NCBI GenBank assembly: GCA_963708075.1
Contig: OY970194.1
Span: 992,001-1,056,000 of the forward strand
Direction: 5' to 3'
Origin: Sedimentisphaerales bacterium
Lineage (GTDB): Bacteria; Planctomycetota; Phycisphaerae; Sedimentisphaerales; Anaerobacaceae
Length of the DNA stretch: 64,000 nt
The notes under the pieces: generated by a model
Told to the model about the DNA's origin: nothing
Databases searched by the model: none
The model's input: the letters and a program-made list of their open reading frames with translations, nothing else
Part shown: positions 1-64,000 of the stretch, in pieces
How positions within the stretch are numbered: the stretch's first letter is position 1
Layout of the letters: every line of letters starts with the position of its first letter
Translations under genes and position numbers: made by a program

Positions 1-713
1 TGGCCGTCTCGCTGGTGTGTGATCGAGTTGCCCACGCGAGCCTGATCGCTGGTTCCAAAACGGACGCCGCTGCTGCCCACGATGTCCGGCCGAAAGGTGG
101 CCCAGACGCTCGGGTTCGCTGCCGGGCTTATGATCCACGGACTTCGATCGGCCGCAACGGCAAGGTTCGGGTCGCGGGAAGTGGTTAGGACATACCCCCC
201 GTAGGGAATGTGGTACGTGTAGCTGCAATGCTTCATAGCCTCGGCAGGCGGACCGAAATCCCAGAGATCGGCCAGGTCAAAATGCCGGGACATGTCCACA
301 TCGGACAGCACGAACTCCCTGGTCCTGCGATCTGCTTTGCAGACAAAGAGCCTGGGGGGGGCTCCGAGGTACTTGACGAGCAGGTAGAAGCTCGCGCTGA
401 TACTCGCCGTGCCGCCCCTGTCGTCCATTGACACGTTGAAAGCCATCCGGCGGTCTGTTGCTATCCAGTATGGGGTCGCCCCCCAGACTGTGCTCGGCCC
501 GCCGGCGCGGGGCAGCGCGCCTTCGTTGTCATCCGCATAAATGAACATGGCTTTGCCGATCTGGGCGAGGTTGGCTGCACAGAGGGTGCGAATGGCCTGC
601 TCCCGGGGCTTGGCGAACAGCACCGGCACAAGAAGGATCAATAGCAGACCCGTGGCGACGATAACTATAGCATCTGCGTGACTCCGTCGACTCGAATTGT
701 GTTGCTCCGCCAT
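1..713 (-). CDS. Prepilin-like / DUF1559-type planctomycete protein, runs off the left edge (missing from ORF track)
   Basis: Manual translation from ATG 713 (SD GAGGGAG): MAEQHNSSRRSHADAIVIVATGLLLILLVPVLFAKPREQAIRTLCAANLAQIGKAMFIYADDNEG...CSYTYHIPY...AADRSPW...NSITHQRDG. Matches the 'C..NL.QIG.A...Y..D' and C-terminal H..G pattern of planctomycete pilin-like proteins; no stop before position 1. Confidence 0.8.
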   Translation of the reverse strand, partial: MAEQHNSSRRSHADAIVIVATGLLLILLVPVLFAKPREQAIRTLCAANLAQIGKAMFIYADDNEGALPRAGGPSTVWGATPYWIATDRRMAFNVSMDDRGGTASISASFYLLVKYLGAPPRLFVCKADRRTREFVLSDVDMSRHFDLADLWDFGPPAEAMKHCSYTYHIPYGGYVLTTSRDPNLAVAADRSPWIISPAANPSVWATFRPDIVGSSGVRFGTSDQARVGNSITHQRDG

Positions 714-855
714 TTTCTTCCTCCCTCGCAAAGGGCCTTGACCAAAAATGTCCGGCGCTCGGTTCCACCTCCCGCAGGACACATTCCGCATGCATGACAA
801 TTATACCTGATCTCGGCGGCAATGACAAGAAATCCTCATGGCCCAAGGGTCGGCG

Positions 856-884
856 TTGACGCGATGGCAGGGGCCGTGTATAGT
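856..884 (+). promoter_or_regulatory. sigma70-like promoter of the CDF gene
   Basis: TTGACG-17 bp-TATAGT, about 30 bp upstream of ATG 914. Confidence 0.6.
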
Positions 885-913
885 GGGTCGTGTACAGGTC
901 GGGGATATGGTAG

Positions 914-1858
914 ATGCATGATCACGATAAAGGGCACGGGCAGGGGGGGACACACGGGCGTCACGACCACAGCTCGGACCTGCGCGCTGCCTCGCGCAGG
1001 AGGCTCTGGTGGACGCTGGCCATCAATCTGGCCTTTCTCTTCATTGAATTCATCGGCGGCCTCGTCACCGGCAGCCTGGCCCTTCTGGCCGACGCGGGCC
1101 ACATGCTGACGGACGTGCTGGCGCTGGCCCTGGCGATTTTTGTGGCGCACCTGGCGACCCTCCCGGCGACACCGGAACGAACCTTCGGATTCCTCCGCGC
1201 GGAGGTCGTCGGCGCCTTCGTCAACGGCGGTACGTTGATCCTGATTGTCGGCATGGTCTTTTTCGAAGCGATTCGGCGATTCATCCACCCGCCGCAGGTC
1301 CAGGGCGCCGGCATGCTGCTCATCGCCTTTGCCGGCCTGCTGGCGAATCTGGGCAGTGCCCGGATCCTGTCCCGCAGCCGGGCGGAGAATGTGAACATCG
1401 AAGGGGCGTTCATCCATATGATGGCCGACGCCCTCGGCTCCGTCGGCGCGATCATCGCGGGCGCGGTGATTCTGCTGACCGGCTGGATGCCCGCCGACCC
1501 GCTGGTGAGCATTGTGATCGGCCTGCTGATCCTGTGGAGCAGTGTAGGCTTGCTCCGCCGGACACTCGCCATCCTGATCCACGCGACGCCCAGCCACCTG
1601 AACTTCCACGAGGTCCTGGCCGCCCTCGAAGCCAACGAGCACGTTGCCGCGGTACACGACCTGCACATCTGGCTGGTGACCACCGGCTTTCCCGTGCTGA
1701 CCGCCCACATCTGGCTCAAGCCGGAGTGCTCCGAGCCCGTTCACTGGCAGCGCGCCCTCCACGAGATGCAGCAGGTGCTTCGCGAGCGATTCGACATCGA
1801 CCACGCCACCCTGCAGCTCGAGCCCGCCGGCTACGTGGAACGGTCCGCTCCGAAGTAG
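914..1858 (+). CDS. czcD: Cation diffusion facilitator (Zn/Co/Cd efflux)
   Basis: His-rich N-terminus, SLALLADAGHMLTD, HMMADALGS, VHDLHIW and HATLQLE CDF motifs. Confidence 0.93.
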   Translation: MHDHDKGHGQGGTHGRHDHSSDLRAASRRRLWWTLAINLAFLFIEFIGGLVTGSLALLADAGHMLTDVLALALAIFVAHLATLPATPERTFGFLRAEVVGAFVNGGTLILIVGMVFFEAIRRFIHPPQVQGAGMLLIAFAGLLANLGSARILSRSRAENVNIEGAFIHMMADALGSVGAIIAGAVILLTGWMPADPLVSIVIGLLILWSSVGLLRRTLAILIHATPSHLNFHEVLAALEANEHVAAVHDLHIWLVTTGFPVLTAHIWLKPECSEPVHWQRALHEMQQVLRERFDIDHATLQLEPAGYVERSAPK

Positions 1859-1903
1859 TGGCTCATCCGGCTATTGCATGCTTCCTTGCCTCTTGGGGAC
1901 TCC

Positions 1904-3491
1904 GAGGCTGTGAGAGAATTCGAATTACTGTGATGGTTCGACTGCATCTCTGCGACCTGATCGGTCCTTGTTCATTCTGTAGATCTCAGTCTATTCAGGT
2001 TCGTTCAGGGGTCGATCTGTCTTGTCCAAACCTCCATCAGTTCAGCAGCCGGCCCGATCGGGCCCTGGGGCGGTACTCTATGCCCCTTTTGGACTCTCAG
2101 CCCACCAATAATGCCTCACCAAAATGTATCATGTTGTACGCCAGCGCAGACCACAGCGCAACACAACGCACCTTGTGCAGCCCACGGACCAGCAATCGAG
2201 CCAACCCGCGATAGGTCCGCAGATCGGCGTTGACCGTCTCACTGGTCGCCGCCCGTTCCTTATAGATGCTCTTGCCTTCTTCACTGGCCATGCGCGTCCG
2301 CCAGGCGGCGATCTCAGGGCTGTCCGTCTTACGCACCTGACAGGGGTCCACACACCCTCGACCGCCCTGCGGCGGAGCGTAGATGCGTACACCCGCCTGC
2401 TCGGCCGCCTGGATCTGCTCCAACTTGACAAAGCCTCCATCCATCAAGTGCTCCTTCACCTGGCCGTCCGTACGCTCCTCGACGTGCTCACGCATCGGCG
2501 CACTCTCGGCCTTGTCCGTGCCCGCGTTGGTCACGTCCACGTCCAGGATCGCTCGCGATTGCGTGTCGCTGGCAAACTGCAGGTTATAGGCTGGACGAAA
2601 GCCGCCATCAGGCATTTTCATCACACGGGCTTCACTGTCGGTCGTCGAGGCACGCGGCGGGCTGGGTTTGTCCCGCTGATTGTTCCGCGCCTTGGGCTTT
2701 GACCTTCTTGATCTCCTCCAAGGCCCCCAGCGCCTTTTCCACTCGCTCCAGCCGCTCTCGAGCCGCTCGTTCTTTCGCCGCCACCTGCCGCGCATGGCGA
2801 TCCGTAAGGGCGGGCGACTCCCGCTGGGCCTTCAGAGCTTCCACCTGGCCCTTGGCCTGGTCGAGCAACTCGTTCAATCGCCGCTCCCGTCGAAAACTGC
2901 CTTTGCCGGCGCTGGCCCGCACACGCATCCCATCCTGGCTGATCCGATGCACGCTGACCAGCTTACGCTCCATCAGCATCGCCAGCACCTCGGTCATCAG
3001 ACCGTCCAACGCCTCTTCATGACTGACGCGAAAATCACTCAACGTGTGATAGTTCACGCCAACCCCGCCGCACAGCCAGCGATACGCCGCATGATGCTCG
3101 CACAGCCGCTCCAACTCCCGCGCACTGCCCACCCCCTGGGTCGCCGCATACAACCACAATGCCACCAGCAAGCGAACGTCCGTCGCCGACCGCCCGGCCT
3201 GTCCCTCACTGACCTTCAGTCCCTCGGTAAACTTCGACAGGTCCAGCCGCTCCACCACGGCCCAAAGCACCCGCACGTGATGGCCCGGCGGGATCGTCTC
3301 TTCCAGGGACAACGGAACCATCCGCGTTTGTGACCGGTCCGGCCGACGAAACCGCAACGGACCCGCAGGCACACAGTCTCTCGAATCTTGTTCCATCTCA
3401 CTAACCTGAGATTCCATTCCCGGCAGAGTTCCTTGCTCTTTCATGCCCGTTATTCTACCATCCCCGTCAAGACCGATTTCTTCACAGCCTC
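1904..3491 (-). mobile_element. IS1182-family insertion sequence
   Basis: Terminal IRs GAGGCTGTGA(GAGAAT) at 1904 and its reverse complement (GATTTCT)TCACAGCCTC ending at 3491; flanking TCC direct repeats at 1901-1903 and 3492-3494; encloses a transposase. Confidence 0.85.
2097..3444 (-). CDS. IS1182-family DDE transposase (frameshift near 2695)
   Basis: N-part with 'LWLYA..GVGSARELER...AYRWLCGG..VNYHTLSDFR' and 'SQDGMRVRASA'; C-part with 'ASTTDSEARVMKM.DGGFRPAYN', 'LMDGGF' and 'YKERAATSE'. The halves join if one C is removed from GCCCAAG. Confidence 0.88.
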
Positions 3492-3564
3492 TCCGTCCCC
3501 GGTTGCGGATCGCCCCTTCGCCACGGAGTACACGGAAGATGGACGAGCCAGTCTTCTCGCGTTC

Positions 3565-4194
3565 TCAGTGGAATGGGAACAGGATGAAGACGGCGATGTC
3601 CCAGATCGTATGGCTGACGGCGTTCAGGACCATGGAGCGGTACCTGCTGTAGAGCCAGCCCCAGAAGAGCCCGCACACCCCGGCCGCCAGAACCAGCATC
3701 GGGTTGCCGCCGGCGATGTGGATAGCCGTATAAACGGCTGCTGCAAGCAGCCAGCCTGACCGCTTGCCCAGAAGATTCTCAAAGCGACTCTGCAGGAAGC
3801 CTCGCCAGAACAACTCCTCGCCCGGGCCGATCACGCAGATCATCAGCAGGACGATCCGTATGGCAGACGCCTGTCCTTTGAAATCATAGACCCCGGAGAT
3901 GTCACTGGCCGCGCCGGCCAGCAGATAGCGACTGATCTTGTCCCCAAACCAGAAGACCATGTAGAGCATACCCGCCGACAGAATGCCCAACGCTGCTTTG
4001 CGAGCGGGGTGGTCCTTGAGATCGGCGACGAGCAGATGTCGCCATTCGCGGTCCAGGCGCGCCACGACCGCCAGGAGGATGAGCAGATTGGCAGTCATCC
4101 ACCACCAGAAATCGACCGCACCGACCCCTGCCGTGATGAACAGCGGAACGAACAGTGCGAGTGCCAGCAGTAGTATGCCGATTGTCAATTTCAC
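3565..4194 (-). CDS. CPBP-family (CAAX/Abi) intramembrane metalloprotease
   Basis: EELFWRGFLQ, YTAIH and SHTIWD motifs; multiple TM segments. Confidence 0.9.
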   Translation of the reverse strand: MKLTIGILLLALALFVPLFITAGVGAVDFWWWMTANLLILLAVVARLDREWRHLLVADLKDHPARKAALGILSAGMLYMVFWFGDKISRYLLAGAASDISGVYDFKGQASAIRIVLLMICVIGPGEELFWRGFLQSRFENLLGKRSGWLLAAAVYTAIHIAGGNPMLVLAAGVCGLFWGWLYSRYRSMVLNAVSHTIWDIAVFILFPFH

Positions 4195-4212
4195 GGCGGA
4201 CGATTCCCGCGA

Positions 4213-5175
4213 CTATCCCAGCAATGCGTGCAGGCCCAACGCTGCCACACACAGCAGTCCGAAGAGGAGATTTAGTTGGGCCGTAGCTCCGTCCATGGCG
4301 GCGAATGCCTCGCTGTCCCGCGGGTCGTGTCGCCCGGCGCCCGTTTTCGCCAGCCGGACGGCCAAAGGCATGGCCAACAGAGTGATGAGAAATGTCGCGG
4401 GCATCCTCGGTGAAAGGGTGGTCACGTGTGTCAGGAGCACGAGAAGAACAATGATGGTGAACGGGGCGAACAGAAGCACTCTCTGGTAGGTCTGCGATCC
4501 TGGGTCTCCGAGGCAACTGGCGACGGTGCGGATCTTCCCGTCCGTGTCACTGCCGATGTCGCGCCAGTTGTTCGAGTGGAGAATGGCGATGACCAGGAGC
4601 GACATGGGAATGGCCCAGACCGCCGGCACCCAGGACAGATGACCCGTCTGAACCGTCCACGCGCCCAAGGCGCCCAGGACGCCAAAATTCAGAAATACGG
4701 CGAGGTCGCCCAACGCATGATACTTCAGGGGCCACGGCCCCCACGTGTAGAGAATCCCGCCAAGGACCCCCACGGCGCCAAGGCAGAGAATGGGAATGCC
4801 CACCCGGCTGACAATGTAAAAGCCGATCATCGAGCCGATGGCAATGCACGCCGCGCTGCCGACCAGCGCCTGGCGTGGGGTGATCCATCCACGGACCACC
4901 GCACCGCTCGCGGGATTGACCTGCCTGTCGATGCCGTTGCGATAATCGTATACGTCGTTGAGCATGTTGGCCCCGACCTGAAGCAGGGCCATGCCCAGGA
5001 ACGAAAGCAGGAACAGGGGCAGGTCGAAGGCGGCCTCCCCGATGACGACGGCCAGAACGGTTCCAAAAGCCACGGACATGGTCGAGGCTGGAAGGGACCA
5101 TGCCCGGCCCGCCACCAGGCAAAGCCTGGCCCACGACGTGGGGGCAATCTGTTGTACGTTCATGTCTGATGTCAT
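4213..5175 (-). CDS. menA: UbiA-family prenyltransferase, MenA-like (DHNA polyprenyltransferase)
   Basis: NDVYDYRNGID and NNWRDIGSD Asp-rich motifs, LKYHALGD; start moved to ATG 5175 with GGAG SD. Confidence 0.78.
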   Translation of the reverse strand: MTSDMNVQQIAPTSWARLCLVAGRAWSLPASTMSVAFGTVLAVVIGEAAFDLPLFLLSFLGMALLQVGANMLNDVYDYRNGIDRQVNPASGAVVRGWITPRQALVGSAACIAIGSMIGFYIVSRVGIPILCLGAVGVLGGILYTWGPWPLKYHALGDLAVFLNFGVLGALGAWTVQTGHLSWVPAVWAIPMSLLVIAILHSNNWRDIGSDTDGKIRTVASCLGDPGSQTYQRVLLFAPFTIIVLLVLLTHVTTLSPRMPATFLITLLAMPLAVRLAKTGAGRHDPRDSEAFAAMDGATAQLNLLFGLLCVAALGLHALLG

Positions 5176-5336
5176 TTCTGACTCCTGTACACATAACACG
5201 CACGAGTTATGGTTGGCGGACCCGAGCCGATGAATTGCCGGCTTCGCCTGCAACTCTCGGCAGGGCCAGATTTTGCTTGCACCGCGTGGATAAGTCAATA
5301 GGATATGTGATGAATTCACATATGGGAGATAATCTC

Positions 5337-5687
5337 ATGCAGGAGTTGACAAGCTGTGCTTGTACGGGCAAGTCCTTGCCGAAGCTCGTGAGGCCGGCGG
5401 TATTGTCCGTGCTGGCAAAGGGGGCCTCGCATGGGTACGCGATCCTCGATGAACTGAAGCGGCTGACCTTCTGCGGCGATTGCCCGCCGGACCACACCGC
5501 CATCTATCGGTCGCTTCAGGCCATGGAGACAGAAGGTCTGATCGCGTCGGACTGGGAGCATCCGCAGAGCGGCCCGGCGAAACGCAACTACAAGCTTACG
5601 CCCAGGGGCAGGGCTTGTCTCAGGAAATGGAAGAGCACGCTGCAGGACTATAAGCAGACGATTGACATGCTCCTGCGGCTGCTATAG
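5337..5687 (+). CDS. PadR-family transcriptional regulator with extra Cys motifs
   Basis: HGYAI...IYRSLQAMETEGLI...GPAKRNYKLTPRG wHTH; N-terminal CAC and internal CGDC; GGAG SD before ATG 5337. Confidence 0.88.
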   Translation: MQELTSCACTGKSLPKLVRPAVLSVLAKGASHGYAILDELKRLTFCGDCPPDHTAIYRSLQAMETEGLIASDWEHPQSGPAKRNYKLTPRGRACLRKWKSTLQDYKQTIDMLLRLL

Positions 5688-5719
5688 CAGGGGAGGAATG
5701 TGACGAGAGAGCCACAGTT

Positions 5720-6820
5720 ATGAAGAAGGTGCAATTGGTTTTTGTCGGGGGGTTTCTTGGGGCGGGCAAGACGACACTGCTGTGGCGCGCGGCCGAGTTG
5801 CTTGCCAAACGCGGCAAGCGGGTCGGGCTGATCACGAACGACCAGGCACCTGACCTGGTGGATACCAAGTGGCTCGCGGGCAAGGGTTTGAACGTTCGCG
5901 AGGTCGCCGGCAGTTGCTTTTGCTGCAATTTCTCCGCCCTGATCAAGGCGGCGGAGAGCCTCCGGGCCCTCGACGCCGATGTCCTGATCGGCGAGCCGGT
6001 CGGGAGTTGCACAGATCTGTCAGCCACGATCCTGCAGCCGCTCAAGGACAAGTTCGGGGACCGATTTGTTCTCTCGCCGCTCTCGGTACTGGCCGACCCG
6101 CTGCGACTCGGGAATGTCCTGAGCGACACCGGGGATTCGCTCCACGCCAGCGCCGCGTACATCTTCCGTAAGCAACTAGAGGAGGCCGATCTGCTCGTCA
6201 TCAATAAGGCGGACCTGATATCGCGCGAGGAGCAGGACCGGCTCCACCGACTCATCACCGTACAATTCCCACGAGCTGCCGTGAGGTGGTTGTCCGCACG
6301 CACTGGAGAGGGTATCGAGTCCTGGCTGAATGAGGCGCTCTCGACACGAGCGGCAGGATCGCGCATTCTCGATGTGGACTACGACGTGTACGCGGAGGGC
6401 GAGGCCGTGCTCGGCTGGCTGAACGCGGAGATTCGGTTATCCGCCGTCAGCGGCAGCGTCGAGTGGCGGGCATTCTGCTTGGATTTGTTGAAGGAATTGC
6501 ACACGGCTTTCCGCGATAGGTGTGCTCGTATTGGCCATGTGAAGCTGCTGCTGACCGCTGGGGGCGGCCACTGCATGGGAAACCTGACAAGCCAGGATTC
6601 CGAGCCGCTTCTGCAGGGCCAAATCGACGGCTCCCCGACCCAAGCCAGCCTCACCCTGAACGCCCGCGTGGAGATGCCGCCGGAGGACTTGGAGCGGATC
6701 GTGCACGATACACTGTCGAAAGTTGCAGGCCGGCGCATGCAACCGGACATCCTGACCCTGCGGTGCCTGCGTCCCGGCCGACCGCGGCCCACCCATCGCT
6801 ATGACACGATTGTAAGTTGA
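5720..6820 (+). CDS. CobW/COG0523-like G3E P-loop GTPase (metallochaperone)
   Basis: GGFLGAGKTT Walker A, GSCFCC metal motif, EPVGSC, NKAD. Confidence 0.88.
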   Translation: MKKVQLVFVGGFLGAGKTTLLWRAAELLAKRGKRVGLITNDQAPDLVDTKWLAGKGLNVREVAGSCFCCNFSALIKAAESLRALDADVLIGEPVGSCTDLSATILQPLKDKFGDRFVLSPLSVLADPLRLGNVLSDTGDSLHASAAYIFRKQLEEADLLVINKADLISREEQDRLHRLITVQFPRAAVRWLSARTGEGIESWLNEALSTRAAGSRILDVDYDVYAEGEAVLGWLNAEIRLSAVSGSVEWRAFCLDLLKELHTAFRDRCARIGHVKLLLTAGGGHCMGNLTSQDSEPLLQGQIDGSPTQASLTLNARVEMPPEDLERIVHDTLSKVAGRRMQPDILTLRCLRPGRPRPTHRYDTIVS

Positions 6821-6828
6821 TCGACAGT

Positions 6829-8784
6829 TCACTCGACCCACGGCCGTGCCTGCTTGATGCAGAGGCGGCCATCTGCCGTGATCTTGAATTCGATCTCCAT
6901 GGCGAAACTCCGATCCCAGGGCGAGACCCCGTAAAGAAGTCGAAAATGCCCCTGGATGCGGCCCATCATGTCGGCCAACTGAAAGACCTGCTCTCGCGTC
7001 AGAATGTGGCCGTCAGGGATAAGATTCGAGCGGCGAATGTACTGGATCTCATAACGTTCCTCGCCCGCCAGGTCTGCAACCAGGAACTCGTCGGGAATCG
7101 AGGACTGCGGTGGATTTGTCACGAGGTCCTCGCCTATCTGGACGTTCACATAGTAGCCGCGCCAGTTGGGGTCATAGATATTCTTCGTCACGCCGACGCC
7201 GTTCGCCTGTTCATCCTCGTAGTTCGGGTGCACCAGCACGCCCATGGCCGCCCGCAAATGATCCACGCGGTAGAACTCCCGCTCCTCAAATGCTCGATAC
7301 GTCCACAGGCTGGACCACACCTGTTTGACGGTCTTGGCGATATGTCCCTCGTCTGGATGATGAGTGTAGGAGTCGTATAGCCCCGCGCCATTGAAATGGG
7401 GCAGGTCCTCATTGTTGGTGCTGGAGCGGCAGCGAAGCGATGTCCCTTCAGCGTAGGAATGGTGCATCGACGCAAGGGCATCGAGCATCCAGGCCGGTGT
7501 CGTTCCATTGCGCAGCTTCCGGCGAAACGCGTCCAATTCGCTTTCGCGAGTCTGCGGATTGTCGCGGAAGGCGGGCTTAGCCATCATGACGACGGCGGCA
7601 TCGTAAAAGCCGTTGTGCTTCATGAACCCGTCATAGAAATAAAAGGGGACCGCAAAGCCTTCCGGGGACATGTCGGTGGGGAGGAAGCGCCCCAACTCCG
7701 CTACATTGGCGGCCTTGGCGCCGAAGCTATTCGAGTCCGCAAAGCCGATCTCCGTCAGGGGGGCAATAGCGGTAACGCTCAAGTCCCGCGGCGGTATCTG
7801 AGGCTCCTTCGGGCGGATGGACTCAAGAAACGCCTCGACCTCCGCCGAGGACGCCTCTTCGAGGGAGTAGCCCTCGGGCTGGGCGACAAAGTGCACGTAC
7901 TTGCCAACCATCGCAAGGATATCGGGCCGGGTGGTCGCATCCCGGATGAACGCGTTGGGCGTGTGGTTCTGCTGCGCCTTGAGATTGACATGCGACAGGG
8001 GCGTTTGAGGGACCTCCGTAATGATCCCGGCCACGTGGCTCAGTGTGTTCGGGATTGCCCGATAGACCACGATATCACGGGCAGACACCGTCTCGGCGCC
8101 CTGAATGATCTTAAGCCGTCCATAGGCCTCTCCCGTCGTCAGAGCGGCGTAGCTGACTTGCCCAAAGAGGTCTTCGGTTTGGATGACGGCCACCGGGGAT
8201 GCCTCATAGAGGTCTCTCTCCATCTCATACAGGGCCCGTTGGGTCTCGCCCGCGGCGTGGTAGAAGAACTTGCCTTCCACAAAGGGCATCTGGTCGGCGA
8301 TCAACTCATAAGCCAGACGGACAAACCGGAAAGTCACCGGGTCCGTCGGCCAGAACTCCAGCGTGTAGATGCCCCGGACCGCCTCGTTCGGCTCGTACTT
8401 GTCATGGGCGATGATGCTTCCGGCCAGGTTCCTGCGAAACTCGGAAAAATACGTCTCCCGTTCGAATGTCTCCAAGTCAATCGTCCAGCCCAGGCACTCC
8501 ACGACAAAATCGTAGTGGTACTGATAATTCTGGGTATTCTGGAAGTACAGTCGGGGCGTGGGGGTGTCTACGCCTGTGATTGTGAACTTCACCTCGGGCA
8601 CCTGCATTGCACCGGGAAAGTTGTTGCGATCCGAATACAGATCGAAGGATGCGCGATCCTCAATCGTGAGGGTCCCGCAACTGTCGGACAGCCAGGCCGG
8701 CCTGGCATCGGCAGGCAGGCAAATAGCCGGCAGAGCGCCGATTATGAATGCGACCCACACTTGTGTCATGCCGGGCTTCATCAC
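6829..8784 (-). CDS. Dikinase-like protein (phosphohistidine swivel + PPDK_N ATP-grasp) with predicted signal peptide
   Basis: AGIITEVPQTPLSHVNL, FGAKAANVAEL, RSSTNNEDL...GAGLYDS, MEIEFK...IKQARP; hydrophobic N-terminus ending LPADA. Confidence 0.8.
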   Translation of the reverse strand: MMKPGMTQVWVAFIIGALPAICLPADARPAWLSDSCGTLTIEDRASFDLYSDRNNFPGAMQVPEVKFTITGVDTPTPRLYFQNTQNYQYHYDFVVECLGWTIDLETFERETYFSEFRRNLAGSIIAHDKYEPNEAVRGIYTLEFWPTDPVTFRFVRLAYELIADQMPFVEGKFFYHAAGETQRALYEMERDLYEASPVAVIQTEDLFGQVSYAALTTGEAYGRLKIIQGAETVSARDIVVYRAIPNTLSHVAGIITEVPQTPLSHVNLKAQQNHTPNAFIRDATTRPDILAMVGKYVHFVAQPEGYSLEEASSAEVEAFLESIRPKEPQIPPRDLSVTAIAPLTEIGFADSNSFGAKAANVAELGRFLPTDMSPEGFAVPFYFYDGFMKHNGFYDAAVVMMAKPAFRDNPQTRESELDAFRRKLRNGTTPAWMLDALASMHHSYAEGTSLRCRSSTNNEDLPHFNGAGLYDSYTHHPDEGHIAKTVKQVWSSLWTYRAFEEREFYRVDHLRAAMGVLVHPNYEDEQANGVGVTKNIYDPNWRGYYVNVQIGEDLVTNPPQSSIPDEFLVADLAGEERYEIQYIRRSNLIPDGHILTREQVFQLADMMGRIQGHFRLLYGVSPWDRSFAMEIEFKITADGRLCIKQARPWVE

Positions 8785-8875
8785 CAGACCCCATGGCTAT
8801 AGTTTGCCTGTCTGCTCACAACTCAGGCACGATCCTATTATACCAAAAAGCAGGCCCGAGCAGCGGGGTTTCCGT

Positions 8876-10096
8876 AGGGCTATCGCATCTAAATTGAGCC
8901 TTTGCAGGCATGGTTTCGTATTCTTCTCAGAAGCAAGACACTTCAAGTAGAGAGGAATACGTTTTTGATGAAGAAATCGATTTGGGATCATTTTGCCGCG
9001 GTTCCTGATCCTCGCGTGGAGCGGACGAAACGGCATGAATTACAGGATATTCTGGTCATTGGCGTCTGTGCCGTGATCTGCGGGGCTGAGCACTGGACGG
9101 ACGTAGAGATGTTCGGCAACGTCAACGAGGAATGGTTTGGCACGTTTCTGGACCTGCCCAATGGCATTCCATCGCATGATACCTTTGGTCGGGTCTTTGC
9201 CGCCCTGGACCCGGATGCGTTTGAAGCGGTCATGCAGGCGTTTGTGGCGGATCTGGCCGGCAGCAGCCGGGGCAAGCACATCGCCATCGACGGCAAGACC
9301 CTGCGAAACAGCTTTGATCGGGTCCGTGCCAAAGGCCCGTTGCACATGGTCAGTGCCTGGGTCCACGAGAACTGCGTGGCTTTCGGCCAACGGGCGGTCG
9401 ATGCCAAGAGCAATGAGATCACCGCGATCCCGGAGTTGCTCAAGCTGCTCGACGTGGAGGAGGCAACCATCACGATTGACGCCATGGGTTGTCAAAAGGA
9501 GATCGCCGAGCAGATCGTCGATCAGGGCGGCGACTATGTGCTGGCCCTCAAGGCTAACCAAGGGACTCTGTACGAGGATGCCCGGATGTACATGGAGGAC
9601 GGCATCGCCCACGGGTTTGCCGGCGAGCAGGACTTCTGGGAAACCGTGGAAAAAGGCCATGGACGACTGGAAACCCGGCGGGTGTGGACTACCAGCGATG
9701 TGGGATGGCTGCAAGGGCGTCACGACTGGCCGGGTCTGGGCAGCCTCACGGCCATCGAGCGAGAGCGTCAGGTCAACGGCCAGTGCGAACGAAAGCGACA
9801 CTACTTCATCAGCTCCCATCCGGGACACTGTGCCCAGCGTCTGGGGACATTGATTCGCCATCACTGGTCCGTGGAGGTCCAGTTGCACTGGTCGCTGGAC
9901 GTGAGTTTCCATGAGGACGCCAGTCGAGTCCGAGTGGCCAACGCCGCCGAGAACTTCTCGCGATTGCGTCGAATCGCCCTGATGCTGCTCAAGCAGGAGA
10001 AGACGGCCAAGGGCGGCATCGCCGCCAAACGCCTCCGAGCCGGCTGGGACCGAGACTACCTGCTTAAGGTCCTTGGCATTTAGATGCGATAGCCCT
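8876..10096 (+). mobile_element. ISAs1-family insertion sequence
   Basis: Perfect 19-bp IR AGGGCTATCGCATCTAAAT (8876-8894 / 10078-10096); direct repeat GGGGTTTCCGT at 8865-8875 and 10097-10107 (9-11 bp depending on where the ends are placed). Confidence 0.93.
8968..10083 (+). CDS. ISAs1-family transposase (intact)
   Basis: [62 protein letters not shown]. Confidence 0.95.
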
Positions 10097-10178
10097 GGGG
10101 TTTCCGTCCCTGTGCAATTTGTTGTGAAGAGGCCCTTCAAATCACCTATAGAGTCTGCGGTTTTTGTGTCGCAACCGG

Positions 10179-10207
10179 TTGACAGTCGTGTAACGCAGGC
10201 CTATGAT
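10179..10207 (+). promoter_or_regulatory. sigma70-like promoter of the etf operon
   Basis: TTGACA-17 bp-TATGAT, implying a 5' leader of about 160 nt before ATG 10375. Confidence 0.65.
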
Positions 10208-10374
10208 GCGCACTTCATTTTATCGCTGGCAGCACTGCGGCGGTCTGGAACATCGGACGGACAAGAGTCGTAAGCACGCAGTGAGGGCAGGTGAGGCGGC
10301 GCACGCCATAGAGTCTGTCATCACTCGAGAACCCCCAGCCCTGGGGGGCATGTGTTCTAAAGGGAAATGCGCAT

Positions 10375-12474
10375 ATGAGTGACTACATTGTTCTGGTCAA
10401 ACAGGTTCCTGACGTCTCGCAGATCACGGACAATGCGTTCGATCCGGAGACGGGCACGCTCGTTCGCTCGCGGCTGGCGAACGTGATCAACGAGTTAGAC
10501 GCGCAGGCGCTGGCGTTCGCGAACCACATGAAGAAGATCAGCGGCGACGCGAAGGCCCGGCTGGTGGCGCTGACGATGGGCCCGCCGATGGCCGACGAGG
10601 TGCTGCGTTACAGCCTGGCTCGTGCGGCCGATCAGGTCGTCCTGCTGACCGATAGAGCGCTCGGCGGCGCCGATACGGTGGCGACGGCCAACCCGCTCGC
10701 CTACGCGATTCGCAGGATCACGAAGGAGCTGCTCCAGTGCGGCGATGATTACCTCGTGGTCTCGGGCATGCAGTCGGTCGATGGCGATACAGCCCAGGTG
10801 CCGGCGCAGATCGCCGAGGAACTGGGCCTGCCCTGCATCGCTTATGTGACGGGGGCCGAGTACAAGAACAATCGTTTCGAATTCACCCGCATCATCAGCG
10901 GCGGCAGCCAGACGGTAGCGACCAAGAAGCTTCCGGCCGTGGTGACTGTCGCCAAGTACGAATATCCTCTGTTTGCCACGTTCGGCGGCACACGCTGGGC
11001 GAAGAAAGCCCCTGTGGTTCAGTGGGGCGCCAATGATATCCAGGCGCCGCAGATCGGGGCCAAGGGCTCCAAGACCGCGGTGATCCGCGTCTTCCCGCCG
11101 GGCAAGAGCACCCGCAAGTGCAAGCAGATCAGCGACGTGAAGGAGCTGGCCCGGACGATTGTCGGGAGTTTCAAGAAGGGTGATAGCCAGGCAGGTGGCT
11201 CCTCCAGTAAGAAAGCGGACGGCAAATACACCCTGCCGAAGCGACGGGCGAGCCTGCTCGAACGCAGGTTCGAGGCGACGGCCAAGGAGCAGGAGGATTA
11301 CGATCTCCTGGCAGGGATTCTGAAGGAACTCGGCCTCAAGAGCGTCGAGCACATCGACGAGGCGACGAGGGAGAAGATTCTTGCCAAGGCCGGCGAGAGT
11401 TTCCATGGGAAGGCCTTTGAGGACATGATCGCGGGCTACAAGCTGACCGAGCCGGCTTTCAAGGGCGAGGTCTGGGTCGTGGCCGAGCACAGCGACGGTG
11501 TGGTCCATCCTGCGACATTCGAGCTGACCGGCAAGGCCCGCGAGCTGGCAGACTCGCTCGAAACGAAGGTCGGCGTGTGCATCGCCGGCGAGGACGTGGC
11601 GCACATGGCCGAGGAATTGATCGCCGCAGGCGCCGACAACGTGTACGCCATCGAGCACCCGCTGTTGAAAGAATTCGACCCGACGGCGTACCGCAAGGCG
11701 ATTGCCGACGCAATCGACAAATACGTGCCGCAGATCGTGCTGTATGCTGCCACGCCGCAGGGCCGCATGCTGGCCCCGATGGTCTCCTACCGCACCGGCT
11801 GCGGCCTGACCGCCGATTGCACGGGGCTCGACATCCGCGACACCTCACGAAAGGGCGAGGTCGGCCTGCTGCTGCAGACCCGTCCGGCCCTCGGCGGCAA
11901 CGTCATGGCGACCATCCGCACCAAGGGCTCCAAGAGCCAGATGGCGACGGCCCGGCCCGGCGTGATGAAGCGAATTCCGGCCGATCCGTCCCGAAAGGGA
12001 AAGGTCATCAAGCACAAGGTCGAGTTGACCGACGATGATGTCAGCCTGGAAATCCTGAAGACCGAGTTGGGCCACGGGCAGGTGAACCTGCACGCCGACA
12101 CCATCGTTTCCGGCGGCAAAGGCATGCAAAGCCGTGACAGTTACGAGAAACTCATCAGCCTACTGACGGGCGCTCTGAGCAAGAGGCTCGAAACGCAGGT
12201 CGAGCGAGGCGCCTCGCGTGCCGCCGTCGAGCAGGGCTTTATAGGCCGAATCCACCAGGTGGGCCAGACGGGGACCTCCGTCGGCCCGAAGCTCTACGTC
12301 GCTCTCGGCATCTCCGGCGCCATCCAGCACATGATCGGCGTCGCCAACACCGAGACGATCGTGGCGATCAACAGCGATCCGAACGCACCGATCTTCAAGC
12401 AGTGTGACTACTACGTCGTCGGGAATGTCGAGGATATTGTCCCGAAGCTCGCCGAGGCATTGCACGAAACGTGA
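10375..12474 (+). CDS. Fused electron transfer flavoprotein beta-alpha (EtfB-EtfA / FixA-FixB)
   Basis: N-half: VKQVPD, GADTVATA, SGMQSVDGDTAQV (beta). C-half: GLTADCT, QTRPALGGN, GASRAAV, QVGQTG, GISGAIQH, AINSDPNAPIF (alpha). One continuous 699-aa ORF. Confidence 0.92.
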   Translation: MSDYIVLVKQVPDVSQITDNAFDPETGTLVRSRLANVINELDAQALAFANHMKKISGDAKARLVALTMGPPMADEVLRYSLARAADQVVLLTDRALGGADTVATANPLAYAIRRITKELLQCGDDYLVVSGMQSVDGDTAQVPAQIAEELGLPCIAYVTGAEYKNNRFEFTRIISGGSQTVATKKLPAVVTVAKYEYPLFATFGGTRWAKKAPVVQWGANDIQAPQIGAKGSKTAVIRVFPPGKSTRKCKQISDVKELARTIVGSFKKGDSQAGGSSSKKADGKYTLPKRRASLLERRFEATAKEQEDYDLLAGILKELGLKSVEHIDEATREKILAKAGESFHGKAFEDMIAGYKLTEPAFKGEVWVVAEHSDGVVHPATFELTGKARELADSLETKVGVCIAGEDVAHMAEELIAAGADNVYAIEHPLLKEFDPTAYRKAIADAIDKYVPQIVLYAATPQGRMLAPMVSYRTGCGLTADCTGLDIRDTSRKGEVGLLLQTRPALGGNVMATIRTKGSKSQMATARPGVMKRIPADPSRKGKVIKHKVELTDDDVSLEILKTELGHGQVNLHADTIVSGGKGMQSRDSYEKLISLLTGALSKRLETQVERGASRAAVEQGFIGRIHQVGQTGTSVGPKLYVALGISGAIQHMIGVANTETIVAINSDPNAPIFKQCDYYVVGNVEDIVPKLAEALHET

Positions 12475-12479
12475 AAGAA

Positions 12480-12557
12480 TGTTTGATTCTTGAAGTTTGA
12501 TTTTTGAAGCAGGCCGGGAGTGGCCGCCAAAAATCAAAAGTCAACGATCAACAATCA
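12480..12557. repeat. Inverted heptamer tandem repeats (imperfect hairpin) between etf and fixCX-like gene
   Basis: TGTTTGA TTCTTGA AGTTTGA TTTTTGA, then a GC core, then AAAATCA AAAGTCA ACGATCA ACAATCA. Confidence 0.7.
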
Positions 12558-12575
12558 AACTTGAGGAAATAGAAC

Positions 12576-14244
12576 GTGCCGAACTACAGCGAATACAGCA
12601 AGACATCGGTTCTGGTCGTAGGCGCCGGTCCCGCGGGCCTGTCCACGGGGATTCAACTGAAGGTTCTTAAGCCGGACCTCGATGTGTGCGTGATCGACAA
12701 GGCCCTCGATCTGGGCAACCACAATCTCTCGGGCGCGGTGCTCGAAAAGGAGCCGCTGAGCGCGCTGCTCGACGCCGCCAAGCCCGGCTGGCGCGACACG
12801 GATGAGGCCAAGCAGATCCTCGCCAACGTGATCGACAAGGACGACATCATGTTCCTGCTGGGCAGCAAGATGGCGTTTGGGATTTTCCCCATGATCAAGA
12901 TGGCTCGGGGCATGGGCCTTGCCTTCGGCCAAATGATCCATCATGGCGACTATTCCTTGTCCATCAGCCGGCTCACGAAATGGCTGGGCGGGATTGCGAG
13001 GGGGCTGGGCGTGGAGGTTCTGACAGGCTTTGCCGCTGACCATGTGGTCTTCGACGGCGATGGCCTCGCCGCAGGCGTCAAGCTCGTGGATCAGGGCGTC
13101 AATAAAGAGGGGCACAAGCAGCCAAATTACACGGAGGGCGAGACGATCCAGGCGAAATTCGTCGTGCTGGCCGAAGGCTGTGACGGTCTCGTCACCGAGC
13201 GGTTTGTCGAGCAGGCGGGTCTGAAGCGCGAATCCCACCAGCTTTACTCGCTGGGTGTCAAAGAGCTGATCAAGGTCACGCCCGAGCAGTACAACAAGTT
13301 CACGAGAGGCCGGGTCGTCCACGCGATGGGCTACCCGATCTGGACGCCGGTCATCGGTCCTGGGATGTTCGGCGGTGGCATCGTCTATGCCGGCGAGCAA
13401 GACCATCTGGCCGTCGGCATGATCGTCGGTCTCGACTGGAAGTATCACGATTTCAACACCCAGGATGCGCTCGTGCGGCTCAAGGAGCACAAGTTCGTCA
13501 AGCAGTACATCGAGGGAGGTACGGTCGTCGAGGCGGGCGCCAAGATGATTCCCGAGGGCGGCTGGCACGCCGTGCCGCGCGATCCCGAGACGCCAGAGCA
13601 TCGGCAAGGGTAACGTGATGATCCTCGGCGACAGCGCCGGCTTTGTGAACATGCTCAAGATCAAGGGCCTGCACAACGCCATCGATTCCGGCATCCAGGC
13701 GGCCAAAGCCATTGTCGCGACGTTGAATAGTTCGAACGGGGCGGCTCGCAAGTACACCGAGAACGTCGAGCAGTCCAACATCGCCAGAGAGATGAAGACG
13801 GCGAAGAACTTCCGCCAGACGGTGGCCAAGTTCGGGCCGCTGCAGGGTATGCCGCTGTCAGTCCTCGGCCGCTGGCTGCCGAAGTTCCATGTCGAGAAGG
13901 ACTACGAGGCGATGACGGGGGCCTCATACCGGCTCAAGCCGAACCAGGCTTTCGACAAGGACACCTTCACGGCGGTTGCCGCCACGGAGCATCGCGAGGA
14001 GCAGCCGTCCCACCTGAAGATCCTCGACCGGACCATCTGTGACACCAGATGCCGTCCGTTCTTCGAGGCCCCGTGCATCACGTTCTGTCCCGCGGGTGTC
14101 TATGAGGCGATCCACGACGAGGTCAAGCCGGCCAACCCCTCCAACTGCCTGCATTGCAAGACCTGCCAGCGCAAGTGTCCGTTCGACAACATCCGCTGGA
14201 CCGCCCCCGAAGGCGGCGGCGGCCCGCGATACAAACGCATGTAG
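12576..14244 (+). CDS. ETF:quinone oxidoreductase / FixC-FixX fusion (frameshift near 13593)
   Basis: VVGAGPAG FAD motif, SGAV, LGVKE, IPEGG, GDSAGF; C-terminal C-x3-C-x7-C-x3-CP and CLHCKTCQRKCP. Removing one C gives ...RDPETQSIGKGNVMILGDSAG. Confidence 0.88.
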
Positions 14245-14282
14245 AGCCGCCGGATGTTTCCCGGCCAACACCAGAACCTACG

Positions 14283-14317
14283 CGGCGAGGCCTGCATGAC
14301 CTCGCCGTTTCTCTTTA
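14283..14317 (+). terminator. Intrinsic terminator after the etf operon
   Basis: CGGCGAGG-loop-CCTCGCCG followed by TTTCTCTTT. Confidence 0.7.
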
Positions 14318-14444
14318 TTATTGTCAAGTTCGCCGCCACGGCTCCTGGACGCGTATGAACGTGCAGCCAAAGTCAGGTTCTCCCTGGGCTTTATTAAGGG
14401 ATCCCCTTACGCCATTCCGATGACAGCCGTCGTATAGAATGTGA

Positions 14445-14648
14445 CACGATCAGCATCGTGCGGATCGTTGAAGGAAAGATCGAGCGGCACCAGCGAGATA
14501 CCGGCAAGCAGCAGACAAAGAGGTCCGTATCAGTCTGCCATCGGGTGGGTTTGTGAACCGTCAATGCTGGACCCGAGAAATGCCTGGAACAGATACCAAG
14601 CCATGGGCAAAGGAACGGATGTGCCGTTTTGCCCATGGCCGGTGCCGC
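14445..14648 (+). promoter_or_regulatory. Candidate structured 5' leader RNA (multi-stem), family not recognised
   Basis: Stems CACGAT/ATCGTG; GCGGCACC(14484)/GGTGCCGC(14641) enclosing GCAGAC/GTCTGC, TCGGGT/ACCCGA and GCCATGGGCAA/TTGCCCATGGC; TAGAAT -10-like box at 14435. Confidence 0.45.
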
Positions 14649-14693
14649 ACGAAGTAGTGGACGACAATCGGGGATCATTCAGAAGGAAAGGGC

Positions 14694-14918
14694 GTGGAGA
14701 TGCGTGTGAACGTCAACAGAAGATATGTCATGAAGATCCTGATGTCGCTGAGTGGATATCGGGCAGGGCCGCTTGCTCCGGTTGTGATGGGAATAGTGGG
14801 GTTGTGGCCGGTGCGGGCATGGAGTGCCATAGCGGCACTGGGGAATGCCTCACCGAGGCAAGTTGGGCGGGCCCGGCCGCTTGGCAAGATCGGGAGAACG
14901 CGTGCGCCTCCGGTGTAA
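14694..14918 (+). CDS. 74-aa small protein ending in RAPPV (candidate ribosome-arrest peptide)
   Basis: AAGGAAAGG SD before GTG; contains RAGP internally and RAPP at the C-terminus; followed by a terminator. Confidence 0.55.
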   Translation: MEMRVNVNRRYVMKILMSLSGYRAGPLAPVVMGIVGLWPVRAWSAIAALGNASPRQVGRARPLGKIGRTRAPPV

Positions 14919-14944
14919 CAATCCGTGCGGCGCCGCACACGAAT

Positions 14945-14998
14945 GGCCGAGAGGACTGGTCGCCAATTAAGGCGGCTGGTCCGATCGGCCTTTTTTTT
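14945..14998 (+). terminator. Intrinsic terminator
   Basis: Long stem GGCCGA..GGACTGGTCGCC-AATTAA-GGCGGCTGGTCC..TCGGCC followed by T8. Confidence 0.75.
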
Positions 14999-15047
14999 GC
15001 CACATGAACGGACACCGAGTTAGGCGGAGGTTCCGTCGGGTGACGGA

Positions 15048-16988
15048 TTACCTGACTCCGATGCCGCTTGGTCGCGTGTTCGCGCCGTTGAGGTTGAGGT
15101 GGTAGAGGTTGGGCAGTTGCTCCCAGAGACGCTGGACGGCCTCGTCGCTGAAGTCGCGGTCCGAGTGGACCTCCAGGAATGCAAGCTGCTTGAAGCCTTC
15201 AAGATAGCCCAAACCTTTGTCGGTGATGCGCCCGCTATGATCCGGCATGTGTTCGTCCCTATCAAGACCGCCGCGGATGCTCAGATGATTGAGCTTCTTC
15301 ATGTTAGCCAGTTGCTTGAGTCCCTCATCCGTCAGGCTGCCGCCGAGGCCCAGCCGATCCATCTCGGTCAGACCGGCCAGGTAGGGCATGCCCCGATCTG
15401 TGAAATTGCGGGGTTGGATTTGGAGCCAACGTAGCTTCTTCAGATTGGGCAGGCATGCCAGATCGGCATCACCGAATGCGTCCTGAGCGTCAGGGCTGAG
15501 GGTCAGGGTCAGGTACTCGATGTTCACCAAACCCGACAGGTCCAGCACGGCCCCACTCCGCACCAAGTCGCCTACATCCAACCGCGTCACGCCTGACAGC
15601 GAATGAAGCGAACTCAAGCCTGCGATGGTCAGGCGACTGTGCCTGATGTGGAGACTCCTGAGCGATCTCAAGCCGGCCAGCTTGGCCAGTCCCTTATCAG
15701 TCACGCCCTCGCAGCCGACCATGCTGAGTTCCCTCAAGTTCATCAGTTTCGCAATAGAGTCCATGCCGGTGTCGGTAATTCCGATGCTGCCGATGTAGAG
15801 TTCCTCAAGCTGATGGAGTTTGGCCAGTTCCGCCAGACCTCGGTCGGTGTAGTATTCCTTGTTCACGGCGGGATTATTGAAATGGATTCGGGAGATCTGG
15901 AGGTGCTTGAGGTTCGGGAGTTCCGCCAGGTGGGCCAGCCCGACATCCGTGATGCCGTGCTGATCTCCGGGGAGATCGAGATGCTCAAGCGTCCTGATCT
16001 GCTTGAGGTGACTCAGTCCCGTGTCCGTCACCTGTGCGCTGGCAATGTCCAGTTTCCTCAGGGAGCGTGTCTTGGCAAGATGGGCGAGGCCTGCATCGGT
16101 GATGCCTCGCATCCCATGCAAGCTCAACATCTCAAGATTGGGCAGTTCCGATAGATGGGCCAGGCCGGCATCGCCGATTCGACAGTAGCCGTCATGAATG
16201 GAGAAGATTCGGAGCGACGGAATCTGTTTGAGGTAGACCATGCCGGCATCCGTGAAGCCGGGACCATTCACGGCCAGGTACTTCAGATGCGGTAGGCCTC
16301 GCAAGTGCGCCAGGCCCACGTCGCCGATGCCTTGGCCGAGATACAGCTCTTCCAGGGCCGTCAGTTTGCTGATGTGCTGCACGCCGGCGCCGGTGATCTT
16401 CGTGTCCCACGGGAAGTACAGCCGCTTGAGCGATGAGAGTTGTGCGACATGAGTCATGCCCCGGCTGGTGACCTTGATATTCAGGCTCAACTCCTCGAGC
16501 GATGGAAAGCTCGCAAGCATTCTCATTCCCCAGTCGGTGATGTCGGTGTTGTCCAGCCCCAGTTCTCTCAGTCCGCTCAGATGCGTCACGGGCTTGAGGC
16601 GTGCGTCGCCCGGCTTGACCCGGCCCATCGTTTCTGTGAACCTCAGGCTGTAGAGATCATCCGGCTGGAGCTTCATGAGCCATGAAAGGTCGGCCCATGA
16701 ATCGGCATTGACCGTGAGGCGTACATGCTTGCCGGGAGGGACGCGGATGTCCCCCTGCGCCTCGCAGAAGTACTCCCACGGGGTTCCACTGAGGCCATTG
16801 ATCCCGGTCCAGTGGAACCAGAGCGTGAATTCTCTGCCCGTTCCTTCGTCCTGGACGTGAATCTGTCCTACCGGTCGGTCGCTGGGAAAACGCAGGATGC
16901 GTGCTTCATGGATCTTCCCGACCTCGGCCGGAACTGCAGCGCCGAGGATCGCCGGCACAACCAGAAACGCTGTCAAACCGATCTGCAT
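15048..16988 (-). CDS. Secreted leucine-rich repeat protein
   Basis: Many repeats of the type ITDAGLAHLAKLxxLxxLxL; AAGGAGG SD before ATG 16988; signal-like N-terminus. Confidence 0.9.
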   Translation of the reverse strand: MQIGLTAFLVVPAILGAAVPAEVGKIHEARILRFPSDRPVGQIHVQDEGTGREFTLWFHWTGINGLSGTPWEYFCEAQGDIRVPPGKHVRLTVNADSWADLSWLMKLQPDDLYSLRFTETMGRVKPGDARLKPVTHLSGLRELGLDNTDITDWGMRMLASFPSLEELSLNIKVTSRGMTHVAQLSSLKRLYFPWDTKITGAGVQHISKLTALEELYLGQGIGDVGLAHLRGLPHLKYLAVNGPGFTDAGMVYLKQIPSLRIFSIHDGYCRIGDAGLAHLSELPNLEMLSLHGMRGITDAGLAHLAKTRSLRKLDIASAQVTDTGLSHLKQIRTLEHLDLPGDQHGITDVGLAHLAELPNLKHLQISRIHFNNPAVNKEYYTDRGLAELAKLHQLEELYIGSIGITDTGMDSIAKLMNLRELSMVGCEGVTDKGLAKLAGLRSLRSLHIRHSRLTIAGLSSLHSLSGVTRLDVGDLVRSGAVLDLSGLVNIEYLTLTLSPDAQDAFGDADLACLPNLKKLRWLQIQPRNFTDRGMPYLAGLTEMDRLGLGGSLTDEGLKQLANMKKLNHLSIRGGLDRDEHMPDHSGRITDKGLGYLEGFKQLAFLEVHSDRDFSDEAVQRLWEQLPNLYHLNLNGANTRPSGIGVR

Positions 16989-17105
16989 GATTGTCCTCCT
17001 TAAATAACCGCGCAATGTTGACGCAGACGTCGGAGGATTGATGCAAAAAGCACGAGGAATCCGGCCTGCGCAGGAACCGGCATGTCATCTGCTGGTTGGG
17101 ACGCA

Positions 17106-17540
17106 TCAGGACCGAGCGAATGCCGTCTCCCATTGCCGCTGGAGCGCCGGCAGCGGCTTGCCGCAAATCTGTTCGAGCTTCTCGATATTCCGCTCCAGGC
17201 CGGCCTTCTCGCTGGAGTTCCGGAGGGTCTGATAGGCTTCGAGGAATCTGGCTCGACCGACGGTGTCGATCAGAAACTTGACGAAAGAAGCAGCTTCGGC
17301 ATAAGCGACCGGCGGCCGCGTCTGTTCAGACCCGATCTCCGTGAAGCTCAACAGCTTCGGCAACCCAAGCGTGCCAAACACTTGACGGACGTCACGTTGG
17401 ATCTCCGCGGGCAGTTCCATCCGCTCCTTCGTGAGCCGTCGCATCATTCGTCCCGCCTTGATCGAAGCTATCGCGAGAAAGATGATGAGTCCCGTCAGCC
17501 AGAGGAGCACAATCACCTCACGTGCGGAGAGGGCAGGCAT
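17106..17540 (-). CDS. Small membrane-anchored hypothetical protein resembling the C-terminal helices of peptidase MA-like domains
   Basis: One TM helix, then AYAEAASFVKFLID..G...FLEAY...GKPL..LQRQW; no HEXXH motif. Confidence 0.55.
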   Translation of the reverse strand: MPALSAREVIVLLWLTGLIIFLAIASIKAGRMMRRLTKERMELPAEIQRDVRQVFGTLGLPKLLSFTEIGSEQTRPPVAYAEAASFVKFLIDTVGRARFLEAYQTLRNSSEKAGLERNIEKLEQICGKPLPALQRQWETAFARS

Positions 17541-17617
17541 GAAGCCCCCGCGTCGCGGATGTCTCTTGGGGCGATTGAGGGGGCGTCTGTGCATAGATCC
17601 TCTGGGCTATCGGGCGC

Positions 17618-17647
17618 AAAGAAAAACCCTCCCGGAGGCGGGAGGGT
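17618..17647 (-). terminator. Intrinsic terminator downstream of csrA
   Basis: Minus strand ACCCTCCCG-CCTC-CGGGAGGGT followed by TTTTCTTT. Confidence 0.8.
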
Positions 17648-17689
17648 GGAAGATTCGATCGTTGACAGGCAGAAGAGAGGAAGTGTCTG

Positions 17690-17974
17690 CTATTCAGTTT
17701 CCTGGGGAGTTTTCTCCGGTTTCGTGTTCTTCCTGCGGGCCGGCTCCTCAGGTTTCTCCGCCGTCTCAGTTATGGGACTGGCCTGGGCTGTCCCTTCGGC
17801 CTTCTGGGCCTTTTCCCGTTGAATGGCGTCGTAAATCTCTCTGCGGTGCACGGGGATGCTCTTCGGGGCGGTAATCCCCAACCGAACCTTGTCGCCTCGG
17901 ACGTCGACGATGGTGATCTCAACGTCGTCCCCGATCATAATGGATTCGTCTCGTTGTCTGCTCAGAACCAACAT
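17690..17974 (-). CDS. csrA: Carbon storage regulator CsrA
   Basis: MLVLSRQRDESIMIGDDVEITIVDVRGDKVRLGITAPKSIPVHRREIY, with a charged C-terminal extension. Confidence 0.97.
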   Translation of the reverse strand: MLVLSRQRDESIMIGDDVEITIVDVRGDKVRLGITAPKSIPVHRREIYDAIQREKAQKAEGTAQASPITETAEKPEEPARRKNTKPEKTPQETE

Positions 17975-18277
17975 CGTTAACTCCTTTTGTCGGCTGGTTT
18001 CCCGATTTCTCCTACGTTACGGAGAATTCCAGTGTTCACTTAGCCGATTCGTTTACGTTCCAAACACGGGACGGCGCCTGCCCTTGGCAGCGGCCCCACA
18101 TGTCACCCGGAAGGCTTCATGTAGTCTATATTTCGGCTAATTGAGGGAGGCAAACCAAACAAATTCACTTTTCTTTGGATGTCCCACGTCGGTTATCAGA
18201 CGTTGCCGGCGTAAGTGCTTGCAGGAACGGGAGTTAGCGATTTTTCCGGGTTCGAAAAAATCAAAAATGCTGCCAAG

Positions 18278-19177
18278 TTATCCGGCACTTTCATGCTTTC
18301 GCCAATACTCGTAGCGGACCGCCAGCCAGTAGCCGGTGACGGCGCCGATCGCGCCGACGGCCACGAACTGCAGCGGCAAAATAGCGAAAATGGCGTGGGG
18401 GAAGAAGGTGGCCGGCTCAGTCTCCGCGAATTTCGCAACGGTCTGCGAATTGCCGTATACCGCGTCGGCAAAGGGCAGCACCAGGAGTGCGGCGATGGCG
18501 GGCCAGAGGTAGCTCAGGTTGAGGAACTTCTTGACGACGAACGCGGCGGCCCCGAAGGCGCCGAGAATAGCGAAGAAGATTTGGCCGACCGCAGGCTGGG
18601 CGGCGACCATCTCGTAGGACGTGCAGAGGTCCTGGGCGAAAACACCGGTGAAGAAGGCGATAAGCACCACGCTGACAAGCAGTGCGACGGCAACGTTCAG
18701 ATAAAGACCCGGGTTGAGATGGCTCTTGATCTGAGCCAGGCTCGGCGCAGGCCTGGAGCCGGGGCGCCATTGCTGAGCCGCCAGTACGCCGGCAAAGCCT
18801 GCTGCCACAATCAGTAGCCAGTAGGCTGGCTCGAAACGCAACGAGTGCAGAAGAGCCTCTCGTTGGTCCGGCTTGTTGAGCGCCTGCGTCAGCACCCGCA
18901 TGGGCCCGGACCGGCCGGCCCACACAGCCAGCCCAAAGGGCACGCCGAGAATTGCGATCTCCCGGCCGTGAGGCCAGGCGATGAAGTACCCCGCAAACCC
19001 AACGCCAAATGCCAGCAACAGCAACATTATCGTTCCTGAGAGACTTATGTGCCATGCGCGGACAGGCAGCAGAGGATCGGCGGGGGCTGCGAGCGGCCAT
19101 GCCAGCATCCCGATCACAATTATGCCCAGCGCCGCCACGGCGGCGATTCTCAGCTTGTTAATTCCTGTCAATTCCAT
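18278..19177 (-). CDS. Multi-pass membrane protein, unknown function
   Basis: About 8 hydrophobic segments from MELTGINKLR; AAGGA SD. Confidence 0.75.
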   Translation of the reverse strand: MELTGINKLRIAAVAALGIIVIGMLAWPLAAPADPLLPVRAWHISLSGTIMLLLLAFGVGFAGYFIAWPHGREIAILGVPFGLAVWAGRSGPMRVLTQALNKPDQREALLHSLRFEPAYWLLIVAAGFAGVLAAQQWRPGSRPAPSLAQIKSHLNPGLYLNVAVALLVSVVLIAFFTGVFAQDLCTSYEMVAAQPAVGQIFFAILGAFGAAAFVVKKFLNLSYLWPAIAALLVLPFADAVYGNSQTVAKFAETEPATFFPHAIFAILPLQFVAVGAIGAVTGYWLAVRYEYWRKHESAG

Positions 19178-19466
19178 AGCTGCATCCTTCAAAGCAGTCG
19201 CCAAGGTATCTGTACAGTGGGTTGGCGTCAAGCCTTTTCCCGGTTGTACTGAGGTTGGGTGCACGGCAGAAGTAGCACCCAGTCTTGGCCCGGGCAGAAG
19301 ATTCGGGCTCCGGATCTGCGCGGGGCAGCGGGAGAGGCTTGCGGTTTGGGCAGATCGTGGTATCGTGATGCGGCATTGGATGGCCGTGGGGCATCTCACT
19401 CGCCGCGCACAAGCGCAACGCGGCGTGCCACAGCTAAGACATGCGTCTGAAAGAGCCGGAAAGGGC

Positions 19467-20765
19467 ATGACGATGGATGGAAAGCTGGTCCGAAAAGTGC
19501 TGTCGTTTCGATGGCTGCTTTTCGCGATATTGGCGACAGGTTATGCGCTTGTGTACTTCCACAGGTTCTCGCCTTCCGTCGTGGCGAACGATCTGATGCG
19601 AGACTTTCAGACGACGGCCCGTGCTCTGGGCGGACTCGGCTCAATCTACTTCTACTGTTATGCGGTGATGCAGTTTCCTGCGGGGCTGCTGTCCGACTCC
19701 ATCGGACCCCGCAAGACGGTGATGTACTCACTGCTGATCGGGGCGGCGGGCAGCTTTCTGTTCGCCGTGTCGCCGAGCATCCAGATCGCAAGGTTGTCAC
19801 GTGTGCTGGTCGGGCTGGGTGTCTCCATGGTGTTCATCCCGACGCTCAAGATGGTGTCGCAATGGTTCCGGGCGCGGGAGTTTGCCCTGATGTCGGGCAT
19901 GCTGCAGGCGGCGGGGGGCCTGGGAATCCTCGGGGCGACGTGGGTTCTCGGCCTGCTGGCGACCTGGTTCGGCTGGCGGCTGTCGTTCCACATCATCGGC
20001 GTGTGTACCGCCGTCACCGTGGCGGCGGTCTGGCTGGCGGTCCGTGACAAGCCGGCCGATGTGGGCTGGCCATCCATTGCGCAGATCGACGGTTGCACCG
20101 GGGAGGCGAATCCTGCACAGGGGAAGGTCGGGCTGTGGCAGGGCGTAGGCCGAGTGCTCTCGGAGGGGGCGTTCTGGCCGGTGGCCGTGTGGTTCTTCTT
20201 TGACTGCGGGATCTTCTTCGCGTTCGGCGGCCTGTGGGCCGGGTCGTACCTGATGGATACTTACGGGCTGAGCAAGAGACAGGCCGGCGCGATCCTCAGC
20301 ATGACGGCGTGGGCAATGATATTCGGCGGCCCGCTGCTCGGATTGCTCTCGCAGAAGATCCTGCGAAGCCGCAAGAAGACGTTCATCCTGTGCACATCCA
20401 CGCTCGTCGTGCTGCTGCTGTTTCTCAACATTTTCCCCGCCGGGCTGCCTCTCGCGGTTCTGTATGCCTGGTTCTTCCTGTTCTCCGTGAGTTCCTCGGC
20501 GATTGTCGTCATGGGGTTCACGAGCACAAAGGAACTGTTCCCGGTTGAGATGGCCGGGACTTGCGTCGGGATGGTGAATTTTTTCCCGTTCCTGGGCGGG
20601 GCGGTGTTCATGCCGGTGCTGGGCCGGGTGCTCGATGCATATCCCAGAAGCGACGCCGGGGCCTACCCTGTCGCCGGCTATCACATGATCTTGGTGATCC
20701 TTCTGCTGGCGTCCCTGATCTCGCTGGCGTGCACGTTCGTAATGAAGGAGACCTGGCGACAGTAG
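19467..20765 (+). CDS. MFS transporter
   Basis: YFHRFSPSV, GLLSDSIGPRK motif A, about 12 TM segments. Confidence 0.92.
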   Translation: MTMDGKLVRKVLSFRWLLFAILATGYALVYFHRFSPSVVANDLMRDFQTTARALGGLGSIYFYCYAVMQFPAGLLSDSIGPRKTVMYSLLIGAAGSFLFAVSPSIQIARLSRVLVGLGVSMVFIPTLKMVSQWFRAREFALMSGMLQAAGGLGILGATWVLGLLATWFGWRLSFHIIGVCTAVTVAAVWLAVRDKPADVGWPSIAQIDGCTGEANPAQGKVGLWQGVGRVLSEGAFWPVAVWFFFDCGIFFAFGGLWAGSYLMDTYGLSKRQAGAILSMTAWAMIFGGPLLGLLSQKILRSRKKTFILCTSTLVVLLLFLNIFPAGLPLAVLYAWFFLFSVSSSAIVVMGFTSTKELFPVEMAGTCVGMVNFFPFLGGAVFMPVLGRVLDAYPRSDAGAYPVAGYHMILVILLLASLISLACTFVMKETWRQ

Positions 20766-20769
20766 CCCT

Positions 20770-22017
20770 ATGTATGCCTTGGGAATGATTTTCGCGTCGC
20801 TGGCGGTGCTGGTCGTCCTGCTGCGGCTGAAGGTTCGGATCGGGCTGGCGATGACGATCTCGGCCATTGCGCTGGCGGTGCTGCTGCGCGTGACGCCGGG
20901 GGCGATGTGGGGCCGGTTGGCGGCGGAGTGGCGGGAGCAGCCGTTGACGGAAACGACTCCATACCTGTTCGTCTCGCTGACGGCGCTGCTGCTGCTGGTG
21001 AATGTGGTGGGGGAGGCGATGGGCCAGATCGGGCTATCGGCCCGACTGGTGCCCGCGATGCACGGTTTGCTTCGCAGCCGCCGGGTGGCGCTGGCGACAA
21101 TCCCACTGCTGATGGGCATGTTGCCGACGCCGGGCGGGATCATGCTCTCGGCCCCCATGGTGCGCGAGGCGGGGGACAAGATCGGAGTGGAGCGCAGCCG
21201 GGTCGCGGCGATCAACTTTTTCTTTCGCCACCAGTGGGAGCCGGTCTGGCCTCTGTTCCCGGCGGTCCCGCTGATCGTGCAGATGCTGGGCGTCCCTGCG
21301 GCCGGCGTGGTCGGCTACCATGCGGCGCTATCCATTGCCGGGATTCTCGGTGGCATCGTGTTTCTGCTGCTGTTCGGCATTCCACCCCGCCGAGCCGAAC
21401 ACATGGAGGTCGGGACAGATATCGGTTCGCACGTGAAGGATTTCATCCATGCCCTGTGGCCGATCCTGTTCACGGCCGTGCTGTACGTCGGCCTCAACGT
21501 GCCGCCGGCGGTCGGCATATTCCTCGCGATCATCGGCCTGCTCCTGCTGCACCGGGTGAACGTGCGCCGGTGGGGCGGGATTTTCCGGGCGGCCCGCGAG
21601 CCGGACGTGATTCTGCTGCTGTTCGGGGCTCTGTGGTTCAAGCTGATCCTGGAGTCCAGCGGCGCGATTGGGAGCGTCGTCACATTCTTTGAGCAGGTCC
21701 ACATGCCGCCGCTGCTGGTGCTGTTCGTGTTGCCGTTCATCGTGAGCTTCAGCACGGGCGTGACAACGCCGACCGTGGCGATCACGTATCCCTTCCTCAT
21801 GCCATTCATCGGCACGGGCGAGAATCTTTCGCTGGGTCTCGAAACCCTGGCCTTTGCCGGCGTGGTCTTTGGGCTGGCGATCAGTCCGATTCACCTGTGC
21901 CTGGCGCTGTCCGCAAGTTACTTCAACACGCCATTGCTGCGGATCATCTGGAAGGTACTGCCGCCCTCGCTGTGTGTAACAGGCGCGGGATTCGCCCTGG
22001 CACTCCTGGCCGGGTGA
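20770..22017 (+). CDS. DUF401-family membrane protein (putative transporter)
   Basis: GMLPTPGGIMLSAP, NFFFRHQWE, SPIHLCL motifs. Confidence 0.8.
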   Translation: MYALGMIFASLAVLVVLLRLKVRIGLAMTISAIALAVLLRVTPGAMWGRLAAEWREQPLTETTPYLFVSLTALLLLVNVVGEAMGQIGLSARLVPAMHGLLRSRRVALATIPLLMGMLPTPGGIMLSAPMVREAGDKIGVERSRVAAINFFFRHQWEPVWPLFPAVPLIVQMLGVPAAGVVGYHAALSIAGILGGIVFLLLFGIPPRRAEHMEVGTDIGSHVKDFIHALWPILFTAVLYVGLNVPPAVGIFLAIIGLLLLHRVNVRRWGGIFRAAREPDVILLLFGALWFKLILESSGAIGSVVTFFEQVHMPPLLVLFVLPFIVSFSTGVTTPTVAITYPFLMPFIGTGENLSLGLETLAFAGVVFGLAISPIHLCLALSASYFNTPLLRIIWKVLPPSLCVTGAGFALALLAG

Positions 22018-22024
22018 CAGGGTC

Positions 22025-22813
22025 CTACCGGATCGTGATGGAGCCGACGTCGGTGCGGAGATCCACCTGGCCTTCGGCGGCGCCGAGAGAGGCTCTGACA
22101 GACTTGCCGAGCGAGCCGCTGACGGTGATGGGTCTGTCCGTATGGATGTGACCGACGTTGACGGCAGCGGTGAGATTCGCGGAGATCTGGGATGGGCCCG
22201 TGAAGTCGATGTTGCCGACATTGGCAGAGGCGTTGACATCGAGAGCAGCCGGGGCATCGGGCGAGTAAGCAGCCTTGATGTCGCCGACGTTCGTGTGCAG
22301 GCTCATGCCATCGCGCAGCCCGCTGCAAGTGATTGAGCCAACGTCCGTGTGGGTTTCCACGCGACGGGTGAATTCGTTGACCCGGATATCCCCCACATCA
22401 GTGGTGCAGTCGAGACGCAGGCCGGGCGGAGCGGTAATCGCGAAATCGACGGCGAGATGGTTGCGGCCGAAGCCGGATGGTTTCTCCGCCTTGACCACGA
22501 GCGTGTCGCCGGATGGCTCGGCGGTGACGCGGACCCCTTCAAGCAGGGCTTCCGCCTCTTCATCCGTCTTGGCCTTGACCGTGATATCAGCAGTGATACG
22601 GACCTCGGCTGCATCCATCGCATCGAGCTTGATCGTCCCAACATTCGTAGTCACCTTGAGGGCGGATGCACTGCCGACCGCAACGCTACGCTGGTCCGTT
22701 CGTTTCGCCTTGCCCTGCAGATTGTCACCACCGATCGTGATGCAGCCGGCAGTGGCGACGACGAACGCAAACACAACGCACAAACCGATTTCTGTCATCA
22801 GGGCTCTTCTCAT
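22025..22813 (-). CDS. Lipoprotein with DUF4097-like beta-strand repeats
   Basis: Lipobox TAGC; repeated T[ND]VG[DST]I units. Confidence 0.78.
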   Translation of the reverse strand: MRRALMTEIGLCVVFAFVVATAGCITIGGDNLQGKAKRTDQRSVAVGSASALKVTTNVGTIKLDAMDAAEVRITADITVKAKTDEEAEALLEGVRVTAEPSGDTLVVKAEKPSGFGRNHLAVDFAITAPPGLRLDCTTDVGDIRVNEFTRRVETHTDVGSITCSGLRDGMSLHTNVGDIKAAYSPDAPAALDVNASANVGNIDFTGPSQISANLTAAVNVGHIHTDRPITVSGSLGKSVRASLGAAEGQVDLRTDVGSITIR

Positions 22814-22908
22814 GGGTCGATCTCCTAAAGCACTTACGCTCTTAGTCGCTCAGCAGGCCCCATTATTGCGGGCATTCCGCCTTTTCAAGTCGAAAGGAGA
22901 ATCGAACG

Positions 22909-24362
22909 TCAGTTGCAGAATTTCTCCTTTGTGCCTGGTTCCGCCTTGCCGCCCTTGACGGGCGCTGGATGCACTTGCTTGAGCAAAGCCTTCATTTGTG
23001 CGACCACGTCGGCGTGCTCGGCGTTGCCGGCCAGATTGTGCAGCTCGTGCGGATCGTTGTCATGATCGTAGAGTTCCTGCCCCCTGTCCCCGGAGGCCCA
23101 TTCGGTGTACCGCCAACGCTCGGTCCGGACGCTGTGGCCCGGATCGGTGCCGCGCTGGACCTGGGTGAAGGCAGGGTGGTTCCATTGGGCCTGGGGATCG
23201 TCGATCAGCGGGCGCAGACTGAAACCTTCCAAATGCTCCGGAGACGTTAGACCGGCCAGTTCGGCCAGCGTTGGATACAGATCGACCAGCTCCACCGGGC
23301 GGGAACTCGCCCGGCCCGCCGTCTTCTGTCCAGGCACCGAAATAATCAGCGGCACGCGCGCCGATTCCTCGAAACAACTCTGCTTGAACCACAGCCCGTG
23401 CTCACCAAGATGGTACCCGTGGTCGCTCCAGAACACGATAATGGTGTTGTCGCGCAATCCGAGCCGGTCCACGGCGTCGAGAAGCCGCCCGATCTGGGCA
23501 TCGACGAACGAGATGGCCGCGTAATACGCCCGCTTGCACTCGCGCGCTTGCTCCGCCGTGACGCCGAGATAGGGCCACGGCCGGGTCGAAGCGAGCGCCA
23601 GCGGCGGATAGTCGCCCGGGGTTTGCGGGGTGATTCCCGGCAGCGAGATCGGATCCATCGGATAGAGGTCGAAATACTTCTTCGGAGTCACCCACGGGCA
23701 GTGCGGCTTGTAGAATCCTGCCGCGATGAAAAACGGCTTGTCCTTGTGTTCCTCGAGCAATCGGATCGTCTGGTCGGCCACCTTGCCGTCGGTGTGCTCC
23801 GGGTCTGTCCCGGTCTTGTCCGCCAGAAACGCCATGGCCGAACCCAAGCCCCGCCTGGGCGTGTAATTCATGATGTCAGGTTCGAGCGCCGTCTTGTCGC
23901 GTCCCGCGGGATTGAGTCGTTCCGTCCACGACGCCCGGTCATCCAGACCGTTGGTGCCGATGTCCCCTGGATTGCCATAGTGATACATCTTCCCGACGCG
24001 TGCTACGTAGTAGCCATTGCGTATGAACATCTGTGGAAGCGTCACCACGTCGGGCAGATCCTGGCGGAAGTGATACTGCAGATCGAACACCCGCGTGCTG
24101 TCGGGCGCAAACCGGTTAAGAGCGAGGAGCGGCTCGGACTGCACAGCGGAAACTGGCAGTAGGCCCGGTCGAACCGCACGCCGCGAGCAGCGAGACGGTC
24201 GATGCTCGGCGATTTCACCAATGGGTGCCCGAAGCAGCCGAGGTCATTGTTCATATCATCCACGGCGATGAACAGGATGTTTGGTTTAGAAGGGGCTGCG
24301 ATCGCTGTGCCAGCCAGCGTCAGCACCATCACGACGGCAATGGGACGGATCAGCGTTTTCAT
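22909..24362 (-). CDS. Formylglycine-dependent sulfatase, iduronate-2-sulfatase-like (frameshift near 24103)
   Basis: Signal peptide, [47 protein letters not shown]; split between ORFs 24042-24383 and 22909-24144 by a 1-nt deletion. Confidence 0.9.
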
Positions 24363-24397
24363 CGGACCAGGCTCCCTTATCATTCAGTGGATTGCGT

Positions 24398-26389
24398 TCA
24401 CTCATTCAGCACCACGACCTCATAGGAATTGAGCCGGGGCAAGGTGAACTTATGCTCTGTGATACGCAGCTTCTTGTTCGTGCTCATGGCGGTGGCGCGA
24501 CGAAATGGGAGGGCCAACTCTACCGTGATGTCTCGCATTTCGACTGGGGCGAAGTAGGCTGTGTCGGAATGCCCGCTCAGGTTCACGAAGTGCACCAGCG
24601 TCCGGTTGCGCTTGGGCTGCCTCATCACCGTGACTTCCACCAATGGATGCGCATTGGTCTTCAATTGTCGTCCATGGGGCAGGAGATGATCGATTATGTC
24701 AGCCATCAAGCCGGCGTGGCCTTGTGAGCTGTGCCGATAATACAGGCCGCCGATATCCCAGGGGATGTACGCAATCCGGCCTTTGCCATGGTCCGTGAAC
24801 ACGAGACCTGGAATGCTGGTCTCCACCTTGTCCACCCACACCTTCTCCGGTGGACCGAACATGGCGGGCGGAATCAACGTGAGCAGCGGCGCATCCAGTG
24901 GCGCCAGCTCCACATAGGGCCCATCCAGAAAGAGCAGCTTGGTGTTCTTCAGCGACGGCAGCAGTGCGTGATCGTGAATACGCCAGGAGCCTTGGATTGA
25001 TTCTCGCTTGCCGATCACTTTCCCCACCGGCAATGCGGGAGGATTGGCGCCTGCGATGAACAGATGGGCGCCATCGCGGACGTAGCGATCCAGTTCCGCC
25101 GAGGCGCCGCTGGGAGCGATGACCAGATCAAACTTGCGGGAGGGATCGTTCAGCCATTTCAGGTTGTCCGACACGGCGAATGGGATATGCTGCTCGCTCA
25201 GCAGGCGGAAGAATCCGCGATAAGAACTTGAGTCGCCCCGGAGCAACAGGACGCGCGCAGCATTTTGCTGTCCGACGTAGAGGTCTTCATGCTCCGCGTG
25301 CCACTGGAAGACGGGCCGGCCTGCCAGCAGGGCGTGGCGGTCTTCCTGGTCCATGGTCCCGTGCATGTTGAGCGCGAGCACGCCGCCGTGGGACATGTTC
25401 TGATACAGGCGCAGTTGAATCTCTGCCTGCGGTACTGTTACGAACCGCCACGGGTAATCCACGAAGCTCATGCAGAGGTTGAACGCCATCTTGTCCGGCT
25501 CCGAATTGCGGGCACGATTCACGTTGTCACTGGCGGAGTATGGCCAGAGCGGCAGTGCTCGCCCGACGGCCGTATTGGATTCAGACATGATGCCGTCGGT
25601 GTGGTCCTGGATATAGGTGAGAAAGGCTGCCTGCGGCCGCAGCCGGTGAATCAGCTCGGCGAACGTCGCCGCCACTTCGTGTGCCGATTCCGCCAGGAAG
25701 CTACCGTAATCGGCGTCGCGAGCACTCGTCGGCAGCGGGCGATGGTAGCGCACCTCAAAGCGGGTTTTGCAGGCGTCGCACTGGCACGGCCCCATCTGGT
25801 TGCCGCTGTAGTCGGAGGACGGATTGCCGAACATGTTGAAGAACAGCCCGTCCACCTCGTAACGCTCCAGCGCCTCGGTGAGAATCTTGACCGCCTGTTC
25901 GCGATAATAGCCACCGTTGATGCACGCCGAGTAGAGTCCATTGTAGATGGCAGGCTCGCCGTTGGTCCGCTTGAAGAACCATTCGGGATGGGCGTCGAAC
26001 ACCGGCTTCTGGGTCTTGCTCAGGTCAAAGCGACCGATCACGCGCAGACCACGCGCGTGGGCCTCCTGTAGCACGTCTCCAAACAGATCGTGTCCCGGCG
26101 GCAGGTGTGGACTGGCATAGTGGAATTCCGCACGCGTTGGATACTGCGCCACGATACCGCCCATGTTGAAAAGCAGCGTATTCGCGGGAAACTCGGTGAC
26201 TTGTCGAACGAGACGTTTGGCATCCAGCGTGGAATCGGTCTCGCGGAGATTGGTCTGCAGGAGGCGGACCGGCTCGTCCATCCACCAGCGTGGCTCCGCC
26301 GCGGTGGCACGAGCCGCCGGCATCGTACAGCCGGACACGACAAGAGTCACCATGATCCACTGGATCGCCGGCCGGAGTGTATCAGCCAT
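24398..26389 (-). CDS. Putative glycoside hydrolase (GHL6/GH42-like TIM barrel + trimerisation-like domain)
   Basis: AHARGLRVIGRFD, HPEWF, YEVDGLFFN, CQCDAC Zn-like motif; export signal. Confidence 0.75.
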   Translation of the reverse strand: MADTLRPAIQWIMVTLVVSGCTMPAARATAAEPRWWMDEPVRLLQTNLRETDSTLDAKRLVRQVTEFPANTLLFNMGGIVAQYPTRAEFHYASPHLPPGHDLFGDVLQEAHARGLRVIGRFDLSKTQKPVFDAHPEWFFKRTNGEPAIYNGLYSACINGGYYREQAVKILTEALERYEVDGLFFNMFGNPSSDYSGNQMGPCQCDACKTRFEVRYHRPLPTSARDADYGSFLAESAHEVAATFAELIHRLRPQAAFLTYIQDHTDGIMSESNTAVGRALPLWPYSASDNVNRARNSEPDKMAFNLCMSFVDYPWRFVTVPQAEIQLRLYQNMSHGGVLALNMHGTMDQEDRHALLAGRPVFQWHAEHEDLYVGQQNAARVLLLRGDSSSYRGFFRLLSEQHIPFAVSDNLKWLNDPSRKFDLVIAPSGASAELDRYVRDGAHLFIAGANPPALPVGKVIGKRESIQGSWRIHDHALLPSLKNTKLLFLDGPYVELAPLDAPLLTLIPPAMFGPPEKVWVDKVETSIPGLVFTDHGKGRIAYIPWDIGGLYYRHSSQGHAGLMADIIDHLLPHGRQLKTNAHPLVEVTVMRQPKRNRTLVHFVNLSGHSDTAYFAPVEMRDITVELALPFRRATAMSTNKKLRITEHKFTLPRLNSYEVVVLNE

Positions 26390-26637
26390 CGTTTTCTTCT
26401 CCATCTCACAGAGCACCGGAAGCTGCGACTGCGTAGCCGTATTGTAGGATCAAGCCGGCGCAAAGGCAAAAGGCAAACCAAGGCAGTCGTCGTGTGACAG
26501 TCGCAAATCCCTCCGTCACAAGGCCCTATTGGACACAGGGCGGACGAGATGCTACAATAGGAGCTTGATTGGGCCATGGTGCCTGCTCGTATGCACTGAA
26601 GAGTATCTACCTTGGATTTCTGCGAAAGGAGCAGAGG

Positions 26638-28119
26638 ATGAATCAGATGAATCGCCGGGGATTCTTGAAGCACACCGCCGTCGCGACGGCTGGGTCGTAT
26701 CTGGTCTTGTCTTCGTGGGACCACCTTGTGCCCAGCGTACGCGGGGCCAATGACGAGATTCGATTAGCCGTAGCCGGGATCAAGAGCCGGGGTGGGGCCC
26801 ACGTCAGCGATTTCATGAAACTGCAGGGCGTGAAAGTGGTGGCCTTATGCGACCCGGATAAGCAAATCCTCGAACAAGGGGTCGCCGGGTTCAAGAAGAA
26901 GTACAACGTGGATGATTCGGCCATCAAGGGCTATGCGGACGTCCGGCAGATCCTGGATCGCAAGGATATTGATGCCCTGGTGATCGCGGCACCCAACCAC
27001 TGGCACTCGCTGATGACAGTCTGGGCGTGCCAGGCGGGCAAGCACGTGTACGTGGAAAAGCCCGTCAGTCATGCGATCTGGGAGGGCCGCAAGATGGTCG
27101 AGGCGGCACGCAAGTACAACCGGATCGTGCAGGCGGGCACCCAGCACCGGTCCTGTCCGGCTGTGCAGGAGGCCGCTCGCGATATTCAGGCCGGCAAGTA
27201 CGGCAAGGTCCTCTGGGTTCACTGCTCCAAGCTGCAATCACGGACCTCGATCGGCAAAGTGACGGAGCCGCAGCCGGTTCCGCCTCAGATCGACTACAAT
27301 CTCTGGGCCGGTCCCGCACCGATGACACCGGTCATGCGGCAGCAGTTCCATTATGACTGGCACTGGCAGTGGAACTGGGGCGACGGCGAAATGGCGAACT
27401 GGGGCATTCATTACCTCGACGATGTGCGTCACCTGCTTGGTTGGAAGGATGTGCCGACGAAGGTGGTGGCGGCGGGCAACCGTTTCGCCTGGGACGACAA
27501 CGGCGAGACGCCGAACATGCACTTTGCGCTGATGGACTATGACGGTCTGCCCATGGTGGTCGATATCCGTAATCTGCCCGACCCGGCGCGTCGCGGCGGC
27601 AAGGAGGGGGCTGTATATCTGACCGCCCGCGGGGGCAACTACGTCCAGTGCGAGAACGGCTCCGTTCGCATCTCCCGCGGCGGCGGCTGGTTCCACGACA
27701 ATGATGGCAAGCGGGTCTACCAGTACAAGGGCAACGGCGGGAGTGACCACGCCCCGAATTTCATCAGGGCGCTACGCAGCGGCCGGCGCGAGGACTTGGC
27801 GGCGGAGATTGAGGTCGGTCACCTCGGCACCACGATCTGCCACCAGGCAAATATCGCCTGGCGGGCCGGTCAGCAGGCTTCCGTCGAACAGGTGCGCGAG
27901 AGTATGAAATCATGCGAGGACGCTGCGAATACGCTCAAGGACATACTCGAACAGCTCAACGGCAACAGTGTGGATTTGGCGAAGCAACCGTTCGTCCTTG
28001 GACCGTCGCTGACCTATGATCGCAAGCAGGAACGCTTCGTCGGCCCGAATGCCGAGCAGGCCAATAAGTACCTCAAGTGCTCCTATCGCGAGCCGTTCGT
28101 CCTGCCCGAGCAAGTGTAA
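26638..28119 (+). CDS. Gfo/Idh/MocA oxidoreductase with Tat signal
   Basis: NRRGFLK, PNHWH, YVEKP, QAGTQHRS, WHWQWNWGDGEMANWGIH. Confidence 0.93.
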   Translation: MNQMNRRGFLKHTAVATAGSYLVLSSWDHLVPSVRGANDEIRLAVAGIKSRGGAHVSDFMKLQGVKVVALCDPDKQILEQGVAGFKKKYNVDDSAIKGYADVRQILDRKDIDALVIAAPNHWHSLMTVWACQAGKHVYVEKPVSHAIWEGRKMVEAARKYNRIVQAGTQHRSCPAVQEAARDIQAGKYGKVLWVHCSKLQSRTSIGKVTEPQPVPPQIDYNLWAGPAPMTPVMRQQFHYDWHWQWNWGDGEMANWGIHYLDDVRHLLGWKDVPTKVVAAGNRFAWDDNGETPNMHFALMDYDGLPMVVDIRNLPDPARRGGKEGAVYLTARGGNYVQCENGSVRISRGGGWFHDNDGKRVYQYKGNGGSDHAPNFIRALRSGRREDLAAEIEVGHLGTTICHQANIAWRAGQQASVEQVRESMKSCEDAANTLKDILEQLNGNSVDLAKQPFVLGPSLTYDRKQERFVGPNAEQANKYLKCSYREPFVLPEQV

Positions 28120-28379
28120 TCCTGATAGTTGAGAGCCTGGCACAGGATGCCACAGGGATCCGGATGGCATGGGCAGACGCGTTTGCCCGTGGCGTGTTGT
28201 CTCGTTGGGGCCGGATTCCCGTCTCTTATGAGAATGCCTCTGGCGTTTCCGTCCGTGTGGTGGTAGTATCTGCCGCAACGCGCTCTAAGCAGCGCTGATC
28301 GAATGGGGATTTGGATGCGGCTCGATTCCCGCATCCGCAGGACAAAGCACTGGTGGCAAGGTTGGCCCTGTGGAAGGAC

Positions 28380-29150
28380 ATGGCGATGCCCTGGAGAGTC
28401 TGTGTCTGTGCTCTGGTTGTCGGTTTCGCAGCGACAGCCTGGTGCCGGAGCGCCGAAACGGACGATGAAGGCAAGAACGGATCGGCGTTCTACCTGGGCG
28501 GCGGTGCGCTGATTAGTGACCGGCCGTACATCGATACGGACTGGATGATCTGTCCGGTCCCGTTGTCTGCTTATGAAGGCGATCCCCTGTCTCTGTGGGA
28601 CATGGCCGGCGGCTATCCGCTGCCGGCGGGCAAGGGCTGGTCCATCGGGCCTGTCGTCCAGCCTCGCTTCCAGGGCTACGGTGAGGAGGACAGCTCCGCC
28701 CTGTGGGGTATGGATGACCGGAACTGGTCGATCGATGCAGGGATAGGCGCATCGTGGATGACGAAGATTGGGCGTTTTGGTTTGTCCGGCGTCACCGACA
28801 TGCTGGGCAGGCACAAGGGCCAGGAACTGGAGTTCAGCTACACGGTCCTGTTCAAGCTGGGCGGCCTGGACTTCATTCCGTCGGCCGGGATGAGGTGGAA
28901 GAGCCAGGACCTTGTTGACTACTACTACGGCGTGCGGCCGCGAGAAGCCATGGCGGGTCGTCCGGCCTATGAGGGCGAGAACGCCCTCGATCCTTTCGTG
29001 CGACTGACCATGCGGCACAAGCTCACCGGGAGGTGGAGTCTGCTGGCCTTTGCGCAGTATGAATGGCTCGATGATGAAATCAAGAGTAGCCCCATCGTGG
29101 ACGCGGATTACGACGCATCCTTCATGGTGGGTATGCTCTACTCGTGGTGA
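28380..29150 (+). CDS. MipA/OmpV-family outer membrane protein
   Basis: Signal peptide, GMDDR, VDYYYGV, SSPIVD, terminal YSW. Confidence 0.85.
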   Translation: MAMPWRVCVCALVVGFAATAWCRSAETDDEGKNGSAFYLGGGALISDRPYIDTDWMICPVPLSAYEGDPLSLWDMAGGYPLPAGKGWSIGPVVQPRFQGYGEEDSSALWGMDDRNWSIDAGIGASWMTKIGRFGLSGVTDMLGRHKGQELEFSYTVLFKLGGLDFIPSAGMRWKSQDLVDYYYGVRPREAMAGRPAYEGENALDPFVRLTMRHKLTGRWSLLAFAQYEWLDDEIKSSPIVDADYDASFMVGMLYSW

Positions 29151-30034
29151 GGCGGGTCCTTCTCAGGAGGAGGCTGCGTGTTCTGAGGTTGCACACGGAG
29201 CTTGAGAGCTCCAGTACGCGGTCGTCTGGCCGGTGTGCCGCCGTCATTCGGTTCGGTCGGGAGGCCTTCATCCCGGATTTGCCTATTTCGATATTGAACA
29301 TACGCTGTACGCATCGCTACGTACGGATCCACGGCTACCGACTTGAAGGCTTCGTATTCTCCGATGTGCAAGGAGCCGTCATTGACAGCGTTCTCGACGG
29401 ATATGCCGATCGAGACCTCCTCCGGCTCGACGTACCGAATCGGATTCAAGAACTGGTCGCCCAATATGCCGACCGAATCCCGCAAGGTCGATGGACCCCA
29501 CAACGGCCACACCAGATAGCATCCGTCGCGGAAACCATACACGGCCAGCGTTTGACCGAGGTCCTCCCGAGCCAGCTCCAATCCCCACCGATCGCGTGCC
29601 GGGTCGCCAAACCCAAGCACACCTACCGTCGTGTTGATGGCGAAGCGGTGCAATTCGGTCCCTGCCGCTGAACCTTTGCCTTGTAGAAGGCAGTTGACCA
29701 AACGTGGCGGAGTCGCCACGTTGTCGAAGAAATTGCCGATGCCTGTGCGAGCCGGTTTGGGCACTATACGTGCATACGCATGTGTAACCGGCTTCACGAC
29801 CCAGAAATACGTCACGTCGTTGATGCCGAACATGATCCGATTCACGGGCTCCAGCGGGTCCGCGATGGTTACCTGCTTCTCGGAGAACTCTTCCTCCAAT
29901 TCGTCGAAGGCCGTCTCGTCCGGCGAATTGACGTCCCCGGGCACAACGGCCGCGGACTGCGGATTGCTCTGGGCGGAGGTCGCACAACCCGTCCCTGCGA
30001 CAATCCCGGCCAGGATCAGGAAGCATACTCTCAT
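29138..30034 (-). CDS. mlaA: MlaA/VacJ lipoprotein
   Basis: Lipobox GTGC, DPLEPVNR, RFAINTTVG..G, EDLGQTL, LWGPSTLRD, DPY..R.AY.Q.R. Confidence 0.92.
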   Translation of the reverse strand: MRVCFLILAGIVAGTGCATSAQSNPQSAAVVPGDVNSPDETAFDELEEEFSEKQVTIADPLEPVNRIMFGINDVTYFWVVKPVTHAYARIVPKPARTGIGNFFDNVATPPRLVNCLLQGKGSAAGTELHRFAINTTVGVLGFGDPARDRWGLELAREDLGQTLAVYGFRDGCYLVWPLWGPSTLRDSVGILGDQFLNPIRYVEPEEVSIGISVENAVNDGSLHIGEYEAFKSVAVDPYVAMRTAYVQYRNRQIRDEGLPTEPNDGGTPARRPRTGALKLRVQPQNTQPPPEKDPPHHE

Positions 30035-32604
30035 CGGCCATCCTCCTGAGGGTTTTCCCTGGTCCCGCGCTCCTTGCCGTAGGGCTTAATCAGAACCAGC
30101 AATTGCGGCAGCACGGTCAACGACGCCAATAAGGCCATCGTGATCGCCAGCACGGCCAGTAGACCAAAGTAGACGGTGGGGATGAAGTTCGACAGGCTCA
30201 GGATGGAAAACCCGATGACCAGTGTCACGGTCGTGTAGTAGATGGCATGGCCGATGCTGTCATGCGATCGGTGCAAGGCGACCCGATAGCTCCCTTCGGT
30301 CTGGACCTCGTGCTTGAACCGGTGGATGTAGTGGATCGTGTCGTCGTCAGCCAAGCCCACGCCGATGGCGGCGATCGTGATCGTCATCATGTCCAGGGGG
30401 ATGCCCAGCCAACCCATCACGCCCAGCACACAACTGATTGCCAGCAAGTTCGGGAAGATCGCTATGACCGCGATCCGCAAGGATCGGAACAATATCACGA
30501 ACGTTCCCATCAGGGACAATGTGGCAAAACCCATGGTCGTGATCTGGGATGTATACAGGCTCTGGAGCATGTTGTTGTACAACACCATGATGCCGGCCAG
30601 GTGCACCGACTCGGGCTCGAGGGCCAGCCTGTGGGTCAGGTCTGCCCGGATCTTCTTCAGCAGTTCATTTCGTTTCAACGACCGGTCGGAGTCCCGGATC
30701 CGGACCGTAAGCCGTGCCTGGTTGTGTTCCACCGACACGTAGGGCGTGACCAGGATCTCCCGAAGTGCATCCGGGATCTGATTGAACAGCAGGGCCAATT
30801 CCACATTGTCCAGCGGCTTGCCCCCGTTGGCCCTTTCGATCATCCGTACCAAGGTTACTACCGACAGAACCTTGCCGGTTTCCGGAAGGCCGTCAAGATA
30901 GTCGTGGACGACCGCGATCCGGGCCATCTTCTCCGGCGTGAACCAGTACTTTTGCATGGTCCCCTTGGCCGCGGCGTCGAATTCCTCGAATTGATCGAAC
31001 ACGGTTTCTGTGCCGGTCTCGACATCGGATGGGACCGCCTCCGGGGGCGCTGCCTGCTCGAAGTCGATGACCACGTCCAGCGGCGTGGTCCCGCCAAGCT
31101 GCCGGTCCACAACCGTCATTCCCTGGTGGATCTCGGTCTTGGGCTTGAAGTAATTGATAAAACAGTTCTCCACCTGCAGCCTGCGGATCCCAATGGCATT
31201 GAAGGCCACCAGCAGCAGACTGCCCACAATGACCCAAGGACCATGGGCAACCGTGAACCGGCCCAGCATCGGGGTCAGGCGCCACTTGGACTGTCCCCTC
31301 GACCAGGGCCTGTCCCGGGGTAGAAGCATCAACACGGTCGGCAACAGCAGGAAGGGCACGAGGATGGAAACGGCCACGCCCACAACCATGATGTAGCCGA
31401 AGTTGATCACCGGCCGGATGTCGCTGAAGATCAGGGATGCAAACCCGGCCATGGTGGTCAGGCCCGAATACACGCACGGCCGCAGCATGGCTTGGATTGT
31501 CGCGAAGATCAGTTCATGCTGACCGATGTCCGGCTGGCTGGCGGCCAGTTCCCGGTATCGGACCATCAGATGGATAGTCATGGCTAGTGTGATGATCAGT
31601 TGCAGGGAGATGAAGTTGGAGCTGACGACCGTGACTTCCCAACCAAGCCAGCCCAGCAAACCGACGGTGCAAATCACGGAGACCGCACAGACCGACATGG
31701 GCAGGAGGACCCAGTAGACCCTGCGGAAGATGACCGCGATGGTGAGCACCAGTAACAGAAACACCGCCGTCCCGAAGACCCGCAGGTCGCTCTTGATGAA
31801 GCTGATCATGTCGTCGGCGATCATGCTCACGCCGCCCAGGAACAGGGTGCCGTCCTGCCGATACTGGTCCATGATCGAGCGAATGGCCAGGATATTGTCG
31901 TGTCGCTGGCGGCGACCCTCGTCGCGGTATTGAGCGAATTGCCGAACCACCGCCTTGAGCTCGATCCGCTCGGCCGGCGTCAAGGAACCTGCTGCTCTCT
32001 TCTCATGCAGGGCATTTCTCCGCTGCACAAGCTCGGCGTATCGCTGGTCGCGGGGGAAGGTGAATAGGATCGCCGTGGTCTTCAAGTCGCGGCTGACCAG
32101 CAGGTCCTGGTACAGGGGGCTTTGCGTCAGCTCCTGCCTGGCCAGGATCTTGTCCGCGTCCGGTGACTCCAGGGTGCGGGTCGTCGAGCCCAGTTCTTTG
32201 AGGGGGATCGGCGGACTCTCCAGCAGAGGGACGTCCAGAATCGTCAGTACAGACTCGGCGACGTCCAGCCGTTTCAGGTCGTCTCGGAGCCTTGTCAGCA
32301 GGGCCAGCGTTCCGTCCGAGAGCAAATCCTCCTTTGGCGTGAACGTCAGGATCAGGAAATCACCGCTTCCATACCGGGAGTCGATCAGGCGGGAATACTT
32401 GAGGTCCTGGTCGTTCTCCAGCATCAGCGTCTCGGTCGAAGCGTCCAGCCGGAAACGTCTGACCCCCAATCCGAAAAAAACGATGACCGCGGCCAGGCAC
32501 ACGATCACACTTTTCGGATGTCTCAGGACCACCCGGTCGAAGAGAGACTGTGCCAGTGAGCGGTCCTTCTTCATTGCGTCCGTTCGATGGAGTAGATGGT
32601 GCAT
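30031..32604 (-). CDS. MMPL/RND-family lipid transporter (HpnN-like)
   Basis: Two-repeat RND topology; TTMAGFASL, GVGLADDDTIH, SNFIPTVYFG. Confidence 0.88.
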   Translation of the reverse strand: MHHLLHRTDAMKKDRSLAQSLFDRVVLRHPKSVIVCLAAVIVFFGLGVRRFRLDASTETLMLENDQDLKYSRLIDSRYGSGDFLILTFTPKEDLLSDGTLALLTRLRDDLKRLDVAESVLTILDVPLLESPPIPLKELGSTTRTLESPDADKILARQELTQSPLYQDLLVSRDLKTTAILFTFPRDQRYAELVQRRNALHEKRAAGSLTPAERIELKAVVRQFAQYRDEGRRQRHDNILAIRSIMDQYRQDGTLFLGGVSMIADDMISFIKSDLRVFGTAVFLLLVLTIAVIFRRVYWVLLPMSVCAVSVICTVGLLGWLGWEVTVVSSNFISLQLIITLAMTIHLMVRYRELAASQPDIGQHELIFATIQAMLRPCVYSGLTTMAGFASLIFSDIRPVINFGYIMVVGVAVSILVPFLLLPTVLMLLPRDRPWSRGQSKWRLTPMLGRFTVAHGPWVIVGSLLLVAFNAIGIRRLQVENCFINYFKPKTEIHQGMTVVDRQLGGTTPLDVVIDFEQAAPPEAVPSDVETGTETVFDQFEEFDAAAKGTMQKYWFTPEKMARIAVVHDYLDGLPETGKVLSVVTLVRMIERANGGKPLDNVELALLFNQIPDALREILVTPYVSVEHNQARLTVRIRDSDRSLKRNELLKKIRADLTHRLALEPESVHLAGIMVLYNNMLQSLYTSQITTMGFATLSLMGTFVILFRSLRIAVIAIFPNLLAISCVLGVMGWLGIPLDMMTITIAAIGVGLADDDTIHYIHRFKHEVQTEGSYRVALHRSHDSIGHAIYYTTVTLVIGFSILSLSNFIPTVYFGLLAVLAITMALLASLTVLPQLLVLIKPYGKERGTRENPQEDGR

Positions 32605-33332
32605 TATTGGCTCGGCGGCTTTTCCAGGTGAGAAAGAAGTTCCTCCACGGTGCCGCGTCGAAGGATGTCATCGAATTGCGACCGGTAGGTCAGGAGGATG
32701 CTGACGCCTTCTATTTCCACATCATAGATCTTCCAGCGTACGTTCGCCTTGCTCTTGCCTTGTTCGTCCATCCGGTGAAGCTTGTACAGGATGGTCATCT
32801 CTTTGTCATCGGATGTCAGTGTCATAGGGATCTGGATGGTGTTTTTCCCTCGCATCGCAGATTTGAACACGACCTTCTGATTTGTGTAGAAGGTGGTCTT
32901 CTCCAGATATAAGGCCTTGAGCCGCTCGACGAAGAGCTTGGTGAACCTCTCTCGCTGCGCCCGGTCCAACTTGGGCCAGTGTGTTCGGCCCAGGGCGAGC
33001 TGACCCATCAGCGGGAAATCGAAGATCGGACTGACGATTCTGTCAATGATCCTCTCTTTGACTTTCTGATCCGGGTCTTTTGCCTGGAGGACCCTGAGCA
33101 CCGCATTCCACTTGGCCTGCAGCAGCTCGTTGGGGTTGTTGGGATCCTTGACCGGGACATCCCACTTGCTCCACCACAATTCGTTCGGATCGTTCGCGTC
33201 CTTGGCGATGGCAGCCGATTGACTCTCAGGCTGCTCCCTGTCGCCCTTTCGCCCCTTTTCCTCCGCACCGACACGCTGCCCCAACGCGAGCAGAATGAGA
33301 ATCACAGGCCATAGATTCCCTGTGATCCACAT
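32604..33332 (-). CDS. mlaC: MlaC/Ttg2D (HpnM-like) periplasmic lipid-binding protein
   Basis: FDFPLMGQLALGR.HW, F..LF...L...Y, WKIYDVEIEGVS....YRSQF. Confidence 0.88.
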   Translation of the reverse strand: MWITGNLWPVILILLALGQRVGAEEKGRKGDREQPESQSAAIAKDANDPNELWWSKWDVPVKDPNNPNELLQAKWNAVLRVLQAKDPDQKVKERIIDRIVSPIFDFPLMGQLALGRTHWPKLDRAQRERFTKLFVERLKALYLEKTTFYTNQKVVFKSAMRGKNTIQIPMTLTSDDKEMTILYKLHRMDEQGKSKANVRWKIYDVEIEGVSILLTYRSQFDDILRRGTVEELLSHLEKPPSQ

Positions 33333-33533
33333 GGCATTTCGCCCGTTCACCAACCGTTGCCTGACTGGCATCTCCATACACATACCTCAATCGCGATGAT
33401 AAGCTTTCCGGCCGCCAACAGCCACCAATCGATCCTGGCCGGGCTCTTCCATCTGACTTCACCGCCGGCATTCCAGGATCCCAGGTGTCCTATGATAAGG
33501 AGTGCTGTATATAATCTCAATAGCGCGGTGAGC

Positions 33534-35259
33534 CTACTTCGGTGTAACCTTAAATGCGATGTCGTTGCCGACGTACGAGGCGTGGCCGCCGGTGGTGTGC
33601 AGCTCGGGGATGGTGACGGTGAGTTTGCCGTCGCGGCATTGGGCCGTCTGCGGGTCCAAATATCGGCCCCGCCACGTGCGGTACAGCCGCACCTCGTAAT
33701 CGCCGTCCTTCAGCCCGGCAATCGTGAAGGACTCGTTCGCAACGCTGGTCCGCGGGTTCACGACCCAGCCAAATGCGAAGTCGTCGCTTCGCATCGCCCA
33801 GGCGTCACAATTGCCCGCCGCAATCTGGGCGGGCTCGGGGGTCAGGTGGGTGAAGTCGATATCGCCGACGAACTGGGCGAAGTGCCGCATCTGATTCGTG
33901 ACGACGCCGTCATTGATCCAGTCGGAGTACGCCCACCAGAACGGCGTGCAGCACAGGCCGTTGGCCAGGCTCACCCATAAGGCATTGTGATACATGGCCA
34001 GATAGCCGGGCATGCCGGGCTCGTAATAGGTGTGATCGTAGCCGCACTCGCCGACGATCGCGGGCTTGTCGAACCCTTTCCACAGGTTCTGCACCTGCGT
34101 CGCGTAGTTGCGATAGCTGAATTGCAGGGGATTTTCGTCGTCGCAGCCGAGCTTACCGCTCTTGGGCATGGGGTGCCCCTGGGCCTCGTAGATCTCGCGG
34201 GCGGCGATGTCGAAAATCTTGTAGCCGCCGGGCCACCACTGGCCGATGCCGCCGCTCTGCGTGCCTGTGGTGGGCCGGCCGTAAGGGTCGTGCTCATTGA
34301 AGAAGGCGTCCATCTTGCGGCTCCACTGCTCCGCTGCCTCCTGGCCGCCTTTCTCCCAGCCTTCGGTGCCATTGATCTCGTCCACGATGAACCAGAGGAA
34401 CAGCGCCCGGCTATAGCCCCAGCGGGCGATGATGTAGCGATACAGTTTTTCCTGGTGCTTCCACGCCGGCTCGCTGGCGAAGAAGCCGGTCGCGTCGGTC
34501 ACGAGGCTATAGGGGTTGTGGCGATAACGGGCGTTGCCGCCGCCCCAGACGGCCTGCGACAGGTAGGAGTGGAACCAGATGTTCCAACTGATGTGGATGT
34601 CGCGCAGCTCACACCACTGGAAGAGTTGATCGAGCCGGCCGCAGCGATTCTCGTCGTAGCGGCCGAGCCCTGTGCCCATCGTCTCCAGCGGCGTGTGGAA
34701 GAAACTGATGAAGTTCACGCCCAGCTCCTTGAGCCGGTCCAGGTCCTGCTCGGCGATCTCGCCCCCGTTGAATAGCTCATAGCTGTCGTTGTACCACATA
34801 CCGACGCCGTAGAACGACGTGCCGTCATCGTATTTTAGATAGCGTTGATTCGGCGCGATCCTGACGAAACCATGGTGAGGCGAATCGGTGACCGTGAACG
34901 TGCCCGGGCGGCCCTGAGCTGTCCCCTCCCGGTCGGTGACCTTGACGATATAATTCCATGTCCCTTTCTCGGTCGGCGCGAATCGCACCATCCACAGCCG
35001 CGACCAGCCGGAAGGGTTGTAGAAACCCCAGATCGTCCATTTCCTGCCGGAAGGGGAGGTGAACTCCGCCCGCAGATCGATCTGCTCAGGGTCGTATGGA
35101 TTCTCGTACGTCGCATCGAGATCGATGCGGAGCTCGAATCTTCTCGTAGAGTCCCACGGTCCTTGACTCGGGCTGCACGGAAAGAATCGCCGGCTCGTTC
35201 GCCGCCACCGGCAGTGCAACCATTGCGGTGACCAGGATCGGCAAGATGTGTTTGAACAT
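33534..35259 (-). CDS. DUF5060 + GH5-like glycoside hydrolase (frameshift near 35140)
   Basis: Signal MFKHILPILVTAMVALPVAA, NPYDPEQIDL, WMVRFAP, YIIARWGYS, PAIVGECG; one extra A splits the N-terminal 40 aa from the rest. Confidence 0.8.
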
Positions 35260-35270
35260 GCAATTCTCCT

Positions 35271-36614
35271 CTATTCGACTGTGAAGGCAAGCTGATTGTC
35301 ACGGCCCTTCTGAAGGACGGCTTTGAAGCTGCGGACTTGGCCGTCCGGCAATTTCACGATGATGTTGTACGTTCCGCAGAAGCCGTGGAAAGTCGCTTGC
35401 CCTTTCTCATCCGTCTGCGCGTCCAGGCTGGTCTTCCACTGGTGGTGAATCAGGTCGCGCAGGCGATTATACACCGGCTTGGGGTCATATTCCTTGTCGA
35501 TGAGTCCGCCGCCAGGCAGCCAGATCTGGCGGTCGCTCAGGCCCCACCAGTTGATCGAGGCCACCGCGGGATGGCCGAAGCACAGCCGGTAGAACTGCTC
35601 CGCGAATTCCGCCTGGGTCTCTTCAGTCCACGTGCCCTCACGCCAACCGCCGGTGATCGGCTTGCGGCCGGATTGTGGGATGTACTCGGTGATGTGCAGC
35701 GGATAGCCGAGCCCGCCGAGCCTGTCCAGCGTCGTCCACACCTTCTCCGGCGAGAACCACTCCTCCCTCGGCTCATGTGCCTGGATGCCGAGTCCCGAGA
35801 TCGGCGTTCCTCGCCGCTTCAGTTCAGCGGCAAGCTGATAAAATCGCTCGCGATCCTCGATGCGGGAGACGACATTGAACTCGTTCAGGATCAGATGCGC
35901 CCTGGGATTGGCCTCATGCGCGGCACGAAAAGCCTTGTCCACATAATCAGCAATCGCTGGGATCGGTTCCTGTACATAGTCCCTCGCCCCGGTGTTCTTC
36001 CACGTGCGGCAGTGGATCGGCTCGTTGACCACGTCCCAGGTGTCGATCTGCCCGGCAAATCCGCCGACCTCTCTCCGCGCCCGGTTCATCACCAACTCTT
36101 CCGACCGCTCCGGCGGATACTGCCGGACCCACTCCGGTACCCCGGCGTCGTTCGTCCACACGAGTGGATGACCCTTGGTTGTGATGCCCTGCTCCCGGCA
36201 CCACGTAGCTGCCTTGAGTATGTCGTCGCGCGTCGTGATCCCCGGCTGTCGCTCGTACCCGGCCCAATAGAACGGGAAGACGGCAAAGTTGAACAAGTCG
36301 CTGAAACGCTGCTTCCAGAGCTCGCTCTTGTAGAGCTCGCCGCCTCGGACAAGATCGAACGCGATGCAGCCGAACAGGAACTCGTGCGTAGCCTGGCGGA
36401 TCTGCACCGGCGCAGCCGCTATCGCCTGTCCCTTACTATCCTTGAACGAAATGATCGTCTCCACCTTGCGGTGTTGCTCCATGCTGCTCCCGGCTTTCGC
36501 CAGGAATTCGGCCTCGATCTTCTGCGTATCCGCGCCACGCACCGGTGAGTGCAGCGTCAAGACGCAGATTGTCATAACGGCCGGCAGGCTTGCTTTCCAA
36601 CCATGTAGCGACAT
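35271..36614 (-). CDS. GH10-family glycoside hydrolase (endo-1,4-beta-xylanase-like)
   Basis: KGHPLVW, WDVVNEP, LILNEFN, GIQAH, LHITE. Confidence 0.9.
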   Translation of the reverse strand: MSLHGWKASLPAVMTICVLTLHSPVRGADTQKIEAEFLAKAGSSMEQHRKVETIISFKDSKGQAIAAAPVQIRQATHEFLFGCIAFDLVRGGELYKSELWKQRFSDLFNFAVFPFYWAGYERQPGITTRDDILKAATWCREQGITTKGHPLVWTNDAGVPEWVRQYPPERSEELVMNRARREVGGFAGQIDTWDVVNEPIHCRTWKNTGARDYVQEPIPAIADYVDKAFRAAHEANPRAHLILNEFNVVSRIEDRERFYQLAAELKRRGTPISGLGIQAHEPREEWFSPEKVWTTLDRLGGLGYPLHITEYIPQSGRKPITGGWREGTWTEETQAEFAEQFYRLCFGHPAVASINWWGLSDRQIWLPGGGLIDKEYDPKPVYNRLRDLIHHQWKTSLDAQTDEKGQATFHGFCGTYNIIVKLPDGQVRSFKAVLQKGRDNQLAFTVE

Positions 36615-36701
36615 TGTTCCTCCTGCGATTCGTCAGGGTAAGGACACATCGACCCAAGAAGATAGCTCGGATTGGTCCGCCGGGCAAGGCAATCGTTGGT
36701 T

Positions 36702-36884
36702 CTATTTGCGTTGCACACGAAGGAAGCCCTGGCTGCGCGGCGGCAGGGTGAACAACACGCGGGTGCGCGGGCCGGCGGCGTCGAATGTCTGTTCGTGGAT
36801 GTCACTGGTCCGCCCATGCGAGATTGCAGGGCTGAGGACCAGAACCATCGGGACGAGGAGCAATCTCGAAACCTCGATCCTCAT
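36702..36884 (-). pseudogene. Short signal-peptide ORF, probably a truncated gene remnant
   Basis: MRIEVSRLLLVPMVLVLSPAISHG followed by only about 36 aa; lies in line with the minus-strand operon. Confidence 0.35.
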
Positions 36885-36917
36885 AGTCTTCCTGCTCGTG
36901 CCCATTTACCCCGCCTG

Positions 36918-37454
36918 CTACTTGCGGGGGGAAGGCAGCATGGGGTCGGCGCGGCGGAGGAACTGGATGGCGAGACCCCAGGGATCGCGCAGCATGGCGA
37001 GCTTGTCGCCGGCCGGAGTCGTCGTCACTTCGCCCACGGGCGTTGCCCCGGCGGCCATGAGCCTTTCCCGCATGGCATCGACATCATCGACCATGAACGC
37101 CACGTGCAGCAGCAGGGGGTCCATGGCCGCATAGTTCGGCACCGCCTCCGGCGGATTGTGATAGAGCTCAAGCATCACGTTGCCGCCGCTGTCGGCAATG
37201 AAGCGCATGTTGATCGGCGGCGGGCCCTCCCGCATGACCTTCATGCCCAGATTATCTACGTACCACTGCGCCATCTTGATAGGGTCCGCGACGTTCAGCG
37301 CGACGTGCTCTATCCGCACCGCGCTGCCGCCACGTGTGGTCGCGTCTGTTTCGCGTGCATGTGATTCCATAGCTGTCTTGCAGCCCGTCATGAGGACTGC
37401 AACGCTCACGATTCCTGCGAACACGGTTCGTGCCATCCATCTACAACCCATCAT
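36918..37454 (-). CDS. VOC/glyoxalase-family protein with lipoprotein signal
   Basis: IEHVALNV, LELY, LHVAFMV, RDPWGLAIQF; lipobox MTGC. Confidence 0.85.
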   Translation of the reverse strand: MMGCRWMARTVFAGIVSVAVLMTGCKTAMESHARETDATTRGGSAVRIEHVALNVADPIKMAQWYVDNLGMKVMREGPPPINMRFIADSGGNVMLELYHNPPEAVPNYAAMDPLLLHVAFMVDDVDAMRERLMAAGATPVGEVTTTPAGDKLAMLRDPWGLAIQFLRRADPMLPSPRK

Positions 37455-37477
37455 AATCTCCCTGTCTCGGATCAGAC

Positions 37478-38766
37478 TCAACTGACGTACGGATGCTTCC
37501 ATGGTTCACGGTATGGCCGCTTCAGCAGATCGGCGGCGGCCGGATTGTTGGCAATCTGCTCGGTCTTCTCGTCCCAAACGATCTTCGCGCCACGTCGTAA
37601 GCGATCATGGCGAGCTTGACGGTCGCCGTGGAGCGGTAGCCGTCTTCGATGGTACAACTCGGCTGCTTATGATCGCGGACGGCGTTGAGGAACTCGGTCA
37701 TATGGGCCACGGCCAGGTCGCCGCCGGCCTTATGCTCGACCCGCTTGTCTTCTTCCTTCGGGATGATGACCCAGCGATCGTCGGTGACGAAGATCGTGCC
37801 GTTCTCGCCATAGAAGAAGATACCGTTCGCGATTTCCGGCGTGTACTCCTGGGCGCCCCAGATCCGATGTTTCCAGAAGACGGGACACGTATTGAAGTCG
37901 AACTGGACCGTGAGGATGTCGGGCGTGGTGATCTTGTCCCTGAAGTAGTAGATACCGCCGGAGGCCTGCACCGCCCGCGGCGTGGTCTCGCCGAGAATCC
38001 ATCGCGTGGCGTCGATCAGGTGAATTCCCCAGTCCACGAGATGGCCGTGTCCCGTGGTCTTTTCGAGTCGCCAGGCGAAATGGCCGACCTGGGGCGAGTA
38101 GGGCAGCTTGGGCGCCGGCCCGCACCACAGGTCCCAGTCGAGCGAGGCCGGCGGGTCCTGGGGCGTCGTGTCGCGTATACCGGCTGTGTAGTGGATTTGG
38201 GCGTCCACCTGGATGATCTTGCCGAGATTGCCCTGCTGGATGTAGTCGCGGACCTGCTGAATCGCCGGACTCTGGCGTCGCTGGAAACCGATCTGCACGA
38301 CGATGTCCTTGCCGGCGGCCGCATCGATCATCGCCCGGCCCTCGCGGATGTCGTATGCCAGAGGTTTCTCGCAATAGATGTTGAGATTCCTCCTGACAGT
38401 CGCGATGAAAGGCAGGGCATGCCAATGCGGGGGCGTCGCAATGATGACCGTGTTCAGGCCGGGCGTCTGGAGGAGATCTTCATAATGCTTGAAGGTCTTG
38501 GGCCGCGAGCCCTGGAGTTTCTCGACTTCCGCCGCGCTGTCTGCCAGGTGCTGCTCGTCCACATCACACAGTGCCAAGACTTCTACGCCGCCGGCCTTGA
38601 ACGCCGCCCGGACGTCCACCATGCCATACCAGCCGCACCCGATCAGACCGAGCTTGAGCTTTGGCTTGTCTTCGTTGCCGGCAAACGACGGACGCAGAAC
38701 GCTGTCCATCACCATGGTCCCGGCCACCGCCGTGCCGATGAATTTCCGTCGGTTCATCCGTTCCAT
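37478..38766 (-). CDS. Gfo/Idh/MocA oxidoreductase with Tat signal (frameshift near 37591)
   Basis: NRRKF, GCGWYG, TPPHWH, YCEKP; adding one G restores the typical end GAKIVWDEKTEQIANNPAA..LLKRPYREPWKHPYVS*. Confidence 0.9.
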
Positions 38767-38811
38767 GTGTCGAGTCCTTTCTCAAATGGATTGTATCGTG
38801 AACTGAGGCCC

Positions 38812-38839
38812 ATCATAACATGGAGAGGGACACTGTCAA
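38812..38839 (-). promoter_or_regulatory. sigma70-like promoter of the Gfo/VOC/GH operon
   Basis: Minus strand TTGACA-16 bp-TATGAT. Confidence 0.6.
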
Positions 38840-38995
38840 CGGTGGCGTCTGCGAGGCAGGAAGTGAATGAATGAAGTGGACAACATACAGGAATGTACGC
38901 ACCGTGCAGACAGTGGCGTAAAACACCCTGACGTTGCTTTGCCGCGAATCTGGATGCAAGGAAGCCCGTCCCTAAGCACCGATCTTCGCAAATCC

Positions 38996-39064
38996 CTACG
39001 TTTTGACCGTGACGCTCGCCAGAAAGACGAGCATCACAAACGTTGTCAGAATCAACTCGTTCAT
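38996..39064 (-). CDS. 22-aa hydrophobic small ORF (MNELILTTFVMLVFLASVTVKT)
   Basis: GGGGTGGTG SD-like run 6 nt before ATG; directly downstream of a perfect promoter; below the ORF-track size cutoff. Confidence 0.5.
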   Translation of the reverse strand: MNELILTTFVMLVFLASVTVKT

Positions 39065-39096
39065 AGCTCAGCACCACCCCAATTAAACATGATGGT

Positions 39097-39125
39097 ATTA
39101 TACCCGATGTCATGTCAACTGTCAA
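39097..39125 (-). promoter_or_regulatory. Perfect consensus sigma70 promoter
   Basis: Minus strand TTGACA (39125-39120), 17 bp spacer, TATAAT (39102-39097); a second TTGACA lies inside the spacer. Confidence 0.8.
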
Positions 39126-39260
39126 GGCGAAACGGATGCTCAGGCGTGAAGAAAATGTCACGATGGCATGCATCAGCGGGTATTGAGCAGGAAACGCGAT
39201 CTTTCTGGGGCCCAGGCCGAAGAAAATTCTTGTCGCGGACCGGATGAACGATTTACGGCG

Positions 39261-41660
39261 CTACTGTCCCTTCACGAAACCGACGTGGTCGAGGAGGATG
39301 ACGGCCGATCTTGTCCGGTCGAAGCGGAAACAAATCCGGCTGAGGAGGGTGGGATTGAACGCCGGGGTGACATCGATGAAGTCCGACAGTGGAATCTCAT
39401 AGGTTTGGAGCACGGGCTCGGCGGACGACTGATAGCGCATCCGTTCCCAGTGCGGCCATTTCGTAAATGTCACCTTGAGGACGCGCTGGAGTGGCCGGAT
39501 GTGACTAAGCGGCAGCTCCGCCGTCGATCCGTCGGACGCGACAAGCTCCACGGTGAAATCAATTGACGCATTTGGGTCGTCCCCCGCCGTCTCGCTAGTG
39601 GGCTGGTTCACGTCGTTGGGATCGGCGGTCTCAGACGGCTGTTCGGGCGTCACATCCTTCGGCGGGTCACAGCACTCGCCTGTATCCGCAAGGCAGAAAG
39701 ATAGCAGAGTGCGAGGCTCAAGTTGCCGCCGGCGAGCGAACTGCTCCGGCAGCGAAACCGTGTAGCTGGGGACCGCGTCGGACGTATCCTGTGGCTTGTG
39801 TCCCATGTTCCAGCCGAGGACAACCGCGTAATCGCGGAAGGGCCAGCCGCCGCGTCCCTTCATCTCCTGGTGCCGCCACGTACCCAGGTTCGTGCCGGCC
39901 TGCGAGCCGCCTGGGACGGTGGTCTCTGTAACGTCGATGGATTCATCAAACGTGGTGACGGGCGTAAAATTGGAGTCCTCGAAACGGCTGATGTAGATCG
40001 TGTCGGGCAGCCATTGTCGGGCGCAGCCGTGATCCCGAAACATGGGGATGTATTCGTTCCCGCCCCGCAGAGTCGCATCGAGGAACGCCGAGATGTACGT
40101 CTTGGCGATTGCCTGCTGCTGGACCTCGCTCAGCAGGGCGGCGCGCGCCAGGACATGTTTCAAAGGCGGGCCCAGGTCGTACTTGCCCCAGACGGTATTG
40201 AACTGGCCGTGATTCGCCCTGTAGATATACAGGGCCGCCTTCATCCAGTAATTGCCGTCGTTGAACGCGATTCGCCGGAAGGTGCGTGAGGCGGCGAAGA
40301 AATCGACGTCGGCGTCGTGGCTGCCCTGCAGGGCCAGGTAGTTGATGTTCTCAACGGGTACCGGCCGGCCCATCGGCTCGTACTGGCCGTCGATGGGGGC
40401 GATGGCGATGAGAGCCTGGATCGCGAAACCGAAGTCGAACCGCACGTTGGCGTCGTCCGGGTAATGCCTCAGTCTGTTGAAGGCTGCCGCGTGCAGGATG
40501 GCCTCGCCGCCGCGGGAGTGACCGATCAAAGCGATGTTCGAGAGGTCCGCCTTGTGATAGAAGGGGTTCTCCTCCTGCTCGTTCCATGCCCGCCACAGTT
40601 CCAGGTGCTTGAGCAGGAGCCAGCCGCGCGCGTCATTCTCTCCGCCGAGATCGCCGGACCAACTGAAATTGAGGAAGTTCTCGTCGATGGAAGCCGCAAT
40701 GTACCCTCGGCTGGCGAGCAGTTCTCCCAAATATGCGTAGCCTGGATCGGAGAATTCCTCCATCTTATGATTGCCGTGGACCATGAGGACGAGTGGGAAC
40801 GGGCCGGCCCCCTTGGGGAACCACACTCTCGCATTGAGAGGAACACGGTTTGGCTCAAATCCCCAGTATCGCTTGCGGGCCCATCCTTTGAAACCCTTGG
40901 GGTTCGCGACGAACACCGAGGCATCGACCGGCTCTGTCTTGAGGTCCGTCCGTGCGCCATACTCCGGACGACGCCGGTCCGTGCCGCTGCCGTAGAATGA
41001 AGTCGCTATCTCGTAACTGCCGGTTTGTGAGGGGTTGGGTGCGTCGAGTTGGGGTACAGGATGGCGGGCCGCCGCATGAGTGTCTTTGATGAACTGGTCT
41101 TGTCCCGGCCTCGCCAGCCAGGAGATGAAAGAGATTGCGATGGTGACGGCAAGTAGCAGCATGAGCGAGGCGATGGCGGCGTGGATCATGCCCGTGCGCC
41201 CGGGACTTCGCCGCAGGAGGATCGAGACGCCCGCACCGCCCAATCCAAGGAACACGATAAGCGGCCCGCCGAGACGGATAGCGAGATCCGGATCGAGCCC
41301 GAAAGGGTCTCCCATCGCGACGAGGATGCCGAACGTGGCGAGGACTACGGCGACGAAACGCAGGGGCATACGCCGGATGATGGCCAAAATGAGTATGAGA
41401 AGCAGGGTCGCCAGGGCAAAGGCAATGGCGCCGACGAACAGACAGCCGGCTACGTCGACGGCTGTTCCAAGGCCGGTGCCCATACAGAAGCCGCCATATG
41501 TCGGGAGGAACAGGGCGGCGATGATCAGTCCGACAGCGGCTCCGGGCCACGCGAGGCCGCAGAACCGTGTGCACGCTGTCATGCACCTCCGCAGGAAGCC
41601 GATCAAGCGGCGTACGATGGATTGCCATAGTCCCATGGAACCCTCCGATGACCGAGGCAT
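39261..41660 (-). CDS. Membrane-anchored alpha/beta hydrolase
   Basis: About 5 N-terminal TM segments; PLVLMVHGNH, GHSRGG nucleophile elbow, DADV, ANHGQFN. Confidence 0.85.
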   Translation of the reverse strand: MPRSSEGSMGLWQSIVRRLIGFLRRCMTACTRFCGLAWPGAAVGLIIAALFLPTYGGFCMGTGLGTAVDVAGCLFVGAIAFALATLLLILILAIIRRMPLRFVAVVLATFGILVAMGDPFGLDPDLAIRLGGPLIVFLGLGGAGVSILLRRSPGRTGMIHAAIASLMLLLAVTIAISFISWLARPGQDQFIKDTHAAARHPVPQLDAPNPSQTGSYEIATSFYGSGTDRRRPEYGARTDLKTEPVDASVFVANPKGFKGWARKRYWGFEPNRVPLNARVWFPKGAGPFPLVLMVHGNHKMEEFSDPGYAYLGELLASRGYIAASIDENFLNFSWSGDLGGENDARGWLLLKHLELWRAWNEQEENPFYHKADLSNIALIGHSRGGEAILHAAAFNRLRHYPDDANVRFDFGFAIQALIAIAPIDGQYEPMGRPVPVENINYLALQGSHDADVDFFAASRTFRRIAFNDGNYWMKAALYIYRANHGQFNTVWGKYDLGPPLKHVLARAALLSEVQQQAIAKTYISAFLDATLRGGNEYIPMFRDHGCARQWLPDTIYISRFEDSNFTPVTTFDESIDVTETTVPGGSQAGTNLGTWRHQEMKGRGGWPFRDYAVVLGWNMGHKPQDTSDAVPSYTVSLPEQFARRRQLEPRTLLSFCLADTGECCDPPKDVTPEQPSETADPNDVNQPTSETAGDDPNASIDFTVELVASDGSTAELPLSHIRPLQRVLKVTFTKWPHWERMRYQSSAEPVLQTYEIPLSDFIDVTPAFNPTLLSRICFRFDRTRSAVILLDHVGFVKGQ

Positions 41661-41664
41661 CGGT

Positions 41665-43647
41665 TTACCTCTCTGACTCGCGCAGAGCTTCAAACCGGCG
41701 CGTAACCCGCTTGCCGGCCTTCTCGTTTCGGGCTTCGATGACTACTGTCAGACCTGATGACGGGCGAACGTTCTCCATAAACAGGCCATCCTCGGCCACG
41801 GGCAAATCCCTGCCGTTCACGGTGATCCGCGTGCCGGGTTCGACCCACCCGCGCACGTCGATAGACGCATCATTCGCTACTTGTGAATGCTCCATCGGAT
41901 TGGTCTGGACGATCACCCGCGGCGATTGATCGAGGTCGAGAATCTCGCGGATAACCTGTCCCTTGGCCGCATAGAGCACGTTAGGATCGTTGCTGTAGTC
42001 GGCGGTCGCCCGAACCACACTGGCGGCGATTTCGAGGCTGCGCTGTGACGGCTCGATCAGGGACGAGACGCGGGGGCTCATGGCGTTCTTCATCTGCCGG
42101 ACTTTGTCTTCGAGCAACCAGAGGTACTCGTAGTCCTGGATGCCGTTTCGCATCTGCTCCCATCGCAGCGAGTCCAGCAGCCCGCCCTTTGCGGGGTAGA
42201 CATGCCAGCCGTCGCCCCGGTGCTGGCCCGGCGCCTCGAACGGATCGTCGGTCCAACTGTTATATCCCCAGTGCAGATAGCCCTTCAGGCCGAAGCGATA
42301 ATTGAACCAGTGCAAAACGCGAGATTGGATGAGCGGGACATCGACGGTCTTGTTCGGATAAACGCCGGCTTGAAAAATGCCGACCGTATAGAGCCACATT
42401 TCGCTGCCCGACTTCTGAGCATCTGTGTACGCCTGCTGCCACGTGGCATAGTGATCGATCTTGGGAACCCAGATTTCGAGCCGGTCCAGGCAGTGAGGGG
42501 TCTCGATGGCATCGATCCGCCGCAGACGGGGGCCGTGGCGATGCACGAAGTCCGAGGCTTCTCTCCAGTCCATGACATTGTGGTTGGAGGGCTCGTCCGC
42601 GATGTGAAAGACTGTCTTATCGAGCCAGCCGCGTTCCTGGAGGTGCTGTTCCAAGGCGGGCAGAAACAGCGGCAGAAACTCCTTGCCGGGCACGGTTACG
42701 GATGTTCTCGCCGCTTCATCCTGGACGCGAAAATCGCGCAGCACGATCGTCCGGCTGGACCAGTCGCCCTCGCCGAACCGGGCGACAAAACCGGTTTCGA
42801 GCAGGTCCATCTGCCCCGTGCTCCAGAAGACATCGGCCCATCTGTCGAATCGGGAGAAATCGAACGTCAACTTGCCGTCCTTGTCCTTCGTTGCCCTGAT
42901 GAGATCGAGGGACACGCGAAAGACGTTCTGCCGGTGGTCCGCCATGTTGCGGGCATAGACGCCGAGCATTCTGTAGAACGCATCGGAATCGGAGGATTCG
43001 ACACCGTGGAACTGCTTGAATCGATTCGTGGAGTACCACAGAGTGGCCATCAGGTGACGCTCCTTCGGAAGCGTCAGCGGGTACACCGTGAGGGTCAGCG
43101 GCAGCGTTCTTTCTCCCTCGCGTGCGCGAAAGGCCACGGTGCCCTGGTAGTCGCCGGCGCGGGCATCACGCGGGATGTGGATGGTCAGGTAAACGGCCTG
43201 GTACCGGCCCGCCTCAACAGCCATTTGCTTCGCGTCAGACAGGTAATCGGGAAAGCGGGCGGGAGCCGGGCGGATGACCTCGGACTTACGGTGGTTCGGC
43301 GAGTTCTCGGCAACTGCAATCGAGCCCACGAAGTTCCAGGCCACGGCATCCGGCGGCAGGGTGGCATCGCCATCTATAGACTTCAGTGGACTGACGGAGA
43401 CTGTAAGGTCTTGAATGGCTTGCCGTGCCTTTATGACGTACTGAGCACTGACGACCTCGCCCCGGATGCCAAACACCTCAATCTGGTCCTGCGGCGGGGG
43501 ACACTGGTACCCGTCTTCAAAGACCCGGACGAGGTCGGTCACGGCAAAACACTCGAATGCCGCTTCCTGCCCGAGACACCATGAGCCGCAGGAAATGACG
43601 AAAAGCGCGAGTGCAAGTCCGTACCGTCTGATTGTGCGCATACCCAT
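41665..43647 (-). CDS. GH123-like / DUF4091 glycoside hydrolase
   Basis: IADEP, GYLHWGYN, SLRWEQMRNGIQDYEYL; signal peptide. Confidence 0.82.
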   Translation of the reverse strand: MGMRTIRRYGLALALFVISCGSWCLGQEAAFECFAVTDLVRVFEDGYQCPPPQDQIEVFGIRGEVVSAQYVIKARQAIQDLTVSVSPLKSIDGDATLPPDAVAWNFVGSIAVAENSPNHRKSEVIRPAPARFPDYLSDAKQMAVEAGRYQAVYLTIHIPRDARAGDYQGTVAFRAREGERTLPLTLTVYPLTLPKERHLMATLWYSTNRFKQFHGVESSDSDAFYRMLGVYARNMADHRQNVFRVSLDLIRATKDKDGKLTFDFSRFDRWADVFWSTGQMDLLETGFVARFGEGDWSSRTIVLRDFRVQDEAARTSVTVPGKEFLPLFLPALEQHLQERGWLDKTVFHIADEPSNHNVMDWREASDFVHRHGPRLRRIDAIETPHCLDRLEIWVPKIDHYATWQQAYTDAQKSGSEMWLYTVGIFQAGVYPNKTVDVPLIQSRVLHWFNYRFGLKGYLHWGYNSWTDDPFEAPGQHRGDGWHVYPAKGGLLDSLRWEQMRNGIQDYEYLWLLEDKVRQMKNAMSPRVSSLIEPSQRSLEIAASVVRATADYSNDPNVLYAAKGQVIREILDLDQSPRVIVQTNPMEHSQVANDASIDVRGWVEPGTRITVNGRDLPVAEDGLFMENVRPSSGLTVVIEARNEKAGKRVTRRFEALRESER

Positions 43648-43696
43648 AATGACCTCCCTGTCATAGATTCTCATCATCTATCCTGAGGACGGCCGA

Positions 43697-45013
43697 TCAG
43701 CCGTTGAGGACCCAGCCCTCGCGATATTGCCTGGTGATGTACTTGTCGGCTTCCGGGCAGTTCGTGGCTCTGAGGTTCTTCGCATCCCAGTCGAGCTTCT
43801 GCCCAACGCGATAGGCGACCAGGGCCAGCAAATTGTTCTCGATCATTGCGCCTGCATAGTCGAAGTTGCACAGGGTCGGCTTGCCGGTCTTGCAGCCGAT
43901 GATCCATTCCTGGTGATGGCCCGGCGACGGCGGGATCAGTTCTTGCGGTTTGGGCGAGGCATAATGCGTCATGTCGCCCATGGGCATGAGGATGCGGTAA
44001 TCGTAGTCGCAGAGGAGATAGCCTTTGTCGCCGTGGAAGAGGACGCCCTTGAAGAGCTTGCCGCGGTTGAAGGCCTCGGAGGGCACGCCGGGCTTCTTCC
44101 CGCCGTCGTACCAGTTGACCTTCACGGCAGGCCGCCAATCGTTGGCGGGATGGTCCCATTCAGCGGTCAGCCACTGTGGGCACGTGTCGGAATTGACGGG
44201 GGTTCCTTCGGCCTTGCAGGTGGTGGGCAGTCCCAGGTCCAACGCCCAGTACGCCATATCCATCATGTGGCTGCCCATGTCGCCGATCTGGCCGCTGCCG
44301 AAGTCCCAGAAGCGGTTCCAGGCCAGGCAGCCGCCCAGGTAGCCGGGATTGAAGGGGTGGAAGGGCGCGGGGCCGAGCCAGAGGTCCCAGTTGATGTGCG
44401 AGGGGACGGGCTCCGCCGCCGGCAGATAGCTTCCGCCTTCGGGCGTGCGGCTGCACCAGACGTGGACTTTGTCCACGGCGCCGATCGCGCCCCGGCGGAT
44501 CAACTCCACCATGCGACGGTAATTGTCGCTCGCGTGAATCTGGGTGCCCATCTGCGTCGCGAGCTTGCCCTTGTTCTTGAGGTACGTATCACGAACGAGA
44601 CGGGCCTCCTGCACGCTGTTGGCCAGCGGCTTTTCGCAGTACACGTGCTTTCCTCTGTTCATCGCCCAGACATTGACGAAAGCGTGCGTGTGATCGGTCG
44701 TCGCGCAGACCACGGCGTCGATGTCCTTCTGGTCCAGGCACTTGCGCCAATCGGCGTACGTCCTGGCCTGCGGGAACTTCTTGGCCGCCGCGGCAAGGTT
44801 CTTTTCGTTGACATCACAAAGTGCGACGATGTTCTCGCTTTTGACCTCGTTGAGGTCGTCGCCGCCCCGGCCGCCGACGCCGATTGCGGCGATATTGAGC
44901 TTCGCATTCGGTGAGTTCCCTGCCCTGAGGATGCCCGACTTGAGAATGGTAATCCCCGTTCCAAGCACGGCACTATGCTTTAGGAACGTACGACGATTGA
45001 CTTTCTCTCTCAT
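43697..45013 (-). CDS. Gfo/Idh/MocA oxidoreductase with Tat signal
   Basis: NRRTFLK, GVGGRG, TTDHTH, YCEKP, GDMGSH. Confidence 0.93.
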   Translation of the reverse strand: MREKVNRRTFLKHSAVLGTGITILKSGILRAGNSPNAKLNIAAIGVGGRGGDDLNEVKSENIVALCDVNEKNLAAAAKKFPQARTYADWRKCLDQKDIDAVVCATTDHTHAFVNVWAMNRGKHVYCEKPLANSVQEARLVRDTYLKNKGKLATQMGTQIHASDNYRRMVELIRRGAIGAVDKVHVWCSRTPEGGSYLPAAEPVPSHINWDLWLGPAPFHPFNPGYLGGCLAWNRFWDFGSGQIGDMGSHMMDMAYWALDLGLPTTCKAEGTPVNSDTCPQWLTAEWDHPANDWRPAVKVNWYDGGKKPGVPSEAFNRGKLFKGVLFHGDKGYLLCDYDYRILMPMGDMTHYASPKPQELIPPSPGHHQEWIIGCKTGKPTLCNFDYAGAMIENNLLALVAYRVGQKLDWDAKNLRATNCPEADKYITRQYREGWVLNG

Positions 45014-45257
45014 GGATCTTCTCCTCGATTGGAAACCAACTGGTCTGTGGTTGTTGACGGCCAATCATGGTAGCAGAGTACCCTCGCCGCGCGGGCAGTT
45101 CAATGTTTTTCCAGCTCGCGTCGCGAGTAGCAGGCAGGATAATGAACGTTTGACGCCGAGCGGAGTAGAAATGATAATATGCCCGGCATGGGTGTCCATA
45201 CAGGTCCTGACGGCCGACGTGGCTCAGAGGACCAGTTCTGGGGGGACGCAAAGCCAT

Positions 45258-45908
45258 ATGACGGACAACCAATGTGACCACGAGCGAGGTGTACGGGCAG
45301 TCTTGCCGTGCACTGTCCTTGCGTTCTTTGCCTTGTGTGGGTGCGCGACGCAGCGTGTTACCAACCCGGAGCGGACGGCCACGGAGCAGTTCCTGCTGTC
45401 CCAGGCCGTGGTGCAGGCGGTCGAGCCCCTGAGTTTCGAAATGCTCCACGGCCGTCGGGTGTACGTCGACGACCGGTTCTTTGGGGCATCGGAAAAGGCA
45501 TTCGTCCTCGGGGAGCTTCGAGCCAGGCTGCTGCTGGCGGGCGTGCAGCTCTCGGCGAACGAGCAGACGGCCGAGATCATCCTGGAGGTTCGAAGCGCGG
45601 GCGTCGGGATCGACCGCTATGACAGCATCGTGGGCATCCCCTCCTTCGGCCTGTCATCGCTGGCGACGGCGGGGGCAGGGGCTGCGCCTACTGCCGGCAT
45701 TCTTACCCCTGAGCTTGCGATCGTGAAGGAGATCAAGCAAGTGAGTTTCGCCAGTGTGGCGTACGTTGCCTACTGGACGAACACGGGCGAAGTGGTCGCC
45801 AGCTCCGGCCCGTCGCTTGGCAGGGCATACCGTGACGACTGGTGGGTATTCAGTTTCGGTCCGCGCACCATCGGCTCGGTCCCGCCGGTCGATCATCATA
45901 TCGAATGA
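45258..45908 (+). CDS. Lipoprotein (DUF6655-like)
   Basis: Lipobox LCGC followed by RTATEQFLLSQAV. Confidence 0.7.
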   Translation: MTDNQCDHERGVRAVLPCTVLAFFALCGCATQRVTNPERTATEQFLLSQAVVQAVEPLSFEMLHGRRVYVDDRFFGASEKAFVLGELRARLLLAGVQLSANEQTAEIILEVRSAGVGIDRYDSIVGIPSFGLSSLATAGAGAAPTAGILTPELAIVKEIKQVSFASVAYVAYWTNTGEVVASSGPSLGRAYRDDWWVFSFGPRTIGSVPPVDHHIE

Positions 45909-45926
45909 CATTCTTCTGAATGAACC

Positions 45927-48900
45927 ATGGTACGCTGGAAAATCATCATTCCGATTGCATTTGTCATTCTCGCCGCGGCCGGTGCACTGGCGATCCACCT
46001 GATCCTGCAGAGTGAACTGGTAGGCGAAGTCGTTCTTGCGAGGGCGAGCGAACGCCTCGGCATGGACGTGACCGCCAAATCACTTCACGCAGGATGGGGT
46101 GGGGAAACGGTCATCCGAGATCTGGCCGTCACAATGCCGCTGACCAACGAGCTTATTCTGTCCGCGGAAACAGTACGGCTCTCGCATGCGGCCGTTCCAT
46201 GGCTTGTGCTGGGCCGACCCTTCCACCTGCGGTCGGTGGAAGTCGAGAACCCTCAGGTGAATGTGCACCGGTATGAGAGCGGCCGCTGGAGTGTGCAGGA
46301 TGTGTGGACCCGCCTGCAGACCGCCATGAAGTCACCAGAGCGGGCTCGAAGAGTTGCCTTGCCGCGGTTTGCAGTTCGTGACGGCCGGATCCATATTGCC
46401 GGTCCCAATGAGGTGACGCAGACGCTCGGCCCGATAGAGTTTCAGGCCCGCCCGCAGGGACAACTCCTCTGGACATTCGATCTGGAGCTGCCCTCGATGG
46501 CAGGGATCGAGGGCCAGCTCCTTCAGGGCAGGGATTGGGCGCACGAAGTTGGCTTTACCGTTGAAGAGATTGGTCCTCTGGTGCGTCAATTCTCCCGGCG
46601 CGATCTCTCGCCTGTTGCCGTATCGGGGCGGTGGCAAGGCCGTGTTGTGGGGAACGCTCTGAACGGAACAATCCAGCTCACTAACGCCACAGTAGGCCCG
46701 GCTGCTTTGCGGGGAGAAATCCGCGTGGAGGCGAGCCGTAACGCCGTCACACTTCAGCCGGTGCAATTGCTCCTGAGCGACCCAAACATGGAGAATGAAG
46801 GAATCCACCTCACCGCTGGTGCGATTCGGATCACCCGCGATGCGGTCACGGTGGAGCAGCTTGCGGCGAAAAGCGGCACTCTGGCCACCTGGCTCGACGG
46901 CCGATGGGATTTGGATACCCGAGCGGGGGAGTTCGCAGGTTCCTGGGCTGCCGGGTCCGGCGGCGATTCGCAGTATCGCGGCGTCTACAAAGGCACCCTG
47001 CAATCCCCGCGGTTCGGCCGCGTGGAACTCGATGCAGCGCTCAGCGCGCAGGCCCGGACTGCCGCCGGCAACTGGACCATGGCGGCGAATCTCCAAGGCG
47101 CAGGGCTCAGTTGGCAGCAATCCGAATGGCGGGTGTCGGTCCCTCAGGTTGCCTGGTCTCGCAATGACGCGAAGGCGGAAATCGCCCATGCCACTGCGCA
47201 GATCGATGTCAACTGGCCTGTGATCCAGTTGACGTCTGTGCACATTCCCAACGCACGGAAGACGAGCGGCGGTGCGGAATTTCATGCTCGGACCCACCGC
47301 TGGTCCATGCACCTCGAGGCGGATGCTCTGCGTCCGGGGATTGCGGGAGTGGATGACATCGACTTTCGCTTGAGCGCCCGAGGCGATCATCGGGAGGCGC
47401 TTATCTCAGAGCTTCGGGTGGCGGCAGGCGCGAGGGTTGTCGAGGCGAGGGGTGAACTACTGCTGGCCGGACGCGTGCTCCGTAATGTGTCGATTTCGGC
47501 CGACTGGCCGGCGGAGCCTGTCGAGCCCGGACAGCCGCAAAGCGTCTATCCCGCTGAACGATGGCACTTGAAAGCCGGCATGTCGGGCCGGATTCACCCG
47601 CTGGCCATAGTGATTGAAGGTGATCTGACGGGGCGAAATGTACCCGTCGGGAAACAGATGGTCCCGCGGGTGATGATTCCGATTCGCGCGAACGCCGGCG
47701 ACGAACAGGTCCAGGTGACGACCGATCCGTTCGAGTTGCTGTCCGGCCGGTGGCAGTTGGCCGGGCGGCATGAGCTATCCAGCGGATTGACGCAGGTCAA
47801 CATGGTCGTTGACGAGTTGTCCTTGAAAGCGGCCGCAGGTATCGCGGGCTCTCCGTTCGCTTCCGAGGGTACGGTGAATGCCCAACTGCAATTGGCCGTG
47901 CCGGGTGTTCAGATAGAGCAGGCAGTCGCCACGGGCAAGTGGACCGCGGAGGACATCCGTATTCCGCCCTTGGAGGCCGAGAAGGCGCGCGGCAGGATTC
48001 GCATCGGCGGCGGCCTGGCCAGGTGCGAAGACATTGAGTTGGAGCAGGGAAACGGCCGGGCTCACGCCAACATGGAGTTCCGGCTCAGCCGCCCTCAGGA
48101 CGTGATCGTCGAGTTCACGACGGAGTCGTGGCCCGTGCGGTTTGAAGAGCATCCGCTGGCGATTCTTGCGGACAGCCACGCGAACCTTCATGTGGATGTG
48201 ATCCGCAGGATGGTGGAGGGACAGATGCGATTGTCCGGCAGGGCTTGGTTCCGGGATCGAGACTTCGCCCGCGTGCGCCTGGATGCGCTTGTGGATGGAC
48301 GGACCCTGGAGGTGCAGGACCTGTATGTGGAGACCCTCGGCGGCTCGGTGGAGGGCGCGGCACGGATTGTGCTGGATCACTGGGGCGATAGCACGGCTAA
48401 CCTGACCTGGCAGGAGATTCAGCCTCGCTCCCTTGAACAATTGTGGCCGCAATTCCACAAGTGCGTGGGCGAGGTCTCCGGCCGCCTCGTGGTCGAGCAG
48501 ACCAGTGAACAGTCGCGTCCGCTGGGCCCCATGCGGTTCATGGTGGAGGCTCATGCTGCAGGCGGGCGATACGGGCCGGCGGAAGTCAGCGGTTGTCACG
48601 TCGTCGGATACCTGGACGGAAACCGCATGGTGATCAACGATGGGACTGTGGAGGCGTTCGGCGGGCGGATCAATGCGCGGGGCAGTGTCAGCAGGCATGC
48701 ACTCGCCTACCATGCTTCCGCTATTACCGACTTCAACAGCCTGGATTTGGATCAGCTTGTCCACGTGGTCGATCCGAACGCGCGCGAGCACATTGGCCTG
48801 GTCACGGGCAGGATCAGCCTGCTGTCCTCCCTGGATCAGCGCACGCTCAGCGGGCAAGGCGATATCCGGCTGACACGATCCGATCTTATCGACAACAGGG

Positions 48901-49301
48901 CCATTGCGATGCTGTACAGTGCTCTGAATCTGAACATTGGAGGCCGAGAGCCGAAGGGCACGGGAAGAATCCAAGTCCTGCTGGAGGGCTCATCGCTGAC
49001 GATTCCGAGCTTCGAGTACTTTAATCGGGGCATCGAGATTCGCGGGGCCGGTCGGATCGGCGATGTCTATGCCGGCGACGAAAGCCCCGTCAAAGGGTAC
49101 GCGGTCGGGTCCACTCGCGTGTTCAAGGGAATCTCGCTGCCGGGCGTGCGATCGCTCGACCGGCTTATGGCCTCCCTGCAAAGCGGCGCCGCCGCCGTGC
49201 AGATCGCAGGCACGCTCGATGATGTTGAGGTCAAGACCATCCCGCTGCCCAGCATCAGCGGAGACCTCCGCCGGCTTCTGTGGGCGCAACTGAGGGAGTG
49301 A
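45927..49301 (+). CDS. AsmA-like / TamB-like periplasm-spanning protein
   Basis: Single N-terminal TM anchor and 1100 aa of beta-rich repeats ending ..VQIAGTLDD.. Confidence 0.7.
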   Translation: MVRWKIIIPIAFVILAAAGALAIHLILQSELVGEVVLARASERLGMDVTAKSLHAGWGGETVIRDLAVTMPLTNELILSAETVRLSHAAVPWLVLGRPFHLRSVEVENPQVNVHRYESGRWSVQDVWTRLQTAMKSPERARRVALPRFAVRDGRIHIAGPNEVTQTLGPIEFQARPQGQLLWTFDLELPSMAGIEGQLLQGRDWAHEVGFTVEEIGPLVRQFSRRDLSPVAVSGRWQGRVVGNALNGTIQLTNATVGPAALRGEIRVEASRNAVTLQPVQLLLSDPNMENEGIHLTAGAIRITRDAVTVEQLAAKSGTLATWLDGRWDLDTRAGEFAGSWAAGSGGDSQYRGVYKGTLQSPRFGRVELDAALSAQARTAAGNWTMAANLQGAGLSWQQSEWRVSVPQVAWSRNDAKAEIAHATAQIDVNWPVIQLTSVHIPNARKTSGGAEFHARTHRWSMHLEADALRPGIAGVDDIDFRLSARGDHREALISELRVAAGARVVEARGELLLAGRVLRNVSISADWPAEPVEPGQPQSVYPAERWHLKAGMSGRIHPLAIVIEGDLTGRNVPVGKQMVPRVMIPIRANAGDEQVQVTTDPFELLSGRWQLAGRHELSSGLTQVNMVVDELSLKAAAGIAGSPFASEGTVNAQLQLAVPGVQIEQAVATGKWTAEDIRIPPLEAEKARGRIRIGGGLARCEDIELEQGNGRAHANMEFRLSRPQDVIVEFTTESWPVRFEEHPLAILADSHANLHVDVIRRMVEGQMRLSGRAWFRDRDFARVRLDALVDGRTLEVQDLYVETLGGSVEGAARIVLDHWGDSTANLTWQEIQPRSLEQLWPQFHKCVGEVSGRLVVEQTSEQSRPLGPMRFMVEAHAAGGRYGPAEVSGCHVVGYLDGNRMVINDGTVEAFGGRINARGSVSRHALAYHASAITDFNSLDLDQLVHVVDPNAREHIGLVTGRISLLSSLDQRTLSGQGDIRLTRSDLIDNRAIAMLYSALNLNIGGREPKGTGRIQVLLEGSSLTIPSFEYFNRGIEIRGAGRIGDVYAGDESPVKGYAVGSTRVFKGISLPGVRSLDRLMASLQSGAAAVQIAGTLDDVEVKTIPLPSISGDLRRLLWAQLRE

Positions 49302-49314
49302 CGGAGGACGATGG

Positions 49315-49346
49315 GAGGGTAGGAAGGTGAGAAGGTGAGAGGGTAA
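49315..49346. repeat. 4 x 8-bp imperfect tandem repeat between convergent genes
   Basis: GAGGGTAG GAAGGTGA GAAGGTGA GAGGGTAA. Confidence 0.6.
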
Positions 49347-49361
49347 GAGCCGGGGGGCCTT

Positions 49362-50255
49362 CTATCTTCTCGTCGTTGCCGCGCGCGGAGCCCGGTTCGT
49401 GAGATAGACGCCCAGGACGACGAGGGCCGCTCCTATCGCAAGGGATAAGGTCATCGGCTCATGGAGAATCACGCCTGCCAGGATCACCGCGGAGATGGGG
49501 ACGAAATTGATGAACAGCCCCGCCCGGGTCGGACCAATCGCCTTCACGCCTTCGTAGTACCATACGAAACCAATGACGGTCCCACATACAGCCAGGTACA
49601 CAATCGATGTCCAGTCAATCAATGACGCCTGGCGGAGACTCGATGCGAGATCGTCATAGAAAACGGCCGGCACGAACAGAGCGGCGGCGCCGATGAGAGA
49701 CGAATAGGAAACAGCCACGAGCGGCGAAAGGCGGTGCATGACGACTTTACCGATCAGCGAGTAGGCGACCCAGCTCAGCACGCAGCCGAGAATGAACAAT
49801 TCGCCCAGACCGACGCCGCCGGTGGCAAGCCGGCTCAGGTGGCCTCTCGAAATGACGACGACGGCCCCGAGCACCGACAGGGGGATGCCAATGGCCTTGG
49901 TGAGACTGAACCGCTCCTTGAGAAGGACTGTGGACGCGACTGCGATGAACGCCGGACAGGTTGCGACGATGAGTGAAGCCCGGCCGGCCTCGATCAGCCG
50001 CAGTCCCTTGAAGAAGAGCACGTTATAAGCGAAGACGCCGGTCATTCCCAACAGGACGATGGGAATGATCTGGCCCCTGCCTGGCAGCGGGAGCCGACCT
50101 TCCCGTATCCGTGTGAGGCTCAGCAGGAACACGGAAGCCACAGCGAATCGCAGGAACGCGATGCTGAATGGCCCGAGGTTCTGGGAGACCTGCCTTCCGG
50201 CGACGAACGTGCCGCCCCAGAAGACGGCCGTCAGCACGAGCTTGACGTACATCAT
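49362..50255 (-). CDS. DMT/EamA-family transporter
   Basis: FWGGTFVAG, two EamA repeats, about 10 TM segments. Confidence 0.92.
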   Translation of the reverse strand: MMYVKLVLTAVFWGGTFVAGRQVSQNLGPFSIAFLRFAVASVFLLSLTRIREGRLPLPGRGQIIPIVLLGMTGVFAYNVLFFKGLRLIEAGRASLIVATCPAFIAVASTVLLKERFSLTKAIGIPLSVLGAVVVISRGHLSRLATGGVGLGELFILGCVLSWVAYSLIGKVVMHRLSPLVAVSYSSLIGAAALFVPAVFYDDLASSLRQASLIDWTSIVYLAVCGTVIGFVWYYEGVKAIGPTRAGLFINFVPISAVILAGVILHEPMTLSLAIGAALVVLGVYLTNRAPRAATTRR

Positions 50256-50927
50256 CTACGTCTTCCCTCGTAGCAGGCCAAGGAAGTCTGATGCCTTGAG
50301 GTCGGACAGGCAGTCCACCACCCGATCCGCTTGCGCCAGGTCTTCCCGGCTGCGTGTCGTCGTCACGGCTACGACAGGCATGCCCGCCGCACGGGCCGCC
50401 TGAACGCCTTGCACCGCGTCCTCGACTACCGCACAGCAGGCGGGTCGCAAGCCCAGCTTCTGGGCTGCCTTCAAAAACGTCTCCGGCGAAGGCTTGCTCT
50501 CCGTGATTTCCTCCTTCGTCACGCGGGCATCAAAATAGTTGCCCAGGGAGAGCTGCGCCCAGAAGATATCCAGGTTCTCCGGCGGCGCGGAGGAGCCGAT
50601 CGCAAGACGAAACCCATGACGTTTCAGGTCCTTGAGCAAGGCCTCAGCCCCTTTGGCAAGCTGCAGGTGTTCCTGTACAAGATCGCGGTATCGCTGCTCC
50701 TTCCAATCCGACAGACGCTCCATCTCCCCCGTTGGGATGCCCGGACGCAGCATCGGCAGGATCGCGGCATTCTGCATCCCGAACGTGCGGCGGAAGAACT
50801 CGTCGGTCATCGCCAGTCCCTCCTTGCCGGCCAGGTCATACCATGCCTGGCGGTGGGCCCAGCCCGTATCCACCAGCACACCATCCAAATCAAAGATCAC
50901 GCCCAATCTGCCGTCGCAAGACGCCAT
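50256..50927 (-). CDS. HAD-family phosphatase (beta-phosphoglucomutase-like)
   Basis: FDLDGVLVDT, GSSA, KPSPE, VEDAVQG. Confidence 0.92.
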   Translation of the reverse strand: MASCDGRLGVIFDLDGVLVDTGWAHRQAWYDLAGKEGLAMTDEFFRRTFGMQNAAILPMLRPGIPTGEMERLSDWKEQRYRDLVQEHLQLAKGAEALLKDLKRHGFRLAIGSSAPPENLDIFWAQLSLGNYFDARVTKEEITESKPSPETFLKAAQKLGLRPACCAVVEDAVQGVQAARAAGMPVVAVTTTRSREDLAQADRVVDCLSDLKASDFLGLLRGKT

Positions 50928-51050
50928 GTGTCTCCTGTGTGCAACAGTTCCTGTCAATCATCACAAGGCCAATGCCTGAAATAGCGAAAGGCTGCGAGCA
51001 ATGCCCACAGCCTTTCGCCATTATAGCATTACCTGACAGTCGCTGCTACT

Positions 51051-54000
51051 TCAGAGTGGTTTGGCGACCGGCACCGTCTTGCCGGCAAGCCAAAGGATCT
51101 CTCCTTCGGACAATGCGCGGCCGTAAACACGCACGTCATCGATAAGACCGATGAACAGCTTATAGAGACTACCCTTGCTATGGTCGGTGATGGCGCCGAT
51201 GTACGCGTTGTGTTGAGTCGTGCCGGAGAGATCATAACCGGCCTCGACGGGCTCGGTTGCCTCCAGCCGCCCATCGATATAGATCTTGATGGAAGTGCCC
51301 TCTCTCTGGCCGGCAACGAAATGCCACCGTTCGTCATTCGTCTTGCTCGTCGAGTGAGCCTGTTCTTTTGTCACATTGTCGTCGCAAACCAGGGAGACAG
51401 CGCCTTCGGTCGCTTCGCTCATGACAAGGGCATAGCGATATCCGCCATCGGCGTCTCCGCCCTTGGCGAAAATCGTTCCTTTGTTATCGTCCCCAGTTCC
51501 CGTCATGCCGGTCTTGAACCAGGCCGTCACGGTCCAATCGCCGGTGCCGAAGTCGAGCAAGGCAGGATTGCTGAGGTCTACATAGCCGGCATCATTGACC
51601 TGGACAGCGGTCCCCTGGCCGAGCTTGCCCGGGCTGACCAATTGCCCATCGACGATGGCGCCATTCAGGCTGTTGCCGGAACTGTCGTTGGCGTTGCCTT
51701 CAAAGTCGTAGCGCGCCAGCAGTTTCGCGCTGTCCGGCTCGACGGGCGTGATGTACGCGGGGGCCCGAGGATACAGCCGGATGTCGTCGATGTACACGAC
51801 GCCGATTGCCCCGGCGCCTTCCACGCCGATCGTCAGCTTCGTGACATTGCTCAAGTTGCCGCCGACGGTGGATAGATCGACGGGCCACACCTGCCATCCG
51901 GCCGTGGTGATGTCACCGGCGTCGCCGCTGTACGGCACCTTCATGTTGTTGATCTTGAGGTACAATTGTCCGGTGTTGCCCTGATCGCCGTAGAAATAGA
52001 GCGACAGGCTCTTGATGCCGTGAGCGGTCCAGTCCTGGGCCGGAAACGTGCACTGAGCCTCCGCGGTTGCGACGCCCGTATTGTCGTAGGTCAGCGGCAT
52101 GGACTGCTTGCCGCTGTGGACGATAGTCGTCTCCGCGACGTTCCCCTGCATTGGGTCGTAACCCACGACAGCCCCGGTTCTCGTTGCCCGGGTTGCCCTG
52201 TGGGAAGAAGTCGTCGGGAGAGAAGCCCAGGCCGTCGATCCACGTCTGGAAAAGCCGGTTGGGCGAGCTGTTGACATAGGATTCGAAGTCATCGACGATC
52301 ACGTACTCTCGCGTCGAGAAGCTCCAGACGTCGCCTTTCCACAGGCTCGGAGTCGCGGCCTCATTGGCCTCGTTGACCTTCCAGTAGTAGACTTGTCCAT
52401 ACTCCATAGCGGCCGGTGTGAAGCGTCTCTCGGTCACGACTTCGACGGGCGCCGTGCCGTCGATCACTGCCTGCTCATCCGTGCTCAGGTAGACCTGGTG
52501 TGTAGCCGCCTCGCGGCCGGTCCGCCAACTGAGGATGCTGTCCACGGCCACATCCGTTGCGCCGGAGGCCGGTTGCGGCGCTCTGGCCTGGACGGGGATG
52601 TAGAAGAACCGCACCTCGCTCAAGCCGGTCTGTTCGAGCTTGCCGCCCCAGTTGCTCTTGATCGTCAGCCGGACGAACTTTGCCTGCAGACCCGCCATAT
52701 CCACCACTGCGCCCACCGGGTATGATTCGCCGCCTGTGGCCCGGTCGAACACCTGGTCGCGCAGCGTGCTCCACACAGCGCCATCCAGGGAGTACTCAAT
52801 CGTGACATCCTTGGCGCCGAAGCCAATGATGCCTTCGATATTCTGATTCGAGTTCCAGATCCATAATTCGTGGAGCTTGAGGACCTGGTCGAACTCATAC
52901 TGGATCCAGGCGGGCAACACGGTCCCATCCCCGGTGAGCCACATGGCGGTGTTCAGCGTCGAGTGCTGATCGCCGGTGAGTCCGGAGCCGTCCACGGTGT
53001 GGCCGGGTTCCATGTCCTTGGAAAACGAGCTGGCGGTTGCTGTCACGTTCGTGACGGGATAGCCCACGGGTTCGGTGGTAAAGGACCATACGTTGCCTTT
53101 GTACACGGTGTTGTCCGGGGCTCCATTGACCTCGTCCACGCGCCAAAAGTACGTGGTGCCGAAGTCCAGCCTGGCGGGATCAAACGTCGAGGCGTCCTGG
53201 CCCTTGCCGACCAGCACATCCAGGGGATTGGTTGTGGACGCATCGCTTGCACTGCTGAAGCTCGTCCCAAAGTAGACATCATGGGTAACGGCAAATTCCC
53301 CGGGAGTCCACGACAGCATGGAATCCACCGGGATATCAGTCGCTCCGTCGGCAGGCCGCGGTTCGGTGGGCAGCCCCGGTCGGCCGGAGACAAGCTCCTT
53401 GATATCCGCGGCCGACAGGGCGCGGGCATAGACGCGCGCTTCGTCGATCATGCCCGGCCAGCCCAAATTGGTTGCCCCAGCGCGGTTGCCGATAAGCACC
53501 GCCAGGCTGCTGTTGAACTGGGTGGCAGGGATGTCGGTCGTGGTGGTGGCGCGCAACTCGCCGTTGACGTACACCTCCATCACCTGTCCGGGACGGTAAA
53601 CGCCGGCCATATGCACCCATTCATCGGTCGGGAGCGACTGCGTGTCGCGAGCACTGAGATTGGTGGTCCCGTTGCTAGCGATCTGGAACGTGGCAGGGTA
53701 CCGGACACCGCCGATGTCGTTCTCGATATTCAGACTCCAGCATCTGTTGCCGCTGCCGCCAGCTTTGGAGATGATGCGGGCATTGTTTGTCTGCCCGCCG
53801 TTCAGGGACACCCAGGCGGCCAGGGTTATCTCTCCGGTAATCTGCAAGTGCGACGGATTGCCCACATTGATGTTTGTGCTGGCGCCCCCGTCGAATCGCA
53901 TCGCCGAATCAGGGGAGCCCATCCTGTCCGGCGCCGGGGTCACCGTGCCGTTGATTGTTCCGTTCGCCCCATTTCCGCTGGCGTCGGCGCCATCACCGTC

Positions 54001-54111
54001 AAGCGGCCAGTACCCGACGAGGCTGCTGGTGATGTCACCCGTTGCCGGCGACAGGAAAACCATGCCCAGAACAAGTCCCACGATTGCCGAAAGAAGTGAT
54101 TTCTTACCCAT
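51051..54111 (-). CDS. Secreted multi-domain LamG/discoidin protein (frameshift near 52180)
   Basis: Two LamG domains (LVGYWPLDG..IDEARVY; IDDVRVY), F5/8-like domain, repeated 'P.P..GATDV....L.W..G....H.VY' units; one extra A splits it into ORFs 51913-54165 and 51051-52292. Confidence 0.85.
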
Positions 54112-54258
54112 TGCAGCTCTCCTCACAAAAAGATGTGTTACGCCCTGGTATGAGCCACAAATCAAACTGTCTTATAGCACGCAAATGACCTCTTCGTCAA
54201 GGGAAAAGTGCCTCCGAACGTCCCTTCACGACGATGCACGCGTAGTCGTGTCGCGCCC

Positions 54259-55620
<1,362 letters not shown>

Positions 55621-55792
55621 CAATACCCCTTTCCGTGAAATCTGCTGGCACTTTCACAAATTTGCAGATGGATAGCCTACCCCGCTTGGGGTTGTTTGGC
55701 GAGAAGATTTCGGCTAAAGTGTTGCCCACGATGGGCGGTTGTATCGTCCATGGAGATTGGCTCATGAAGACTGACTGGAGGTTCAAGACCGG

Positions 55793-57106
55793 ATGGATAG
55801 GGGACGCGATAGGATACTCCTGCTGTTCACAATCGTGGTTGGTGGCGCGTGGGGACCGTTGTCGCGCGCCGCTGATTGGCCGCAGTGGCGGGGCCCGACC
55901 AGGGACGGCGTATGGTCTGAGACCGGCGTGGTCGAGCGATTCGACACCCGCGAGTTGCCCATCAAGTGGCGGGCGACAATCGGCAGCGGCTACAATGGCC
56001 CGACGGTCGCCGATGGACGTGTGTTCGTCATGGACCGTGTCACGCAACCCAGCCAGCAGGAGCGAGTTCATTGCTTCAATGCGCAAACAGGCGAGAGCCT
56101 TTGGTCATACACATACGAGTGTCCTTACGAGCGAGTGGAGTACAAGGCCGGTCCGCGAGCGTCGGTTACGATTTGCGACGGCCGGGCCTACTCGCTGGGC
56201 ACGATGGGACATCTGCACTGCCTCGACGCGAAATCGGGCCAGGTAATATGGAGTCATGATTGCAGACGGGAATATCAGGCGAGGGTCCCGGTGTGGGGCA
56301 TCGCCGCCGCTCCATTAATCGAAGGCGACCTCCTCATCGTGCAGGCGGGTGGCAAGGACAATGCATGTCTCATGGCTTTTGACAAGGCGACCGGACAGGA
56401 GCGATGGCGAGCGCTGAATGACCCGCTCTCCTACTCCGCGCCAATCGTTATCGAGCAAGCGGGCAAGCGCGTGCTCATATGCATCACGGGCCAGCGGGTC
56501 GTCGGCCTCGATCCTCAGACGGGCCGGCTCTACTGGGAACACCCGTTCCCGCCGAAGGAAATGGTCATCACCATCGCCACGCCGGTCTTCGATGGCGAGC
56601 ATCTCCTCGCGACGAGCTTCTATGACGGCTCGCTCCTGCTGAAGGTGCACCAGGATAAGCTCGGCGTGGAGCAAGTCTGGCAGCGGCGGGGAGCGAGCGA
56701 GCGTGACACCGATGCTCTGCACTGCTGCATCTCCACACCGATGATCCTGGGCGATCACATCTACGGCGTGGACAGCCACGGTGAGCTTCGCTGCCTGGAC
56801 CTCAAAACAGGTGACCGCATCTGGGAAGACTTGACCGCAACGCCAAAGGCCCGCTGGTCCAATATCCACATGGTCCGAAACGGCGACAAGGTCTGGATGT
56901 TCAACGAGCGAGGCGAGCTGGTCATCAGCCGGCTCGCCCCCGACGGCTTCCACGAAATCAGCCGTGCCAAGCTGATCGACCCGACCCAGGACCAACTCGA
57001 CCAGCGAGGCGGCGTCACCTGGTCCCACCCCGCCTTCGCCAACAAATGCATCTACGCCCGCAACGACAAGGAACTCCTCTGCGCTGACCTCGCAGCAAAA
57101 CCGTGA
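55793..57106 (+). CDS. PQQ-binding-like beta-propeller protein
   Basis: Signal peptide + DWPQWRGP.RDG, repeated 'D..TG...W' blades, WSHPA..N..IYARN. Confidence 0.9.
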   Translation: MDRGRDRILLLFTIVVGGAWGPLSRAADWPQWRGPTRDGVWSETGVVERFDTRELPIKWRATIGSGYNGPTVADGRVFVMDRVTQPSQQERVHCFNAQTGESLWSYTYECPYERVEYKAGPRASVTICDGRAYSLGTMGHLHCLDAKSGQVIWSHDCRREYQARVPVWGIAAAPLIEGDLLIVQAGGKDNACLMAFDKATGQERWRALNDPLSYSAPIVIEQAGKRVLICITGQRVVGLDPQTGRLYWEHPFPPKEMVITIATPVFDGEHLLATSFYDGSLLLKVHQDKLGVEQVWQRRGASERDTDALHCCISTPMILGDHIYGVDSHGELRCLDLKTGDRIWEDLTATPKARWSNIHMVRNGDKVWMFNERGELVISRLAPDGFHEISRAKLIDPTQDQLDQRGGVTWSHPAFANKCIYARNDKELLCADLAAKP

Positions 57107-57221
57107 CACAAAGAAGCTGGCGGCCCCGCCCAGTCCATGTTACACTCATATACAGATCGAGGCCCGAGTGTGACCCTGGTGCGTGCATTCGTTGAGGACC
57201 ATAGAGCGGGAGATTCTGGCA

Positions 57222-60200
57222 ATGGCTGTCGAGGAAGACCGGAGCGAGAAGAAACCTGTCAGAGTATTCATCAGCTACAGCCATGATTCCGACGAGCACC
57301 GCGAGCGGGTGCGCGGCCTTGGGGCAAGCCTGTCCCGTGACGGATGCGACTGCCGCCTCGATGTTTACAGGGACACCGACGAAGACTGGCCATCGTGGAT
57401 GACGCGGCAGTTGCGCGAAGCAGACTTTATTCTTTGCGTGGTCACCGAGACCTACGCGCGCCGCTTCCGCGACCAGGAACTACCCGATCAGGGACTTGGC
57501 GTTGGATGGGAGGCGGGTCTGATCCGGCGCTTGCTTTATGCCAAGAAGCTGCACAACGATCGAATTCTCCCCGCGGCCTTCGACGGGGCGGATCGGCAGC
57601 ATATTCCACTTGAACTCCAAGGCTACGACTTCTTCATGCTCGATGCACCAGCCGGCTACGAGTCGTTGCTGCGCAGGGTCCTGAAGCGCCCGCTCCACGC
57701 CAAGCCCGCTACCGGCACGCCGCCGGACCTCGGGACCAGCACAGCCTCGCCCCTGTTCGCTCGCCCCGGTGCAGCCCCGCCGTCAACCGGTACGGCGTCC
57801 AAGGCCGAAATCTCGCGCATCCTCAAATACGCCCCGGCGAAACTGATTGGCCGCGAGGACGAAATCAAGCTCCTCAGCGACGCTTGGGCCAAGGTTCGCA
57901 AGGAGACCAAGAGACGGTCCCACGTCCTCACCTTCGTCGCTCTCGGGGGCGAGGGGAAGACCTCGCTCGTGGCCAAGTGGGCGGCGGAGCTGGCCGCCCA
58001 GGACTGGCCCGGCTGCGACGCGGCCTTTGCGTGGTCGTTTTACAGCCAGGGCACGCGTGAGCAACTGGCTGCTGACTCCGACCTGTTCCTCAAGGCGGCC
58101 CTCACCTTCTTCGGCAACGACGCGGACAAGCAGTTCGCCGCCGGCAACGCCGGCGCGCATCGAGAAAGGCCAGCGCCTCGCCCACCTCGTGGGCCAGCGG
58201 CGCAGCCTCCTCATCCTCGATGGCCTCGAGCCGCTGCAATACGCGCCCACCTCGCCCACGCCGGGCCAGCTCAAGGACCAGGGCATCGCCGCGCTGCTGC
58301 AGGGCCTTGGCCACCGCCAGCCACGGCCTGTGTGTCGTCACCACCCGGTATTCGCTCCCGGACCTGAAGGCGTTCTGGCAGACCACCGCGCCGGAGGTGA
58401 AGCTGCTTCGCCTGTCCCGCGACGCCGGCGTGCATTTGCTGAAGACCCTCGGCGTGCGCGGCACGGCGAAGGAATTCGAGACGATGGTCGAAGACGTGAA
58501 GGGCCACGCCCTCACCCTGACCCTGCTCGGCTCCTACCTGCACCACGCGCCACGGCGGCGACATCCGCAAACGCGATCTCGTGAAGCTGGAGGAAGCAGA
58601 TGCCGAAATCGAGGTCATCCCTGAGCACCTTAACCACACCTTCCACGTCATGGATGCCTATGCGAAGTGGTTTGAAACCGGCGGGAAGAATGAAGAGGAA
58701 AACAAGAAAGGACGGCGTGCGCTGGCTTTGCTGCGGCTGTTGGGCTTGTTCGACCGTCCGGCAACCGCCGATTGCCTGACGGCTCTATGGACGGGCGAAC
58801 CCATCCCGACCCTTACCGAGCCGTTGCTTGGGCTGAACGATGCACAACGGAATATTGCACTGACAAAGCTCGAAGCCGCGAAGCTGCTCACGGTGAACCG
58901 CGATGCAGCCGGCGTGCTCGTCTCGCTCGATGCGCATCCGCACCTGCGCGAATACTTCGCCCGGCAACTGCGCACGCAACAACCTGACGCCTGGCGTGCG
59001 GCCCACCGGCGGCTCTACGAACACCTCTTCGCGACCACGAAGGAAGGCGACCAGCCGACCCTCGAAGCCCTTCAGCCGCTCTACCAAGCCGTAGTCCATG
59101 GCTGTCAGGCGGGGTTACAGCAGGAGACGCTTCTGAAGGTCTATGACGCGCGAATCAAGTGGAGGAACGATGCATATAGTCTCAATAGACTCGCTGCCTT
59201 CGGTGCCGACTTGGGAGTCATCCCATGTTTCTTGGACCAACCGTGGACCCGTGTCTGGTCATCACTTGGAGAATCTGAACAAGCTTGGCTCCTGAGCCAC
59301 GCTGCCGCCTACCTTCGCGCCTTGGGTCGGCTGACTGAGGCTCTCGAGCCGATACGCACTGCGACCGATTGGGCCGCGAGCAACAAGGACTGGGAGCACG
59401 CCGCCGTTGGTGCCAGCAACCTGAGCGAGTTGGAGCTGACGCTGGGCGAGGTGGCCGCGGCGGTGAGGGACGCCGGGCAGTCCGTGACCTACGCCGACCG
59501 CAGTGGTGATGCGTTTTGGCGCTGTGTGTCTCGCGTCCAACACGCCAACATGTTGTACCAAGCTGGCAACCGCCACGGCGCGGCGAAACTCTTTCAGGAG
59601 GTTGAAGGCATGCAAGCTGAGCGGGAGCCCAACTACCCGCTGCTGTATTCACTTCAGGGTTTCCTGTATTGCGACCTGCTCTTGACGGAGGCAGAGCGTG
59701 CCGCGTGGCAGTGGCAGGTGAACCAGAAATCAGTGGACAGAAAACTGAGGATAGAATTGGTCGAGGTGTGCCGTGCCGTTGAGCAGCGTGCGGGATCGAT
59801 TGAGAAACGGACAACCGGTCTTCCTACCTATTCTCTCCTCGATATCGCCCTCGACCACCTCACCTTGGGGCGTGCGGCGCTCTACCGAGCCGTCCTCGAA
59901 ACATCCGCAATCCGCAAGTCGGAATCCGAAATTGAACAGGCCGTGGCCAGCCTCCGGCACGCCGCCACGACGCACCACATCCCCCGCGGCCTGCTCACCC
60001 GGGCCTGGCTACGGACTCTCACCGGCATGCTCACCGGCCCCGAGAGCGCGCAGAGCGACATAGACGAAGCCTGGGAAATCGCCGAGTGTGGTCCCATGCC
60101 GTTATTTCTTGCGGACATCCACCTCTACAGAGCCAGGCTCTTTGGACCGCGGAGAGCGGAAACGAAGTATCCTTGGGACTCGCTGCAGGCCGACCTCGCC

Positions 60201-60287
60201 GAGGCCCGGCGGCTTATCGAGAAACACGGCTATGGTCGCCGCAAAGAAGAACTGGCCGACGCCGAAGAGGCGGCCAAAGGGTGGTGA
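57222..60287 (+). CDS. SEFIR/TIR - STAND NTPase - TPR protein (three frameshifts near 58158, 58308, 58549)
   Basis: VFISYSHDS...DW..WM..QL.EADFIL.V.T..Y (SEFIR/TIR); ALGGEGKTSLV Walker A; LLILDGLEPLQ Walker B; VVTTR sensor; GHALTL.LLG; helical repeat C-terminus. Confidence 0.85.
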
Positions 60288-60315
60288 GAGACTGGCGTGC
60301 TTCGCTTCAAAGGAT

Positions 60316-60340
60316 GGGCGGGTTTGAAACCCGCCCCTAC
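60316..60340 (-). repeat. GTAG-type REP-like palindrome
   Basis: Minus strand GTAG-GGGCGGGTTT-C-AAACCCGCCC. Confidence 0.65.
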
Positions 60341-60451
60341 GAGAGGGTGCACACAGGGGTATGCGGGAGGTTGCACGCCGGCGGGCGGGACGGTACCATC
60401 GTTCTGTCGTATGAACAGGATCCAGTGGACGGCATCGAAGGAGATCGGACT

Positions 60452-61834
60452 ATGGCAGCATCGATAACACGTCGCGCGGTCCTGCGGGGTGCGGCTTTGG
60501 GCGGGGCGGGGTTGATTCTGGTCGCGAACAGGTCCGCGCGGACTTATGCGGCTAATGACAGGGTGAATGTGGCGTTGGTTGGGGTGGCGGGGCGGGGGAG
60601 TTGGTTCTCGGATACCATGCCGCAGATGGCCAATGTGGTTGCCATGTGCGATGTGAACGAACGCAAAGCGGGGCCATATTTCAAGGCGATCCCGGAGGCG
60701 AAGAAGTACTCGGACTTTCGCAAGATGCTGGAAGAGATGGATAAGCAGATCGACGCGGTCTGCGTCGCCACGCCGGACAATACGCATGCGGTCGTCTCCG
60801 CGATGGCCATCCACATGGGCAAGGGCGTGTACTGCGAGAAGCCGCTTACGCACGATGTCTATGAGGCTCGCGTCTTGCGCAACCTGGCGGCGGAAAAGAA
60901 GGTCGCGACGCAACTGGGCAACCAGGGGACGGCCAGCGAGGCGTTTCGCCGGGCGGTCGAGTTGATCTGGGCCGGCGTGCTCGGGGACATCCGCGAGGTG
61001 CATGTGTGGAACACCAACGGCGGCTCGGGCGAGCGGCCGCTGCCCACGGACGAACACCCCGTGCCGGACTACCTGAAGTGGGATTTGTGGCTGGGCCCGG
61101 CGACATGGCGGCCGTATAACTCGCGTTGGGCCGAATGGCACACATGGCGCGACTTCGCCACCGGCCAGCTTGGCAACTGGGCCTCGCACACGATGAACGT
61201 GGTGTTCAAGGGACTCAAAATCGACTCGCTCTGGCAAAGCGGATCGCAAGGGACAAAGTCCTGCGTAATTCGTATTGAGCCGGAGGTCTCGGGGGTTCAT
61301 CAGCACACATTCCCCCAGTGGGAGGTCCTGCGATACCAGATCCCGCCGCGGGGTGAGCTGCCCGCGATCACCGTGAACTGGTACAACGGCTCCGGCAAGG
61401 CCCCGCAGTGCCGTGAGCACGTGGAAGAGATGATCGGCTACAAGCTCGATTGGGGTGATACGGGCGAGAAGAAATGGGCGGACCATGCCGGCTGTGTGAT
61501 TGCGGGCACCAAGGGTATGATCCACTCCACCGGGCATAACGCGGCGTTTTCGCTCTTGCCCAAGGACACGTTCAAGGACTTCCAGGGACCGGCCCGGACG
61601 CTGCCTCGCTCGCCGGGCCATGAGCGCGAGTGGCTCGACGCGGTCAAGGGCGGGCCGGCGGCGATGTCAGATTTCAACTACGGTGGGCCTTTGGCGGAAT
61701 TCGTGCTCCTCGGCAACGTCGCCACGCTTATTGGCAAGCCCGTTGAATACGACCCGATCTTGACGAAGGTGGTGAACTCGGCAGAAGCAAACGATGCACT
61801 GAAGCGGGAATACCGGAAGGGCTGGTCGCTGTGA
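60452..61834 (+). CDS. Gfo/Idh/MocA oxidoreductase with Tat signal
   Basis: TRRAVL, GVAGRG, TPDNTH, YCEKP, TQLGNQG; GAAGGAG SD. Confidence 0.92.
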   Translation: MAASITRRAVLRGAALGGAGLILVANRSARTYAANDRVNVALVGVAGRGSWFSDTMPQMANVVAMCDVNERKAGPYFKAIPEAKKYSDFRKMLEEMDKQIDAVCVATPDNTHAVVSAMAIHMGKGVYCEKPLTHDVYEARVLRNLAAEKKVATQLGNQGTASEAFRRAVELIWAGVLGDIREVHVWNTNGGSGERPLPTDEHPVPDYLKWDLWLGPATWRPYNSRWAEWHTWRDFATGQLGNWASHTMNVVFKGLKIDSLWQSGSQGTKSCVIRIEPEVSGVHQHTFPQWEVLRYQIPPRGELPAITVNWYNGSGKAPQCREHVEEMIGYKLDWGDTGEKKWADHAGCVIAGTKGMIHSTGHNAAFSLLPKDTFKDFQGPARTLPRSPGHEREWLDAVKGGPAAMSDFNYGGPLAEFVLLGNVATLIGKPVEYDPILTKVVNSAEANDALKREYRKGWSL

Positions 61835-63123
61835 AGAACCGGGAAAACGTGACGCGACGTACCTTTCTGCGAGGTGTGACAGGCGTCTGTGCCTTTCCGC
61901 ATGTCATCTCTGCATCGGCGCTTGGAGGCGAGGGCGCGGAGGCCCCGAGCAACCGGATCACCATGGCTTGTATCGGCCTCGGCGGGCGGGGCAAGGAGAA
62001 CATGCGGAGCTTCCTGGGGCACAGGAGTTGCCGGGTCGTCGCCGTGTGCGATGTGAACGCCAATCGGCTGGAAGAGGCCCGCAAGATCGTCAACGAGCAA
62101 TACGGCGACACGGGCTGCGCGGTATATCGTGACTATCGGGAGGTGCTGGCACGGGCTGACATCGATGCCGTATCCATCGCCAGTCCGGACCAGTGGCATG
62201 TGCTTCAATCGGTGGAGGCGGCTCGCGCGGGCAAGGACATCTTCCTGGAAAAGCCGCTGGGGCTCAGCGTCAAAGACGACATCGCGCTGCGCGAGGCTGT
62301 GCGTGGCTACGATCGGGTGTTTCAGTTTGGCACGCAGCAGCGCTCGGACCGCAATTTCGGCTTCGCCTGTGAGCTGGTGCAGAACAGGCGGATCGGCAAG
62401 CTCCAGAGGATTGTCGTCTCGGTGCCGGCCAGCCGGGCCGTCGGCCTCGTTCCGCCCTCGCCTGTGCCATCGTGGCTCGACTGGGACATGTGGGTGGGGC
62501 CCGCCCGCTGGATGCCCTTCACAGCCGGCGTGATCGGCAACTGCGGCGAATGGGGCCACATCAGCAACTTCTCGCTCGGCTGGATCACCACCTGGGGGAT
62601 TCACCACGTGGATATCGCCCAGTGGGGCGCCGATTCTGACAACAGCGGGCCCGTGGAGGTCGAAGGGACCGGTGAATTCCCTGACGAGGGCCTTTACGAC
62701 TGCGCCACGGCTTGGGACATGACCTGGAAGTATGCGAATGGTGTCGTCGTGAAGTTTATCGACAAGATCAAACGTCGGCAGGGCGTGCTCTTCGAAGGCA
62801 CTGACGGCTGGGTCTTTGTGGAGCGTGGCGTCATCGAGGCGGAACCCAAATCACTGCTGCAGGAGCGTATCGGCCCGGACGAGCGACACCTGACAGTCAG
62901 CACCGATCACTGGGGCAGCTTCCTCGATTGCGTCAGGACGAGAACGACGCCCGTGTCGTCCATTGAATCGGCGGTGCGCACCGATACGGTCTGCCACATT
63001 TGCGATATCGCGATGCGTCTGGGCCGTAAGCTCCGCTGGGACCCGGCCGTCGAGCAGTTTGTCGACGACGCCGAGGCCAATCGCATGTTGACCCGCTCCT
63101 GGCGCAGTCCCTGGCACCTGTAA
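61831..63123 (+). CDS. Gfo/Idh/MocA oxidoreductase with Tat signal
   Basis: TRRTFL, GLGGRG, PDQWH, EKP, GTQQRS, WGIHHVD. Confidence 0.93.
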   Translation: MKNRENVTRRTFLRGVTGVCAFPHVISASALGGEGAEAPSNRITMACIGLGGRGKENMRSFLGHRSCRVVAVCDVNANRLEEARKIVNEQYGDTGCAVYRDYREVLARADIDAVSIASPDQWHVLQSVEAARAGKDIFLEKPLGLSVKDDIALREAVRGYDRVFQFGTQQRSDRNFGFACELVQNRRIGKLQRIVVSVPASRAVGLVPPSPVPSWLDWDMWVGPARWMPFTAGVIGNCGEWGHISNFSLGWITTWGIHHVDIAQWGADSDNSGPVEVEGTGEFPDEGLYDCATAWDMTWKYANGVVVKFIDKIKRRQGVLFEGTDGWVFVERGVIEAEPKSLLQERIGPDERHLTVSTDHWGSFLDCVRTRTTPVSSIESAVRTDTVCHICDIAMRLGRKLRWDPAVEQFVDDAEANRMLTRSWRSPWHL

Positions 63124-63186
63124 TTGAACGCGTGGACGCCGGCACGCGTACATAAGGCATTCGAATACTGTGTAAGGCATAGACGC

Positions 63187-64000
63187 ATGAAACGACGAGA
63201 GTTCTTGATGAAGGGTGCAGTCGGCGCGGGCTCGGTCGTAGCCGGGGGACTCGTGCCACGGGGTGATGCTGCCGAGACGAACGATTGCGGACCAGGCTGC
63301 TATTGCGGCAACGCGCCGAAGCTGCCGCAGCGCGCGTACGGGGACACGGGGGAGAGATTGTCGATCATTGGCTTCGGCGGGATCGTGGTTAGCGGCGTCG
63401 AGCAGGAGCAGGCGAATCGGCTCGTTGCGGAGGCCGTTGAAAAAGGCGTCAACTATTTCGATGTCGCGCCAAGTTACGGGGACGCGGAGATCAAACTCGG
63501 GCCCGCCCTGGAGCCGTATCGCAAAAATGTCTTCCTCGCCTGCAAGACCGAACGGCGAACGAAGGATGGTGCCGCTGCGGAATTGAAGGAATCGCTCCAG
63601 CGGCTGCGGACCGATCATGTCGATCTCTACCAGCTTCACGCCATCTCCGATGTCCGGAAGGACGTAGATACGGCCTTTGGCAAGGATGGTGCCATGGAGG
63701 CGTTCCTCGAAGCGAAGAAGGCCGGGCGGATTCGCTACATCGGCTTCTCTGCGCACTCGGAGGAAGCGGCGCTGGCGGCGATGGAGCGGTACGAGTTCGA
63801 CTCGATCCTGTTCCCGATCAATTTCGCGACGTTTTACAGGGGCAGCTTCGGCCCGCGCGTGATGGAGGCCGCCAAGTCCAAGGGCGTGGCGAGGCTCGCC
63901 CTCAAGGCTTTAGCCAGACAGCAGTGGCCGAAGGACGATCCCACGCGGAGACAGTACCCGAAGTGCTGGTACCAACCGCTGACGGAGCGTGACGAAGCTA
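63187..64000 (+). CDS. Aldo/keto reductase with Tat-like signal, runs off the right edge (missing from ORF track)
   Basis: Manual translation: MKRREFLMKGAVG...LPQRAYGDTGERLSIIGFGG...GVNYFDVAPSYG.AE...SLQRLRTDHVDLYQLH...IRYIGFSAH. Confidence 0.9.
   Translation, partial: MKRREFLMKGAVGAGSVVAGGLVPRGDAAETNDCGPGCYCGNAPKLPQRAYGDTGERLSIIGFGGIVVSGVEQEQANRLVAEAVEKGVNYFDVAPSYGDAEIKLGPALEPYRKNVFLACKTERRTKDGAAAELKESLQRLRTDHVDLYQLHAISDVRKDVDTAFGKDGAMEAFLEAKKAGRIRYIGFSAHSEEAALAAMERYEFDSILFPINFATFYRGSFGPRVMEAAKSKGVARLALKALARQQWPKDDPTRRQYPKCWYQPLTERDEA

Follow-up and report, generated by a model that had tools for sequence, protein, structure and literature searches.

A conserved RAPP-ending reading frame joined to an uncatalogued structured RNA domain in a self-contained locus of a Sedimentisphaerales bacterium

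Ribosome arrest peptides of the RAPP type are described in the reports cited here as products of upstream open reading frames (uORFs) that tune the next gene, mostly by way of an exported or membrane-directed N-terminus (PMC10987492; PMC12992588; PMC10951233). The criteria laid down for ApdA, ApdP and the RQH family are a RAPP-like motif at the C-terminus, placement as the uORF of a regulated gene (sec/yidC or other), and a signal peptide or transmembrane segment in the N-terminal part, separated from the motif by over 30 residues (PMC10987492). Two further systems couple a short reading frame to the fate of its own transcript. In Sinorhizobium meliloti, rnTrpL/peTrpL is a short RNA, closed by a terminator, whose small ORF encodes 14 amino acids. 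It senses Trp codons and is cut loose from the attenuator before trpE(G), and its translation decides the supply of a trans-acting RNA (PMC7968998). In Bacillus subtilis, the Rae1 substrates spyA/S1025, bmrX and fliY are short ORFs in operon mRNAs on which ribosomes stall at stop codons or SPP, and where the stalled ribosome directs a cut in its own RNA (PMC12407103).

The locus described here, a self-contained unit of 550 nt, resembles ApdA, ApdP, the RQH family, CruR and the RAPP/RGPP ORFs of Streptomyces lividans in having a small ORF with RAPP near its C-terminus, conserved residues just upstream of the motif, a variable N-terminus and a patchy distribution. Unlike those peptides, it has no downstream co-transcribed gene and no clearly conserved signal peptide or membrane segment; its ORF is preceded by a structured domain of 215 nt and followed by a constitutive terminator. 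At this locus the ORF does not precede a regulated gene; for that reason, and for want of a clear localisation signal, we do not file the unit with ApdA, ApdP and RQH, and a profile search of Pfam, NCBIfam and PDB gave no sequence match to families of that type. In its action the unit probably resembles a RAPP arrest peptide. Its nearest counterpart in logic is rnTrpL, with which it would share a short terminated RNA whose translation decides the supply of a trans-acting RNA, and from which it differs in having no operon, a motif-based stall and a large separate RNA domain (PMC7968998). The unit is a real and conserved one, in which the RAPP arrest-peptide theme is joined to an RNA domain absent from current catalogues. 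In a partial set of the literature, no title or abstract opening describes a stand-alone RAPP unit; family members may occur in the ORF lists that supplement PMC12992588 and PMC10987492.

The window, by which we mean the whole 64,000-nt stretch analysed, corresponds to C1:992001-1056000 of a 7.5-Mb single-contig genome (60% G+C, 93% complete); all positions below count from its first letter. An earlier note on this DNA had reported a -10 box, a Shine–Dalgarno (SD) sequence, a 74-residue ORF with RAPP, a terminator and a convergent leucine-rich repeat (LRR) gene, and every one of these is present where it had placed them. The ETF/ETF-QO operon stops at 14244, upstream of the unit; 3′ of the terminator lies the LRR gene (15048-17015, minus strand), and no co-directional gene follows, as the earlier note had observed. 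On the plus strand, the -10-like hexamer TAGAAT (14436-14441) would place the transcription start at about 14446-14448. Contigs begin at 14446 (RNA run X10) and 14445 (run X5), which does not prove the start; no -35 box was seen, the promoter scan did not call the site, and TAGAAT-like hexamers occur 0.26 times per kb of intergenic DNA in this genome. A 5′ hairpin (14447-14467; predicted pair probability 0.89-0.92) is followed by D1, a multibranch domain at 14480-14652, for which the predicted elements are a closing stem (14484-91/14641-48), stems at 14511-38 and 14541-76, and a hairpin at 14600-39. The structured leader of about 250 nt that had been proposed therefore holds for its core, 14478-14655, which folds better than shuffled sequences (z -3.8), and not for the leader as a whole, whose fold is on a par with shuffles (z -1.4). 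Each arm of the D1 closing stem could also pair elsewhere, in the ORF and the 3′ region (14478-14488 with 14768-14778; 14640-14651 with 14924-14935 or 14901-14913). In equilibrium folds these alternatives lose, and the stem falls from 0.85 to 0.66 in the stalled model.

A purine-rich, weakly paired linker (14653-14736), which has diverged in P0002, the closest homologue, and in a homologous RNA contig, holds the SD and the start codons of a 74-codon ORF running from GTG14694 to TAA14918 and ending in RAPP-V-stop. The SD (14683-14692), scored against the tail of the genome's own 16S rRNA, had been called strong; it is present at the right spacing and is better described as moderate to good, at -6.2 kcal/mol for GTG14694 and -7.6 for ATG14700, levels of -6 and -7 being reached by 36% and 24% of 3,731 crudely called gene starts. 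P0002 retains ATG14700 and not the GTG. Three arginine-proline motifs occur in the frame, namely RAGP (codons 23-26), RARP (59-62) and RAPP (70-73; 14901-14912). A role for RAGP, a motif that the earlier note had mentioned, finds no backing among the homologues, the closest of which has RAAP and the other subfamily nothing of the kind. The codon score of the ORF lies in the bottom 2-3% of real gene pieces and is non-coding-like. Its best 19-residue hydropathy window (1.54, residues 30-48) ends 21 residues before RAPP; by inspection, the larger subfamily has no comparable hydrophobic stretch.

A RAPP ending by itself is at chance level in this genome. Only 2 of 2,790 SD-led intergenic ORFs of 30-130 residues have RAPP among their last 15, and in the same set the control motifs AAPP, APPR, PPAR and RPPA occur 2, 2, 4 and 4 times; across six frames, RAPP falls within 3 residues of a stop 74 times. 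Support for the unit comes from conservation and not from the motif alone. In long genes of the genome, RAPP occurs 6 times in 1.45 million codons as against 21-202 in the other five frames, a depletion that agrees with the proteome-wide exclusion of RAPP reported in PMC12992588 and that makes a translated frame keeping RAPP unusual.

A full HMMER scan of 1.84 billion representative proteins yielded 6 matches to the ORF, of which 3 are true relatives, P0002 (E 2e-29, 84% identity), P0005 (2e-4) and P0007 (5e-4); the others (P0003, P0004 and P0006), repeat proteins without relation to it, were set aside. Eleven more matches came from a first profile search (7,095 candidates) and 3 from a second (7,999 candidates), and cluster look-ups contributed a further 3 members, whereas a word-indexed protein search with the single ORF had returned no candidate. 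The family now counts 17 homologues in 14 clusters, all unnamed or “hypothetical” and on contigs of 0.7-100 kb. RAPP is present in 16 of them, the exception being P0021, which diverges upstream of the motif, so that the prospect raised in the earlier note, that no homologue would conserve the frame and RAPP, did not come about. In a tree of the 16 RAPP-bearing homologues and the window, the window and P0002 separate from the other 15 (100/100, with the bootstrap unsettled). The two clades, about 40% identical overall, are linked by 62% identity over 34 residues, by the same position of the motif, and by similarity continuing past the window's stop. In the window and in 14 of the 16, RAPP begins at codon 70 counted from the start Met; P0002, with an in-frame insertion, and P0007, with a different N-terminus, depart from this. 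Among 11 cluster representatives, mean pairwise identity is 0.44 for residues 2-14, 0.71 for 15-28, 0.64 for 29-41, 0.83 for 42-56 and 0.90 for 57-73, and falls to 0.58 for 74-79. Past the motif, the window has a single residue, and its homologues 6, 9, 11 (7 sequences) or 29-108 (7 sequences); these tails shift frame, and some of their ends may be contig ends. This profile is what would be expected of an arrest peptide whose stop codon is seldom reached. No clear signal peptide or membrane segment is shared across the family.

It is possible, if somewhat unlikely in our estimate, that the locus is instead a non-coding structured RNA of about 550 nt, in which no functional translation takes place and both the open frame and RAPP arise incidentally from a conserved G-rich sequence. 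Besides the low codon score, the substitutions look neutral: amino-acid changes at residues 42-69 are no more conservative than neutral single-base changes (p 0.37), and those at residues 2-41 are less conservative than neutral. RAPP is no more invariant than its neighbors G64, I66, G67 and R68, and the predicted RNA fold also accommodates 4 of the 5 changes that separate the window from P0002 in codons 15-74. Such a molecule would likewise accommodate D1 being more conserved than the ORF, the sequence similarity that continues beyond the stop of the window as far as the hairpin and the terminator arm, and the coincidence of RNA contigs with predicted D1 and D2 (below). What it accounts for less readily is a start-to-RAPP length fixed at 70 codons across two subfamilies so diverged, changes of frame and stop that accumulate only after RAPP, an SD at the right spacing, and the asymmetric conservation of the D2 stem. 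Before RAPP, no stop was seen where about 6 would be expected under neutrality (103 distinct changes), a count subject to ascertainment as the homologues were drawn from a protein database and are thus biased towards open frames. Taken with the insertion in P0002, which keeps the frame and which we count for an arrest ORF, these observations lead us to think it likely that the ORF is translated.

Conservation at the RNA level exists as well, as the similarity past the window's stop indicates. D2, a long hairpin within the ORF that ends just before the RAPP codons (14737-14895, predicted pair probabilities 0.65-0.99), lies in a region that folds only modestly better than shuffles (14700-14945, z only -2.1). 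Between subfamilies its 3′ arm is conserved and the partner 5′ arm is not, an asymmetry that pairing alone does not predict. Twelve nucleotides after the last Pro codon, and beyond the stop of the window, there follows a small hairpin (14925-14938) with the sequence GUGCG-4 nt-CGCAC. Read back from protein rather than from DNA, the GUGCG arm at +12 is compatible with 14 of the 16 homologue tails and the CGCAC partner at +19 to +27 with 15; given its place behind the stop, this hairpin is evidently kept as RNA. In the folding model, the RAPP codons of the free transcript pair with 14929-33, and the hairpin at 14925-38 forms when, and only when, the footprint of a stalled ribosome is blocked. 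The unit closes with an intrinsic terminator of a 20-bp stem and T8 (U8 in the RNA; 14945-14998, z -7.8). P0002, a read-through call spanning a whole second locus, appears from its translation to keep both ends of this architecture: 14 consecutive codons of its N-terminus are identical, in a frame shifted from that of the window, to the translation of the 3′ part of D1, and its tail resembles the terminator, with a T-run possible at +77 as against +78 in the window. Long hairpins read back from 7 read-through tails give p 0.02-0.35 and are only suggestive.

These tails bear on whether the unit is an orphan, that is, a RAPP uORF attenuator whose downstream gene is under its control in other hosts but has been lost here. 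In favor of the idea, the RAPP peptides tested are uORFs (PMC12992588), and the conserved hairpin has the position expected of a switch operated by a ribosome; variability in the genus is, moreover, high behind the ETF operon. In the larger subfamily, P0007, P0010, P0018 and P0020 are not compatible with a T-run directly after the long stem, and P0005 and P0017 are compatible with one only about 120 nt after RAPP. The tails of these last two would, however, also accommodate a sigma-70 promoter, TTGACA-16-TATACT, at +138/+141 (7 and 2 of 300 shuffles; again from protein), in which case the following sequence would have its own promoter. For rnTrpL-like attenuation a competing anti-terminator would be expected, and the equilibrium model produced none in the free, stalled or queued fold, the terminator having a probability of 0.98-1.0 in all three. 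With P0002 seemingly retaining the terminator and its U-run, and the unit intact and found in RNA libraries, we regard an orphaned leader as unlikely; of the two outcomes that the earlier note had left side by side, an orphaned attenuator and an undescribed module, the module is the better fit.

There is good evidence that the unit is present in RNA libraries. Parts of it occur in 20 sequencing runs from 13 studies, 5 of the runs being recorded as RNA. Contigs were aligned from 4 of the 20, 3 of them RNA and from different studies, and all 4 contain D1 at about 98.5% identity (14457-14662, 14446-14636, 14474-14662 and 14445-14680); D1 is covered in each of the 3 RNA runs, which speaks against the lack of a transcript that the earlier note would have counted as refuting. 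No piece of the flanking genes at 95% identity or above was found in any of the 4. The contigs have a depth of 3-6, come without strand or true ends, and derive from libraries that, where RNA, can contain DNA. That the contigs of two studies end at 14662, and that D2 appears in one RNA contig without differences over 14737-14894, one nucleotide short of its predicted end, amounts to a weak hint of a processed 215-nt species; gaps over the linker and D2 in other runs are not evidence of absence. D1 itself is known only for the subfamily of the window and P0002; a diverged relative of D1 occurs in the same RNA run as the D2 contig. Six read variants fall in D1, 2 at unpaired positions, 2 keeping a wobble and 2 breaking pairs, and they lend no covariation support. 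Neither D1 nor the unit has a significant match in Rfam (one lncRNA match, E 4.6), and D1, searched for in 60 relatives with a covariance model built from its single sequence, gave no match; if our reading is true, D1 would bring a new structured RNA domain of an uncatalogued family.

The best explanation, to which we give a probability of roughly 40%, is a self-contained RNA gene in which D1 and a 70-codon arrest ORF share one terminated transcript, and in which the stall refolds or processes the RNA that carries it. The ribosome would stall at RAP/P, the geometry demonstrated for ApdA and ApdP (PMC10951233), and the stop codon would drift because it is seldom reached. We consider stalling fairly probable, having weighed against it that arrest was not seen with the majority of natural RAPP-like sequences put to the test (PMC10987492). 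The stalled ribosome would then cover the RAPP codons and prevent their pairing with 14929-33, freeing the conserved hairpin at its leading edge; this switch rests on the folding model. As no gene stands behind and the terminator is constitutive, the stall probably acts on its own RNA, and may set the lifetime of the transcript or the site of a cut, for instance by a Rae1-type nuclease behind the stalled ribosome. Cleavage or decay would leave D1, about 215 nt, as the working product, a processing step and a role for D1 that we infer. The genome has an NYN_YacP (Rae1-like) gene, and since Rae1 cuts 12 nt upstream of a stalling Pro codon (PMC12407103), a cut at that distance would fall at about 14898. 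A cut of the SmrB/MutS2 type is unsupported, no Smr domain having been found in the 93%-complete genome.

One can also imagine the transcript as a sink for ribosomes, abundant and holding a queue of them in order to store them or to arrest growth, while D1 shields the 5′ end or binds a regulator. Seventy codons would hold about 7 footprints, and a fixed length, a dispensable stop and a variable N-terminal sequence would all suit a parking place, as would an arrest that resists EF-P (PMC12992588) and a patchy distribution like that of addiction modules. D1 appears without D2, however, in 2 of the 3 RNA runs. Neither an antitoxin nor a minus-strand promoter-like site for an antisense antitoxin was found within the unit by the consensus scan, the contigs being strandless, and we regard the scheme as improbable. 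Tentatively, and as a rather doubtful possibility, we suggest that units of this kind represent a new class of RNA gene whose arrest peptide regulates no protein gene, and in which a stalled ribosome, as switch or nuclease guide, releases or protects a 215-nt structured RNA or else is parked on the transcript. If true, arrest peptides would come to include a conserved RAPP family that lacks both a cis target and a clear localisation signal, can do without its stop, and controls its own RNA or the pool of ribosomes.

Several other classes of small RNA and peptide were compared with the unit. In having a closing stem, short stem-loops and then a longer hairpin, D1 recalls the msr-msd RNA of retrons as depicted in PMC7736814. 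A retron was rejected, as there is no contiguous reverse transcriptase and the stem lacks two G residues facing each other, A14492/G14493 being opposite C14640/C14639; RF00170, the model for msr, gave no match. The only RVT_1 match of the genome is a DRT8-type defense reverse transcriptase about 185 kb from the unit (L095:1111-2670; G000:C1 ~1191259-1192818). A sponge of the CsrB/RsmZ type was likewise rejected, the unit having 16 GGA against 15.5 +/- 3.2 in shuffles and hence no excess; a csrA gene lies in the window at 17690-17974 on the minus strand, 2.7 kb away. As a type I toxin the peptide would be borderline, its hydropathy in the window not being common to the larger subfamily. Between the conserved C-terminus and HEAT-like alphaRep repeats there is a weak resemblance (E 5.6 or worse), which was set aside.

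DNA searches of 60 relatives and of 400 class, 275 family and 400 phylum genomes, samples that overlap and in which many genomes are incomplete, found no homologue; they gave only 23-37-nt matches in 3, 3, 2 and 3 genomes, respectively, and the loci inspected were coding or unrelated sequence. The peptide profile had no match in the family and class genomes either, and the general presence in Phycisphaerae that the earlier note had thought worth seeking was thus not borne out in these samples; a single-protein search of the 60 relatives gave a best non-self E of 0.007. Pattern and protein scans of viral, genome and metagenome contigs returned nothing or chance matches (1, 10, 13 and 1 loci), plasmids and phages were negative except for 4 weak Escherichia coli matches (E 0.6), and Pfam, NCBIfam, PHROGs, PADLOC and ESM Atlas held nothing significant, nor did a genome-wide nhmmer search with the unit. 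An exact look-up of 7 frames from the unit found no match, and is uninformative because the LRR control was equally unmatched. That the unit is missing from the relatives searched, and its motif at chance level in the genome, might suggest that the insert has decayed, at a site of very high variability, and that its ORF is there by chance; with 17 homologues, a conserved hairpin position and presence in RNA libraries, this view is largely refuted and highly improbable.

Of 23 genomes of the genus, 21 were found to have the ETF-QO gene. Behind it the sequence differs from genome to genome, which marks the site as a variable insertion spot; among 25 non-self downstream stretches (of 26, one being too short), none listed resembles the unit. 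The LRR gene has one match among the 23 genomes, where an unrelated gene and not the unit follows. In the window, the ETF-QO gene (12576-14244, plus strand) is split near 13600 into two frames, possibly by an assembly error; most genus relatives have an open frame of 551-588 residues. Its 3′ end is duplicated nearby in the relatives L043/L053 (G006), L050 (G019) and L052 (G016), and the genes behind the duplicates differ, as at an integration hotspot. A REP-like palindromic element just after the ETF-QO stop is common to L028, L031 and L034, where it replaces the terminator or adjoins it. Before the ETF operon, the window has a DDE_Tnp_1 transposase (8902-10083, plus strand), which we take to be ISAs1-like.

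Two observations elsewhere in the genome may be recorded. A scan with ARAGORN (G000) listed 49 tRNAs, none of them as tRNA-Trp; a tRNA with an unreadable two-base anticodon at C1:7005903-7005979 is probably tRNA-Trp with a sequencing deletion. Finally, at G000:C1:1674367-1674648 on the minus strand, an SD-led intergenic ORF of 93 residues has exactly RGPP at its C-terminus and lies about 300 nt upstream of a co-directional gene, and is possibly an ordinary arrest uORF.
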